A stretch of DNA of 63,237 bases, filler included, from Rhabdomonas costata (lineage: Eukaryota), in NCBI GenBank assembly GCA_019059605.1. It is 46 parts of 46 records of this genome, joined end to end, with 100 filler letters (N's around TTAATTAATTAA, not from the genome) between each part and the next. Parts side by side here need not be neighbours in the genome. Positions count along the whole stretch, not along the records: positions 42,693 to 43,969 come from JAHMHO010020946.1; positions 44,070 to 45,346 come from JAHMHO010020947.1; positions 45,447 to 46,723 come from JAHMHO010020948.1; 43 more parts are not named here. One strand, given 5' to 3'. Numbering within the stretch: position 1 is the stretch's first letter; every line of letters starts with the position of its first letter. The position numbers and the translations under genes were made by a program. The notes under the pieces were generated by a model that was given only the letters and a program-made list of their open reading frames with translations, was not told where the DNA came from and ran no database searches. Of the stretch, positions 1 through 63,237 are shown in pieces.

Positions 1-1278
1 AATCTTGCGCCATGTGCTCAGCACGAGTGGCACACCAGAGCAAAATTTGGAGAAGGAGGAGAATGATGACACCTTGATTATGGATTCGCGGGTTTTAACA
101 AGTTGAATGGTGATGTTTCTTTCAACCTCGAACCAAATTATAGCTCAACCTCCTGTTCTGCCGTGGGGTCCTCCCAGTAAAATGACAGGAAGTCAATCAG
201 AGAGTTTGTCGCGGTCTCCACGGCTGGGGCGTGCCGAGCGCCCAGCAGATACCCCACGAAGATCGCCAGGAGGACCCGCATCAGAAGCCGCGAGGTGGGC
301 ACAGAAACAGCAAATGAAAACGTCCTCATCTTTGTTTTCTTTTTGCAAACAGAGAGGTCTTCGAACAAACCAAGAAAGAAACAACAGTGATGCGAGAGGA
401 CCCTGCCAGGAGTTGGGGACATGAGCAAAGGGTACGAGCGAGGTAATGATCGGAGCTGTTACCCATGGGAGCGTGCGGAGCGGCCAGCGCACACGCGACC
501 CCCAAAAAACGCGATGCAAAATATTCCAAAGAAAAATATTTGCATTTCAAGCAAAAAAATTCACCCGAAGTTGTCTGCAACTTTCTCTTTACAAGGCGGA
601 GAAGAGAAAACGCGGATCCTCCGTCATCCTCACCAGCAAGTTAGTCTGGGGACACCAGCGGTGCAGGTGCAGCGCAATTAGAAGCAAAAGTCCTCAATGA
701 ACCAAAAACGGGATTCTTGACACCCACAAACGGAACCACTACTTTGACGAGAAGGTAAAGAAAATGAGAAAGAAACCTTATGCGCATTTTTACTGTATAA
801 ATATCCCTCCAAAAAGGCATTATCTACATTATCTGGCCTTAGCAGGTCAGCCCCCTTCTCAGATTTCCAGCGCTGTTTCGCGAATGCGTGGTGTTCGAAC
901 GTGTAACTTGGCGCCGGCGCGCAGCACCCTCACCAGTTTGCACACTGCTTCGGGTATTTTCTGTACATCTTGGTCTTGGGATTGTGCTTGTGTAGAAACA
1001 AATGCAAATATCTTTTTTCGTGTCCAAGGTTTGCGGGGTGCCCGTCCTGCTGTACTGTTGGCACCGGTTAGTGCGGGCATGCCCTGTTCCGGTTTTTGGG
1101 GCAAAAAAATTTTGACTTAAAAAAAGGAATTAAAATTGCGCGAAAAACCATGTTTCCAGAAGAAAATCAGGCTCAAAGAAAAATAAAAAAGCGCCTCGGG
1201 CGCACGCGTTTCCAAATTCTTCTGCCCCATGTACCCGTGCTCACTCCATTACAGCTCACTGCCAACACACCCAACTCA

Positions 1279-1378
1279 NNNNNNNNNNNNNNNNNNNNNN
1301 NNNNNNNNNNNNNNNNNNNNNNTTAATTAATTAANNNNNNNNNNNNNNNNNNNNNNNNNNNNNNNNNNNNNNNNNNNN
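1279..1378. other. Artificial contig spacer (first of 45): N44-TTAATTAATTAA-N44
   Basis: The same 100-nt spacer with all-frame stops recurs about every 1377 nt. Contigs are near-identical in length, consistent with size-sorted concatenation. Confidence 0.98.
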
Positions 1379-2762
1379 GGCACGGCTTTGCTCGGCGCAC
1401 CTGTGCCGGCGCTGCCGCGTTGCGGACAAGTCCTCCCGGAAGCCGACCTGCGAGCGCTGCCATGCAGAGGCCCACGTTCAGCGGTATATGCACTATGGGG
1501 CATGATTTGCGGCGCTATCTATGACTGTTCATATAGGGAAGGCATCAGGAATGGGGCGGAATTGAAATTTTGATGGGCAGCGGAACGCTTTCACTGAGTG
1601 TTGTCGGATTCTGTTAGCATCTTATAGTAACATGGAAATTGTGCGGTTGTCGGTTGCAAATTGACCATGGCGTCCATTCTACGCTTTCCGTGGGTCGCCG
1701 TGGAGATGCTGCGTTGCCGTCTGAGATGGGTGGGGGACGCCCACCACTTGCATTCGTCAATGCTGTTTGGAATCTGGAAACCTTTTTTGTGGCACAACTT
1801 CTGCAAAAGAGTGGGGAATGAGATGCACGAGTGGCTTTGAAGGAAGAATCACTGCACATCAGAACAAAACAGACGTGTTCACACTTCTGTTTCTCACAAT
1901 TCTCTCATTGGGGGGAGGGCCAAAAATGTTACCGGTAACGCTTAAAACGGTATTTTCATAGTACTGGGCCGGCACTGGATAGCATCTGTGTGCGTGGGCA
2001 GATCAAAGACGCGGTGAGCTTTTAACAGAAACTCTAAATGGAGGTGGGAAAGGGGCAAGTGCACTTAGTCCGGTCTCGCATAAATCACTGGTGGTAGTGT
2101 CGAAAACGGCCTCCTTCCCTGCACTGTGCCTGCGCAAAGGCCTTTCTGTGTGGCCACGTTGGCGCTGCACACTGTGACTGTCTGACCATGTGTGAGCCTG
2201 TTTCCGGACGTGCGCGGGCTGTGAAAACCGAATTTTTCGAAGAAACCTGGAATGTTTTTTTGAAGAACGGAAAAGCCTCGGGAAAATTTTCTTTTTGCGT
2301 ATTTCCGTTTTTATTTCATGGGGGATGGGGGGGGAATGTGTGGATGTTGGGTTTGCAGGACTCCTCCTGGGGCTGCCTTTCGGTGTGCTCACGGCGGAGC
2401 CCGTGCCCGGTCGCGGCTGTGCTCGGCCCACCACAACCCGCGATCTCTCCTTGACCAAGTCCAGTCTTTGGGCTGCCCACAGTCCGCTTCCCTCATCCTC
2501 AGGAGTTGCCTGGGCGCAGCAAAGGCCACTCATCTGCTGAGAACCCTTTCGTTTTCAAAGGGGGCCTATCTGGCATCTGTTCAGCGCCTCCTCCAGGCAG
2601 TGTGTTCGGTGTTCCCCTGAGCGAAGCGCAGTGAAGCTTACTGTCCCTTCCAATACNNNNNNNNNNNNNNNNNNNNNNNNNNNNNNNNNNNNNNNNNNNN
2701 TTAATTAATTAANNNNNNNNNNNNNNNNNNNNNNNNNNNNNNNNNNNNNNNNNNNNTTGTGG

Positions 2763-3190
2763 TTGTACCTTCGGGAGTATGTTGTGGTGGAGACTCCACA
2801 CACGACTGAATGTCAAGCGTCAAGTCATCATTGTCAGCAACTGCACTTCTTGGATGGGGAGGGGACATGTCAACCACCTCTATACTCTATACCAAACCAA
2901 GCTCCACCCAACAGATTATTCCGGTTCAAAAACCAGAATAATCTGTTGGGTGGAGCTTGGTATCGCTTCTTCCAGTTGGCTTTCTGAACAGCTATGATCG
3001 GCGCTCAGCTTTCCGCGCTCGTTGTCGTCCACAGCGCCACTTCTTTCGGGTCGTTCGCCTTGCCTCGCAGCTCACTTTCTGAGGCTACCTAAGGTGGACC
3101 GTTGCGGATACGCGGCACCTACTTGCGTCACTCAACCTCATATTCAGTCGTGTGTGGAGTCTCCACCACAACATACTCCCGAAGGTACAA
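2763..3190. repeat. 49-bp perfect inverted repeat (2763-2811 / 3142-3190) inside the carrier-gene intron
   Basis: TTGTACCTTCGGGAG...GACTGAAT is the exact reverse complement of ATTCAGTC...GAAGGTACAA. Confidence 0.95.
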
Positions 3191-3198
3191 GCACAAAC

Positions 3199-4034
3199 CT
3201 CGCGGTAGATCTCCACTGCGCATGGCCACATCCCTGGCAGGCCCTTGGTGGTAGCCCCAGGGGTGGAGCTTCCCTGGGCTTGCACGCGAGATTTCACCAC
3301 ATCCACAGGGTTGCTGAGGATCGAGCCTGGGCGCGAGACCACACTACAGAAGCGAAAGCAACATCGAACACGTTCACTTAGGAGAGGAGAGGAGATGCTT
3401 TCCCGGAAAAATGACCCTCAAAAATCAGTGCAGGGAGGAATGCGTCGAATACGCCTCAGGCGGAGCTACAATGATTGGGGGCTTCAGGGGAGGCTTTGTG
3501 CCGAACTTTCCCCATTGGGCAGTCCGACAGGATACAAGATACAGATACAAGATACAAGCATATGCCAGAGAATAGCCATGCCACCGCGAGGCTCCTGCAA
3601 TAGCACAGCTGAATTTCAGGTCCACTATTTTTAGCCTTATTTTAAAAATAATCGGAGTATCGGGTTTGCTTCCCCTTTCACAAATAAAAGGGGAAGCATG
3701 AGAGTGCATGTGAGAACAAAAAAAGCAAACCGGCAGCCCCCACGAATAGCCCACAGGCCATCGGGTGCCACCCCGCGTTCACCCCGTTGTTGGTTTTGCG
3801 GAACCCCGACATGCAGGCCTCATACAAGGGGAACCGCACCGCCATCATCCACGCGTTCCGGGTCAGGGTGGGGGCCCAGCCGTAGAACAGGTTGCCAATC
3901 CCCCCGGCTCGCACCACGCGGACTAGTGAGAGCCACATCGAGGTGTGCGCGGGGTTGGCCACCCCGACCTGGGCCTGCCGCAGCACACGCAGCCGCTCCC
4001 ATGGGGTGACCCACAGCACCGCATACACACCCCC
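3199..4034 (-). CDS. Mitochondrial carrier (SLC25 family), partial; exons 4034-3731 and 3326-3199
   Basis: Two Px[DE]xx[KR]x[KR]-type signatures (PWERLRVLRQ, PVDVVKSRVQ) plus GGIGNLFYGWAPTLTRN. The GT-AG intron 3730-3327 joins in frame (G|GC). Confidence 0.9.
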
Positions 4035-4324
4035 NNNNNNNNNNNNNNNNNNNNNNNNNNNNNNNNNNNNNNNNNNNNTTAATTAATTAANNNNNNNNNN
4101 NNNNNNNNNNNNNNNNNNNNNNNNNNNNNNNNNNGGTTGTGGTTAGTGTCTCCCAGATGAATACAATCAATTCATTTTCCAGTGAAATCCTCTCTGTGAA
4201 GCTGCGGAGTGACGGGGCGGGCGCTCGGCCCCCCAGAGGGGGGTGGGTTCGGCTTGAGTCCCGAGACGTCCACTTCCGAGAGCCCCTGTTCGAGACCGCA
4301 CGGGATGCTTCCTGGACCAGGTCA

Positions 4325-4729
4325 TTAGTCCAGCTTCATGATCTCACTGAACACTTCCTGTGCACATGCCAAAAATGCCCGGGGCATGGTTTCATTTCGA
4401 ATGCAGCATAGCCAGCTTCAATTTGGCAATGGTCGTTTTACTCTTCCTCGTAACTGGAGCAATGGAACACTCAAGCGGTATCAGTTGTCAACGCCCAGAT
4501 GCCGAGATGGACGTACGTACATTTGGTGAGCCAGCTTAAAGCCAACGAGAGCGGAAGGATCACTCGGAAGACACTAAGTACCAAAAAGTGCATGACCAGG
4601 GACGAGGTGAGGGCATCGAGTGTTGACGAAACCTTGGGAAGCTCCAGTTGCATCGACTTCTGCAGAGCCTTCTTGCCCTTTTTCTGGCCATCCAGCAGCT
4701 TCATCTTCCGAGTGATGTCCCCTCCATAA
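4325..4729 (-). CDS. GUF1: Translation factor GUF1/LepA (EF4), last two exons 4729-4633 and 4357-4325
   Basis: YGGDITRKMKLLDGQKKGKK...ELPK|EVFSEIMKLD* matches the LepA C-terminal motif CYGGDITRKxKLLEKQKxGK. Both exons have canonical splice sites. Confidence 0.9.
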
Positions 4730-6907
4730 CTACAGCGATTAGAGGCAATTTCAAACCCAAAACGAGCATCCAAGACAAGACTCATTGGGCCATTGAGCTG
4801 TCCATTCCAGCTCTACCCTTGCATGCGCTTTGTTTTGAGTGTGCTGAGGAGAAGGTAACAACAATCACGGCATTGACAACAAAAAGCGAGGAGTCTGTTG
4901 CTCTGCGGTTGTTTCCGTATCAGACTGTTTCGATGTTACGGGGGATTACAAAAAAGGTAGCACACCATTTTGCAGTGACATCGTTGCGAAGTGCCTTCAG
5001 CCTACAGAAGAAAACACCAAATTCAGTCAGGTCAGTAGGAATAACTTGAAGACGATGCACCAACCAAAAAGGTCACATCTGCAACCTGACGCCAGGCAAA
5101 GACAGGTATTAATAAGAAACAATACTTTCCAACCAAATAAATCAAACAGTTTGGATTCGAACAAGAAGAACGGGAGAGGGAAGAGGAGCGCATTCCGCAA
5201 CGGTCTCAGGTCCAGCAATAATTTTATAGGAAAGCGGAGAAGGTCTAGAAGGGGGTTCAGGGACGAGGGACAATAAAGAAACAGAGCCAGCGAGGCACGG
5301 TTAACGGAAGTAAAAGAAATTGCTCTCCACAGAAGGAACGTATGCAACAGAAATGGGAAGGGGGGCGCCTGCCCTGCTCTTTAGTTTCCACCACCCAACC
5401 ACACCCAACACNNNNNNNNNNNNNNNNNNNNNNNNNNNNNNNNNNNNNNNNNNNNTTAATTAATTAANNNNNNNNNNNNNNNNNNNNNNNNNNNNNNNNN
5501 NNNNNNNNNNNTGTTGGGGGGGGGCATAAATGCACTTGATAGCGGGGCCATAAATGCACTAGCGCCCCAGCATTGCTCAACTATACTGATTTCAAGCGGG
5601 TGCGGTGACGACTTTGAACATGATGAGATGAAGAAACTAAAATTGAGACCACCCACACTAATCCAGCAGGTAACTGAAGGAAATTTAATTTGTAGCCCAA
5701 AAGCGGTTCCAAACGCAAACGAGATTTAATGTCTGAGGTGCCCACAAGCAGAGGAACAAGCAAAAATCGACTGAACAGCGGTCCATCGGAAAAAAGATTG
5801 CAACCGCAGGGCGCTGCAACCTTGCTCTCTGTCCTAGACTCGAACACACAAAAAAGGGGGGACAGCGCTGCATGGGTGCAGGCAGCCATTAATCCAGGGC
5901 AATAAAACATGGGGACACCATCCTCCACTGCCCCAAACGCATTGGGGCCCAAACACACAGGTGCTTGGGTTCAGGAAGACACCGGGTGGGCGGCAGAGGT
6001 TAGCCGTACAGCCCCCCAGAAGCCCTACCACTCATAGAGGTTGAGGGCTGGGTTGGGGTCTTCGTCCCAGCGGGCCGAGGGTGCTCCTGTGCAGAGCTGA
6101 CACCAGTAGTATTCCTGTGGCTGAAAGTGGCCGGACTGACGCTGCGTCGTCCGAAGGGCGTGGGGGTTGCTCGAGACTTGTCCGCGAAGTCCTGAAGAGT
6201 CCAAAACAGTCCAAAAGAGACACAAACATGCAGCTGGTCAGCAACTAGACAATCGTTGCATGAATTTTGACTTTCTACATCCATCTACGTAGGAAATGCT
6301 GTCGCTCCTTGGGTCGGGTCCCGGCCAGCCACAACACCGCCCCAACACTCAACGGCGACAATCATCCACAGTTGCTCTGAAGCAGAGACATGTGCTGGGG
6401 GAGCAGGGAAGACAGCTGGCCACCTGAGACACAGATATCACTGTCAGCCCCGGCACCGAAGAGGATGGGACCTGAAAAAAGAGCCGAAAAAGAAAAGAAG
6501 GGAGCAGAACCTCGCTTGCTCTGCGTTGATTGCCTGGAAAACCCTGCACATTCGCACGTGTTTGAGAGAGTGGGAAAAGTGGGGAAAAGTTGAGGTGGGG
6601 TGGGGGAGTGGTAACAATTACCAGAAATAACCGAAAAAGTATCGAAAATTGTGCATACTTCAGCTTGGAAAAGGTTAGGTAGTTGAATCAAGCATCTTGA
6701 AAACGACTCTATTATTTATTTCGATAGATGAGTATTCTTGGGGCTGGGATATGGGCGGAGGAGTAGGACAGAATTTGTTTAGGGCCAGNNNNNNNNNNNN
6801 NNNNNNNNNNNNNNNNNNNNNNNNNNNNNNNNTTAATTAATTAANNNNNNNNNNNNNNNNNNNNNNNNNNNNNNNNNNNNNNNNNNNNGGTGGGGGGGAT
6901 GGCAAAC

Positions 6908-7079
6908 TTCATCGACCAGAAACGGGCACCGGGTGAGGCTGCAGTGGCTGAGAGTGAGCCGCTCGGGGCAGGCCTGGCGGGCGTCCGCGCTGCGTCGCAC
7001 GATCTGCGTCTCCAACCCATCCAAGCCGACAATGGTGGAGGCCTGCACGCAGCCGCTTCCGCCGCCGCTGTTCTTGGAG
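6908..7079 (-). CDS. Exon of a probable leucine-rich-repeat protein (LRRC49-like N-terminal region)
   Basis: IVRRSADARQACPERLTLSHCSLTRCPFLVDE|GT resembles the pre-LRR segment of LRRC49 as recalled. GC3-rich codons and a GT donor at 6907. Confidence 0.4.
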
Positions 7080-8518
7080 CCGGCCAGGACCTCTGCAGGG
7101 GCCTGGGCCGCACTGAGAGTCAAGAAAGGGAGGGAGAATCAAGCTGAGCCCAACAGGGAAAGGAGTCGGTGCGAGATGAAAAGATGAGGTGGTTGCTTTC
7201 ACCCCTTGGGCAGATCGGCTCTCAGATGATTTCACACCTGCCACGTGAAACGGGTAAATTGTATGTACAAGTGTGCACACAAACCACACTGGGGTTATCT
7301 CATTGCTTCGGGAAACGCTCCCGTTCCAACTTAAACACAGAGAAACACAGACCGACAATGAACCACAACAAGGACAAAAGAATATGTGCATCATTTGTTT
7401 GAAACAGGGTCGAGATCCACCCAGCAGTCATTTCTCGCGGCGAGCCTCTGGAGCACTCACACACGTTCCAGGTGTCCCAGTGACACAAAAGGTGGATGAG
7501 GTGTGGTGCGGAAAGTATGTCCAGGGTTCTGAGTCACCAGGTAGAAATGCAGGCAAGCACCAAACGGAGTTTGTCGATGATTTCTCATGAAGGGTGGTGA
7601 AGCAAGGAGACAATGGTGGCAACGGTGGTGGTGGGGTACCAATGGAGAAGAAAGAGCAAAATTAACCCAAGCTCAAAGCAAACGTCAATGAGCACGGCGC
7701 TTAACTTACAAACCGGTGCCACGGAAGCATCAGTTTTGTACAATCTACAATCAACCAATCATAATGTACATTCTACATAATCGGATTTCTTTACACTTAT
7801 CTTAAACCTGAGCGCAATGTTCAGCCGCCCACCCACACTGAGGTGTATTGCTCACCCCCAAATCATGAGGCAAGAACGCGCTGCACACCAGATCCCGGCG
7901 AGGCCAGCTCAGACGGGCTCCCCAGGTCCCCCTCAGGCTGCGCAGACCCCCGGTGGAGTTGGCTTCGCATCCTCCGCAGTTGCCGCAGCTGCTGCTGCTG
8001 TGTGCGCTGCAGGGCATGGAGCTGCTGCCCAGTTGCGGGACCCGACAGGCCCCGGCAGAGGTCTGAGCTTGAAGGGCCAGAATAATACTCGGACCCTTTG
8101 TGCATACTTTGTTACCAAATGGTGGTTCGCCAAACCGAAAAAAGAAAGAAGCGATACCACCCAACANNNNNNNNNNNNNNNNNNNNNNNNNNNNNNNNNN
8201 NNNNNNNNNNTTAATTAATTAANNNNNNNNNNNNNNNNNNNNNNNNNNNNNNNNNNNNNNNNNNNNGTGCTCGTAGTTCCTTCCTATCCGGCTTTGTGCT
8301 CCCAAGTGTGTATCCAGGTCTCCGGTTCCTTACGCGTGCATGTGTTCTTGTTCTTACTATGTTATGGTGTCGTAGTGTGTAGTGTAGCGTAGTCTGTAGT
8401 GTAGGGTGTAGCTGTAGCTGTAGGGTTAGGTGTTGCTGTAGGGTGTCTGGTGCTGGCTGTTACGTTGGTGTGTGCTGTGCTTGCTGTAGGCTTCTGCTAC
8501 CATGCTCTCTTGCTTTGT

Positions 8519-8643
8519 CTCAGGGTCTCAGGGTGTCAGGGTGTCAAGGTCTCAAGGTCTCACGGTGTCAGGGTTTCACGGCGTCAGAGGGTTTACGGGT
8601 TCATGGTTTCAGGGTTCATGGTTTTACGTCTCACGGTTTTACG
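8519..8643 (+). repeat. Degenerate ~8-bp tandem repeat (GGTSTCAG-like) in a G/T-skewed region
   Basis: ctcagggtctcagggtgtcagggtgtcaaggtctcaaggtctcacggtgtcagggtttcacgg... Confidence 0.8.
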
Positions 8644-9652
8644 CCTTCTGTGTTTCTGGCTCTGTGTGTCCATGGCTGTATCCTGGTGTTGTGTGTTGGC
8701 ATTCTTGGTGTTGTGGTTCCGTCTCAGGGTTTCGTGTCAGAGGGTCTGTTTCTTTGCGTAGGGTTCATGCTTTCTGTGTCAATGCTTCTACAGTGCTTGT
8801 TGGTGTCATGGTGGTTGAGGGGTTCTTGGGTTCTTGGGTTCTTGTTTGGGGAGGGTTGGGGTGTGAGGGGTTCGTGAGGCTAAGGGTATCAGCATGACTA
8901 TGAGTGAAGAAGTGAGTAACTCAGCATGACTATGAGAGAAAAAGAAACCCAGATGCCTTACTCCTTCATGCCTCAACCCTCCTTCGTTGCTTCCTACTAC
9001 GGCATGTCCGTACCGACCATGCCTTCGTGTCTAAGAGTGAAAGCGTAAACCTCTCCTGGGTATTCCTGCGTGGCTTCGCCCGGACGGAGTGACACGGACC
9101 GCCTAATGGCGGGGAGTGGAACGAAGTGACAGGTGGGGTAGAAGAGAGGGAGGGATTCGAGAGGACGTGAGAATCCCGACAGTGGGGTTCATTGCTGGTC
9201 GTGATGACTCAGTGCCTTCGTCATCACTCCCTAGATGTGATGGTTCGTCACTCCACCGCTATGCGGCTCCGTTCCTCACATCAAATGCAGAATAGATAGC
9301 TGAAGTCGGGATGCAAACGGTCAAATACCAAGAGAAGAATAAATCAAGAAATCAAAACCCTCAAGTCCAAAATCCAACCCTCTAAATCAAAAACCCAACC
9401 TCCAGACTCACCACCCGAATGCCTCAACCCACCCGAGATGCCTGAACCCACACCCAACCTGCACTCAAATACCAGATGTGTAAAAACCACCCCCGTCAAA
9501 AAACCCCCGAATCATGTCTAAAATAGGTTGAGATCTGAACCTTNNNNNNNNNNNNNNNNNNNNNNNNNNNNNNNNNNNNNNNNNNNNTTAATTAATTAAN
9601 NNNNNNNNNNNNNNNNNNNNNNNNNNNNNNNNNNNNNNNNNNNCCCGCGCAG

Positions 9653-9798
9653 GTGGATATCAGCGACTCCCCTAAGGTCTCCAAGAAGTATGGCATTATC
9701 GTGCTTCCCACCTATGTGCTGTTTGCCAGTGGGGTGGAAATCTCCAGGGTCTCTGGGGCGAGCACGGCGAAGCTGACGGAGCTGATCCACCGTGCCAC
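9653..9798 (+). CDS. Thioredoxin-fold protein, exon with the C-terminal half of the domain
   Basis: CAG|VDISDSPKVSKKYGIIVLPTYVLFASGVEISRVSGASTAKLTELI|GT fits the thioredoxin pattern VDxD...YGI..xPT..xFxxG.E..RV.GA. The active site is not in the contig. Confidence 0.75.
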
Positions 9799-12403
9799 GT
9801 ATGTTGAAGGAAGTCCTGACCATTATAATGTGAATGGGGAAGGATGGTCGTCTGCAAGATGTCTGTGTCCTCAAACCGTCAAACTCTTTGATATGGTGAA
9901 AGTTGGAGGGAGTTTCACACAATCTCCAGGAAATGGCCACCACCAGCGCTACTGCAATTCCCGCCCAAGCTTGTTTGTAATCCAATTTTAGCTATTGATT
10001 TAGCGGCTTTAGGTCGACACTTTCTTGTTTTCCCTTCACAAGCCGCTCGATCTGACTCTCTCTTTTACAGTGCAAGCGAGTGTGCTATAGTTTTTTGTGT
10101 CCCGCCCCCTGCCTCCTCCTTTTCTCCTGTGTCTTCTCGCGCTCAGCTACTGGTGGTGTTCTATTCAGCCTTTCTCATGAGATGTGAATTCCGCAGCTGT
10201 TGACGTGACATGTGATTTTTTTTAACGCAGCGCGGCCTGCGCGCACGCTGCGGAGCCGTTCTGTCGAGCGCACCCCGTGGGTCCACGGGGATGGGCCATC
10301 CCGTGTGGCCACCACGAGGCCTCCGTCCGAGGAAAGTCCTGCGGCTCCCGCTCAGCAGGGACCCCGACGAAGTTTCAGTTCTTCGGGTTCGCGTAACTGT
10401 GAGGGCCTGTGCGAGTGTGGGTGTGGATGTATGTCTGCGAGCAAGTGTTTGTTTGCGTTTGTAGGAGAGACAAACCTTTCTCAGCCATGATCTTATGTCT
10501 CGTGGCGACTCGATAACTCTGGCAACTTATGTCCCCAACCTGAGGCACCTGCTATCCCCCGTGTTCCACACAGGGGAAGACCTGGTTGCGGTGGGGCCAT
10601 GGAGTTGCCTTGAGCCTAACGCCCAAGGAGAGGCCGGCGTGAATGACTCAAGGCGAATGGTTGCGTCAGCATGATCCTGGACGGGGTGATTGCCACGTAT
10701 TTTGCGTAATTGCACCCTGGTTGATTGATGTTCACCAGGGGCCTTGGGTTTCCGCTTCCGCCTGTCTTAGTCCCCAGCCCGTGAGGAGATCTCACATCTC
10801 TGTGTATGAATCAGCTTTGAGAGGATCCTGACGATCTGAGCTTTTACGTAGCGGATGGTTCTCTTCAAAACCGTATGCAAGAGCAGCACAGGACACCACA
10901 AACCCAAACACACCCACCACNNNNNNNNNNNNNNNNNNNNNNNNNNNNNNNNNNNNNNNNNNNNTTAATTAATTAANNNNNNNNNNNNNNNNNNNNNNNN
11001 NNNNNNNNNNNNNNNNNNNNGTTTGTTGTGAGCTTGGGTTGAGTAACCACCCCACCCTTCTCTGCAATCGCGCACAGATTTTCCGGTGACCGTCAATAGG
11101 GATCCTGAGGGATGCCTCGAAAACCCGCAGTACGTGCTTTTTTGCACTGATTTTTGTTTTGGCAGCCGTTTTTCCGGTGTGCGCTTGAAACGGTGAATAT
11201 GATTTTCAGTCGTACTTTTTTTATCTAGAGCCGTTACAACCAGTTACGCTGCACTTGGTGCTATGGTGGTCAGCAAAGTTGTGACTGCCTCCTTCAAAAA
11301 AGCAGCGTCTCGAATTCGTCGGCCGAGTTCTCCCAAAGACTCGTGCCGTGCCAGAAAGGGACGATCTCGTGGGCCGTGCCGTGAATAGTTATTGCCCTTG
11401 TGACAACACGGCACACTGGACTGACATCACCATGTGGATTGTCTGAGCGCACCTCGGGGATTGCGTGTGCTGGGAGCTGTCATGTTACCCTTCATAGGCC
11501 GATCTTGGGCGTCTGCTGTGCTGCCGGGGAAGCCCCCAGGCCGTGTGACTCACGACCAGTCCTTAGGACGATCACCTACAACCGCGCCGCGGATTTCCGG
11601 CCGGCATGCTCCCTCCCCCTGTGTCATCCCTGTCGGTTCATTCCTTTCACTTCTTGCAGCATTGCTGAAATTCCGGAATGTAAGGAAAGACTTTCTCCTA
11701 GCAGCACACGCTTTGCTGAGTTGTATCTGTGATGTTGTGATGATCCGGGTGGGTTTTTTGAAACAGCTCCTCATTCACTTTGTGCTCTATCCGCTCCGCT
11801 CTTTCACTGTCTCCTTCATGGATTCATGCGCTTCTGCTGTCTTGTGCGTTTATGCTGCAGTTCTCGGGCCGAATCAGACACATTTTTGGAAATTGCTGTT
11901 TTTAGGGCACCGGGACCACCTACTACCAACCTCCTCTACTGCTAGCACTTATTGCATTTATTTTAGCAAAATGGGGAGTTAGGTATTGTGGGGCACCTCC
12001 TTTAAAGGATACCTACATGATGCTTGGCGTTGAAGGTGCACGCCGTGCACCCGAAACACGCCTATGTCACCTTCAAAAAGACTGTTCTGTTGGCCGAAAC
12101 TTCGCCTTTGCACCGTGTACCTAAAAGTCTGAAAGGACTGGAGATTTACTCCTAAAAATCCCCGCGCCTTCGGCGCGCGAAGCTCCATTCCATACCGTAC
12201 TTTGCCCCCCAGGTCAAAACCTCATCTACGGGCTGCGCTCATCTCCACGTACACTACATTTTTGAGACCAGCGGCAAAACACAGTAAAATGACTGTTNNN
12301 NNNNNNNNNNNNNNNNNNNNNNNNNNNNNNNNNNNNNNNNNTTAATTAATTAANNNNNNNNNNNNNNNNNNNNNNNNNNNNNNNNNNNNNNNNNNNNTTT
12401 TGG

Positions 12404-12482
12404 TGGTCGAGATGAACGCCCTGACACCAGAGACTTTTGGAGGGTTGGAAAGCCCCTGGTGTCAGGGCGTTCATCTCGACCA
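12404..12482. repeat. Hairpin with 27-bp perfect arms at contig start
   Basis: TGGTCGAGATGAACGCCCTGACACCAG ... CTGGTGTCAGGGCGTTCATCTCGACCA. Confidence 0.92.
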
Positions 12483-14344
12483 GCTGAACCAGCTTTTTAA
12501 TTTTGCAGGGGAGACATGCCCTTGGGGGCAATTGGTGCCATGATTTTTGGTTTGCACTAGCGTTGGTGTTTTGGTTTCCCTGTGTTGTGCTGAGTGGGAT
12601 GCTGAGTCCAGCCATAGGAAAAAGCTGACACCCTATTGCACGTGAGAGTTGAAACGGTAGTGTCAGCCGCCCGACACTCATACCGTTCTCTTCTAGCGTA
12701 ATTTGTTGATTTCTCTTTCTCTGTTGTGGTTGCTCTCATTGATGAGGGATATTTTGCTTTGGGCGCGGTAGAAAATTGACGGGGGTTTTGTTGTCCTCAG
12801 TTTTTTTCGATCTGGGTGACACTCTGCTTGATACCCATTGATGCCCACCCTTTCTGGTGGAGCGTTTGATTGGTATTTCCATATCCCTATCTCGCACTGT
12901 CTATTTCTGTGATGTCCAAAAATGTGCAACCAAAAAGGGCTTCCCAAGTGCCCTTTTTTTGTGTCTTCTTGCCGAGTTAGACGGATACCTTCCCTCAGCT
13001 CTGCACCAATCACCCATCTCAGGGTGTCCATTGCCTTTGTGTAGTGGGCTAGTCTGGGAGACCAGCATCACGCATCTCGAGGCTGGTATTTTCCCGTCCC
13101 CGGCTTCATCCACACTGTCCTTCTATTAGATTTTGAGTTTACTGGAAGCTATTCCTGCACGCCTTTGTCGTTCGCGGAAACATTGCGTGTGCGATCATTG
13201 GTTGTGCACATGCATGTGGACCAGTGGTTCTGCAGCTGAGGTTGTGCTTTTTGGTTTGACTTGACGTGGGCTTTGAGCGGGAGCAGGCACACAACACTCC
13301 TGTCCCGGAGTTTCTTTGATGAGTTGTTTTTTGTCTGCAGCCCCTTGGTGCGGAGTTCACGCATTTGGGGGGCACCTTCAGTCTAAAGCATTGGCTAACT
13401 TTGGATGGGAGACGGTTTTGCAAACGCTTTCCGTTAGATGACAATCAAAAGTTTATTAAATGGACAGCCGATCTCGTTCGACACGCGTTGGCAGTCAGAT
13501 GGAGACAAATACGGACATACTGAACTCAGTTGCGCGTGTAGAAGAAGGTGCTCTCTGGAACAGGCAGAGCGTGCAGTACCGCGCAGCACCCCATGTAAGA
13601 GATATGAAGGCATACGGAAAGGGGTGTGGTGCCGGCAGTTCAGAGACACGGAAAGCGAACAACTAAAACCAAAANNNNNNNNNNNNNNNNNNNNNNNNNN
13701 NNNNNNNNNNNNNNNNNNTTAATTAATTAANNNNNNNNNNNNNNNNNNNNNNNNNNNNNNNNNNNNNNNNNNNNGTGTGGGGTGCGGGAGCATCACCCCG
13801 CCCCTCCCGCTTCCCCTTCTTTGCCTTCTTTTTCTTCTTCTTCGCAATAATCGCAGTCGTCCTCTCCTCCTTCGTTGAGGCCCCACCCCCACGCATCGGT
13901 CCTTGAGCACGTGGCAGTTTTGCCGTTTTGGGGCCTGGAGTGTGCGTTCCAAGGAATGGAGAGAGGTCACAAGTCCGTTTCGTTGAAACTAGCAACCTCC
14001 GGAGAAAAGGAGACACCGCGGAGACACAAACGGACAAGCACACACAGCCCTTTTGTGAAATGCAAGAAGCCCGGCTGAAAAGGAAAAGCTGAAGAATTCG
14101 TGAACGTGAACTCCCAACTTGCTTTTTTGATTGAGGGGACGTAAAGCATTGGAAAACATGTGCCGTAATCATATGCAGCTGGCTTTTCCTCCTAGCTCCT
14201 AGAACCTGGAGGACACATTTTGGGAACCCTAAATCTTGAATTGAAATCCAAGGAAAATAAATGCAAAGCAACCACTTGGCGTATGCCACCAATTCAAATA
14301 CAACAACGGGTGTAACATTGTCACTCGTCATACAGCTACAACTG

Positions 14345-14391
14345 CTAACCCAACCCTAACTCCAACCCTAACCTTAAACCCTAACTCTAAC
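14345..14391 (+). repeat. Degenerate interstitial (CCCTAA)n telomere-like tract
   Basis: ctaacccaaccctaactccaaccctaaccttaaaccctaactctaac. Confidence 0.7.
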
Positions 14392-17300
14392 TGCCGGTGG
14401 AGGATTTCAAGCCTTGGCACAGCAGTCTTTCCCTCGGTCATTCACACAAAAAAGGCACGGTCACACAGTCAGCAGGACGAAGTTCGAACACCAAAAAAAG
14501 GAAGATGTGCAATCTCCCCAACGCCTCACCCGAAGGGGCGAGGCGCCGAATGTGGCAGGGGACGCAGCGTTGCATAACACACAAAGGGCACCAGGCACGA
14601 AAAGTATAACCACCCCCCCTGTGAAGGGAAGCGGAGGTTCCCCCCTCACATCATTCCGCATGACTTCCCGGGTCCGCCCCCGGCGCCAGAGAAGGAGTCT
14701 GTGGGGCCTAGAGTAGCGTAGGTAGGGCGCCCAAAGCTCGCTGGAGGGGCTGCCGCGGGAGGACCCCCAGCAGCAGGCTTCGTCCCGGCAGGAGGAGTTA
14801 CCGAGGAGCGCAGCGGTTCCCTCGACGCACTTCCTGAGGTGAGAGGGCGGGAGATATTGTGAGCTAACCCATCGTGAGGGGACATTTTCACCACACCACA
14901 CTCTGGCTGTATTCAAGACCTGTGCTTTTGTCCCTCCCTGGACCTCGTGATCACCTATCCTCCCTGGGAGGCACCCATGCTCTCCTTTCGTCCCCGTTCC
15001 CTGTCGCCTCTGGGTTTTCCTTTTTCATGACACTTTATGCTACAAACACAANNNNNNNNNNNNNNNNNNNNNNNNNNNNNNNNNNNNNNNNNNNNTTAAT
15101 TAATTAANNNNNNNNNNNNNNNNNNNNNNNNNNNNNNNNNNNNNNNNNNNNGGTTTTTGGTAAAGCAGCAATGGAAAACAGAATTAATGGGGCGATGCGA
15201 AGTCTTAATCCACCAGACCGATGCCACTGAAACTTGTGACCACAGTGACGCACGCTTATCAATAATGATGAGAGATTTTAGATAAGGATAGTTACATCTT
15301 AGAAACTCATGTGAACCAACTGGTCCGCTCGGACCCTATGTGATTGTCATCGTCTTCAGCAGGCGGATTATGTTGAAAAAGATCATATTGTATGTTCTGG
15401 TTGTGTCCATTTTTCGAACTCTGCAGCCATGCGAATACTGCCGGGTGGTACGTGAATGCTGTGTGACGTGTAGTGCTCAAAAGGGTAGTTTCTCATTGGG
15501 AACCACAAAGCATTGAAAAGGAGCGGTGTAACTTACTTTTATTTTATTATTTATTCGCATATGATGGCCCACACATTATAATTTGTGTTTTACGCATATC
15601 AATAATAAAAGAACATTCGGTTTCTGTGGGATAAACCTTAGCTGGACCAAAAATGCGAGACTGCCCGACAACTTCAAAAATGTCGATCAGGATGGATGGC
15701 ATTAAAAACGCAGCAAAGGGCAGAAGCGGTGACACCACCTTACAGGCGTTCCAGCGGTGGAGTGTCGCGACGCCTCCCGAGGGGCTACGAAGCACAAGAA
15801 GAACGGACGAGGAAGAAAACGGCGTGATCGTCCACTGCTTGGTACAAGAAACAGTGTCGCCCCGTGAAACTCCTTTTTCATATGTACGGCATGTGTGAAG
15901 AACCCCAAGAACCTTGCTGTGCTTTCATATGCTTCAGAATCTGAGCAAACTGGGGAGTCAGTGTACCGCGGGTTCACATAGGCAGCCCCTTGTGAAAATT
16001 ATTGCACCGCCCTGAGCGGTGCTGACCTGTTCGAAGACCCAAACACCCGCGCAGCGCTGGAGGAGACCTTTTTCCCTCAACTCGGACAGTGAGTAATCGT
16101 TTCGACCTAAAATTTGGGCACATGCCTGATCTCCGTCGCAATCCCAACAAAAAGGCAGAGGACCAAAGTATCGCGCACACACTGTGGGACGGGAAGTATT
16201 GCAGGTTGCGGTGCAGGGTAGGTGCCGGGGAAAGCTCCACCGAAAATCTCCGCGCGCTGTTCGGAGTGCCTGGGACGGAGGACAGGTTGCTGGTGTTGGA
16301 GGGATTCGCTGCGACTGTGCGACAGCAACCTCCCAAAATCAACCGACCGCATACTGCGTACGCATACGGACCTGGCAGTTGGAACCCAGACGCTCAATTC
16401 CCTCATCCAGTTTCCTTTAGACACACAANNNNNNNNNNNNNNNNNNNNNNNNNNNNNNNNNNNNNNNNNNNNTTAATTAATTAANNNNNNNNNNNNNNNN
16501 NNNNNNNNNNNNNNNNNNNNNNNNNNNNTCCAAGTCGATCCCCGCGCACAGCCTCGCCAGAAGACCCGGCTTCGCCACAACGGGGACGGGAGGCGGACAA
16601 CAGACACCCATCCCGGCGCCCAGCATGGACGTCCCCAGGGGGTCGTAAGTCACCCCGGTGCCCATCCCCATAGCGCAGGGGTCGCACCCCACCCCTCCAG
16701 CCATCATCGTGTTGCCGATCATTGTGGGGGAAGGCAAAGTGCCCGTTCGGATGCTGTTTAACAAAAAAGGAGTACAGGGAATCTATAAGCCGGTCCGCGG
16801 GGTTTTATAGCTGGGGAGATTTCTTTTCTGCAACTATGGCGCTGGCGATTTCATTTCGCCATGGAAAGCGGGGAAGGTGTCCCATCATCTCCTGGTGTAT
16901 TACGGGGAGGGAGTCCTGTTTTTGGAAAGCACAACGCCTTGTCCAAACTTTCACTGACTTATTCCACTGATTTTCCCGCCTTTCGTCTCTGACCCACTCT
17001 CCAGTCCACACCAGTACCACACTCCGGAGTAGCAAACAGCCGGAGGGAGAAATGGATCTGAACATGTTTGGAAATACGACGGGTTAACCGTGATGAGTAT
17101 GAAATTTGGCTTTGCCGGAAGAAAAAAAATATCCCGAATTAGCTGGTATTGCAGTCGACGTCTGCTTGTCATCGAAGCAGCGGAAAACGGAGGAATGGGT
17201 CAAAGCGAAAACCGGTCAAAACAGGAACCGAAGAACGTGTCGAGGCAAGCGAGCGGCGACGAAACTGTTTTGCACGAAAGGTCTCTCCGAGCAGTTCCGC

Positions 17301-17772
17301 TTTCCGAACCCCATCTATCACGTGCTCGATAATCCCAAAAAGAAAACTTTCCAACTTGCCACAGCCACCACCACCGGTGCAGCCGTGCACTTTAACATGC
17401 AAAGGTGGAGGGGGGAGGTTGAATGAGGAAACAATAATCAAATATAACTCACAAGCTGCAAAAAAAAACTACTACTTTATGATAATAATGGGGATAATAA
17501 CCACCACAACATGATTGAAGTTTCAACACAGCACCGTACAAGTCATCCTGGGTGAGCCCCAGGCACGTACCACGGGCACACACTGGCCGGCCGGGGCAAT
17601 CCCCCACACGTGCAAAGTGCATATCTCTCTCGGCACACAACAAACAATCCCAGCCAAGCCCTATCAAATACCATAACGCTAAATGAAAATCGCTGGAAAC
17701 GAAAAGGCTGCGGTACAGTTCAAAATTCCGCCAGGACCCAGGCAGCAGGAAGCAGGAGGACGGGACCACCAA

Positions 17773-17774
<2 letters not shown>

Positions 17775-17807
<33 letters not shown>
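17775..17807 (+). repeat. (CA)n microsatellite; similar tracts near 18545, 19761, 24475, 30040, 37025 and 39437
   Basis: Directly visible dinucleotide runs. Confidence 0.95.
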
Positions 17808-19760
17808 NNNNNNNNNNNNNNNNNNNNNNNNNNNNNNNNNNNNNNNNNNNNTTAATTAATTAANNNNNNNNNNNNNNNNNNNNNNNNNNNNNNNNNNNNN
17901 NNNNNNNTGGTGTGTGTAGATGTGTGAGGCTTGTGGCTGCCGAGAAAATGCATATGTATCTGTGCCTATCCAGCAGAAATAAAATATCCAGAGAGCAAAA
18001 GATGTATGGTATTCACCCGCCACCGGCTGGCGGGGCAACCCCCCATCTAGAAGTGGCCGCAGTAAAGTCAGTGACTGTGTGTGAGAACAATCCTGACACA
18101 ACTGTCCAAGGTCTGCCGTGCATGGGAATGTGAGTGAGCAAGCGTGTATGTGTCTAGCGCTTTGTCCATCGTGCTTTTGCCTTTGCTCTTCCCCTCACCT
18201 TTGACCTCCTGCCTTATAACTTAGGATTGTACTCCTGCTGCACGATCTTTTCGACCTGTTGATGCAGTGCTGCTTTTTTTAGCTGTCAGTTGAGTTTTTC
18301 TTGCGTCACCCAACCCCTTAAGTAAGTGGATGGGTTAGTGTGTGAGTGTGCATGAAGCAATAAGCGCAGCTTGGGCGAGTGCATGGGTTGGAACTCCCTT
18401 GAATTGCGGCGTAATGTGCCATTGATATTTCCCAAGAACCCCCCGCTCAGCAGCAGAGGAGTGATCCGTACCCCGAGAAACGGCCAGACAGCGGGAGATC
18501 CCGCTGGAGGCAGAAAAGACCAAATTAATGCCCTGTGCCTGTAGTGTGTGTGCGTGTGTGTGTGTGTGTGGATGGATACCTATACGGCAGCGAGGGGGTC
18601 CTGAGGAGGGCTCACCCTAAAGCAGCTCGAGTGCCCGCTCCTGCAGAGGTGAGGAACCAACACTCGAACGAGGGGTATTGCGTTCAAAGGCAAAAAGAGA
18701 AGGAAAGCATATCGGCGACAGAATTCCCCGTGTGTGAGACCTTTCCCAGCCGCCATCTCAAGTTACGGCACGGCACGGAACGAGACTTTAGTCAGTTTTG
18801 CGCGCCGAGGTAACTTTTGTCCTCAACCCGGGACTGGCCCCGTGCTGCGGGAGAAGTCCAGGGTGGGGTTAATTTCCCTTAATTTCCCTTCACCATCACT
18901 CCTTGGGCGAGACCACGGAGTCAGACCGGAAACATTGATTCGAGCTTATTTCGGTTCGTGACAGTATCTTGTACCAGTGCTTTCGTTTCACATCCAACTC
19001 AACGCTGATAATTTTTAATGATTCAATGGATCTTGAATGGAGACTGATTGGGTATGGGCTTCCGGCGTGTGCACAAATGTCGCACCGGGATAGCACACAC
19101 GCTCATCGTTGTGGTTGTTTGCTGGTCAATCACAAGTGCTAAGTTTTAAGTGCTACGTTAGTTTAAATCACACAAAAANNNNNNNNNNNNNNNNNNNNNN
19201 NNNNNNNNNNNNNNNNNNNNNNTTAATTAATTAANNNNNNNNNNNNNNNNNNNNNNNNNNNNNNNNNNNNNNNNNNNNGGTGGGTGTTATCGGAGCTGTA
19301 TCCTCGCGGAATCGCTCTTTGTAATTGTGCAGATTCGGTTTCGTTGGTTTTTCTTCCGTCAGTTGGCGCGGGGAGGGGCGAGAGGCAGGGGGAGGCAGAG
19401 GGACAGATTCCCTAGGTGTTGAAAGGAAACCTTGGCCTGCCTTTCTCCTGGGAAGATGAGCGTTGCAGTAGTGCGGTGGCGAAAAGAAAGAGACAAGTTG
19501 AAAGTGAGAACGGGGGGGAGGGGAAGACGAAGAGGTGGAAGGGTTGCTGTTGGTGGAAGAGGTTGATGTGCGATGTGTTGGTTTCCCTACTAGGGAAGTG
19601 TGGCCGCGATAGCAAAACCCAGGTTCTCGGTTCCCAGGTTGAAGTGATCCCCTGATGGCTTGGAGATGATTGATGAAGAGATTTGGCGAAGCGTGCACGT
19701 GTGTGTGTTGCGGGTTGCGAGATGCTGAGAAAGCGGTGGGCTGCGTTTTGGTGCCTGCCG

Positions 19761-19792
<32 letters not shown>

Positions 19793-20655
19793 TGTGTGTT
19801 CCGTATTCTGAACCCGGAAGACGCATCAAAGCCGGTTATTGTTTCTGCTGCTCTCTGGGCAAATGCACAACGACTCGCACTTCAGAGGCACGCGGCGAGA
19901 GTCTTTTGTTGAGGGTCGCATTTTTGCTATGAGTCCGCGTCTTTTTTGATGCACCTCTTTGGTGCATATACGCGGTGAACTTCCAACAGTTTCTGTATCG
20001 CGCGCGATTGTGCGGTGCCACGACCCACAGGTGCGCACGTTTCTGCCTCACTTGATGGTATTAATTTGGGATGGGAAGACTTTGGCGGCCACAAGCGTTC
20101 AGGGACTCATACACGTGTGGTGTCTTTGTATGATTGGGATGACATCCAGGATGTTTTGGGATATTGTGGTGCGCGCGTCCTGCACCTGTCAGAGAATATA
20201 AGCTGTCACAAAATATAGAAGGATGTGACGGCGGTAGAACGTATATTTTTTTTTGCACCTGTGCAGGTGAGCCTGAGTGGATTTGTGGCCTCCCCCCACC
20301 CACCCCGGCTTGTGCACACCTCACCTCATTTCCGCTGTGCTCAGGGGACATCGGTGCATGGAGAGAGAGCGAGAGGCAGGAAATGTGGAGGGTGTGGGGC
20401 AACGCTTTGCGCGAGGGTCCTCTCGTTCATCTCGCACACGCGCGCTGAACCACTCGATCTCACTGTTGCTGACTCCCCCGGCCATTATACAATACAACCC
20501 AACCTCCACTTACTTTCGGTTTCAGTAGCACTCCGAAAGGTACACACAAACCAACNNNNNNNNNNNNNNNNNNNNNNNNNNNNNNNNNNNNNNNNNNNNT
20601 TAATTAATTAANNNNNNNNNNNNNNNNNNNNNNNNNNNNNNNNNNNNNNNNNNNN

Positions 20656-21929
20656 GGTGTGTGGGCTTCCGTGTGAACTGGTGACACCGTGATCCTCAGG
20701 CGTTCGGTACCCTTGGGTACCGTGGGGTAGTTGATGGGCTGCACGTAGATCCCGTGCCTCGCCATCAGCATGTCACTGGCCTTCTTACATAGCGTGGGCT
20801 GAGTGTGGGAAGGCCACCAGATGGACGCAAAGGTTGGAGGCGGTTTCCCGATATCAAAAATTTCGAAAATTCGAAAAATTCCCATCAAATATTTGGACGG
20901 TGTTGTCGGAGTTGAACGGTGAGCCAGAAACGGCACCCACGAGCCATTCTCACGTTCCGCACCCCCACTTCGAGGACATCGGCAGCTTCGCCAGATGTGT
21001 GCCCACGGGTCGCAATTCCAGGCCAATATGAAGAGAACATGGTGGACTTTTGTTAGGGAATGTACTTCGGCCACTATCGGGGCTCGAACAGCTGCACTAA
21101 AAATGACACCCCCCAGGGCTGCTGGTTTGACACGCACGCGGCGCACATTTCCGATGAACAGGGGCGTGATGTGGCTCTCACCCTCCATCAGCGGGAGCCC
21201 CGCCGCGCGCATCATCTGCTTCAGCTTCTGCACGTTGGTATGGAACGTGAACCGCTTCATCACACCCTTCACCCCGCGCAGAGCCTTCACGCTGCACACC
21301 AGTAAGCGCATATAAGAAGGAGACAACAACCTCAGGGCAGATACGTGAAAAACCAAAAAGACGCGTACCTAATATATGTGTGTCTAATATATTCAATACA
21401 GTTCGGGACAACGAGGCAATCAAAGAAAACCATACAAGGGATCCAGAAACCTTCTCATGTTGCTGCTGTTACCAATTGTTCAGATACAGCTCCGTTTTCT
21501 CAGCTGGGCAGTAAGTGCCCAGAAATAGGGGCTATTGTGACGTGAAGGCTGAAGTGAAGGGGCATCCTTGGGCATGTTGGTCGTTTGGGACCTTCAAACA
21601 GTCAATAACACCTATAAACTCCCTTGGCCTGGCATACCTTCATCTTGGGGTGTTGACCTTTCCCTGCAATCTGACCCCTGGGTTGAAAAATGATGTCACT
21701 CAATAAAAAGCGAGAAGTTTTTGACTGTTCAGTGTGCATAAACGAAAGCAGCCCCCACCCACCCAAAGGAAATCAAAACGGTGGCCGCAACCTTGCCAGC
21801 GCCGCCGCGGCCACGTGAGGCGGTGTGGAAGTGGAAAAGATGAACCCCGGCGCCTTGGAGCGGATGGAGTCCACAATCGCCGCAGAGCTCGCGACGTAAC
21901 CCCCAACCACACCGTAGGCCTTCCCCAAA
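20656..21929 (-). CDS. ALAS: 5-aminolevulinate synthase, partial; exons ~21929-21792, 21291-21147, 20798-20656
   Basis: [11 protein letters not shown] (PLP lysine), [22 protein letters not shown] and [23 protein letters not shown]. Both GT-AG introns join in frame. Confidence 0.93.
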
Positions 21930-22273
21930 CAANNNNNNNNNNNNNNNNNNNNNNNNNNNNNNNNNNNNNNNNNNNNTTAATTAATTAANNNNNNNNNNNN
22001 NNNNNNNNNNNNNNNNNNNNNNNNNNNNNNNNGGGTTTGGGTTTCTTGGGTCACCGCCATACAATTGCTCTTCCAGGCTTTCTCTTTAGTGCCACTGCGC
22101 CAAAGGTATGAGGTAGTGTGACTCATATTATTCCAAAGGCTCGTCTCACGGAGTCAAGGAGCCTTCTTCTCTTGACAATGATGTTCTCGTGGCATCGCCG
22201 GAACGGCGCAGTCAGTGGGACGGCATGAGGTTGTCTGTTTTCCCTGTGAACCCTCTTGCGGGGGGGGGGGCAG

Positions 22274-23307
22274 AGGAATGTCAGCCCCGGTGGAGGTCGT
22301 TGTGTAAGGCGAGGCAGGGCGCTCGCACAGCGTTCTGGGCGGAGGGCCGGAAGCTGTTGTTCCAGCGCCAGGGGGTACCCCACCCTCAGCCTTTCTTTGT
22401 CAAAGGCCTGGCCTACGGCGCAGGTGCCTGGCAGCACAGCCTCGTCCACACACACACTCTCTCTCTGTCACTTACTTACTCACTCACTCACACTCAACTC
22501 ACACTCAACCTACACTCGCACTCATATCAGCCAGGGGACACAGGGCAAATGTGTTGAGGTGGAGGGGTGCTTACTAGCTCTCTACATACACATGCATACA
22601 TGCATACGCACAGGAAAGATGGAGGCGGGAAATGGCAAAATAGAAACGCCCACCAGAAAATGGGAAACAGATTGTCCGCAATGCACATTGACACAAATCG
22701 CATGCGCGTGCACAGTTGGGTCGGATTTTAGTTCGGCGTTAACTGAAGAACACTGATTGGAATCTTTGGGGAGGGGGGGTGATCGTGTGTCGAAGCTTCC
22801 ACAAAACACGGAAGTGAGGTCGCCACCAAATGGGGAAAGCACCAACATGAAGAAAAGTCACTCCCTAAGCACAGACGTGCCACAAAGAAGGTGATGCGAA
22901 CAGAGGAATGCATGGCAGGGAAGGTGGGGCTTCGCTTCTTGTAGTTATATGTCAAATCTGTCACCTCACCATGCATTTCCAATACATTTGTATATGTATC
23001 TCTGAGTGTTCCAATGTGAACCGGGCGGGATGATTAAGGTACGAGTAGTTCACCGCAAAGCGATTTAACTAGCGATTCCCGGCTCAGTGCGTCAACACCA
23101 TTCTTCTCTCAGTTTCCTGCTCAACTGCTCTTGTTTCCGAGTCAAACTGCACACACGGAGAGGACAGTGCACCACTCCAAACTGCCGGCCGGGGCTTGTT
23201 TGTTCAGTTCCTGTGGGGCACGACCCGGGGGACCCGGTCAGCCCTTTCAACGAGAGCTTCACGGAGGCCCTCGCACCGACCTGCGAGCGCGACCTCGCCA
23301 CCCAACA
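22274..23307 (+). CDS. GH-A clan glycoside hydrolase, GH72/GH2-like N-terminus; exons ~22274-22423 and 23208-23307
   Basis: Spliced peptide PFFVKGLAYGA|VPVGHDPGDPVSPFNESFTEALAPTCERDLAT resembles FxIKGVxYQP...DPL...CxRDI. The GT-AG intron 22424-23207 is in phase. Confidence 0.6.
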
Positions 23308-24498
23308 NNNNNNNNNNNNNNNNNNNNNNNNNNNNNNNNNNNNNNNNNNNNTTAATTAATTAANNNNNNNNNNNNNNNNNNNNNNNNNNNNNNNNNNNNN
23401 NNNNNNNGTTTTTGGGGGGAGAGTTGGCAAGCGAGCAAGGGAAGGCCATAGTGCAACAAGGAATTTCAGGGGAGGGGACTATGGAGTAAGGATCAAAAAG
23501 AGCCCTCGGCCACGGAGTGCCCGTTTCGGAATTATTTGCCTTTTTTTTGTTGTGAAGAGGAAATTGAGTATTGTCGAATAGTTGTGGGTGTGTGTGGGTG
23601 ACTTTCGCTGCCGTTCTAGAATCTTGAATTCAATGCCCTTCGTTCTGGACATCGAGACTGGCATTATTCTCGGCGCAGTGTGGTGCGGTGCAGGAATTCG
23701 GTGGGGGGCAGTTCCTGCCCGCGTATTTGCACATGTCCCGATTTGTTTCTCCCTTTCGTGCACCAATTACTTTTTAGAGGATCCTTTTATTTTGTCAATG
23801 ATTGTTTGTCACTTAAGTCACAGCAAAGAGCACAAAATCTACCCTTGCCGCCTGGGTATCGTCCAAAATTGCGCTCATCTGTGCAAGCCGTGAGCGCAGC
23901 GCAGCCAGTTGGGCTGACCGCCGAGAAAAGGCATCCTCTTCTTCATCCTCCTCCTCACCTTCCTGTGGAAAAAGCAAAGTGCTCATTCCCCCACGCAGCC
24001 CATGTTGCACCGACCCGTCCTTAAATTCCACCTCGGCCAAAGCAAAAAAAACTTTCTTTCACACTACCCTTGTGCCCCAGCGCAACCGTTCGCCTCCTTC
24101 TGTCGACAAATGGTTCTTGAATAAAGAATGAGGTTCAGCGTAATTCCAAAGATTTCCAGTGTCGTTTAAAGAGCCCTCGCAAGTCGACTGGAAAAGGCGC
24201 AGATACCCGGAAACATAAAACAAAGGCGCGTCGCAACGGGACTTGTTCACAATGTCAATATATGCCGCGTACATGCGCCATTTACGCAATTTAGAACGCC
24301 ATTTGGACCATCAACATATCAATCATGTTTCTGAAGCCTATTCGGAAAGCGAGGGAAGCATGAAAAGTTGTGTGCACGTAAAACCCGCAGTGCGGGTAAA
24401 GAGGAAAAACACGATTGTAACAAGTCAAAGGGATACCAAAAAAATGTTGGGTGTAAAGGGTACGGATACTTACAACACACACACACACACACACATGG

Positions 24499-24681
24499 CG
24501 CCTTGGCGCGGTGTGCTGTGGCGTGTCCTTGTGCTGCTTGTTCTGCATACCTGTTGGTTTTTTGGCGCGTTCACGGTGCTGCTGTTCGTGCTGGACGACA
24601 CGACGGGCGTTGGGGTGAGAGTGTGCGCCGTGAACGCGCCAAAAAACCAACAGGTGTGCAGAACAAGCAGCACAAGGACAC
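24499..24681 (-). mobile_element. Truncated copy of the repeat at 61211-61344, with a 54-bp inverted duplication, abutting (CA)n
   Basis: 24499-24632 aligns without gaps to the reverse complement of 61211-61344. 24523-24576 and 24628-24681 are inverted copies with 1 mismatch. Confidence 0.75.
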
Positions 24682-24944
24682 ACCCCCNNNNNNNNNNNNN
24701 NNNNNNNNNNNNNNNNNNNNNNNNNNNNNNNTTAATTAATTAANNNNNNNNNNNNNNNNNNNNNNNNNNNNNNNNNNNNNNNNNNNNACAGAGGTGGTGA
24801 GCAAGCATCGTGTGGCGCCGTCGCGCTGGCTGCCGTCGAGCGGAAACTGATTGAACGCGCTACACCAGCTGAGTCCGGGAACTTGCGCAGTGCACGCGTA
24901 CAGAAGGTTAGTGCGTTGTGTGCTCACACGCACGTCTTTTTCAG

Positions 24945-25748
24945 GTCCACATCTCCGATGTCTCGCTTCCTGTTGCCGTGGGACTGTGGGTGATGATGCT
25001 CCCCGTCCTGACGAAGGTCCGCTATGAGCTTCTGGGCACCATGCTGCGCACCCGCAGCTCCGCGAAGCACCTGCTAGTCTCCTTCGTCCTAAACTGGGCT
25101 GTCGGCCCTGCCGTGATGACCGGTCTGGCCTGGGCCTGCCTCCCCGACCTACCCCACTACCGTAGCGGCGTGATCATGGTGGGCCTGGCGCGGTGCATCG
25201 CCATGGTGCTAATCTGGAACGAGCTCGCAGGGGGTAGCCCAGAGATGTGCGCGGTGATGGTGGCGCTGAACTCCGCCCTGCAGATGCTGCTCTACGCACC
25301 CTTCGCGATGCTCTACGTGGGCTCCTCTGTTGGGGTCTCTGGGGACCTCTTCTGGCGGATCTGCAGGAGCGTGCTGGTGTTCCTGGGGATCCCTTTGGCG
25401 GCGGGGGTGCTACTGCGGGTGGTGCTGGTCCGGGCGAAAGGCAGGGACTGGCTGGAGAAGCGCTTCATGAAGTTCTTCGGGCCGTGCGCATTGCTGGCCC
25501 TGTTGTACACTATAATCGTGCTGTTCGCGGCGCAGGGGGACCGGGTGGTCTCTGAGGTGGGCAGCGTGGTCCGAGTGGCTGTCCCGATGCTGGTGTATTT
25601 CGCCCTGCTCTTCATGGGCTCGATGGCGCTGTGCTGGTTCACCGGCGTCCCGTACCCATTGGCCGTCACGCAGGCCTTCACCGCCTCAAGCAACAACTTC
25701 GAGCTCGCGATTGCAGTCTCAGCGGGAGTCTTCGGGGTCAAGTCCCCG
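24945..25748 (+). CDS. ACR3: Arsenite efflux transporter ACR3, large internal exon
   Basis: VSLPVAVGLWVMMLPVLTKVRYE, LNWAVGP, GLARCIAMVLIWN, ALNSALQ and ASSNNFELAIAV are ACR3 motifs. AG acceptor ends at 24944, GT donor at 25749. Confidence 0.95.
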
Positions 25749-26164
25749 GTATAACCGTCCTGTGCCTGTATCTCCGTTTATATCGTGGAGCTTTTTTGTG
25801 CTGCTGGGTACCACTCTCTTCAGCGAGAAATGAGCGTTGCAATATCAGTGCAGATCAACGTGATCACACAGAAGCGTTTTACGGCTAGTGCGGGATGTGG
25901 TTTCTCATGCAAAAGTGTTGCTCTATGAGATGTTTCGACTGCGAAAGGGTTGCTGTAACTTATATTCCCGTTCTTGCGGTGTTTCGATCACTTGTCTAGA
26001 CCCTTGCACCCTCCATCCAGAAACGCACTACCTTACCCCCCCAACACCCACACACACCCAACACNNNNNNNNNNNNNNNNNNNNNNNNNNNNNNNNNNNN
26101 NNNNNNNNTTAATTAATTAANNNNNNNNNNNNNNNNNNNNNNNNNNNNNNNNNNNNNNNNNNNN

Positions 26165-26355
26165 TCAGTCTCGTCAGCGAAAGCACTGCAGATGGGGGAC
26201 CACATCAGGCGCAGAAGATGATTGATCTTCTGCGCCCCCAAGCAATAGCGTAACAAACTCAGTGCAACCTGAGAATCAGGGAACTTTGCCAGTCGCTGCA
26301 GTAATGCATGATGTTTGGACCGAACCTCGGTGAGGAATTGGGAGAGGGCTTGAAA
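26165..26355 (-). mobile_element. Fragment of a non-LTR retrotransposon ORF (CRE/SLACS-like post-RT region)
   Basis: LQRLAKFPDSQVALSLLRYCLGAQKINHLLRL fits the QxAxxLLRxC...KxxHLLR motif found after the RT in CRE-clade elements. Confidence 0.6.
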
Positions 26356-26550
26356 TGCATTTTTTTGCAATATTTTTTTCTATATAATTTCGCATAAATT
26401 TGCCTCGCAGATTTTGGTCGGCCAGTTGCATATTTCGCCCCCCCCCCCCCTGGATCGGGGGGGAGATTTTCAAAATCTCCAGCAATTGGCTTTCATTGGC
26501 CTATTTATTCTTCCATCTTTTAATATCGACAATTTTTCGTGCTCTTTACA

Positions 26551-27396
26551 GCTTGGATTCTACTGCTGTCTGCGGTGGGACTATCTGCTGCCATGCGGAT
26601 GATCGCAAAGCTTTGGGGCCTTGGGGAGGGTGGTGGATTTCGCCCCTCGACCCTTGCCCACTGTGTGCTCTTGCTTCTCATCCTTTGGGCGTTCTCCGCG
26701 AAGTGGCTGGCCCAGCTCCCAGACAAGGTTCCTGCGCTGACGGCGACTGGCAAGTTTGAGCCTCGTTCCCCGGTTGGCAATGCCTCCGCTGTGCTCAGGC
26801 ATTTCAATTTCCTATTGCCTACTGCTTTGGTTTTGCTTCGAAGAAAGCACAGTGGTTCGACAAAGAAGAAAAGAAAAGAAAATTTTGTGTACATGATTTG
26901 GTCTACACCAGTCACCACCCCTGCTGCGCAGGATCAGCGTATACGATGTCGTTTTGGGTATTTGGGAATTTACAAAAAAACAAAGCTGGTGTGGGAGCAC
27001 GTTCTTCAGGACCACAAGAGGCAAAGTGCAAAATTTCCTGATTCATCGTATTTGTCATGCATTGAATCTTATTTGCGTATTTATCGTGATCTTGGTGATT
27101 AATCCTGACCCAAAGGATAAAAAGTGCCGCCGTGACTGGTGCCCGAGTTCTTACGATGGCACTTACAATTCCTCATCCTTGCCTCAGGCGGGTGACGTCA
27201 TTTCCGGGCCTGGCCACACCCCCGAACTCCCCTCTGTCGCCTCCCACCTGCGGGCTATCTGCTCCCAGCGACGCTGTGGCCCCAATTCCTTCCGCTGACG
27301 TCCTACCGGAGCATATCCTGCGGGTGGTGGAGCTCCGCAGGGCTAAGGGGTGGACTTGGGTGGGAATTCATGACGACGTCTCTGTCGAACACAAGG
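26551..27396 (+). CDS. Putative spliced membrane protein, possibly entering a START-like domain
   Basis: A hydrophobic exon is followed by an exon ending KGWTWVGIHDDVSVEHK|GT. The family call is weak. Confidence 0.25.
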
Positions 27397-30300
27397 TCCC
27401 GCTTCGAATTCATGTTTTCTTGAAAAACCAGAAAATCCTTTNNNNNNNNNNNNNNNNNNNNNNNNNNNNNNNNNNNNNNNNNNNNTTAATTAATTAANNN
27501 NNNNNNNNNNNNNNNNNNNNNNNNNNNNNNNNNNNNNNNNNAGACCCGACTGTGCTCCCCAGGGCTGAGGAATAGGAGGAGAGAGAGAGAGGCGTCAATT
27601 GAAGAAAGGAGTGGGGGGGGGGTCAAAGGAAACGGCGAAGTGGATGCGGTGGAAAGAGGGGACTTAACATGCTTTTGCAGAAAAAAAATAGCTACGTTTT
27701 CCCTGTGAAGATATTGCTCAATAGTTTTGCGATGCGATGCCATGCAAAGGTGGCGAGGCAAAGGGGAGCCCAAATCCTTTCTGATTTTCTCTCTCACTGT
27801 AACCCTTCAGCGACGGCGACACAGACCTGCCATCCTTGCGGTGCGGCAGAGCTACAAATGGGCACTCTGGTATCTGCAATGTAAGGCGCACAAGCACACG
27901 TAAGTGCACATCCTCGCATACACCGCAACAGCGGCAAGTGGCAAGCACCCACGCACCCTTCCCAAGTGGCCGAAATGCCGAAGTGCTTTTCGCAAGCGAG
28001 TGACATGGGAAGCATGCAAATGCATCTGCTGTGAAGCATGATAATCACAAAGTTTGCGCACAAGGCAGCTGACGCAAGAAGAAGGGAAAGAAAATGGGTT
28101 CTCCCAGCCCCCCATCCTTCATCCCTTCAATCCCAATTGTCCTAGCAATGCGAAACTGCGCATTTTCCTGCAAAATTAACGTCCCTACACACCTCAGGAA
28201 GAGCAGAAAGCAAACGAGAAGCAGCAGCGGCAGCGCGCACCCTGTGCTTCCAGCACACAAACTCCTCAGGGAGTTGGAAGGAGGTGTCGGACACCTCACC
28301 CCCCTGTGGGGTCTCCGCCGAGGACCCTCCCTTCTTCTTTTTCTTCTTTTTCGGTGCACCGTCGAGTCCATCCGGTACTGCTCACCCCACCCAACCCATA
28401 TAACCTCGGCTACTCACTTTTTCAAATTCAATTTGGGTTATTACGCAACGATTCTTTGAAAAGACGTTGTGGTCAACCACACGACCCCCCCCCCAACCAC
28501 ATCCACCCCGCAACTTCCAGTTTTTTGATGACGTTTGTTGACGCACACATACATCCCCACTCCCGATAAATTGCGCTCTCAAATTACCGCATCTCAAACC
28601 TTCGAGAATCCAGCAACCGCCTGTTTATAAATGTCTTACGGGACAGAACAAAGCCAACAACGCAAACAATTATTGTGTAAACGTGCAAACTAACCTAAAC
28701 CCAAGAATAATGCCAAATCCTGCTAACTTACTTCAAAGAGTTGCTTTGGTTGGTGCCAAGAATAGGGCACAGAGCAATACCAATGCATACCCCCCTTCCC
28801 CGCTCTGAAAACAAACACNNNNNNNNNNNNNNNNNNNNNNNNNNNNNNNNNNNNNNNNNNNNTTAATTAATTAANNNNNNNNNNNNNNNNNNNNNNNNNN
28901 NNNNNNNNNNNNNNNNNNGGGTTTTTTGGCTGAGCTGCTCAGTAGCTCAGGAGCCCCTCGAGATCTCGAGAAGTTTCCTTTCTCTCTGTGGTGGCCGTTT
29001 CTGTTGACTTTCAGGCTTATGGTCTGCGAAGGGATTTCGAATGAGGAGCTGCTGGCGTGCTTTGGTGGAAATCACGAGTTGTTGGAGTGATCTTTCACTT
29101 TCTCCCTCCCTCACTTCCCTCCTTCTCTCAAAAAAAAAGTGTGCACTGTTGGCGACAATGGTGGAAACATCGTGCTGTGATTTTAAATTCAGAACTTTAA
29201 ATTGAGATTGACTCGATCGTCCTGAGTCCCTGAGCAGCATTTAATTCAGACACAAGCGAAAGTGAGTGAAGTCGGATCCACAGGGGGGGGGCTATACTAC
29301 TGTATGTTCTAGAACCACAACTTGTTTGCTTGTTTAATCCACCTCGTACCCGTGGCCCATCGGTAAAATGGTATTGGGGATTGATGCTTTAATTTGCCCC
29401 ATATTCTTCTGGTTGTTTTCTTGCAGTAGCTTCGTAATTCCTTCCTTGTGAACAAGGTCATCAATTCAAAAGGGTTGCCGTGCCTCCCCATTTGAATGCA
29501 ACTGCCCCATCGATACGGAGGTAAAGGTAGATATTTCTAATTCAATGTCACCCGATTGTTCTTAATGGGGATGACAACGCGCCACCGCCCGAATTGGAGT
29601 GATATTATGCACAGTCAGTTCCCTGCGACATCAGGTTGGTGGGCTAACTCACATCGGTATCACATGCGGCGCAGCCCAGTCATAACCTCAGGAGAATACG
29701 GATCCGGTTGTCGCCAAATGAATATGGTTGGTGCAGTTCGACGAAGACGTTTTATTTTTAATATAATTGACCTTTTTAGTATCTGCTCATTCTAATGGAA
29801 TAGCCGCACATGTGGGAAATTGTCTGATTTGGAGAGCTTTTATCTGCATTTTTTTGGTGCTGAAATGCGGTGGTTTGCGGGGTGGTTTCCGTTCCAAGTG
29901 CTATTTTGAGTACATACCGCGCCATCATAAGAACAAAAAGCCGATCGTGTGTACCGATATCGCATTTTGTCGGCTGGACAATGCACTCGGTGCTCGATGA
30001 ATTTTGTCATTGCGAGGAGCAGCTTTCATTTGGAATTCGTGTGTGTATGTGTGTGTGTGTGTGTGTGTGCTTGTTTTATATGGGAGAATGTTGATCGTGG
30101 CAAGCAACCCTATTATCACGAAGCAGCCTTTTAAAATCTAGGTGAGCTTTTCCGTTTCTTTTCCTTCTGCCACTTTGCTTCTCTGCCCCACACCCNNNNN
30201 NNNNNNNNNNNNNNNNNNNNNNNNNNNNNNNNNNNNNNNTTAATTAATTAANNNNNNNNNNNNNNNNNNNNNNNNNNNNNNNNNNNNNNNNNNNNGGGGT

Positions 30301-30599
30301 TTGTGCAATTGAAGTGGGGAAGCGTGGTGGGGTGGGGGTTCCATCAGAAGTTTTGGATGTTCAGCTCTCAGCCAGTTGCATTCTTCATTCCATCTTTACC
30401 CACCCCCGCATAAACCCAAATCAAAAAGCAATAATTCAGATTCATCTCACGTGCATCGCCTCTACCTACTGCAAGCGCCGTAACCGCATCTTTAATTTGC
30501 ATTAGCAACACTTTTTCATGTTTCCGACGTAATCGTTGCTTGCAACGGCAAATTTTTCCTTTATCTTTTTCCAGCACATGTGATGGCAGTCACCAGTAG

Positions 30600-30983
30600 A
30601 TGGTGATGATGTTTGGGAGTAGGCTTCAATGCCTTTTGCTCCTTTTTCTGGTTTCGGTTGAATATCGTGTCTGCGCTGTTACGTGGCTGCCTGGTGGTGG
30701 CACCAGCCTGGCATTTACCAACCATGTGTCCTCCGGAGTGGTGCTGAATTTCACGCAGCTGTGTGGTGTGGTGAACTATTCCATGGAGGCGTGGGTGTAC
30801 AGCATGTCGAGTGTCTCGTTTCCATCGGCTCTGACGTTTGCCGCGGTGGATGATTTGGAGTACTGGAGCATAGCCTTTGGGGACTTCGTGTTCTTATTTC
30901 TGAACAAGGCCACAGATATTTTTATCTTTGAGCCCGGCTTTGTTGGGTGGCGGCATGTGGCGATGACGTTGTCGGACGGCGAG
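30600..30983 (+). CDS. Secreted LamG/ConA-like (pentraxin-like) domain protein, first exon
   Basis: Signal-peptide-like N-terminus, YSMEAWV and GWRHVAMT motifs, GT donor at 30984. Confidence 0.7.
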
Positions 30984-33900
30984 GTGTGTGTGCGTGTGTT
31001 TAAGTGTGTGCGCTGAAGTCTCTTTTATGCAGTGCTGAGTTATTGTGTGGGGTCTTGAGAGCCTATGTACATATTCCGGTTATCAACTGCCCACCACACA
31101 AACACACCAGCATCCTGCAACAAACATTCTTGACCAGGATCACATTTATCAGCGTTCGCTACACCACCACGCTTCGCAGTAGCAGCGCTTCCGCAGCGGC
31201 ACCATCTCCTTCATCAACTGTTCCAGCTCTTTAGGCGCCTTGAATGGTTCCGGTATACCTGCTCTTGCCTTCCTTCTCATCCAAATCTGCTACCACAGCC
31301 GAGTCCAGGAGAAACCACTGCCGTGCAAAGGAGTGCTCAGCTTGCAGAGGCCTCAGTGGGCAATGCCACCTCACCCGCAGCTACTGCCACATATATTGTG
31401 CTTTAGTGACGCCAGGCGACGTGAGCTGCATCAGCACTCTCAGCATCAGCACCGCCATCAGCCTCAGCTGCATCGGAAGTCCCATGCTCACTCCAGAGTA
31501 CACCAGCACTGTCGGTTGCACCTCCAGCACCGCAGCCAACCGCTGCCGCGCAGCACCCCGGCAAAGCAAGTGNNNNNNNNNNNNNNNNNNNNNNNNNNNN
31601 NNNNNNNNNNNNNNNNTTAATTAATTAANNNNNNNNNNNNNNNNNNNNNNNNNNNNNNNNNNNNNNNNNNNNACACACTATTGTAATAAGACCTTGACTG
31701 TGAACCACCACACACAACCATTGGCGTGTTGGCGCATAGCGCTCTGGCTGTTGGTGACCGTGCGCACGTGCTGTTGACCACGGGTATTCGCCAGAGTTAT
31801 GACTTCGGTACCGTGGGGAACCGGCGAGCGTTCAAGATGCGGTAACGTCCTATCTGGCACGAGAGTGTGTGTAATGGTGCTGTCCCATTGCTACGGCATC
31901 CCGCCCATTCCCGCGTAAAGCAGGGGCACAACTTCACTCCAGACCACGGCCACGGCCACCGCTCACTCCCCACCCCCTTCTCACAACAAATTCCCAAAAG
32001 GAACACACACAAATACATCACCAGAACAGACCGCATGCAAAAGAAAAACCAGCAAAGAGACTGAAAGACAGAAAGGAGAGAGCAGCAAAGAGAGGGCCAG
32101 GTGGGCAACAGGCCTTGGAATCGCGCGTAGCACGTGAACTCGCCCGTCATCCCTTCGGGGCAACACACCACCGAGATCAGCCCATAAGGGACTGATCCCG
32201 CCCCGCACGGCACGTCGAGCCGGGAGGGGGGTACCACCCGCTCATCGGGAGATTCCCTCCTCAAGCTACGCGCAGAAACCTCCCCCAAGTCCCCATGTAA
32301 AAAAAAGCAAGTTTGGCCCTGTCCCGACCGAAGCACCACTGGACAGCGTTTTTTTCTTTTGTGCGTTCGCCCCTCTGTTCGTTGGTTCCTTTCCTCTCGA
32401 AGGTCACAATACCCAGGAATGGCAGGGGCCTCAGGCAGGAACTGTCAGCGCAGGCACGGAGGAAAATGCAGCGGCAGCTATTTTAGGGTTGTTTTAGGAT
32501 TGTCACTATTGACTTCGCACTACTTTTCCGGGGACGGGGGGTTACGCAATCACATCAAACTAAACCCTCCCCTGCCTCGGGGCTGAAGCCGAAGTGTTGG
32601 GATGCCTTCTGGTACAACACACGAAACAAAGAGGCTGCAATGTCGTGCTTGCACCCGCAGGTAGTGGCAAATGCTTGAGTTGAACCAAGCAGAGGGGCAC
32701 TACAGGGCACTGTCGCTCATTCATTAATACAAGTTGATCCAAGAGCCGCAGAGCTGTCGCGCAAAGCCAAGGACCCAAACAGAACAAAGCCACCATCGCC
32801 GAAACAAAAGTAGAAGCGCCACATGCACGGAGACAGTGAGGAAGGGACATAGATAGGCCGGGCGAGGGCGAGCACCTGAAGACCAACGCGGCGGGAGGCC
32901 GAGCAAAGGCAGCTTTGCGGGCGGCAGCCGTGAGAAGACCCCACCACAANNNNNNNNNNNNNNNNNNNNNNNNNNNNNNNNNNNNNNNNNNNNTTAATTA
33001 ATTAANNNNNNNNNNNNNNNNNNNNNNNNNNNNNNNNNNNNNNNNNNNNGTGGTTTTGGAAATTTTAGGATGCCACGACGATGAGAGACCACAACATTGG
33101 CAATGGGGCATAAATGAAAAAGAAAACTTTACTAAACAGGCCCAGAAAGAAGACGAAACAACCCCACGACAGTCACAGCAAACAACCGTCACGGATGCAG
33201 CAGAGCAGAGAAAGGAAGGGATCGGCCGAGGGGTTAGGATGACTTGCACCTGCTCGGGGGGTCTGAGGGGGCGGAGCCCCCCCCCCAGCAACGTTCCTAG
33301 GGTTAGGGAGTGATGCCTCTGTCTCTTCTACATCATTTCGTTACTAATCTCCATCCGAGACGGTCACCTCTTGTGATGATTGCTGCTGTTAATGATCCTA
33401 TGCCAGATAAACAAACGTTTGCATTAAACATTCATTTACTTGATACTCCGCCACAAACTTCATTGCTGTGCATCGCAGCTGGCACCGCTTCCATTTTTTT
33501 CCGTTTCAAAAAAGCCAAACTGCGAGGTTCAAGGAGTCACCCTTTGGTCAAAGGGGAGGCAACATTGCTTTTGTAGTATCTGGACATTTGAGCATAAAAT
33601 GCAACCATGAAACATGCTTGTGTGTGTCTGCATGCAAAGTTTTCGGTTTCATGGCATTCGACAATGCCATTTAATAAGGGCGCCAAAGTTAGAAAAGTAA
33701 GCTGCAGGCGAGTCTCACGTGCATCCAATAAAGAGCAGAGAGCAACGGATTGATTGCAAAGGAAGAGCAGGCGGTCCACGAAACGAGCAATCAGTAACAC
33801 AGCCTCAACGTTGCTTGTAAATTAAGAATGCAGTTATGGGTCAGCATGTGAGGTCAACATTTCAGCACACTCAAACACCACAAGGTGGGATTACAGATCA

Positions 33901-34474
33901 AAGCGTGCTGAGTAGGTTGAGAGAGACAAAAGGCCAGTATAGACATTCAGAAGACTCCGATATCTAGCCTGTTTGCAAGTGTCACTGCCATGGGAATGAG
34001 GAAAGGGTTCGCCATCCGGCGTCCGCCTACTCCAGGCCACACTGTCTTCTGGCAGAGAGCCAAATCTTCTTCTCCAGCTGGTAAATCTTGTGCTTACCCT
34101 CCATGGGTAGCGAGACAACCAGCAGAACAGGGCTTCGGCAAATGAACACGAACTCTGACTCGCTCTCCTGCTCCTGCAAAAAGAAAAGGGCAAGACTTAT
34201 CCAGGTGGTGTGCGATGGTGCGGTTGTCTGTGCATACTAAACGACAGAGTAAACACCCGCCGGGTGATCATTGGAAAGCATGCACGCGTCGAGCTCAAAG
34301 CAGTGCTCTCTCCAGATGACTCGCTCCNNNNNNNNNNNNNNNNNNNNNNNNNNNNNNNNNNNNNNNNNNNNTTAATTAATTAANNNNNNNNNNNNNNNNN
34401 NNNNNNNNNNNNNNNNNNNNNNNNNNNTATCCTTGATGTTTCTGAATGACAAAATAAAGTGACAACGTGGTTCG

Positions 34475-35596
34475 GAAGCTGTTGGCGTTCTCTCCGGAAG
34501 CACGGTGCTCTGCGGCGGAGGCGCTGCGCCACCCATATCTCAGCGAGTGGCTGGACGAGTCGGACATTGTGAGTGCCTATCACCTCTTCTCTCTCGCTGC
34601 TTGCTGCTTGTGGTTGTGCTGGAGTTCGAGACTTCTCCACCTTCAGCTATGAGGAAGGAAGCGTCTTCTTGTCCAGGCCATTAAACTTTGGCAAAATATG
34701 CACTTCTTCTTTATTGAAGAATACCGAGAACGTAGCGCATGTAATCGTGACCCCTGTGTTTTACCTGTATGCAGTTTAAGTCAATGAATGGTCCTTGTAT
34801 CCTTGATGTTTCTGAATGACAAAATAAAGTGACAACGTGGTTCGCCCGGCCATTTTCCCCTCCTCCAAATGGAGTGTTACGTTACTGACCCCGTTCCCTA
34901 CCACCTTTGTGCACTGTTTCGCTGCGTGAGCAACGTGAGATGAGGATGTAGTAAGAGACTAACAGCTTTAATGGCAGCTGTGGTGGTTTTTAATTCTCAT
35001 GCTTTTATGTTCTGAATGGTGCGTTTAACATATTTGTATAAAATGTGGGCCCATCGTTGATCGTTGAGTTTTGATTTAGTTGATTCTATGGTGTTCAGGC
35101 AAAAGTCGGGCGAATCAGCCTTGGCCTGGAGGCGATCACCAATGTGCAGGATATGCAGCGTATGACTTGGTACTTTGCTGTGTTGTTGATAATTGCGGAT
35201 ACGCAACGACTTTGTTGTTTTGCAGCGAAAGCAGTGTAGACTTTGCCAGTATCCACACCTTTTTTGCATTGCCGAATCCTCTTCGTTGCTTTGGTACTGG
35301 AATAACCCCTGTTCTCAGGTGAGCTGCAGCGTGAGCTGCACAGCCAGCACGAGTCTCCTCACGTCGACGAGTCGGCACAAGCCGAACCAAACCCAGTGAG
35401 TGACTGAAAGTCAGTGCTTTGGATCGCACTCCTTTTTTGTAACTAGGCATTAGGTATTCGCAACTGATTTCTCGATTTCGCTTTGCAGGTTGGTGTTGTG
35501 GCTGAGTCTCAGCAGAATACGTTCTTGTGGGGAGATTTACGAGATTCAAAAAGGAGCGCACTTTTGTGCAGTGATGAGGTGGGCTCGAAGAGTTGA
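34475..35596 (+). CDS. MAP kinase (CMGC) C-terminal exons 34475-34568, 35099-35159, 35319-35395, 35489-35596
   Basis: KLLAFSPEARCSAAEALRHPYLSEWLDESD is kinase subdomain XI plus a CD-like motif. Three GT-AG introns join in frame to a stop. Confidence 0.8.
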
Positions 35597-37248
35597 ATAT
35601 CTTTGCAAATCCGCAGCGACAAACCACTTATACTCTAAGGTACTTGAAGGTTTCCCTGCTGGCCTGCCCTTGATTACGGCCAATACCGATGCATCACAAA
35701 AACANNNNNNNNNNNNNNNNNNNNNNNNNNNNNNNNNNNNNNNNNNNNTTAATTAATTAANNNNNNNNNNNNNNNNNNNNNNNNNNNNNNNNNNNNNNNN
35801 NNNNAACCCTTTTCCCCCGCCCGACCTCCTCACTGAAACCTACTCATGTTCACCGTGTCCACCGTGTCACAGCTGCGGGGAGTGCGGCGGGGTGTGTGCC
35901 TTGCATGTTGTAAGCGATGCCCTATCATAACGGTGACATCTTGAAACTCGGGGTTTTGACGAGTTTCCACCAGTTGAATTCCTGGGAACTGTGAATCATA
36001 TGACGATGGACGTCCATCTGCGCACAGGGTTTTTTACATTCGTAATAGTGTTGTGCACGGCTGAAACGCATGGGTGTTCAGTTTGCGGTGTCACCCATCT
36101 TGCGAAAAACGCTCTTGAACTAATATGGGGTTTTGGTGGAAAGGGTGGAACCGCCTTTTAACTCTGCACGATTGTTGGGGGAAGGGGGAGCACACCCCTC
36201 TCTTCTCGGTTGCTGGGCAGAGGATATGCTTGGGAAACTTCTTCTTTGACTTCTCTGCGCAACTTCCCTCTCGTCTATGGCCCCTCTCCAATGCTCTCTT
36301 TTGCTCCCAGCGGGCACGCATACCTGCAGATGTAACTTCAATACTTGGGCTAGTCTAGTGCCCCGCCAATAAAAAGCCGAAGGGAACCTCATCCCACCTA
36401 CCCATTCCGCAGGGAGACAGCTGTCTGGGCTGTGACGGGGTGGCGGGATCCAACATGGCATACGACATCTGCTGGGTGTGCGGAGGCAATGGGACATGCA
36501 TTCTACCCGCGCCCGGGACAACCTGCCCGGCTTTGTGGACAGGTCTCCCACGTTCACACACGCGCACACAATTCTTTCCCCAAAGATGCGTTTGAGGAAA
36601 AACGAGAAGGCCCCACGACGGATCTTCGGAGATGCGAACGGCAATGAAGCAGCGCAGGGTAGCTGGAAAACGGAGGCTGCGCGACAAACGAGTCAGAGAA
36701 CAATTCTGGCTCACCTCAACTATGAGAACGACGGTTTCCAGCAGCATTCGTTACCAAGTTTCGGAGCATGGGCTGGAAATACTAGCGTTGGAAGAGACGA
36801 TTGGACCATTGGACATTGGATCCAAGGGCTTTTGGCAGTGTTGAATTCGATCCGGTGCTGGAACCCAAACACAGGCAAGAGATCGATGGGGTTAGAGGGA
36901 GGCCTTCGAATGTGGAACGCACTGTGGTGAGCCGATACACCACGGCACCTCGAGCTCCGAAGAGAGCTTCCGAGAACACCTGTGGCCAACAGCTTGCGCT
37001 TGCGCCTGTCAGTCAATAGCAGTCACACGCACACACGCACACGCACACACCAACTACGTTGCCCTTTGAACCCCAAACACCNNNNNNNNNNNNNNNNNNN
37101 NNNNNNNNNNNNNNNNNNNNNNNNNTTAATTAATTAANNNNNNNNNNNNNNNNNNNNNNNNNNNNNNNNNNNNNNNNNNNNGTTTTTGTGGATAGTATGG
37201 GTGGTTCGGTAGGGTTGCCCTTTTTTTTAAGGGCGGGGGCTGACTTAG

Positions 37249-38192
37249 ATTCACTACGGGCTGATGTTCACGGCGCTCATGATGCTCTCTCTGGGCGGGA
37301 TGTCCATGATTCCCACGACGATGGATTCGCGCAAGGTGCTGTACAAGCAGCTCGACGCCGCGTTCTTCCCCGCGTCGGCCTTCACGGTGGCCTACGACTT
37401 AGTGCAGGCACGGAGGGGCTCTCTTGTTGGGTGGTTGGTTTTGGTCGTGTTGTGATTCGGTATAGAAAGGACCTACCATTCGGCTTTCACCCGCCCATTC
37501 AGGCCAGGCTATCCCTGCTTCGTCAATGATGCAAGCATTTACGACCTCCCTCTTCGACACTTAACGCTACGCAAATAGTTTTTCAATTTTTAAGTGGCGG
37601 TAATTTTTCCAGCCTTCCTCTTTTCCATTGCGAGGACGTTGGTGCAAAATAACGTGTTGAACGCTGAAAGCCACAAGCTGCCGCGGTGAGAATATCTCTG
37701 TTTTGGAGGCTGTTTAGAGGCAATGGCTTCTCGAAGTGATGCACGGGAGGTACTGGTCCCGTGCGTTACTAAATGGTTCGGGCTGCAGAATGATTTGGTA
37801 ACAGTGATGGCGGTGGTGATGCCGTCGTTCATGTAGAAGCCGTGGAGCTTGCGCTAGGCGGATGGTCAGTGGACGGAAAGAATGTCTGCACTCTGCGAAC
37901 AGCTCTGCAAAGTGAGTCATGCTGGATTATGCGTGGTTGTACGGGGTTGCCACTTTGCAGGGTCTTGTTGGCCTGAGTGAGACGTGTTCCTCATTTTCGT
38001 GCCTGACCGCAGGTCCCCGTGGTGCTTTGTGAGGTCATTTTGTACGGCACGCTGACCTACTGGCTGTCCGGGCTGGCGCCAGAGGTGGGGCGGTACTTCT
38101 TCTTTATGCTGGTTTGCTTCCTGACCAGCATGACGATGTCGGGCTTCTTCCGCGTCATCGCGGTTACCATGCGCAGCCCTACCGAAGCCCAG
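37249..38192 (+). CDS. ABCG/PDR transporter membrane domain; exons 37249-37407 and 38013-38192
   Basis: RKVLYKQLDAAFFPASAF...LVQ|VPVVLCEVILYGTLTYWLSGLAPEVGRYFFFML is the ABC2 membrane pattern. Confidence 0.9.
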
Positions 38193-39433
38193 GTGCGGCA
38201 GATCTCATGGGAATTTCTCACTCTCTTCCCCCTCATTTTCACCCCTATTCACCCCCCGCACCTCGCACACTCTCCTTGCAGAGCCCACAGTCTCACAAAA
38301 ACCAGACCACGAGCCCTTACCTTCCCAGAGTTGAAGAACGTCCTAGGTAGGCGTACAGTCTGCAGCTGGATGTCGGTACGGTGCTAGCTGATGGTGACCA
38401 CTCCGCCGGTCCTGGAGATCAGTCAGCTGCTCAGATTAGAGTTGGCCTCCCACCACCACNNNNNNNNNNNNNNNNNNNNNNNNNNNNNNNNNNNNNNNNN
38501 NNNTTAATTAATTAANNNNNNNNNNNNNNNNNNNNNNNNNNNNNNNNNNNNNNNNNNNNGGGGTTGTGTCCGAAATTCCAGTTAAACGCCATTGAACTCC
38601 GTCTTAACAGCAACGCACACACTGCCCTAAAGGGTTCGTTTCAACTTGACAAGCTATGTTTCCCAGGGAAGCAAAACTTCTGTTGGGGATGTCTAGGGAC
38701 AGCTCCCGCTGAGGAATAAAGCAGGATTGCCACACCCCATTTGAACAACACCGCACAGCCCAACGGCGAGAACCTGTGGGATACACGGGACTGTCGGGTG
38801 GGGGAGGGGCCCTGAGAATTCCTTCCCTGCATTTTCAGAGTTACAAAGAGAACGAGTTTTTGGGCCTGGGCAAACTATTTCCATTGGGTGGGCCTTCCCA
38901 GTTGGGGACTGTCTGGAAACTGTCACTTCTCCCGCGTTTCTCCCTGTTGACATCACTCATGCCATGCTTTCGGTGTAAATCTGTCTAAAGGCCATTCCCA
39001 AGTGGCGGCGGAATTGCGAGTAAACTATGTTCGGGTGGTGAAAGTGGTGGTGGTGGGGGGTGCAAGCCTTTGCTGCGAAACTTCGCACAGGTCTGGAGCA
39101 GCTCCTTCGTGCACCGCGAGGGGACGCACAGTGTACGGGGGTAGGAGCCACACACCTATTTGAGCGCGCGTGCACACACGCAAATTCTGGCTAACCCAAA
39201 TTCCATGGTTACCCGTACTGCTCTAGTGCTCAGGTCTCTGAGACTCCGCTCTTCTTCTTTTCTTCTTTGGGAGGCTGAAGCCTTCTCTTTTTTTGGACCC
39301 ATGTACCAAGTGCATACACGAACTCCACGGAGGCACAGTGGCGTTGGGCCGGTACCTCGTGGATCCAGTGTTGCCAAGGGGCTCGGGGGGTGAACGTCTT
39401 GGCAGTCAACGAGCTTTATGCACTCAACACACC

Positions 39434-39472
<39 letters not shown>

Positions 39473-41315
39473 TGCGTTCATATCGGCGCTTGCCCATTCA
39501 CAAATTCGAAGGAAAAGCTCAAACGCGCATCCCAAGAGCAGAAAGCCCACGTACTCTGAGGAAGAAGGACGTAGCTTCCTGAGCAGCTATAGGGCAGCGC
39601 GGGCAGGGGTGGAAAGCGGTAGTTGTGCGACAACTGCCCCTACTCTTGTGGCAATGCCGCAGCGAGGAACGGGGAAGGTGGTGCTATGTATGGCGGAAAA
39701 GTGGAGGGACTAGAGTCGATTGCACCCACGCACTGGGACTCCGCCTGATGTTAGGTGCAGGGCTGAAGGTCCCTGCTCAGCAATCAGATAGTGCTATTTG
39801 TAACACCCTTGCAATTCCCCCGGCCCCACACCCCACACNNNNNNNNNNNNNNNNNNNNNNNNNNNNNNNNNNNNNNNNNNNNTTAATTAATTAANNNNNN
39901 NNNNNNNNNNNNNNNNNNNNNNNNNNNNNNNNNNNNNNGGTTTTTGAGGAGGGTCCGCTCTTCCGTCTGTTTGCGGGTCAAGTCCTGACGTCACCTCGGC
40001 AGGGGTCTTCGATATCAAATGGCTCTGTTTGTGTGTCTGTTTCGCACATACTCCGTCCATCGACTCTACTACTTTTCCTTCACCCCAACTTCTGTTTTTG
40101 TTCCGGAACCCTCCCCACCCCAGCAGAGCGGTGCAGAGACACTCTGTCACGGCACTGTGCCGCACCCTGACCAGCATCAGGCAGATATGGCCTTGCTCGT
40201 GCGAAACAAAAGTTTGCAAAGAAACCTTTGCCTCTGCCCCAGAGTGACGTCGTTCCGACAGTGAGTTTCGATTGCGGATCCATTTCTGAGCAGCGAACAT
40301 TGCTGTTCAGGTTTCCTTAATGTAGTTAAGTCTCCGAGGGGGGGGGTATATTTCCGTTCTCGCACGCCCATGCCCCGCCTTGGTAGGTTCATGCCCGACT
40401 CCCTGTTTACGAAGGAGGACACCGAGGACTCCGCAGTGGCTGAGGCCGACGCCGCTGGGGTGCTGTCGCCCTCCTCGATGCTGTCTCCACCGCTGCCCGA
40501 CCCATCTCGAAAGGGCCGGCGGAGCGTGGGAGGGAGGAGTGCGGCCCGCTCTGCCTCGGCATGCTCCGCGGAGGAGGCGTTTGTGCCCCGAAGGAGCCGC
40601 TCTGGGTCTCTGAGCAAGGTGCACCCTCTCCCTCTTCTCCCTTTCTTTGAGGACCACAACTTGTATCAACACCCCAAGAAAAGTTTGCACCACACTGCCT
40701 GGCGATTCTCAACGAGTTCCGACCAATGTTTCCACAATTCGATCTGTATTGTCCAAGGGATAGGAAAAGACAGAACCTCCGCCCGGATTCCCTCCGCAAA
40801 GTGCGGAAGAAGAAAGAGGTGCTGATGAGTCCGCCCGGTCAGGACAAATCCAGTCGATTGCACCGGCTTTAACACTTGCCCCCCTCACACACTTTGGAAT
40901 GAGTGCCGACAGTTACGCTTATGGCGACAGCGTTTACTGCCTACTTAAGATCGCCTTGATTACCGCCTTTCCGGGCTGGTGGCACCCAAATGAAGGCGAT
41001 GCACCCATGCATCTGGTCACTTTGAACCCGTGAACCTGGAATCGGAGAGATCCAACTGAATAGCGGGACCGAGCTTGCAAGGACTTGTCTGAGCTGGCAA
41101 TTGTAGGTGTATTTTTTTTCTATTCTCCGCTTCTATGTGCCGTCGCACCCTAAAAGGCCCCGGGATGCCCCGGTGGCTGCCTCGAGACTCCCTTGAGCCC
41201 TAGCATGGTGGCCGGNNNNNNNNNNNNNNNNNNNNNNNNNNNNNNNNNNNNNNNNNNNNTTAATTAATTAANNNNNNNNNNNNNNNNNNNNNNNNNNNNN
41301 NNNNNNNNNNNNNNN

Positions 41316-41911
41316 TGAAAGAGACGCCCATGAAAATTGATATTTCTTTTGACACCGTGGGTTTTGTTAGGTGCGGTCAGGTGTCTTAAGGTGAGTTCTG
41401 AACTGGAGGGAAATCACTGCGCTTCAGACGTCCGCAGACTTTCACTTTTGGTTCGAACCTCTGAATTTTGCAGCTTGGTGGATTCGAAACCTGTGAGCAC
41501 ATCCGTGCCTGTGCTGTGGCATGGTCTTGCTCGGTGAACCTTTGGCGAACCTTTTCTGGGCAATGGAGCACACGGTGTCGTGTGGCTTTCTGTGTTTCGG
41601 CCGCGACCCTGGTTGCGTCCAACTTTGCGAATATTTGGACAGCAGTCGCTTTGGATTTCGGCTGTTGCAGGCGTGTTCTCTAGAATACCGTATGCCATGG
41701 ACGCTTCGGTGTCATGCTCTTCTTTGTTTCGTGCTGCTTTAGTTGGTTGAATTCAATCATCAATCCAGAATGCATGCAAATGCCTTATGTGATATCGACG
41801 GGGAACTCCATTGAAAGAGACGCCCATGAAAATTGATATTTCTTTTGACACCGTGGGTTTTGTTAGGTGCGGTCAGGTGTCTTAAGGTGAGTTCTGAACT
41901 GGAGGGAAATC
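41316..41911 (+). repeat. 100-bp exact direct repeat (41316-41415 / 41812-41911)
   Basis: TGAAAGAGACGCCC...GGAGGGAAATC occurs twice, 496 bp apart. Confidence 0.93.
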
Positions 41912-42399
41912 GCGGCGATATTGGATATTTTCCATCCCCCACAGGTTGATCGCCTTATCTCTGGGCTTGTTTTTACCTCTCCCCGCCCCCCGCAAAAAAA
42001 TTCGCCTGCGAAATTAAAATGGATACTATCCTTGCCTTGCCCATATTCCTGCTCCTGCTTGCTCACGTTTCCCCTCTGAGCCAGGCCCTCCTGCTAAGAG
42101 GACCGAATGCCACTGCATCCCGAGGTCGTTTTTTGTTCCCTTTGGGGGCGTAGGGATTGTTCTCCGGTGACAAAGGCAAAGGTTCCTGAGGACTCTCTCA
42201 TCTTACATTTTGCACAGAGCACAAGCGTTTCTCTTCGCACATGCCCGAATTAAAAATGCTCATCTTGCTCGTTTGCTGTCTGTCTCAAGCTATGGACGAA
42301 AAGAAAAGTGTACATAAAAACTGGTGAGCGTGTTTGACAGCCTGTTTGGCGTGCGGATCGGCACCCTGCGGCACTTAATGGGGAGGGAGTATTAAAGGG

Positions 42400-42592
42400 C
42401 AGTGGTTGTTATACGTTATACGTGTTCAACTCCTGCAAGGTCGCTAACTTTAGTGGAGCACCCCCCCCCGCCTCCACTGTACTTATTTTTCAGGCACAAA
42501 AATGGCCCTGTGCTTATCTCCTTTCTTGTTGTTTACAGAACGTGTAGCGTCCCTTGTAGGAGTTGAACACGTATAACGTATAACAACCACAC
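42400..42592. mobile_element. MITE-like element with 39-bp terminal inverted repeats
   Basis: 42402-42440 and 42552-42590 are inverted with 1 mismatch. The left end begins CAGTGG, as in hAT-type TIRs. Confidence 0.6.
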
Positions 42593-42692
42593 NNNNNNNN
42601 NNNNNNNNNNNNNNNNNNNNNNNNNNNNNNNNNNNNTTAATTAATTAANNNNNNNNNNNNNNNNNNNNNNNNNNNNNNNNNNNNNNNNNNNN

Positions 42693-43276
42693 TCGTAGTA
42701 TATTTCTTTTTCTTATACAATCAATAATTATGTTTCTTATCTGGTGTATCATTAACTATTTTCATATCAACATATTGAAGACGTAACGGTGGTTGCATTG
42801 TGTACAGGCACAATGTTAAGTACTGTTGATTTACTTTATTGTCATGAAGATTTTCAGTGAATTTTTGTTTGTATTCATCTCGTTTTTGTATTATTTCTTT
42901 AAATGTTACTTGATTTATTTCTCGTGATGGTGATAATGTTTGATACGCTTGTTGACTTTCGACTTGTTTCTGTATTTGCACTGATTCTTTAGAGAATTTC
43001 CTATATAATCTTGACTTTTTACTATTATAAACTTTAAATGCTTTCGCTAAAGAGCTTAGGTTAGCTTTTTTTGAAATAATATTTTCATACGTTTTATTTA
43101 TAAAATTGTATATCCTTTTGTGACTTTTTAAAATCCATTTAAAGTTATTTTTGTGATATGTAATTGTCAATCTGCGAGCCCATAACTTAAATCTGTATAT
43201 ATCATTAATATTAAACGTATCCAAATAATAAACATGATATAATTCTTGTATATCATGATTACATTACACATTTTTA
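42693..43276 (-). pseudogene. Viral tyrosine-recombinase-like gene, apparently disrupted
   Basis: AT-rich and intronless. LCLYTMQPPLRLQY resembles the LYTxxPPxR catalytic-Arg box of PLV/virophage recombinases. In-frame TGA at 42723-42721 and no in-frame ATG. Confidence 0.55.
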
Positions 43277-43324
43277 CAGGAAAAACAAAAAATTCTAAGA
43301 AATAAAAATATATAGTATTTTTAT

Positions 43325-43651
43325 ATGGAAAAAATTACACCTCAAAATTATGTCTTTAAACTTGGTAAATACAAAAACATGAAAGCAGTTGATGTTGCAA
43401 GATTAAAGACAGTAGATAAGAACGGTAAAGACAGAAATACAGGTAGATCTTATTTAGAATGGATTGTTAATCAAGATTGGTTTCATCATAAAGACATAAT
43501 ACAGAAAATTATTGATGCTGTAAAGGAAGAAGATCCAGACACAGAAGAGGAAATAGAAGATAAACCTAAAATAGAAAAGAAGAAGAAAAAAGAAGTAAAA
43601 ACAGTAAAAATTAGTGCAGCAGAACAGGATAAAACAATACATTTTCAGTGA
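43325..43651 (+). CDS. Small viral protein with F.xGKYK...YLEW motif (DUF3820/QSregVF_b-like) and charged tail
   Basis: Complete ATG-to-stop ORF with VFKLGKYKN...SYLEWIV and AT-rich codon use. Confidence 0.7.
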   Translation: MEKITPQNYVFKLGKYKNMKAVDVARLKTVDKNGKDRNTGRSYLEWIVNQDWFHHKDIIQKIIDAVKEEDPDTEEEIEDKPKIEKKKKKEVKTVKISAAEQDKTIHFQ

Positions 43652-43680
43652 AAAATAAATTGTTAGTTAAATAATATATA

Positions 43681-43926
43681 ATGGATCAGAATAATAAGAA
43701 GAAAAGAAAATATAGCGATATTGTTAATCAATTGCATGCTATTGATTTAAACATTAAACCAGTTGATTATCTGCCATGTGTGATTTGTAAGAATCGAGTA
43801 TATGAATACCGAATGTTTGAAAATAAAGATTTTGTTACATGCTGTTATGACTGCTTATCATTATTAGCACTATCAAAAAAAGAAGGATTATTACATGAAA
43901 GAAAAGATAAAACATCTTTTGAATAA
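43681..43926 (+). CDS. Small viral zinc-binding protein
   Basis: Complete ORF with CVIC...CCYDC and a basic KKKRK stretch, 29 nt after the previous gene. Confidence 0.65.
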   Translation: MDQNNKKKRKYSDIVNQLHAIDLNIKPVDYLPCVICKNRVYEYRMFENKDFVTCCYDCLSLLALSKKEGLLHERKDKTSFE

Positions 43927-43956
43927 TTAAAAGTTGTTCAAACAACTTTTAATTAT
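43923..43956 (+). terminator. Perfect AT-rich hairpin overlapping the stop codon
   Basis: ATAATTAAAAGTTGT-TCAA-ACAACTTTTAATTAT forms a 15-bp stem. Confidence 0.7.
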
Positions 43957-46616
43957 GATACAGTATAAANNNNNNNNNNNNNNNNNNNNNNNNNNNNNNN
44001 NNNNNNNNNNNNNTTAATTAATTAANNNNNNNNNNNNNNNNNNNNNNNNNNNNNNNNNNNNNNNNNNNNGAGGGGGGTGAGTGGTTCAGCGGCCACACGC
44101 AATGACCCACATTACGCCTCTGTAAGTGATAGAAGCTAGGTCACTTTGCCGAGTGGCAGGTGTCCTGCCTGTGTTTGTCGGTGGACTTGAAGGTTTCTTT
44201 TGATGTTGGTTTTCAATGTCATCTTGGTGTGCGCAGAGGATGCAATCGCAAAATTAAATGCATTTGTGGCTTTGTCGTGCATTGTTGAAGTGATAAACCA
44301 TGATGCGACAGTGGAAGCCACGCTTTGGAGACCGGCAATGTATTTTTGAATACAACAGAGCTCTCAGCTCAACTGCTTGTGGCTAGAAACGACTCTGCAT
44401 TGATATTTGTATGGAACTCATCTCCGCGCTCTCTCCTCAGAAACGCCTTAGTCTGGAAGTCCATCGCCATATGTGGATGGGTCTTTAAACCCTGAAATCC
44501 TACTAAACATCTCTCAACCTCTTATTTGGTCTGTGGAGGAAGATGATACTGATCTGGAACCTGAAACCAACCAACGCAAAGCTTCACAATAGTCTGCACC
44601 ATTAGTTCTGGGCAAAGATCCATCTGAGAGTGGTATGCTGTCCCTCTCATTTAGCAATGGGTCTGAATATGTAATTGTGATGGTTTTGGCTTCACAACAG
44701 GCTTCACTGGGTACTGACATGGATGACTTCGAGGGTACCTGAATATGGAACTGTGGAATAAATGGCTGGTGATGTGTCTTTCACCATGGTCCATCCGTCT
44801 GCATCCATTCATTTCTACCACTTCCACAACCGCAACGTACCTCTGCATGGTCACCAAAAACTACAAACACTACAGTTCGAGTCTTCGCATTAACTTTTTG
44901 GACCGCTCCAGCATATGTGGATGTGTATGATGACGGTTTGTTGCCAATTAAAATTATTTAACTGGGTCGTATGGCTTGGTTTAGGCTTCTGAAACTTGGA
45001 CGCCGGTATAGAACTGGCACCTGCCCACGTATGCTCGTAGACTGCTCCATGGACCTCGCTACACTTCTTTTTGGTTTCTGTAACCGAATGTTGTACCGAA
45101 GCTGGTCAACTTTGGAACTGTCCCGGGATCCTCCTTGAGAACTGCCCTCTTTGTTGAAGACAATGGCGTCGCTATGGCCACCACTGTCATCGTCTTATCG
45201 CCGCTGCTGTGCATTACATCCTCTGGTAGATTCCAGCAACCGTTACATACACATCTTTGTCTGTGGCAAAATCGATCCCAACGAATCTGCAACTGGTTGC
45301 TGTGGAGGGGTCTTCGGGGCTCAAGGGACGTACTTCACCACCAACCNNNNNNNNNNNNNNNNNNNNNNNNNNNNNNNNNNNNNNNNNNNNTTAATTAATT
45401 AANNNNNNNNNNNNNNNNNNNNNNNNNNNNNNNNNNNNNNNNNNNNGGGGGTTTGGGGAAATTCGATCGGAAAACGAATGCTATGGCCCAGCGGGGATGC
45501 GTTTACACGCAAATTCTTTTTTAGGAAGTTTGTTGGTGCAAATGCGCCTCATGAGTAGTGAACGTCCAAGTTTGGGAGCTGGGAGCTGGAGGCTGGACGG
45601 TTAACGGTGTTAAACCTTCAGTTTTCTTCTTTTGTTTTCTCCGCGCAAGCACAAGAGACGTTTAACACTTTTAAACGACAAAGGTCAAATTTTTGCAAGA
45701 CCCCCCCCCCAAGGCACGCTTCTGCCTGAGGAGTTACGAGACAGTGTCTGGGACGTTTGCTTACTGGGGTCTCCTTGAAGTGAATAGGCATCGCGCTAAA
45801 ACCACTGATCACCAAATCTTATCGAAATTCCAAGAATTCTAGGAGCGAAAGAGCTTTCTAAAGAACTGTTACAAAACAATTGTCGGTATGACTGCAGTTA
45901 CTCAACAGAGCAGCTGAAGTGATGCGCTCATCTCATCTCATTACAAAATAGACCACAGCGCACGACATCTTGTATACAACTTAGTGAGCGGCATGTATAA
46001 GTGTTCACAAGTGTATCTAATTCGTGTAAAAAAAAATGCAATACTTTCGGACACGTTTGCCGGCGTTGAATATGGTCGTAACCTGTAAGAACCTGTACGA
46101 GGGATTTTTAACAAGAAACGAATTGATGAAGCAGCGGTAATACAGGTGGCTGGGTAGGAGGGATTGTGACGCATTCCATTTCAAAGGTTTGGTTGTTTTG
46201 GGGTGTCCCCTTTTTTCCGTTCTCATCCATTTTACCCGACTCCGGCAGCACTCCTTTAAGGAACCCGTTTTGTTGCGTTGCGTCTTTCCCCGACATTCTG
46301 GGTTGGCTCAGGTCGGAGACATTGACTGGGCCGTTGCTGGGTATCGCGGAGCGGTGGCCGACATTGTTCCTGTCCCCGGCAACCTGGGAAAGGGCGCTCA
46401 GGTTCCGAGGGGGGGTGGTCCTCTTTAAGCTCCCGTCATTCTGACCCCTGTTCGTCCACCTCAGCTTGCACCTCACGTGTCCCTGTCATGATTTTTTTTA
46501 TCTTTTTAACGGCATGCGATGCGCGACAGTTGGATGGTGTTTATAACCTTAATTTACCGGAAAGTCTTGACTACGCCCAGATTTGCTTTGAACTTTGAAT
46601 TGAGTTTAGTTGTGAG

Positions 46617-46714
46617 GTGAGGTGAATAACTTTGAGTTGCCCCACATTGAACTTTGAACATTGAACTTCGACGTCAAATTTCAATGTGGGGCAACTCAAA
46701 GTTATTCACCTCAC
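46617..46714. repeat. Hairpin with 35-bp perfect arms at contig end
   Basis: 46617-46651 is the reverse complement of 46680-46714. Confidence 0.92.
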
Positions 46715-48427
46715 ACCCCAACCNNNNNNNNNNNNNNNNNNNNNNNNNNNNNNNNNNNNNNNNNNNNTTAATTAATTAANNNNNNNNNNNNNNNNNNNNN
46801 NNNNNNNNNNNNNNNNNNNNNNNTGGTTCCCATTGAGGACTTGGTGTACTTGGTGGTTACCTTTTAAGATATAAATGAAGACTGGCACTCGATTCGATGT
46901 AGAGTTCCTGTGTAACATTGGATTGTGGTTCTGCAATATGCACCAAACGAAAATGCAAGACGAGCCAATTTACCGGGGAATAGGCATGATAAGAGGGCGC
47001 GCGAAGCAGAAGTTTGACAGAGAAACGAGAGGAAGAGAACGAGAACGTGAGGGAATGAACAAGAGAGATCATCAGGGATCCAGGATCCGCGGGACCCGAC
47101 CTCCGGGGTCACCACTCACTTCTACATTTCTAAAAATTAGACAAGGCGCGAGAAAAGGACGAAGGATGAGGCTACGGAATTGGGATTCGGAGAGAGAGAT
47201 CGTGGAAATGACGGAAAGAACGAAGAAGATCACGAATGGAGCGGCACTGTTGGACTGACGTTCAGTGAGCATCTTTGAGAACTACACTGGCTGGGTGCGC
47301 TCAGACTTTGCAAGACGTAACTGGCGTAACTGACATAACTGGAGGACCGTGCAATTCGACGAGATGAGTAACTAACTGTAAAAGCCAGAGTCTGCTCCAA
47401 GGCATGCCCAGATACTGACACTGCGATCTTTAGGACGTGGTTGAGGCCCAACACCGATGGTGCCCTCCTGGGATTCAAGATGGCTCGTTTTTCTTTTTAC
47501 GTCCGGCAGCAAATTCTCGCTTGCATATGTGTGTGGAGTGATTTCCGGTCTCTTTACGATTGCTTTGTGTGCTGAGAACTGGACACTGCGGGGTTTGCGC
47601 TTTTTGCCTCATCTTGTTTCGCAGAGAGAAATCCTGCTATCACCAACCGCGGCGTGACCCACACAGGTACGCGAGCTTCTTCACGCGCATTTTCACACGA
47701 ATGAATCACCATTGCAATTCTTGGAGAGCTTCGAGCTTCGAGCATCTTGTTGAAGTGACCTCCCAAGGTGTGGAGGTCATTGAAGCCATAGCCTCCCATT
47801 TCGTTACCTCTTGCGCGTATGATGATATGCGCAATGATCTTATCTCTGCCTCCAAGCGACACTTGCTTATATCGTTTCCTTACATAAGGGATCACGCGTG
47901 CCTCTCGTCGGCATATGGTTCTGATTCCGTCCTTGATAAACAGCTATGGAGCTATGGAGCTAAGGAATAGTTACGAGCTGCACAGCAAGGTGAGTGGCTC
48001 TGCGTCGTCATTTAATGTGAACATAATTTGGTTGGGAATGAGATTGTTCATATCTGTCGTTATTTACCCGCTTTGTTTTGCTCAGTGGACCACACCCCAC
48101 NNNNNNNNNNNNNNNNNNNNNNNNNNNNNNNNNNNNNNNNNNNNTTAATTAATTAANNNNNNNNNNNNNNNNNNNNNNNNNNNNNNNNNNNNNNNNNNNN
48201 GGGTGGTGGGAAACGATATCCGAAGAAGCATCATACAACAGTGGGGCAATTTACGTGGAGTGAAGATCCGTATGCTACCACACATGCAAACATTCAGGAC
48301 AGCTAACTTTGCACACAATACATCGTCTCGGAGCGCATCTTACCGGAGGGGCGGGGGTAATGCTTCAATTTGGTGGCAGGGAGAAAAGCAGCGCCTGCAT
48401 CAAAAGAAGGAACTCCGTGTCGCGCAC

Positions 48428-48800
48428 CTTCGGTGTGAAGGAAGTCCAGGCCTTGCAAAGTCTGCTCGAGGTACATCCGGAGCTCCCCCACGCCAACCTT
48501 CCCAGCGTAACTCAAAAGCTGCTGTAAGGAACTTTGCAGATGCTGTTCAAAGAATGACCAGCACGATAAAGTGCACGTAAGGAACCTGGGCTTCGAAAAA
48601 AAAAACTCAAAAATCACTCCGCAAATCTCGTACTGGGTCCTCTGGTACTGCAACTTTGGGCACCGCTGCGATCAAAAGGCATAAAGAAGCAGGCCCACCT
48701 CCATAACGAGCAGTACGCGCAGGCCATCTGCATAGTACACCAGGTCATGGAGCAGCACGACGTTCGGGTGGCCCAACTGAAGCTTTTGTAAAGCTTCCTC
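48428..48800 (-). CDS. Ser/Thr protein kinase, subdomains III-VIa; exons 48800-48699 and 48542-48428
   Basis: EEALQKLQLGHPNVVLLHD...LLVME|HLQSSLQQLL...YLEQTLQGLDFLHTEG, with canonical splice sites in phase. Confidence 0.85.
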
Positions 48801-49953
48801 CTGCAACACATTTGCGCACAATATCACCACGTAGTACCGCCTCAGGGTACTATGGACCTAGATTAAGACTTGCCTTCTTCCCGTGTTGTTCTCCTTGCTG
48901 CTTCGCTAACATCCGCTTCAGTCAGCCATTCAGTCCATTCGTCCTCTGATTCGAGTTGCCCCCTTTCCCCCTCATCAATGCGTTTCTGTCGCCTTCCAAT
49001 ATTTCCTCGATCTAAACTCTCGGCCCCACACACCAAATGACAGCTCGATATGTCATCCTTCCCCATTCCAAAGATCTCTCATTTTTCGCGCTCCAGATGG
49101 CCCCCCCGGCCTCCAAAAACCTCGGAGGAAAGCGCTCTATGCATATCCACTTTCAGTGAAGGGGGTAGCGACCATTCCTCATTTGATACCTGCAAATTGC
49201 TCACTCGCTCGCTTCTATCGTGCATTGAACAACACCGAATGTGATAATTTCCCCCTTAATTCGGTGACTATTTCTTCTCTCCGCATTCACTGTCCCATGG
49301 CATGCATCACTCAGCAGTATTAGCTCCATTGCTCAACTTTAAGATGAAAACGTGGCGCACACATCAAGGCTCACCACACCTACACCATACACGAGGGCCT
49401 TGTGGAACCACTCGATCTCTTTGATTGCAAGCTGGTTTCCCGTGACTTCCTCTACAGCGCTGTACACAACTCCGGTGNNNNNNNNNNNNNNNNNNNNNNN
49501 NNNNNNNNNNNNNNNNNNNNNTTAATTAATTAANNNNNNNNNNNNNNNNNNNNNNNNNNNNNNNNNNNNNNNNNNNNTGTTTTGGTTGGTTTTGAGGTTT
49601 AAGCTCCAGTGAAGGACTTTCCATTTCCGGGAAGCGGCCGAGGTGTGACGAGGTTGGTTGCAAATCAAATCTGCAGGCGAAGACAAAAGTTTGGGGTTCT
49701 CTCTCTTCCCCCCCTTTCCCTCTCTTTCCTCCACAGCTTCACCGGCGGATTCAGCTGTGGTGGAACGTGGGCGGTGACGAGCGGCTCGCCCAAATCGACC
49801 CCGCGGACTACATCTGGGGGCACGCCCACCCCCCACTTTCCTTGCGTGGCGTTTTTTATTTCTGGTGAAAATTTGAGTCGATTTATCGATTGGCAAATGG
49901 AGGGTGATGGCATGTCCATTCACATCCTCCATCAAACGTTTGATCATAATCAG

Positions 49954-50239
49954 CGAGGCCGATGTGTACAGTGGAACGACGTTTGACTGCAACCTGGCCA
50001 CTGGAGGATCCTCCAAAATAATGGTGGGCACCGAAGAAGGGGCTGCCCTGCTGTGCTCCCGCAGAGCAAGGACTCCTCAAGATCGGGTGAGCCTAGTCTA
50101 TCCTGGTCATCTGGGACCAGTTTACTCTGTAGAAAGGAACCTGAGTTGTCCAAAGTATTTTCTGATGGTTGGTGACTGGCGAGTTAATCTCTGGATGGAA
50201 GAGCTTCGTACTCCCATCCTGACTACCAAATTCGACGAT
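49954..50239 (+). CDS. DNAI2: Axonemal outer-arm dynein intermediate chain 2 (WD40) exon
   Basis: SKIMVGTEEGAALLCSRRARTPQDRV...GHLGPVYSVERN...PKYFLMVGDWRVNLWMEELRTPILTTKF matches the DNAI2/IC2 pattern. Confidence 0.8.
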
Positions 50240-50742
50240 TAAGACAATTTTGTGGTCATCCAACAAAAACAACATGTTCCTGCGAAGTCTGAAGAATAGA
50301 AGGGTTGCTTTCCTTTGAATGCGGGCAAAGATTTTAATTGACGCCTAGTCTGATGAAGGAGTCAGTGAGGGCGAGATATTATTCTTTCACCTCTTTTCGC
50401 TGCTCAAAAAATAGAGTCAAAACACAACATCTACGACTCCGAGCTTCTTGTGCCGCGTGGTGACCATTGCACAGCGAATAATTGTTTGCCCATGATTTGG
50501 ATGCCAACTGATTTTCAAAAATTCCAAGACAATGTGGCAAGTAGTGAGCAGTGGACAGGTGTTGTTTTTCATTTTCTCATCATCCTCTCAACTTCCATCT
50601 CCCCTCAGGCGGGAAGGTGGTCTGGCAGTTCCTCGCGAGGAGAGGACCTTCTTCCCCAGCTACTATGAGAGAGGTGTGCCCTGTTCACTCCCATCCGCAG
50701 ATTTTTGTTGTGTTGAGATCTTTCACGAATGCCAGTCTTTTA

Positions 50743-50848
50743 GTTTATTTCCTTCCTTCCTTCCTTCCTTCCTTCCGACTCTGAACATTTGCCGCAGGGT
50801 GAATGTTCAGAGTCGGAAGGAAGGAAGGAAGGAAGGAAGGAAATAAAC
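50743..50848. repeat. Hairpin with ~47-bp arms containing (CCTT)n/(AAGG)n
   Basis: GTTTATTT(CCTT)nCCGACTCTGAACATT, a 12-nt loop, then the reverse complement. Confidence 0.9.
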
Positions 50849-50954
50849 AAAAACNNNNNNNNNNNNNNNNNNNNNNNNNNNNNNNNNNNNNNNNNNNNTT
50901 AATTAATTAANNNNNNNNNNNNNNNNNNNNNNNNNNNNNNNNNNNNNNNNNNNN

Positions 50955-52231
50955 GGTGGGGGGTGGAAGGACGGCAAGCGGCACGGGTATGGATACCACC
51001 GAGGGGACGACTTCACGTACTCCGGGCAGTGGGTAGAGGGCCACATGGAGGGTCAGGGCACCTACACCCACACCGAGACTGGCACAGACGGGCAGGTTAC
51101 CACCTGCCTCTTCTGCCTCTCGGCGCTGCGTTATACACTTCTCAAATGCTCCGCTTGATGCTCCGCTTGTAGCACTTGTGGATAACGTTTTCTGAGTTGG
51201 AGGGCTTGCGTCGTAGCGCGCCGCACGCGCTTTTTGTTCTGCTCCCTTTGCTACCATGTGTTCCATTTATTTAGTTATCTGATGACTGTTGAATTCTGGT
51301 GAAAAACTGGAATGCTTTCTGAAAATAGCACTGAATATCGGTTTTCTGCTTTAAATGGTGATCAGCAGCCCTACCTAGTAGGACCACTTGCTTCTATTTC
51401 ACTTCCTTTTACCCTCCAGGCGTTGCTTTCTAGCCGCTGATGTTCGTTAAGGTGGTCTCAACCAGGTGCCATGCCGGGATGAGTTGCAACTTCTGCTCAT
51501 TCATTCATTCATTCATTCATTCATTCATTTGCCATTCGTGCTGCTCCTTGGTTCCTCAGAAGACATTGCTGTCCTACATCGGCGAGTTCAAAAGAGGCCA
51601 GCGCCACGGGTACGTCGATCCCCTTCATCTGCTGCGGTGTTGAGTATAATTTCACTTTTATTTGTGGGTGGAGGACACGTCGCTTCTTTGGCATTTCTGA
51701 ACCTTTCGGGGCTTTTCTTTAAAAAGCTTCTTATTGGTATCTTGCTCTGCTGCAGTGAACCATAAACACAGCAATAGCCTTCGAAAAAACCGGCATCATC
51801 AAACCAAACCAAACTGCAGCTACAGACAGATATCATTCAGTTTTAAAGCTTAGTCTACTTCCAGAGCACCCAACATCTGGTCACATCTGCTCAGTCCCAT
51901 GTGACCGCCCCGAGAGCTTTCGATGGGTTCATGTAAGCTGTGTGGTTTTTTGCAACATTGGGAGCGGCAAAATTATGCTCGGGATATGTTGTTTTGGCTC
52001 TAGGTTTGGCACCGAGCTCCGCGTGGCCTTCTCCGACGCTAACGCACACTCGTCTTCCTCCGCAGACAGCTCTACCTCGGCGGCCTTCACCGCCCCCGTG
52101 GCGCGGCATAGCAGCTACACGGGGCAGTGGGTGAGGAACCTTCGGCATGGCGTGGGGACATTCTTTTACGAGGACGGTTCGCAGGTCACGGGGCAGTGGG
52201 TGGAGGGTGAACTCGACCCCTCCTGCCCACC
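50955..52231 (+). CDS. MORN-repeat protein; exons 50955-51095, 51560-51609, 52004-52231
   Basis: Repeated YxGxWxxGxxHGxG units (YSGQWVEGHMEGQG, YIGEFKRGQRHG|FG, YTGQWVRNLRHGVG), with GT-AG introns in phase. Confidence 0.9.
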
Positions 52232-52335
52232 NNNNNNNNNNNNNNNNNNNNNNNNNNNNNNNNNNNNNNNNNNNNTTAATTAATTAANNNNNNNNNNNNN
52301 NNNNNNNNNNNNNNNNNNNNNNNNNNNNNNNGGGT

Positions 52336-53430
52336 TTGGGTGTCAATGGAATGAAGAGTTCCCGTGGCCATTTTTCACGACATTTAAAACTCTCAAAGCT
52401 TCAGGTACCACTGGCCCCCAGGGAACACCTCCCAAGCATATATGATTTGGGCCATGCATATGGCAACGCTTCCTCTTCAGAGTGCGTCGCTGGATTCCAC
52501 ATCGGGCACGACAGGAACCTTGCCGTCTTCAATGAAGGAATTTTGGCCTCGATTTCCTCGTACTCCTCGATTCTTGAGTTTGCCAAGGCGATTTGTACCC
52601 TCCCTGCTGCATGTCCGCTTGTTGGAGACAGCCCCTTGTGGAGACAGCTGTTGTCCCGCGAGGCTGCAGTGCTGCGGCAGCGGTGTGGCAAACCCATTCT
52701 GTGGATCGGAGGGCACCACGCTGCCCATGCCGCGTATGGGTTCTTTACCTCCCCCCTGCGCTCGGCCCTTGTGCTGGCCCTGGATGGAGGAGGTGATGTC
52801 CAGCCCCTAGCGTCGAGCCTCTACCTGGCCAGCCGGAGTGCTGGGCTGCAGCGGGTGGAGGTCAGCAACCTCAGCATGGGCTGCCTTTGGTTCAACCTCA
52901 ATCGGGCGGCACGGTGTGGGCAGAAGCTCGCCCCCTCCCACAGTGCAGGGTGGCCTGATCAGCTCATGGCCGAGCCGCAAGCCACGCCCGAGTCCTCTTT
53001 GCTAGCCTTGCAGGGTGAGGTGAACTCTTTCCTGGAGGACTGCTGCCGAACGGGCTGGTTTCAGGTTCGGGTGCGGTGCCCTGGACGGGCCAAGGCCATA
53101 GCTACCAAGCATGGCATCTGCGCGGCGTCCGGGAAGGCTTTGTTGGCTGCGGCACTGAACGCGGTGATGCTTGCGAGAACTCTGGAGCTTGCCCTGCCAC
53201 ACCTGCAGAGGCATAAAGTGGAGGGGGTGGTGCTCTGTGGTGGGGTAGCTTACAACACAGCGCTTCGTGAAAATCTGTCTCGAAAGCTCAGGGTGAGGGT
53301 GTATGCCCCACCTAATCCGGGGGACATCACCCTCGGTATCGGGCATGCTTTATTGTACTTTCGGACCCCGTGGGCCCTCAAGGTTAACGAGACTCTTGTC
53401 CAGAGAATGGTTGTATACAATTCCAGGTAG
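52336..53430 (+). CDS. Carbamoyltransferase (NodU/CmcH family) N-terminal Kae1-like domain
   Basis: GHD near the start, HHAAHAAYGFFTSP, LALDGGGD, LCGGVAYN and VYAPPNPGD...IG. The true start is uncertain and there is a possible GT donor at 53427. Confidence 0.85.
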   Translation: MGVNGMKSSRGHFSRHLKLSKLQVPLAPREHLPSIYDLGHAYGNASSSECVAGFHIGHDRNLAVFNEGILASISSYSSILEFAKAICTLPAACPLVGDSPLWRQLLSREAAVLRQRCGKPILWIGGHHAAHAAYGFFTSPLRSALVLALDGGGDVQPLASSLYLASRSAGLQRVEVSNLSMGCLWFNLNRAARCGQKLAPSHSAGWPDQLMAEPQATPESSLLALQGEVNSFLEDCCRTGWFQVRVRCPGRAKAIATKHGICAASGKALLAAALNAVMLARTLELALPHLQRHKVEGVVLCGGVAYNTALRENLSRKLRVRVYAPPNPGDITLGIGHALLYFRTPWALKVNETLVQRMVVYNSR

Positions 53431-53712
53431 TCTTCACATTTGTTAGATGTACTTAATAAGAATGTGCAAAAGGGCTGTTTTCGCGCAGTTTAAAGCGTCT
53501 TTGCATTGCAAAAAGGAATACCCATTTGAAAGTGAATTTCGTGGTCACGTATGCGATGGTTGTAAGGGCGTTCTAACAAATGTGAAGACTACCTGGAATT
53601 GTACACAANNNNNNNNNNNNNNNNNNNNNNNNNNNNNNNNNNNNNNNNNNNNTTAATTAATTAANNNNNNNNNNNNNNNNNNNNNNNNNNNNNNNNNNNN
53701 NNNNNNNNGGGT

Positions 53713-54081
53713 TTGGGGGCATGTGACTCCAACCTCAACACTGGCTTTGTCGAAGGGGTGGTGTTTGATGTGGAGCAGAACAATGTTTGGTCAGACTCTT
53801 TTGGAGTTCGAGGTGAGTCCGACGCAGAGAATGCAGTGAAGGCCAGGCAGTGGCTGGAGTCACATGCCCCCAAGTTGGTCCCGATTTATGCTCACCGCGC
53901 GATGTGCAGCGAGCCCTGCGTGGCAGAGCAGCCGGTGTTGTCGATTTGGCAGACAGACATAATCGTTTACGGGTTCGACCTGCCGCACTACCTTTCGGAA
54001 GAGTTCCACTTTGAGCCCGTGGCCCCGGTGCCGACAAAAGCGAAGGTGAGAATCCCATTTTGGATGGATTTTGTAGAGTAG
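53713..54081 (+). CDS. Bacterial-type SMI1/KNR4-associated protein, C-terminal part
   Basis: EGVVFDVEQNNVW...APKLVPIYAHR...PVLSIWQTDIIVYGFDL..Y...EF...IPFW is a motif set recalled from bacterial proteins annotated SMI1/KNR4 family. Confidence 0.7.
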   Translation: MGACDSNLNTGFVEGVVFDVEQNNVWSDSFGVRGESDAENAVKARQWLESHAPKLVPIYAHRAMCSEPCVAEQPVLSIWQTDIIVYGFDLPHYLSEEFHFEPVAPVPTKAKVRIPFWMDFVE

Positions 54082-57000
54082 AGCTGCTTGGCTGTTGTGC
54101 TGCATTCTAAACTCTAACGACGTTGTGTTGTTCGCTCCTGTGTGCTTTGTTCTTGCACAGTCTTCTTTTCTCAACCCGAGGAACACGTTGATCGAATGGG
54201 CGCCTTTCTCTGCGCAGCCTTCGTGCTGTTGCGGAAATGACAGCTAAAGCAGTCACAAATATTCTCCGCAATCGCGTGATTTTCGTTCTGAAATAGACGC
54301 AGCATATGTTGCCGTCCATTTTAGCAGATCCCTGCGCGCTACGGACGTTTTCAAAAAAAAACGTTCGTTTAACAGGCGAAGGACCAAATGTTTTTGTGAT
54401 AAACGGCTCAAGTGCGACCAGCAGGTCTTCCGATTATTTTGAGCGTCTTCATTTTGAAGCACGGACCTCCGTATCGCGTCCGTGCCCGGCAAAAGCGCCA
54501 AAGCGTGCCCTTCGGTCCGGCCGACCTTTCACCAATTCTGTTTGAGCTTTCATTATCTTGTTCGGGTGCGGATCCCGGTCCTCCAAAGTCACACGTATGT
54601 CCCTTTCTTTCCTCCCGATCTGCTTGCTTGAACATCCCCGTCTACCAACGCCGCTTCGCGGAGGCCGCCCCTTTTCCGGTCCCCACCGTCCAAATGCGGG
54701 CGTTTCCGTGCGTTTTGCGTTCTTTTTGCCCCGTTCGAATCGGGAAATTCCGGCGAATTCTTTGGACGTTCCTGTGCGCACGACCGTGCTTCCTCGGGGT
54801 TTTTAATTAATGAGCCCCCTGCCTGCTCAGAATTGTGACCTTTGAACGTCACTTCTATGGCGCCCTTTTTGGGCTTGATAGTATCCGATATTTCCGCAAA
54901 TTACGGCCATTCCTATCACCGTGCTGTCCTTCCGGTGCGTGTTTGTAAGCCCTCATTTTATACGCTTCCCGCCAAACCCACACCCNNNNNNNNNNNNNNN
55001 NNNNNNNNNNNNNNNNNNNNNNNNNNNNNTTAATTAATTAANNNNNNNNNNNNNNNNNNNNNNNNNNNNNNNNNNNNNNNNNNNNATTTCGCTTCTGTGT
55101 CCCGTGGAAAGTTTTCTGAGCTGCTTTCTTGTGCTGGCGGGGAAAGGAAAGCCAAAGTAAGCGACTTTTTCAGACCAGAAAAAAAGGCGCAGGTGAAGTG
55201 GTTTGTTGCTTGTTTCCGCTTTCCCCAACTGAGTACCGTGTGATCGACTGTTGCCCATGATATTGTCATGAATACCGAGAGGGATGTAAGGGCGCAGGCA
55301 GTCTGAGATCTCGAAAGCTGATGTTTTCGACCCTTACTGCATTACTGTTTGGTGCCGTCCCCCCTCACGTCCCGGACAGTTTCTGTTACCTTTGGGTTGC
55401 CCCTATGTTTCCCGTGGACGTGTTTTCTATGCTGTTTGCTTGTTCTCTCGGGGAGAAACAAAAGTTTTCGAAGGAAACCGGGGTTTCCTTATCTTTTTGA
55501 GAAGGCCTTCCAAACCCTGCAGGTGGCAAGTCCCTTCACTCGGTCGGTAAGCGTCTTTGTCTCTAGGCAGGACACACAAGGCCTTCTCCTGAGCGGGTAC
55601 ATTTCGTAGTGTATATCGAAGGTGCCCTCGGAAGACTTCTCAGTCACATAATAATTACAACTGTCCAAAGCAGGCCCGGGTCTTAGCTGTATGCAATGGG
55701 CATTCCGAAACGCTGCGTGGCCGTGTCCTGTCACTCAGACCGGTATTCGGGCCGCCTGGCGGCTCTTTCTTCCAGCGAAGCGGAGGAGTTTTTTCAGGGT
55801 GACTTTCAAACGCTGACTTATCGTTTGGTATGGCCTGCGTCACCTCAAAAGTAAGCACTGACAGTTAAAGGTCACAAATCAGGCTTGATAAACAAGCACA
55901 ACCGATCTTCTAATACGAAAACGCCTGATTTAGTGCACACTTTTGTAAGTTTTGAATTTTTGAGGTGACGCGGACAATATCATGTTTTCCCGTAACTAAA
56001 CGTAGTGTAGTGTAGTTTAGATACGAGAAAAACGGGAAAATGTCCGTGTGTGTGTCTGTGTGTAGACTTTTTTTGCGCTTTTTTTTTTTGCGCGAAGTAG
56101 TCGGCGTTTCAAGCCTCCGTAGGGCCTTCACGCCCCAGGTTTGTGGGGGTGGGCTATCCAATCTATCTGGGCTATCAAATTCCGGGGCGAAAACTCGACG
56201 ATTTTAATTTTTCGAACCTAATAACCCCCTCATGAAAATTTTCAACTTTTGGGCCCGCGGACATTGCCGAATTTTTTTTCACAAAAACGCTAAAAATCGC
56301 GTCTTTGGACTATAGAACAAAGTAGTCTTCGAGTCCAGCTCGGAAAAAGTGACCAACCCCCCNNNNNNNNNNNNNNNNNNNNNNNNNNNNNNNNNNNNNN
56401 NNNNNNTTAATTAATTAANNNNNNNNNNNNNNNNNNNNNNNNNNNNNNNNNNNNNNNNNNNNGTGTGGTGGTGTGTCAACGGGAAGGACTCCCCAGAACA
56501 GCGGTAACAAAAACAAATCAAAGGAATAAAGAAATAGAAGTTCAGGTGCTTCATGTTTCCACGAAAAAATCTATACTTGTCAACAATTTTCGAAGCCACC
56601 CCGTTCACAACACTTTTTTTTTTGGAACAACAGATTCTTTGATGCCTGCATCTTTGCATCTTTCTTTATAAACTTCTTGCACTTTAATTTTGCGATTGCA
56701 TAAAGAAAAGCCCGAGAGAACCACCAGAATGGCGAATGCGAATGAAAAGGCCGTCTTTTAGGATCCAGCAGGTCTGTTCTCTGGCATTCTCTGGCAGAGG
56801 TTACTGTTCTGGCAAAGATGAGCTGCCACGCATAAAAAGGAGAGAAAGGCGTCAGGGGAGGGCGGGTGTTTTTGGTGGTTCGGTATCGCTTGAGATGAAG
56901 GGCCCTGGGACGTTGGCTAACAAGCTTGGAAATCAATGTGTCAGACAACACAGACTAAGGGACTCAGGGACCCACCGGACTAGCTTCAGAAGACAACTAC

Positions 57001-57841
57001 TGACTGCCCACTCGAGCAGGAGGCTTGGGGATTGGGGTAGAACGGGCAACCAACATCCAGAAACATAAGGGCATGCTGCATGATGTGTGCGGAAGGCTGA
57101 CCGTCGTGTACAGTCCCTGAAATGACTTTTCCCGACCCCCCATGTGTGACCCACAGGTCTGTCTGTGTGCTGTATCGGGAACAGGGAGAGGGAGGAGGGC
57201 TGTTTTTGGGGAGCAATAGCCCAAAAATGCCAGCAATGGGATGGCAGAAACTGCTGGACAGCGCATCGCAGCAGGGAGTACCACAGCGGGATAGGGGAGA
57301 AGGAGGGGGCCGGAAGTTGGACATGCCAGCAACACATCCACGCTCTCCTTGAGCAGCTCGATCTCCAGCCCCAACGCCACAGGGTCACGGAGGACATCCC
57401 GGGGGGCCTTCCCCAGGAGCGCAGGGATGGGCCTCAGCACCTGCCGGGCGATCACCCCAGAAAACCTGAGAGCAGATGCCCCACGAACCCGAAGAGGGAG
57501 AAGAGGATTCCGTGCCACATTCGAGACTCCAGAAGGACTGCACCGAGGGCCACGCAGACAGGCCACAAACCGGTTCAGCACTGCCATAACGGGAAGAAAA
57601 CTCTTGCATGCTTTTTGCCGTTAATGACCACGTAAACATAAGAAATGCAACCGCGGAAAGGCCCCGGCCCGTAACATGAACTTCTGCTCCTACTAGGCTG
57701 TCAAAACCCAAGCTGGAATATGTTTAACCAGCCAAACCANNNNNNNNNNNNNNNNNNNNNNNNNNNNNNNNNNNNNNNNNNNNTTAATTAATTAANNNNN
57801 NNNNNNNNNNNNNNNNNNNNNNNNNNNNNNNNNNNNNNNGT

Positions 57842-58484
57842 GTTGGGGGCCAGGACAAGCTCCGGCCGCTGTGGAGGCACTACTTCTCCAACACCAATGG
57901 ACTGATCTTTGTCGTGGACAGCGCGGACCGCGCTCGCGTTCAAGCTGCACATGATGAGCTTCACAAGATGCTCTCCGAGGTGCCCCTTGCCTCACGTAGT
58001 CCCTCACGTTAGTCCGACAAGTACTTGGATGTAAGAGACAAGTCTCCATCCGCAGATCATGGTGGCCACTTCATCTCAATCTGTGGTTTTCGTCGTGGAC
58101 GTAGGGAAAGGCGCGTTTTGTTTGTTTGTTTGCGTTTGTGTATGTTTGTGCGATGAAAGACGGAGATAAACACTCACAAAGAGAACATGAAGGAGAGCAA
58201 TGATGAAAAGAAAAGATTCCCCTACCGTGAGACGCGCGCAGCCTGGGTGCTCGCACGGAGAGCCCTATGGGCCTGGGTTGCCGGCTCCCCCGAGTGTTAA
58301 AGGGCCTTCAAGTTCGCATTAGAATGTTAACTGTTAACTGAATTCATGTCATGATTACATATCCCTGACCTTTCTGCTTCCTGTATTTTGGAGGGGTCCT
58401 GATGCTGCGATTTTTGTTGCAGGACCAGTTGAGGACCGCGATTCTTCTGGTTTTTGGTAACAAGCAGGACCTCCCCAACTCCAT
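57842..58484 (+). CDS. ARF: ARF-family small GTPase; exons 57842-57979 and 58423-58484
   Basis: [29 protein letters not shown]...[22 protein letters not shown]. Confidence 0.95.
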
Positions 58485-59216
58485 GTATCTTGCAGTTTTT
58501 CTTTCTTGCGAATTGCTTGTTTGTGGGATGGGCGACTGCTGGTGAATAGTGGTTTGGGCGGGTTGGCTGTGCCATCACGGCCACGTTTGGTAGGTGCTGG
58601 ACAGTCGTCGTCTTCCATCATTCGGCTTCCTCGTTCCTTTCCATATCCCTCGTAATGCTTCACTCTGTCAGATTGCAAATTAGCGGCCATGTGTTTTCTG
58701 TCTGCGCATTCGCTCTTTTGGATTGTTCAATTTGCCTCCGGGGCATCCCATAAGCAATGAAATCTGCATCCCATTCTGGAAGGTCTCCGTCCCACAAGTT
58801 CACAACACACTCCGCTGGGATTACCTTTCCTGAGATGCTGTATCGGAATTTGCACGCTGTCCAGGTCTGCATTGCTGCTGTCGAGCTTGATCTGTAAGGG
58901 GTTAAGTAACAGAGAATGAGTGACGTGGGAAGCAGGCAGATTGCATCCTCAGTGGGAAACAAACGGGCAAAGAGAGGAAATCCACGCGAACAAGAGAACA
59001 AGAAGGGAGGTTGAGTTAACGGCACAAGAAGAGCGGGTTATGTTGTGTCAAGTGTACTGGCCTTCTTCTTCACCTATGGAATGGTGTCTGCCTAGCTTTT
59101 TGCGAATCCAACCAACNNNNNNNNNNNNNNNNNNNNNNNNNNNNNNNNNNNNNNNNNNNNTTAATTAATTAANNNNNNNNNNNNNNNNNNNNNNNNNNNN
59201 NNNNNNNNNNNNNNNN

Positions 59217-60493
59217 TTTTTTAAGTGTATCTCTTGCTGATGTGGCGATTACATCGCCATTAGATCATCAATTACTCGTTTATGATAATGCAACTAGTAA
59301 ATGGATAAATACAACTGGATTATTAAATGTATCATTATCTGATGTGGCGATTACATCGCCCATAAATCATCAATTACTTATTTTCGATTCTGTATCTAAT
59401 AAATGGATCAACACATCTGGATTATTAAGTGCTTCTTTATCTGATGTGGAGATATTATCTCCACAAGATCATCAACTAATTGTGTATGATTCAGTATCTA
59501 ATAAATGGAAAAATACAACTGGTTTATTAAGTGTATCTCTATCAGACGTGAATATCACGTCTGTATCAGAGAATCAATTACTTGTATTTGATACTGCTTC
59601 TAGTAAATGGATAAATTCAAGTACATTATTTGATACAGTATTTACTCTTGTAAATAACGTTGATAAAACAAAGAAAGTACAACTGTCATTATCAGAAATT
59701 ACAAGTGGCGAAACAAGAATTTTAACTGTTCCTGACGCTTCTTGTGTCCTTGTTGGAGATACAAATGTTCAAACATTAACCAATAAAACATTAGTTGATT
59801 CATCAAATATTATAATGGCTACTTCATTAAAATCTGCAACATCAAACATTGATATATCATCTGCGATCGCACCAACCAGTAATCAAGTACTTACTGCAAT
59901 TAATCCTGCTACTGCAAATTGGCAAACTTTGGATTCATCTTTCTTATCTGATATGGCAATTACATTGCCATTAAATAATCAATTGATGATATATGATTCT
60001 TTAAATAATAAATGGACAAATGGAAATGGTCTATTAAGTGTATCATTATCTGATGTTGCGATTACATCGCCATTAGATCATCAATTACTCGTTTATGATT
60101 CTGTAACAAGTAAATGGATAAATACAACTGGATTATTAAATGTTTCTTTAGGAGACGTGAAAATCACGTCTCCAATGAATTATCAATTACTTATTTATGA
60201 TTCTGCATCTAATAAATGGATTAATACATCTGGATTATTAAGTGCTTCTTTGTCTGATGTAGATATAATATTGCCTCAAGATAAACAATTACTTGTTTAT
60301 GATTCTATGTCGAATAAATGGAAAAATTCAACTGGATTATTAAGTGTATCTCTATCAGACGTGAATATTACGGCAGTATCAGATAATCAATTACTTGTAT
60401 TTGATTCTTTATCTGGTAAATGGACAAATTCCAGTTCATTATTCGATACAATATTTACTTTGAAAAATAATATTGATCCAACCAAAAAACCAC
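59217..60493 (+). CDS. Viral fibre/adhesin-like repeat protein, open across the whole contig
   Basis: AT-rich and intronless. Nine 34-aa units (DVxITSPxxxQLLVYDxxxxKWxNxxGLL) plus a TRILTVPDA...QTLTNKTL...QVLTA...ANWQT segment. Confidence 0.8.
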
Positions 60494-61210
60494 NNNNNNN
60501 NNNNNNNNNNNNNNNNNNNNNNNNNNNNNNNNNNNNNTTAATTAATTAANNNNNNNNNNNNNNNNNNNNNNNNNNNNNNNNNNNNNNNNNNNNCTTTGAA
60601 GAGTTTGCGACTCCAACGAAATCACCCTTGTATTTTCTTACAAAGAACCACACGTTTTGTTTACAGCTAAAGGGGGCAGTGCTCACATGGTTTTGTTCAG
60701 GAAGTGGTGCGTGTGTGTATTGTTTAACAATGTGAAGATGTAAAACAAATGGCACTGGTGGGATGAGAAAACAATACCACAAAAACCCCAGTAATTGGTA
60801 AAAAAAAGTTGGCGTTTGTTGTACATGTAGAAGCTGTGGACAGTGGAAAGTGGGTGAGTAAGTGGTGGAGCAGATGTGATGGACGAGGAAGCTGTAAGAG
60901 CGATAAATAAGGACTTAGAGGCTTGGGATGTAAAGGCAAAACGTGTGCATGTCGCAGACGGAATGAGATGGCTTGGAACGTGGGGCCACAGCGGTTGCTG
61001 AGGCAAGGCACAATGTAATGTGAAGGTGCTGACTGGAAGAGAAGGTATGCGACATTGGAAAATGTGGTGCTGTGATGTGTTTAGAAGGGAATTTATGATG
61101 AAAACGGTGGAGTGGGTGGATGGTCGACATGTACACAAGTGTTCATTGTGTGTGTGCCTTGGTACGTGTGCGTGTGTTGGTAATGGTGGTTGATCCTGTG
61201 TGTGGATGGG

Positions 61211-61870
61211 CACGGTGCACACTCTCACCCCAATGCCCTTTGTGTCGTCCAAAACGAACACCAGCATTATAAACGCGCAAAAAAACCAACAGGTGTGCAG
61301 AACAAGCAGAACAATGACACGCCACAGCACACGGCGCCAAGGCGACAGCGGACCATTTCGGTCTCCTCCACGTGCACACGATGAAACTCACCAAACACGG
61401 CCCGCTAAGGTCGTTCTTATCCAGAGGCTACGTCCACAAATCGACCAGCAGTGGTCGTTACCCACACGTAGCCATATTTTCCAGAGGAATGGCCAGGCGC
61501 CAAAGCCTGACCAACCCCAGCACAAGTCCTCGCCACCTGCAAGGCCTGCAACAAAGAGTGTCGTCAGGCTACCTTCCCAACACTCGGCTGTGGCAAAGGC
61601 TGGAGGTCGCTCGGAGTCCCGATGCATCGTCGAGCGATCGCTTCCACTCCGGGATCCCTTGACAAGCCCGGCATCCGGAGAGGTCTTCAACTCAGGGACC
61701 AGGACCCGATCAACAATGGCATGAACTTCAACGACGCTTCGGCGATTTGGAACAAGTCTGGCCTGATTTACGGCCTGTTCCATTTCGCCTCGGGTCGCTG
61801 GTACGTCGGGCAGAGCATCCGGCGGATGTGGGAAAGGTCGAAGGATCACTGGCATCAGCGCAAAACCACA
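61211..61870 (+). mobile_element. GIY-YIG endonuclease-bearing element (Penelope-like candidate), frameshifted
   Basis: The frame 61511-61870 gives CKACNKEC...SGLIYGLFHFASGRWYVGQSIRRMWERSKDH (GIY/YIG/R/H pattern). It is preceded by a 134-bp repeat shared with 24499-24632. Confidence 0.7.
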
Positions 61871-62184
61871 NNNNNNNNNNNNNNNNNNNNNNNNNNNNNN
61901 NNNNNNNNNNNNNNTTAATTAATTAANNNNNNNNNNNNNNNNNNNNNNNNNNNNNNNNNNNNNNNNNNNNGGGGGGTTGGGGAAATTAACAGCAAGGTTG
62001 CAGACATATTGAGATCAAGGGAATGAGTATTCCCAGACCCCTCTGCGCAGATAAGCACATCACGATCCGACAACAACCGACCACAACCCCAAACGCGAGA
62101 TTGTGAGAACGATGGGAACGGTACGCAAAATCGAGGCCTGTGGCTGGCCTGTGTTCGTTCGTTGGTTCATTTGAAAAGTTCCAC

Positions 62185-62341
62185 CTGTAGCTGGGCCAGG
62201 TCCTGCACGACGCCCCGCTCCGTATCCACGGTCTCCAAATCGTGGTTGCCCAGCACGCTGAACACCCGTCCTAAGGCGGCCAAGGGCTGCAGGGGCGCCA
62301 GAGCCTGCACCAAGTACCCCTGCAGCCCCCCCTCCGAATGT
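62185..62341 (-). CDS. Calcineurin-like metallophosphoesterase exon (YkuE-like)
   Basis: LAPLQPLAALGRVFSVLGNHD contains the GNHD motif, bounded by CAG and GT. Confidence 0.7.
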
Positions 62342-63237
62342 CTGAGCCGAAGTGCGCCCAAGTGCGGTGTAAAAACAACGGCAGCGATGGTGCCATTGTG
62401 CCCACAGCACTCTCTTTTCGGGTTGCCGCGAAGACAAGAAGGAATACAAACTCACAAACCCGAAAGCAAAAGCAAAGCACCTTCGACCGGTCGACAACCT
62501 TCGACGCAGATGTACTCGAGGCATCCACCACCACACGCAAGCAAATGAACAAAACACCACCAGAGCGTAGATCGGTTTTTTCCCCGTCTGAAGCCCACAC
62601 CCAAGGTGTTCGAGTATCATTCTCTGCAACGACTGTGTCTGTGTGCTTGCTTCTACAGTTGGCAGCTCAACACTTTGGTTTTACTTCCGTATTCGGTTTT
62701 GGGTTTCTCTACTCCCTTGAGAAGGGAGCGATCGACCTCCTGTGGATCAGGATGCTCAAGGGTACGCCTGGTGGGATTGGGAGAGGTGATATCTTTGGGT
62801 TGCCGATGACGCGAATAAATTTCTTTTACGTTTTTCAATTTTTAAAGCGTGACTTTTACCCACTCGGTCGTCCGTTTGTTTGAATCTCCTGCCCCCCCCC
62901 CCGGCGTTTTCGAGCTTTCATTCGGAACTCTCACTGCCCATTTTTATCACCAGTCGCCTATTTTGCACTTACAGGGTTCACGTTTCAGATTCAAACTATA
63001 AACCCAAAACCCGAAACCTTTCGAAACATCGTAATAGGACAATCTGGAGGTGTCCCTGGTTGATTCCTTTGGAATAGGGCCCCCCGCGGTTCTCTTTCGC
63101 CCCCGATCGCCCCCGCCTTCTGGCGGCATGGCGGGAGTACCGCGTTAAGGCGGGAACCCGCAACGTCGTCCTTCCGGGGTCCCTTCCGCTGGGGTTGGTA
63201 CCGAAGGCTTCCGAAGGGCCAGGCCTTGTCTCACCAA

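Follow-up and report, generated by a model that had tools for sequence, protein, structure and literature searches.

An AT-rich contig of the Rhabdomonas costata assembly carrying part of a Cre-like recombinase gene, possibly from a Polinton-like virus or virophage

The window, i.e. the whole stretch of 63,237 nucleotides that was analysed, is composed of 46 contigs of 1267-1280 bp each, joined by N...TTAATTAATTAA...N spacers. For one of them, the best explanation is that it is a piece of foreign AT-rich DNA originating among the dsDNA viruses of eukaryotes, its most likely source being a small integrating element of Polinton-like virus (PLV) or virophage type, a reading to which a probability of about 0.45, slightly short of even odds, is assigned. 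Its minus-strand gene encodes the N-terminal part of a protein whose membership in the tyrosine recombinase family is supported by the predicted fold of P0001, its closest full-length relative, and by conserved Arg, Lys, Arg and Tyr columns. Both the recombinase mechanism and the assignment to PLVs or virophages are what we infer, the latter being only favoured over a giant virus. The contig is a modest, fragmentary further member of an already known kind.

Composition and layout of the contig

Three ORFs, one on the minus strand and two on the plus strand, jointly cover 84% of the contig. The features referred to in the text are:

42693..43969, no strand: whole stand-alone contig, 1277 bp, 25.6% GC, 84% coding
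42693..43224, minus: 5' half of a Cre-like tyrosine recombinase gene, assigned by homology to 180 relatives, alignment A3 and the P0001 fold
42721..42723, minus: in-frame TGA; relatives show I, L, M or F at this column
43222..43224, minus: TTG codon; Met in all 8 relatives aligned at this column (initiator in 6, internal in 2)
43225..43324, no strand: divergent intergenic spacer, 100 nt, 16% GC
43325..43651, plus: ORF2, 108 aa, with a Lys/Glu-rich tail
43681..43926, plus: ORF3, 81 aa, with a basic KKKRK patch at the N-terminus and a CxxC...CCxxC cysteine pattern
43923..43956, no strand: perfect 34-nt AT-rich palindrome, 16-nt arms and 2-nt centre, overlapping the ORF3 stop codon

The sequence-only reading had described a tightly packed cassette, sharply AT-richer than the host contigs, and both properties are confirmed: the coding fraction is the one given above, and the GC content of the 44 other contigs which are not AT-rich averages 51.7% (sd 3.0, range 45.9-59.6), which corresponds to z = -8.8 for the target. 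The lengths of the two small plus-strand ORFs exceed chance expectation; none of 2000 base shuffles yielded two ATG-ORFs of at least 81 aa. The contig is AT-rich throughout, from end to end, and contains no host-like flank. Searches of its three ORFs against Pfam and PHROGs detected no capsid, packaging ATPase or polymerase gene, and no giant-virus core gene is present in the 1277 bp; the morphogenetic module of PLVs and virophages (double jelly-roll MCP, penton, A32-type ATPase) is absent from a contig too short to decide on this point. Terminal direct or inverted repeats were found neither on the contig nor on 20 related loci, and there is therefore no sign of circular or TIR-bounded units.

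No relatives of ORF2 and ORF3 were detectable in Pfam, PHROGs, phage records, IMG/VR or 76 fetched family loci, and none of the neighbours found at 20 loci of the recombinase clade is shared with either of them; the two ORFs are probably lineage-specific. For ORF2, a weak language-model lead (ESM) points to ExoX-like_C / QSregVF_b domains and to Uroviricota phage clusters, with scores of 0.77-0.88, while its AF2 model, built from the single sequence, is unusable (pLDDT 52.8). Judging from the sequence, the cysteines of ORF3 may form a small zinc ribbon.

The divergent arrangement across an AT-rich spacer, also proposed at the outset, is confirmed in its orientation and not in its length, which had been put at about 50 nt; the spacer spans 100 nt, or 61 nt when measured from the stop located upstream of the minus-strand frame. 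TCTA occurs once within it, an occurrence which carries no weight because the same 4-mer is found 7 times on the contig over both strands. The mimivirus early-promoter octamer AAAATTGA is absent from the contig. As previously observed, Shine-Dalgarno motifs (GGAG, AGGAGG) are found nowhere on it; sigma-70-like sites are not enriched (10, versus 10.3 +/- 3.2 expected) and no GC-rich terminator is present.

The palindrome located at the end of ORF3 folds with an energy of -14 kcal/mol (z -4.8, not equalled in 200 shuffles). Perfect hairpins with a stem of at least 10 bp are also found in 7 of 17 loci of the recombinase clade, mostly near the end of an ORF, versus at most 0.4 per locus in shuffled sequences. 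Transcripts of Mimiviridae are described as ending at hairpin-forming palindromes (PMC4402537), a situation resembled both by the perfect AT-rich palindrome lying right at the ORF3 end and by the position of most hairpins in the clade. The contig differs in offering a single instance, and in that its shape would equally fit a bacterial-type terminator, a recombinase site or another protein-binding site. The palindrome is a candidate transcript-end hairpin or protein-binding site; we infer that it most likely marks the 3' end of a transcript.

The minus-strand gene and its protein family

The minus-strand ORF proper (ORF1) extends over 42721-43224 and codes for 167 aa. At E <= 1e-3, 180 relatives were detected, with P0001 as the closest match (49% identity over 164 residues, E 9e-39), and the ORF aligns to residues ~1-166 of proteins whose median length is 345 aa; 128 of the 150 matches listed are at least 250 aa long. 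The ORF is real, and corresponds to the N-terminal half of a family of proteins sized 300-450 aa. Its product comprises the core-binding domain, at the N-terminus, and the first ~40 residues of the catalytic domain, with the first catalytic Arg (PPLR); the gene is cut short by the end of the contig, and the catalytic two-thirds lie beyond it.

No in-frame ATG is available for ORF1, even when the upstream sequence is included, and the frame opens with the TTG. At the other side, the TGA is located within the gene, 28 nt short of the contig end, and the 9 codons which follow it (LYKKKKYTT) maintain the alignment with the relatives (LxKxxKYxV). The recombinase gene of the sequence-only reading was retained and its bounds were revised, as the start is a TTG lacking an ATG and the TGA taken as the stop lies inside the gene. 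As assembled, this copy cannot perform recombination, because it has a TTG in place of the start Met, an in-frame TGA, and the catalytic part off the contig. The possibility that TGA is read as Trp was considered and found unlikely, since close relatives are full-frame in the standard code and the contig has TGG for Trp 4 times.

ORF1 does not match Pfam Phage_integrase (PF00589) at E <= 10, and 20 close relatives of full length are equally without a match at E <= 0.01; a distant relative, L029, passes with 36.1 bits versus a cutoff of 27.1. Pfam and PHROGs gave nothing below E 0.016 for the three ORFs, all matches being under the cutoff. A word-index protein search at near length returned 14, 6 and 1 candidates for ORF1, ORF2 and ORF3, none of which scored, and IMG/VR scans with ORF1, ORF2, ORF3, P0001 and P0158 detected no relatives for any of these queries. 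Searches of PDB sequences, both with the single ORF1 sequence and with a profile, revealed no recombinase and chance helical matches only.

Structural comparisons were performed on P0001; the window ORF spans its first domain and ~40 residues of the second. The AF2 model of P0001 (pLDDT 93.5) was used in a Foldseek search of the PDB, which detected Cre, XerA, XerH, lambda Int and TelA. By VIA-align, the model superposes on Tre/Cre with a Z of 14.9 (rmsd 4.4, 259 aligned residues, both domains) and on lambda Int with a Z of 11.2. Residues R146, K182, R250 and Y286 (P0001 numbering) are conserved in at least 90% of 60 relatives; among these presumed catalytic columns the window ORF keeps the first Arg only, the others being off the contig. 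The Cre fold of P0001 and the four conserved residues bear out the recombinase-like gene originally proposed.

The model is similar to Cre (phage P1) and Tre in its architecture, with a helical DNA-clamp domain at the N-terminus and a catalytic domain after it (the superposition covers residues 3-324 of the model and 41-341 of Cre), and in the order of the Arg, Lys, Arg and Tyr columns of the family. It differs in that the identity is 10% only, no PDB recombinase is found at the sequence level and the His of the usual HxxR box, by reading of the alignment, is not conserved in this family; the window copy, in addition, consists of the N-terminal domain and the first Arg only.

Virus contexts of the relatives and possible origins

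The top BFVD structure matches of the P0001 model (E 3e-12 to 1e-5) are giant-virus proteins and a Qinghai Lake virophage protein, while phage integrases appear from E 2e-4 on only. The nearest ESM Atlas clusters score 0.95-0.96; of the three best, two have a viral share of 94-100%, most commonly Preplasmiviricota. At the genomic level, Sputnik-type MCP and penton genes adjoin the recombinase on a virophage contig (L066), and two PLV-like contigs (L020 and L046) carry Pox_A32 ATPase, lipase, GIY-YIG and DUF5906 helicase genes.

In the recombinase tree, the window sequence belongs to a clade of 28 rows with support 99, and all loci whose context can be recognised as that of a virophage, PLV or giant virus fall in a separate clade. 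The sole window-clade member with an informative context is L018 (24% GC), whose helicase is 37% identical (E 1e-71) to that of the PLV-like L020 and 22% identical to phage primases. The clade is missed by Pfam, and nearly all its known occurrences are on short metagenome contigs; the longest, among 26 listed cluster members, is 21.7 kb and encodes P0158, while P0004, P0005, P0008 and P0013 are on contigs of 5-7 kb. Two of these 26 members are named, both as 'hypothetical protein'. An extra conserved stretch of ~60 aa is present at the C-terminus of many members.

OLV11-like tyrosine recombinases are reported in PLVs, in the OLV virophage group, in PgVV and in an Aureococcus virus, and PLVs are reported to carry often a lipase, GIY-YIG and S3H helicase, the ATPase being part of the conserved morphogenetic module (Yutin et al. 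2015, PMC4642659). A relationship between the minus-strand gene and these OLV11-type enzymes is probable. Both are members of the tyrosine recombinase superfamily poorly recognised by standard searches; the OLV11-like ones are encoded by small AT-rich elements, as the window gene probably is, and also by Aureococcus anophagefferens virus (PMC4642659). Among the structure matches of the P0001 model are a protein of an Aureococcus virus (E 1.7e-11, 23% identity) and the Qinghai Lake virophage protein, and distant family members are found in virophage- or PLV-like contigs together with lipase, GIY-YIG, S3H helicase and A32 ATPase. In contrast, the window protein lies in its own well-supported clade, almost devoid of known genomic contexts and often provided with the C-terminal extra stretch, and the likeness is indirect, through structure matches and contexts.

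That the contig is instead a fragment of a giant virus (Nucleocytoviricota, e.g. an AT-rich mimivirid), occurring in the culture or sample or else integrated, in which the recombinase is one of many mobile-element-type genes, is rather unlikely, even if several observations agree with it. Named giant-virus proteins make up 10 of the top 13 BFVD matches, the viruses represented at the top including Aureococcus anophagefferens virus, Hokovirus, Tetraselmis virus 1, Heterosigma akashiwo virus and Pyramimonas orientalis virus. The sole IMG/VR relative of the family is found on a giant-virus MAG contig, with neighbouring ORFs which are presumably mimivirus-like and include a putative poly(A)-polymerase-like gene. 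Giant-virus-like neighbours are found at L029 and L061-64, one of these loci being on a 257-kb contig, and L001 is giant-virus-like as well. A GC content of 25.6% is typical of mimivirids and fits this origin. The palindromic hairpin at the gene end, in turn, fits the rule for transcript ends in Mimiviridae (PMC4402537). All the giant-virus loci, however, are in the other recombinase clade; members of the window clade are seen on contigs of at most 21.7 kb only (26 listed), one of them, L018, is beside a PLV-type helicase, and core genes are absent from the contig. Hairpins do not discriminate between a giant virus and a virophage, because virophages reportedly use the expression signals of their helper virus. 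Of the earlier proposal of an endogenous PLV or virophage, the origin in the eukaryotic virus world stands, given virophage, PLV-like and giant-virus relatives, while the PLV/virophage type is only favoured over a giant virus and the DNA may be integrated, episomal or derived from particles in the culture.

Contamination by bacterial or phage DNA, derived from an AT-rich bacterium of a culture which is not axenic, is improbable. Some AT-rich bacteria use TTG as a start codon and decode TGA as Trp, post-gene hairpins resemble intrinsic terminators, the language-model leads of ORF2 are Uroviricota clusters, and the contig at 59217-60493 of the same window is phage-like, with matches to PHROG phage fibre-repeat families (E down to 7e-26) and to cyanophage proteins. 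For the target contig, however, a best match to bacteria or phages, the result that would have spoken for a contaminant, was not found: 50,697 phage records contain no match to the contig DNA, P0001, ORF2 or ORF3, 72,556 plasmids none to P0001, and none of the 14 pattern matches obtained in a GTDB pattern scan of 185,579 prokaryote genomes is a true relative. No PHROGs match of the three proteins fell under E 0.017, the bacterial expression signals searched for (Shine-Dalgarno motif, enriched sigma-70-like sites, GC-rich terminator) are lacking, and both the intact close relatives and the TGG codons agree with the standard code. The same codon evidence weighs against a piece of a host organelle genome or organelle plasmid, with TGA as Trp and non-ATG starts, which is extremely improbable. 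Such an origin would fit the AT-richness, the TGA at a hydrophobic column and the TTG at the start position, as NCBI table 4 permits both TGA as Trp and a TTG start; yet close relatives are full-length and free of TGA, none of the 76 family loci fetched has an organelle context, and Rfam gave no match in the whole window, organelle rRNA and tRNA included.

The PLV/virophage reading has its own weak points. The window clade lies apart from the clade with recognisable virus contexts, and the best BFVD matches are giant-virus, not PLV, proteins. Capsid, packaging ATPase and polymerase genes are missing from the contig, and so are terminal repeats; no relatives are known for ORF2 or ORF3, and the clusters to which ESM links ORF2 are those of phages and score less than 0.9. 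Another contig of the window, at 59217-60493, matches phage fibre families, and the hairpins following genes would also fit bacterial terminators. Finally, Pfam is blind to ORF1 and to 20 close relatives, and the profile search of PDB sequences revealed no recombinase.

Proposed mechanism and significance

In an intact element of PLV or virophage type, a Cre-like two-domain enzyme would bind paired inverted sites, and DNA would be cut by the C-terminal tyrosine, aided by the Arg-Lys-Arg set. Recombination would pass through a Holliday junction, and the circularised genome of the element could be inserted into, or excised from, the DNA of the host or of a helper virus. A more specific version, in which the contig is a decaying endogenous copy residing in a protist genome of ~52% GC, with the initiator lost and a premature TGA, is doubtful as a whole; the copy would belong to an undescribed small AT-rich lineage related to PLVs and virophages, defined by the Cre-like clade with the C-terminal extension.

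Research on PLV- and virophage-type elements addresses their possible role as inducible defences against giant viruses. If integration is true, the host would be flagged as a carrier of such elements, and would provide the first host anchor for a recombinase clade otherwise derived from anonymous metagenome contigs. The present value of this short, apparently defective fragment is that of a pointer to other AT-rich contigs of the assembly. The second AT-rich contig of the window, located at 59217-60493, has a GC content of 29.8%; given its phage-like look, the assembly may contain non-host DNA of more than one kind.

Composition and gene layout of the contig

The window is made up of 46 contigs, each 1267-1280 bp long and separated by artificial N...TTAATTAATTAA...N spacers, and is not one molecule. 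The region 42693-43969 coincides exactly with one whole contig, so that features flanking it on either side have no physical link to it. Its GC content is 25.6%, against a mean of 51.7% (sd 3.0, range 45.9-59.6) for the 44 other contigs which are not AT-rich, corresponding to z = -8.8. These other contigs appear to resemble eukaryotic nuclear DNA, having few contig-spanning frames and CA-type microsatellites in their translations. Three of them (52332-53608, 24788-26064 and 20656-21932) contain long open frames which, from the look of the translations, we take to encode a carbamoyltransferase-like protein, an ACR3/bile-acid-type transporter and 5-aminolevulinate synthase, respectively. No in-frame TGA is found in these frames, which speaks for the host using a standard nuclear code.

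The features of the contig are the following:

42721-43224, minus strand, ORF of 167 aa
43325-43651, plus strand, ORF2, 108 aa
43681-43926, plus strand, ORF3, 81 aa
43923-43956, perfect palindrome of 34 nt, overlapping the ORF3 stop

Together the three ORFs cover 84% of the contig. In 2000 base shuffles, an ATG-initiated ORF of at least 81 aa occurred in 49 and one of at least 108 aa in 7, while two of at least 81 aa never occurred together; ORF2 and ORF3 are therefore unlikely to be due to chance. GGAG and AGGAGG are absent from the whole contig, sigma-70-like sites are at shuffle level (10, compared to 10.3 +/- 3.2), and a search for a GC-rich terminator on the contig found none. The composition, ORF layout and lack of GGAG/AGGAGG sites described in the sequence-only reading are thus retained, but the divergent spacer between the minus-strand gene and ORF2, placed there at about 50 nt, measures 100 nt (16% GC).

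The minus-strand gene and its recombinase family

The minus-strand gene found no match in Pfam, PHROGs, a word-index protein search, PDB sequences or phage DNA. When 1.84 billion cluster representatives were searched exhaustively with HMMER, 180 proteins were detected at E <= 1e-3, 52 of them at E <= 1e-10, the best being P0001 (333 aa, 49% identical, E 9.1e-39), the closest full-length relative. Among the 150 matches listed, 128 are at least 250 aa long (median 345 aa), and in nearly all matches the window ORF corresponds to the N-terminal ~165 residues of a longer protein, indicating that it represents the 5' half of a gene.

The lesions become visible when the ORF is aligned with eight close relatives. 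A TTG (43222-43224) stands where all eight have Met, the initiator in six, and no in-frame ATG is found upstream of it, up to the next stop. An in-frame TGA (42721-42723) falls in a column otherwise holding I, L, M or F, and the nine codons beyond it (LYKKKKYTT) still match the relatives' LxKxxKYxV as far as the contig extends. As assembled, the gene therefore lacks its usual start, is interrupted by an internal stop and is cut off. A code in which TGA specifies Trp is unlikely for this contig, since the close relatives are full-length under the standard code and TGG is used for Trp four times on the contig. Loss of the start codon and an internal stop are what an integrated copy in decay would show; both lesions could also be assembly errors, the contig being perhaps of low coverage.

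In Pfam, 20 close relatives of full length gave no match at E <= 0.01, and a family profile run against PDB sequences found no recombinase. In an alignment of 60 relatives, R146, K182, R250 and Y286 (P0001 numbering) are nearly invariant, and their order is that expected for a putative tyrosine recombinase active site. The AlphaFold2 model of P0001 built on this alignment (pLDDT 93.5, pTM 0.86) retrieves only tyrosine recombinases as top Foldseek matches in PDB (XerA, Cre, XerH, lambda Int, TelA), with a TM of 0.55-0.57 to Cre. VIA-align superposes it on Tre/Cre with Z 14.9 and rmsd 4.4 over 259 residues spanning both domains; Z is 11.2 for lambda Int and about 10-10.8 for type IB topoisomerases. 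The model identifies the family as two-domain tyrosine recombinases of the Cre type. Of such a protein the window ORF spans no more than the DNA-clamp domain at the N terminus plus the first catalytic Arg. The recombinase call made earlier for this ORF is borne out by the modelled fold, by the conserved R/K/R/Y residues and by L029, a distant member which matches Pfam Phage_integrase by itself.

Many members of the window's clade (P0002, P0005, P0008, P0013-P0015, P0158) carry a conserved C-terminal extension of ~60 aa beyond the catalytic Tyr (...KYxxNKxxILRxKIIxNLNKGxxxKPxxxTIxKYxLxxxxxxxKW; columns ~400-471 of alignment A2), absent from P0001 and without a Pfam match.

Viral affiliation of the family

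The best BFVD matches of the P0001 model (E 3e-12 to 1e-5) come from Virus NIOZ-UU159, Aureococcus anophagefferens virus, Hokovirus, Tetraselmis virus 1, Heterosigma akashiwo virus, Pyramimonas orientalis virus, Hyperionvirus, Harvfovirus and Qinghai Lake virophage; phage integrases first appear at E 2e-4. The nearest ESM Atlas clusters (score 0.95-0.96) are viral, most commonly Preplasmiviricota, with ResT/TelK or Crypton-derived domains in lower rows. One relative, from IMG/VR, is located on a giant-virus MAG contig. With P0001 as query, tblastn found no match in 50,697 phage records or in 72,556 plasmids; a pattern scan of 185,579 prokaryote genomes gave 14 matches, none of them a relative, a weak negative because a single pattern was used.

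A metagenome scan yielded 75 loci carrying relatives, whose contexts were evaluated by Pfam on 92 + 95 neighbouring ORFs. A virophage locus (L066) has a Sputnik-type MCP, a V18/19 penton and a D5-like helicase as neighbours; PLV-like loci (L020, L046) have a Pox_A32 ATPase, lipase, GIY-YIG, DUF5906 helicase and fibre protein; giant-virus-like loci (L029, L061-64), one on a 257-kb contig, have TFIIS and a Mre11-Rad50 fusion. A few loci look eukaryotic. These contexts and the structure matches fit the OLV11-like recombinases, compared by description only, which Yutin et al. (PMC4642659) report in PLVs, the Organic Lake virophage group, PgVV and Aureococcus virus. That the minus-strand gene belongs to the world of virophages, PLVs and giant viruses is supported.

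Two further observations concern individual loci. A tight subclade of distant relatives (L058, L052/L059, L068, L048) has genes of eukaryotic or transposon type as neighbours (DDE_3 transposases, GPS-motif proteins, a fused NAD synthase), a hint that these copies may be integrated, either in eukaryotic genomes or in giant viruses. L025 (10264 bp) and L037 (6542 bp) have mirror-symmetric ORF maps, with equal ORF sizes in opposite orientation on the two arms, suggesting either that the assembly produced an inverted duplication as an artefact or that the recombinase gene resides on a large hairpin-like element.

A quick ML tree of 55 sequences joins the window ORF to locus L002 (support 99) within a 28-row clade (support 99), whose members lie on short contigs; all loci with recognisable virophage, PLV or giant-virus context fall in a separate 27-row clade. 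No neighbour genes common to the clade loci and the window were found, and neither a host junction nor a capsid module is present on the contig. The sole informative context in the window's clade is L018 (24% GC), where the recombinase gene adjoins a 744-aa helicase, 37% identical (E 1e-71) to that of PLV-like L020 and 22% to phage primases. This helicase, and the fact that no contig exceeds 21.7 kb among 26 listed cluster members, tilt the choice, without settling it, towards a small element of PLV or virophage type (probability roughly 0.45) in preference to a giant-virus fragment, the somewhat less likely of the two. Of the endogenous PLV/virophage fragment originally proposed, the placement in the wider viral world is supported by the BFVD, ESM Atlas and L066/L020/L046 evidence, the narrower label is only favoured, and an endogenous state in this host is no more than a candidate reading. 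The contig is a modest, fragmentary addition to a recombinase family of known type, and its main use is as a prompt towards the other AT-rich contigs and the reads of the assembly.

A second AT-rich contig, the small ORFs and the palindrome

The contig at 59217-60493 (29.8% GC) consists of one uninterrupted frame over its full length, containing ~33-aa repeats (LSDVxITSPxxxQLLxYDxxxxKWxN). Its translation hits phage fibre and tail families in PHROG (E down to 7e-26); similarity to cyanophage proteins is weak, as is that to 21 relatives in IMG/VR. The contig likely encodes a phage-type fibre protein, may come from a phage, and is possibly a contaminant different from the recombinase contig. The AT-rich fraction of the assembly may thus comprise more than one entity, which weakens arguments from composition alone.

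None of the searches made detected a relative of ORF2 or ORF3. Language-model matches of ORF2 are weak (ExoX-like_C/QSregVF_b clusters, mostly phage, scores 0.77-0.88) and its single-sequence model is unusable (pLDDT 52.8). In ORF3 there is a KKKRK patch, as well as a pattern of cysteines which may form a small zinc ribbon.

The palindrome at 43923-43956 folds at -14 kcal/mol (z -4.8), a value equalled in none of 200 shuffles. By analogy, it resembles the hairpin-forming palindromes at which, according to PMC4402537, Mimiviridae transcripts end; a bacterial-type terminator or a protein-binding site would also fit. Perfect hairpins with a stem of at least 10 bp occur in 7 of the 17 scanned loci of the recombinase clade, most of them near an ORF end, compared to at most 0.4 per locus after shuffling.
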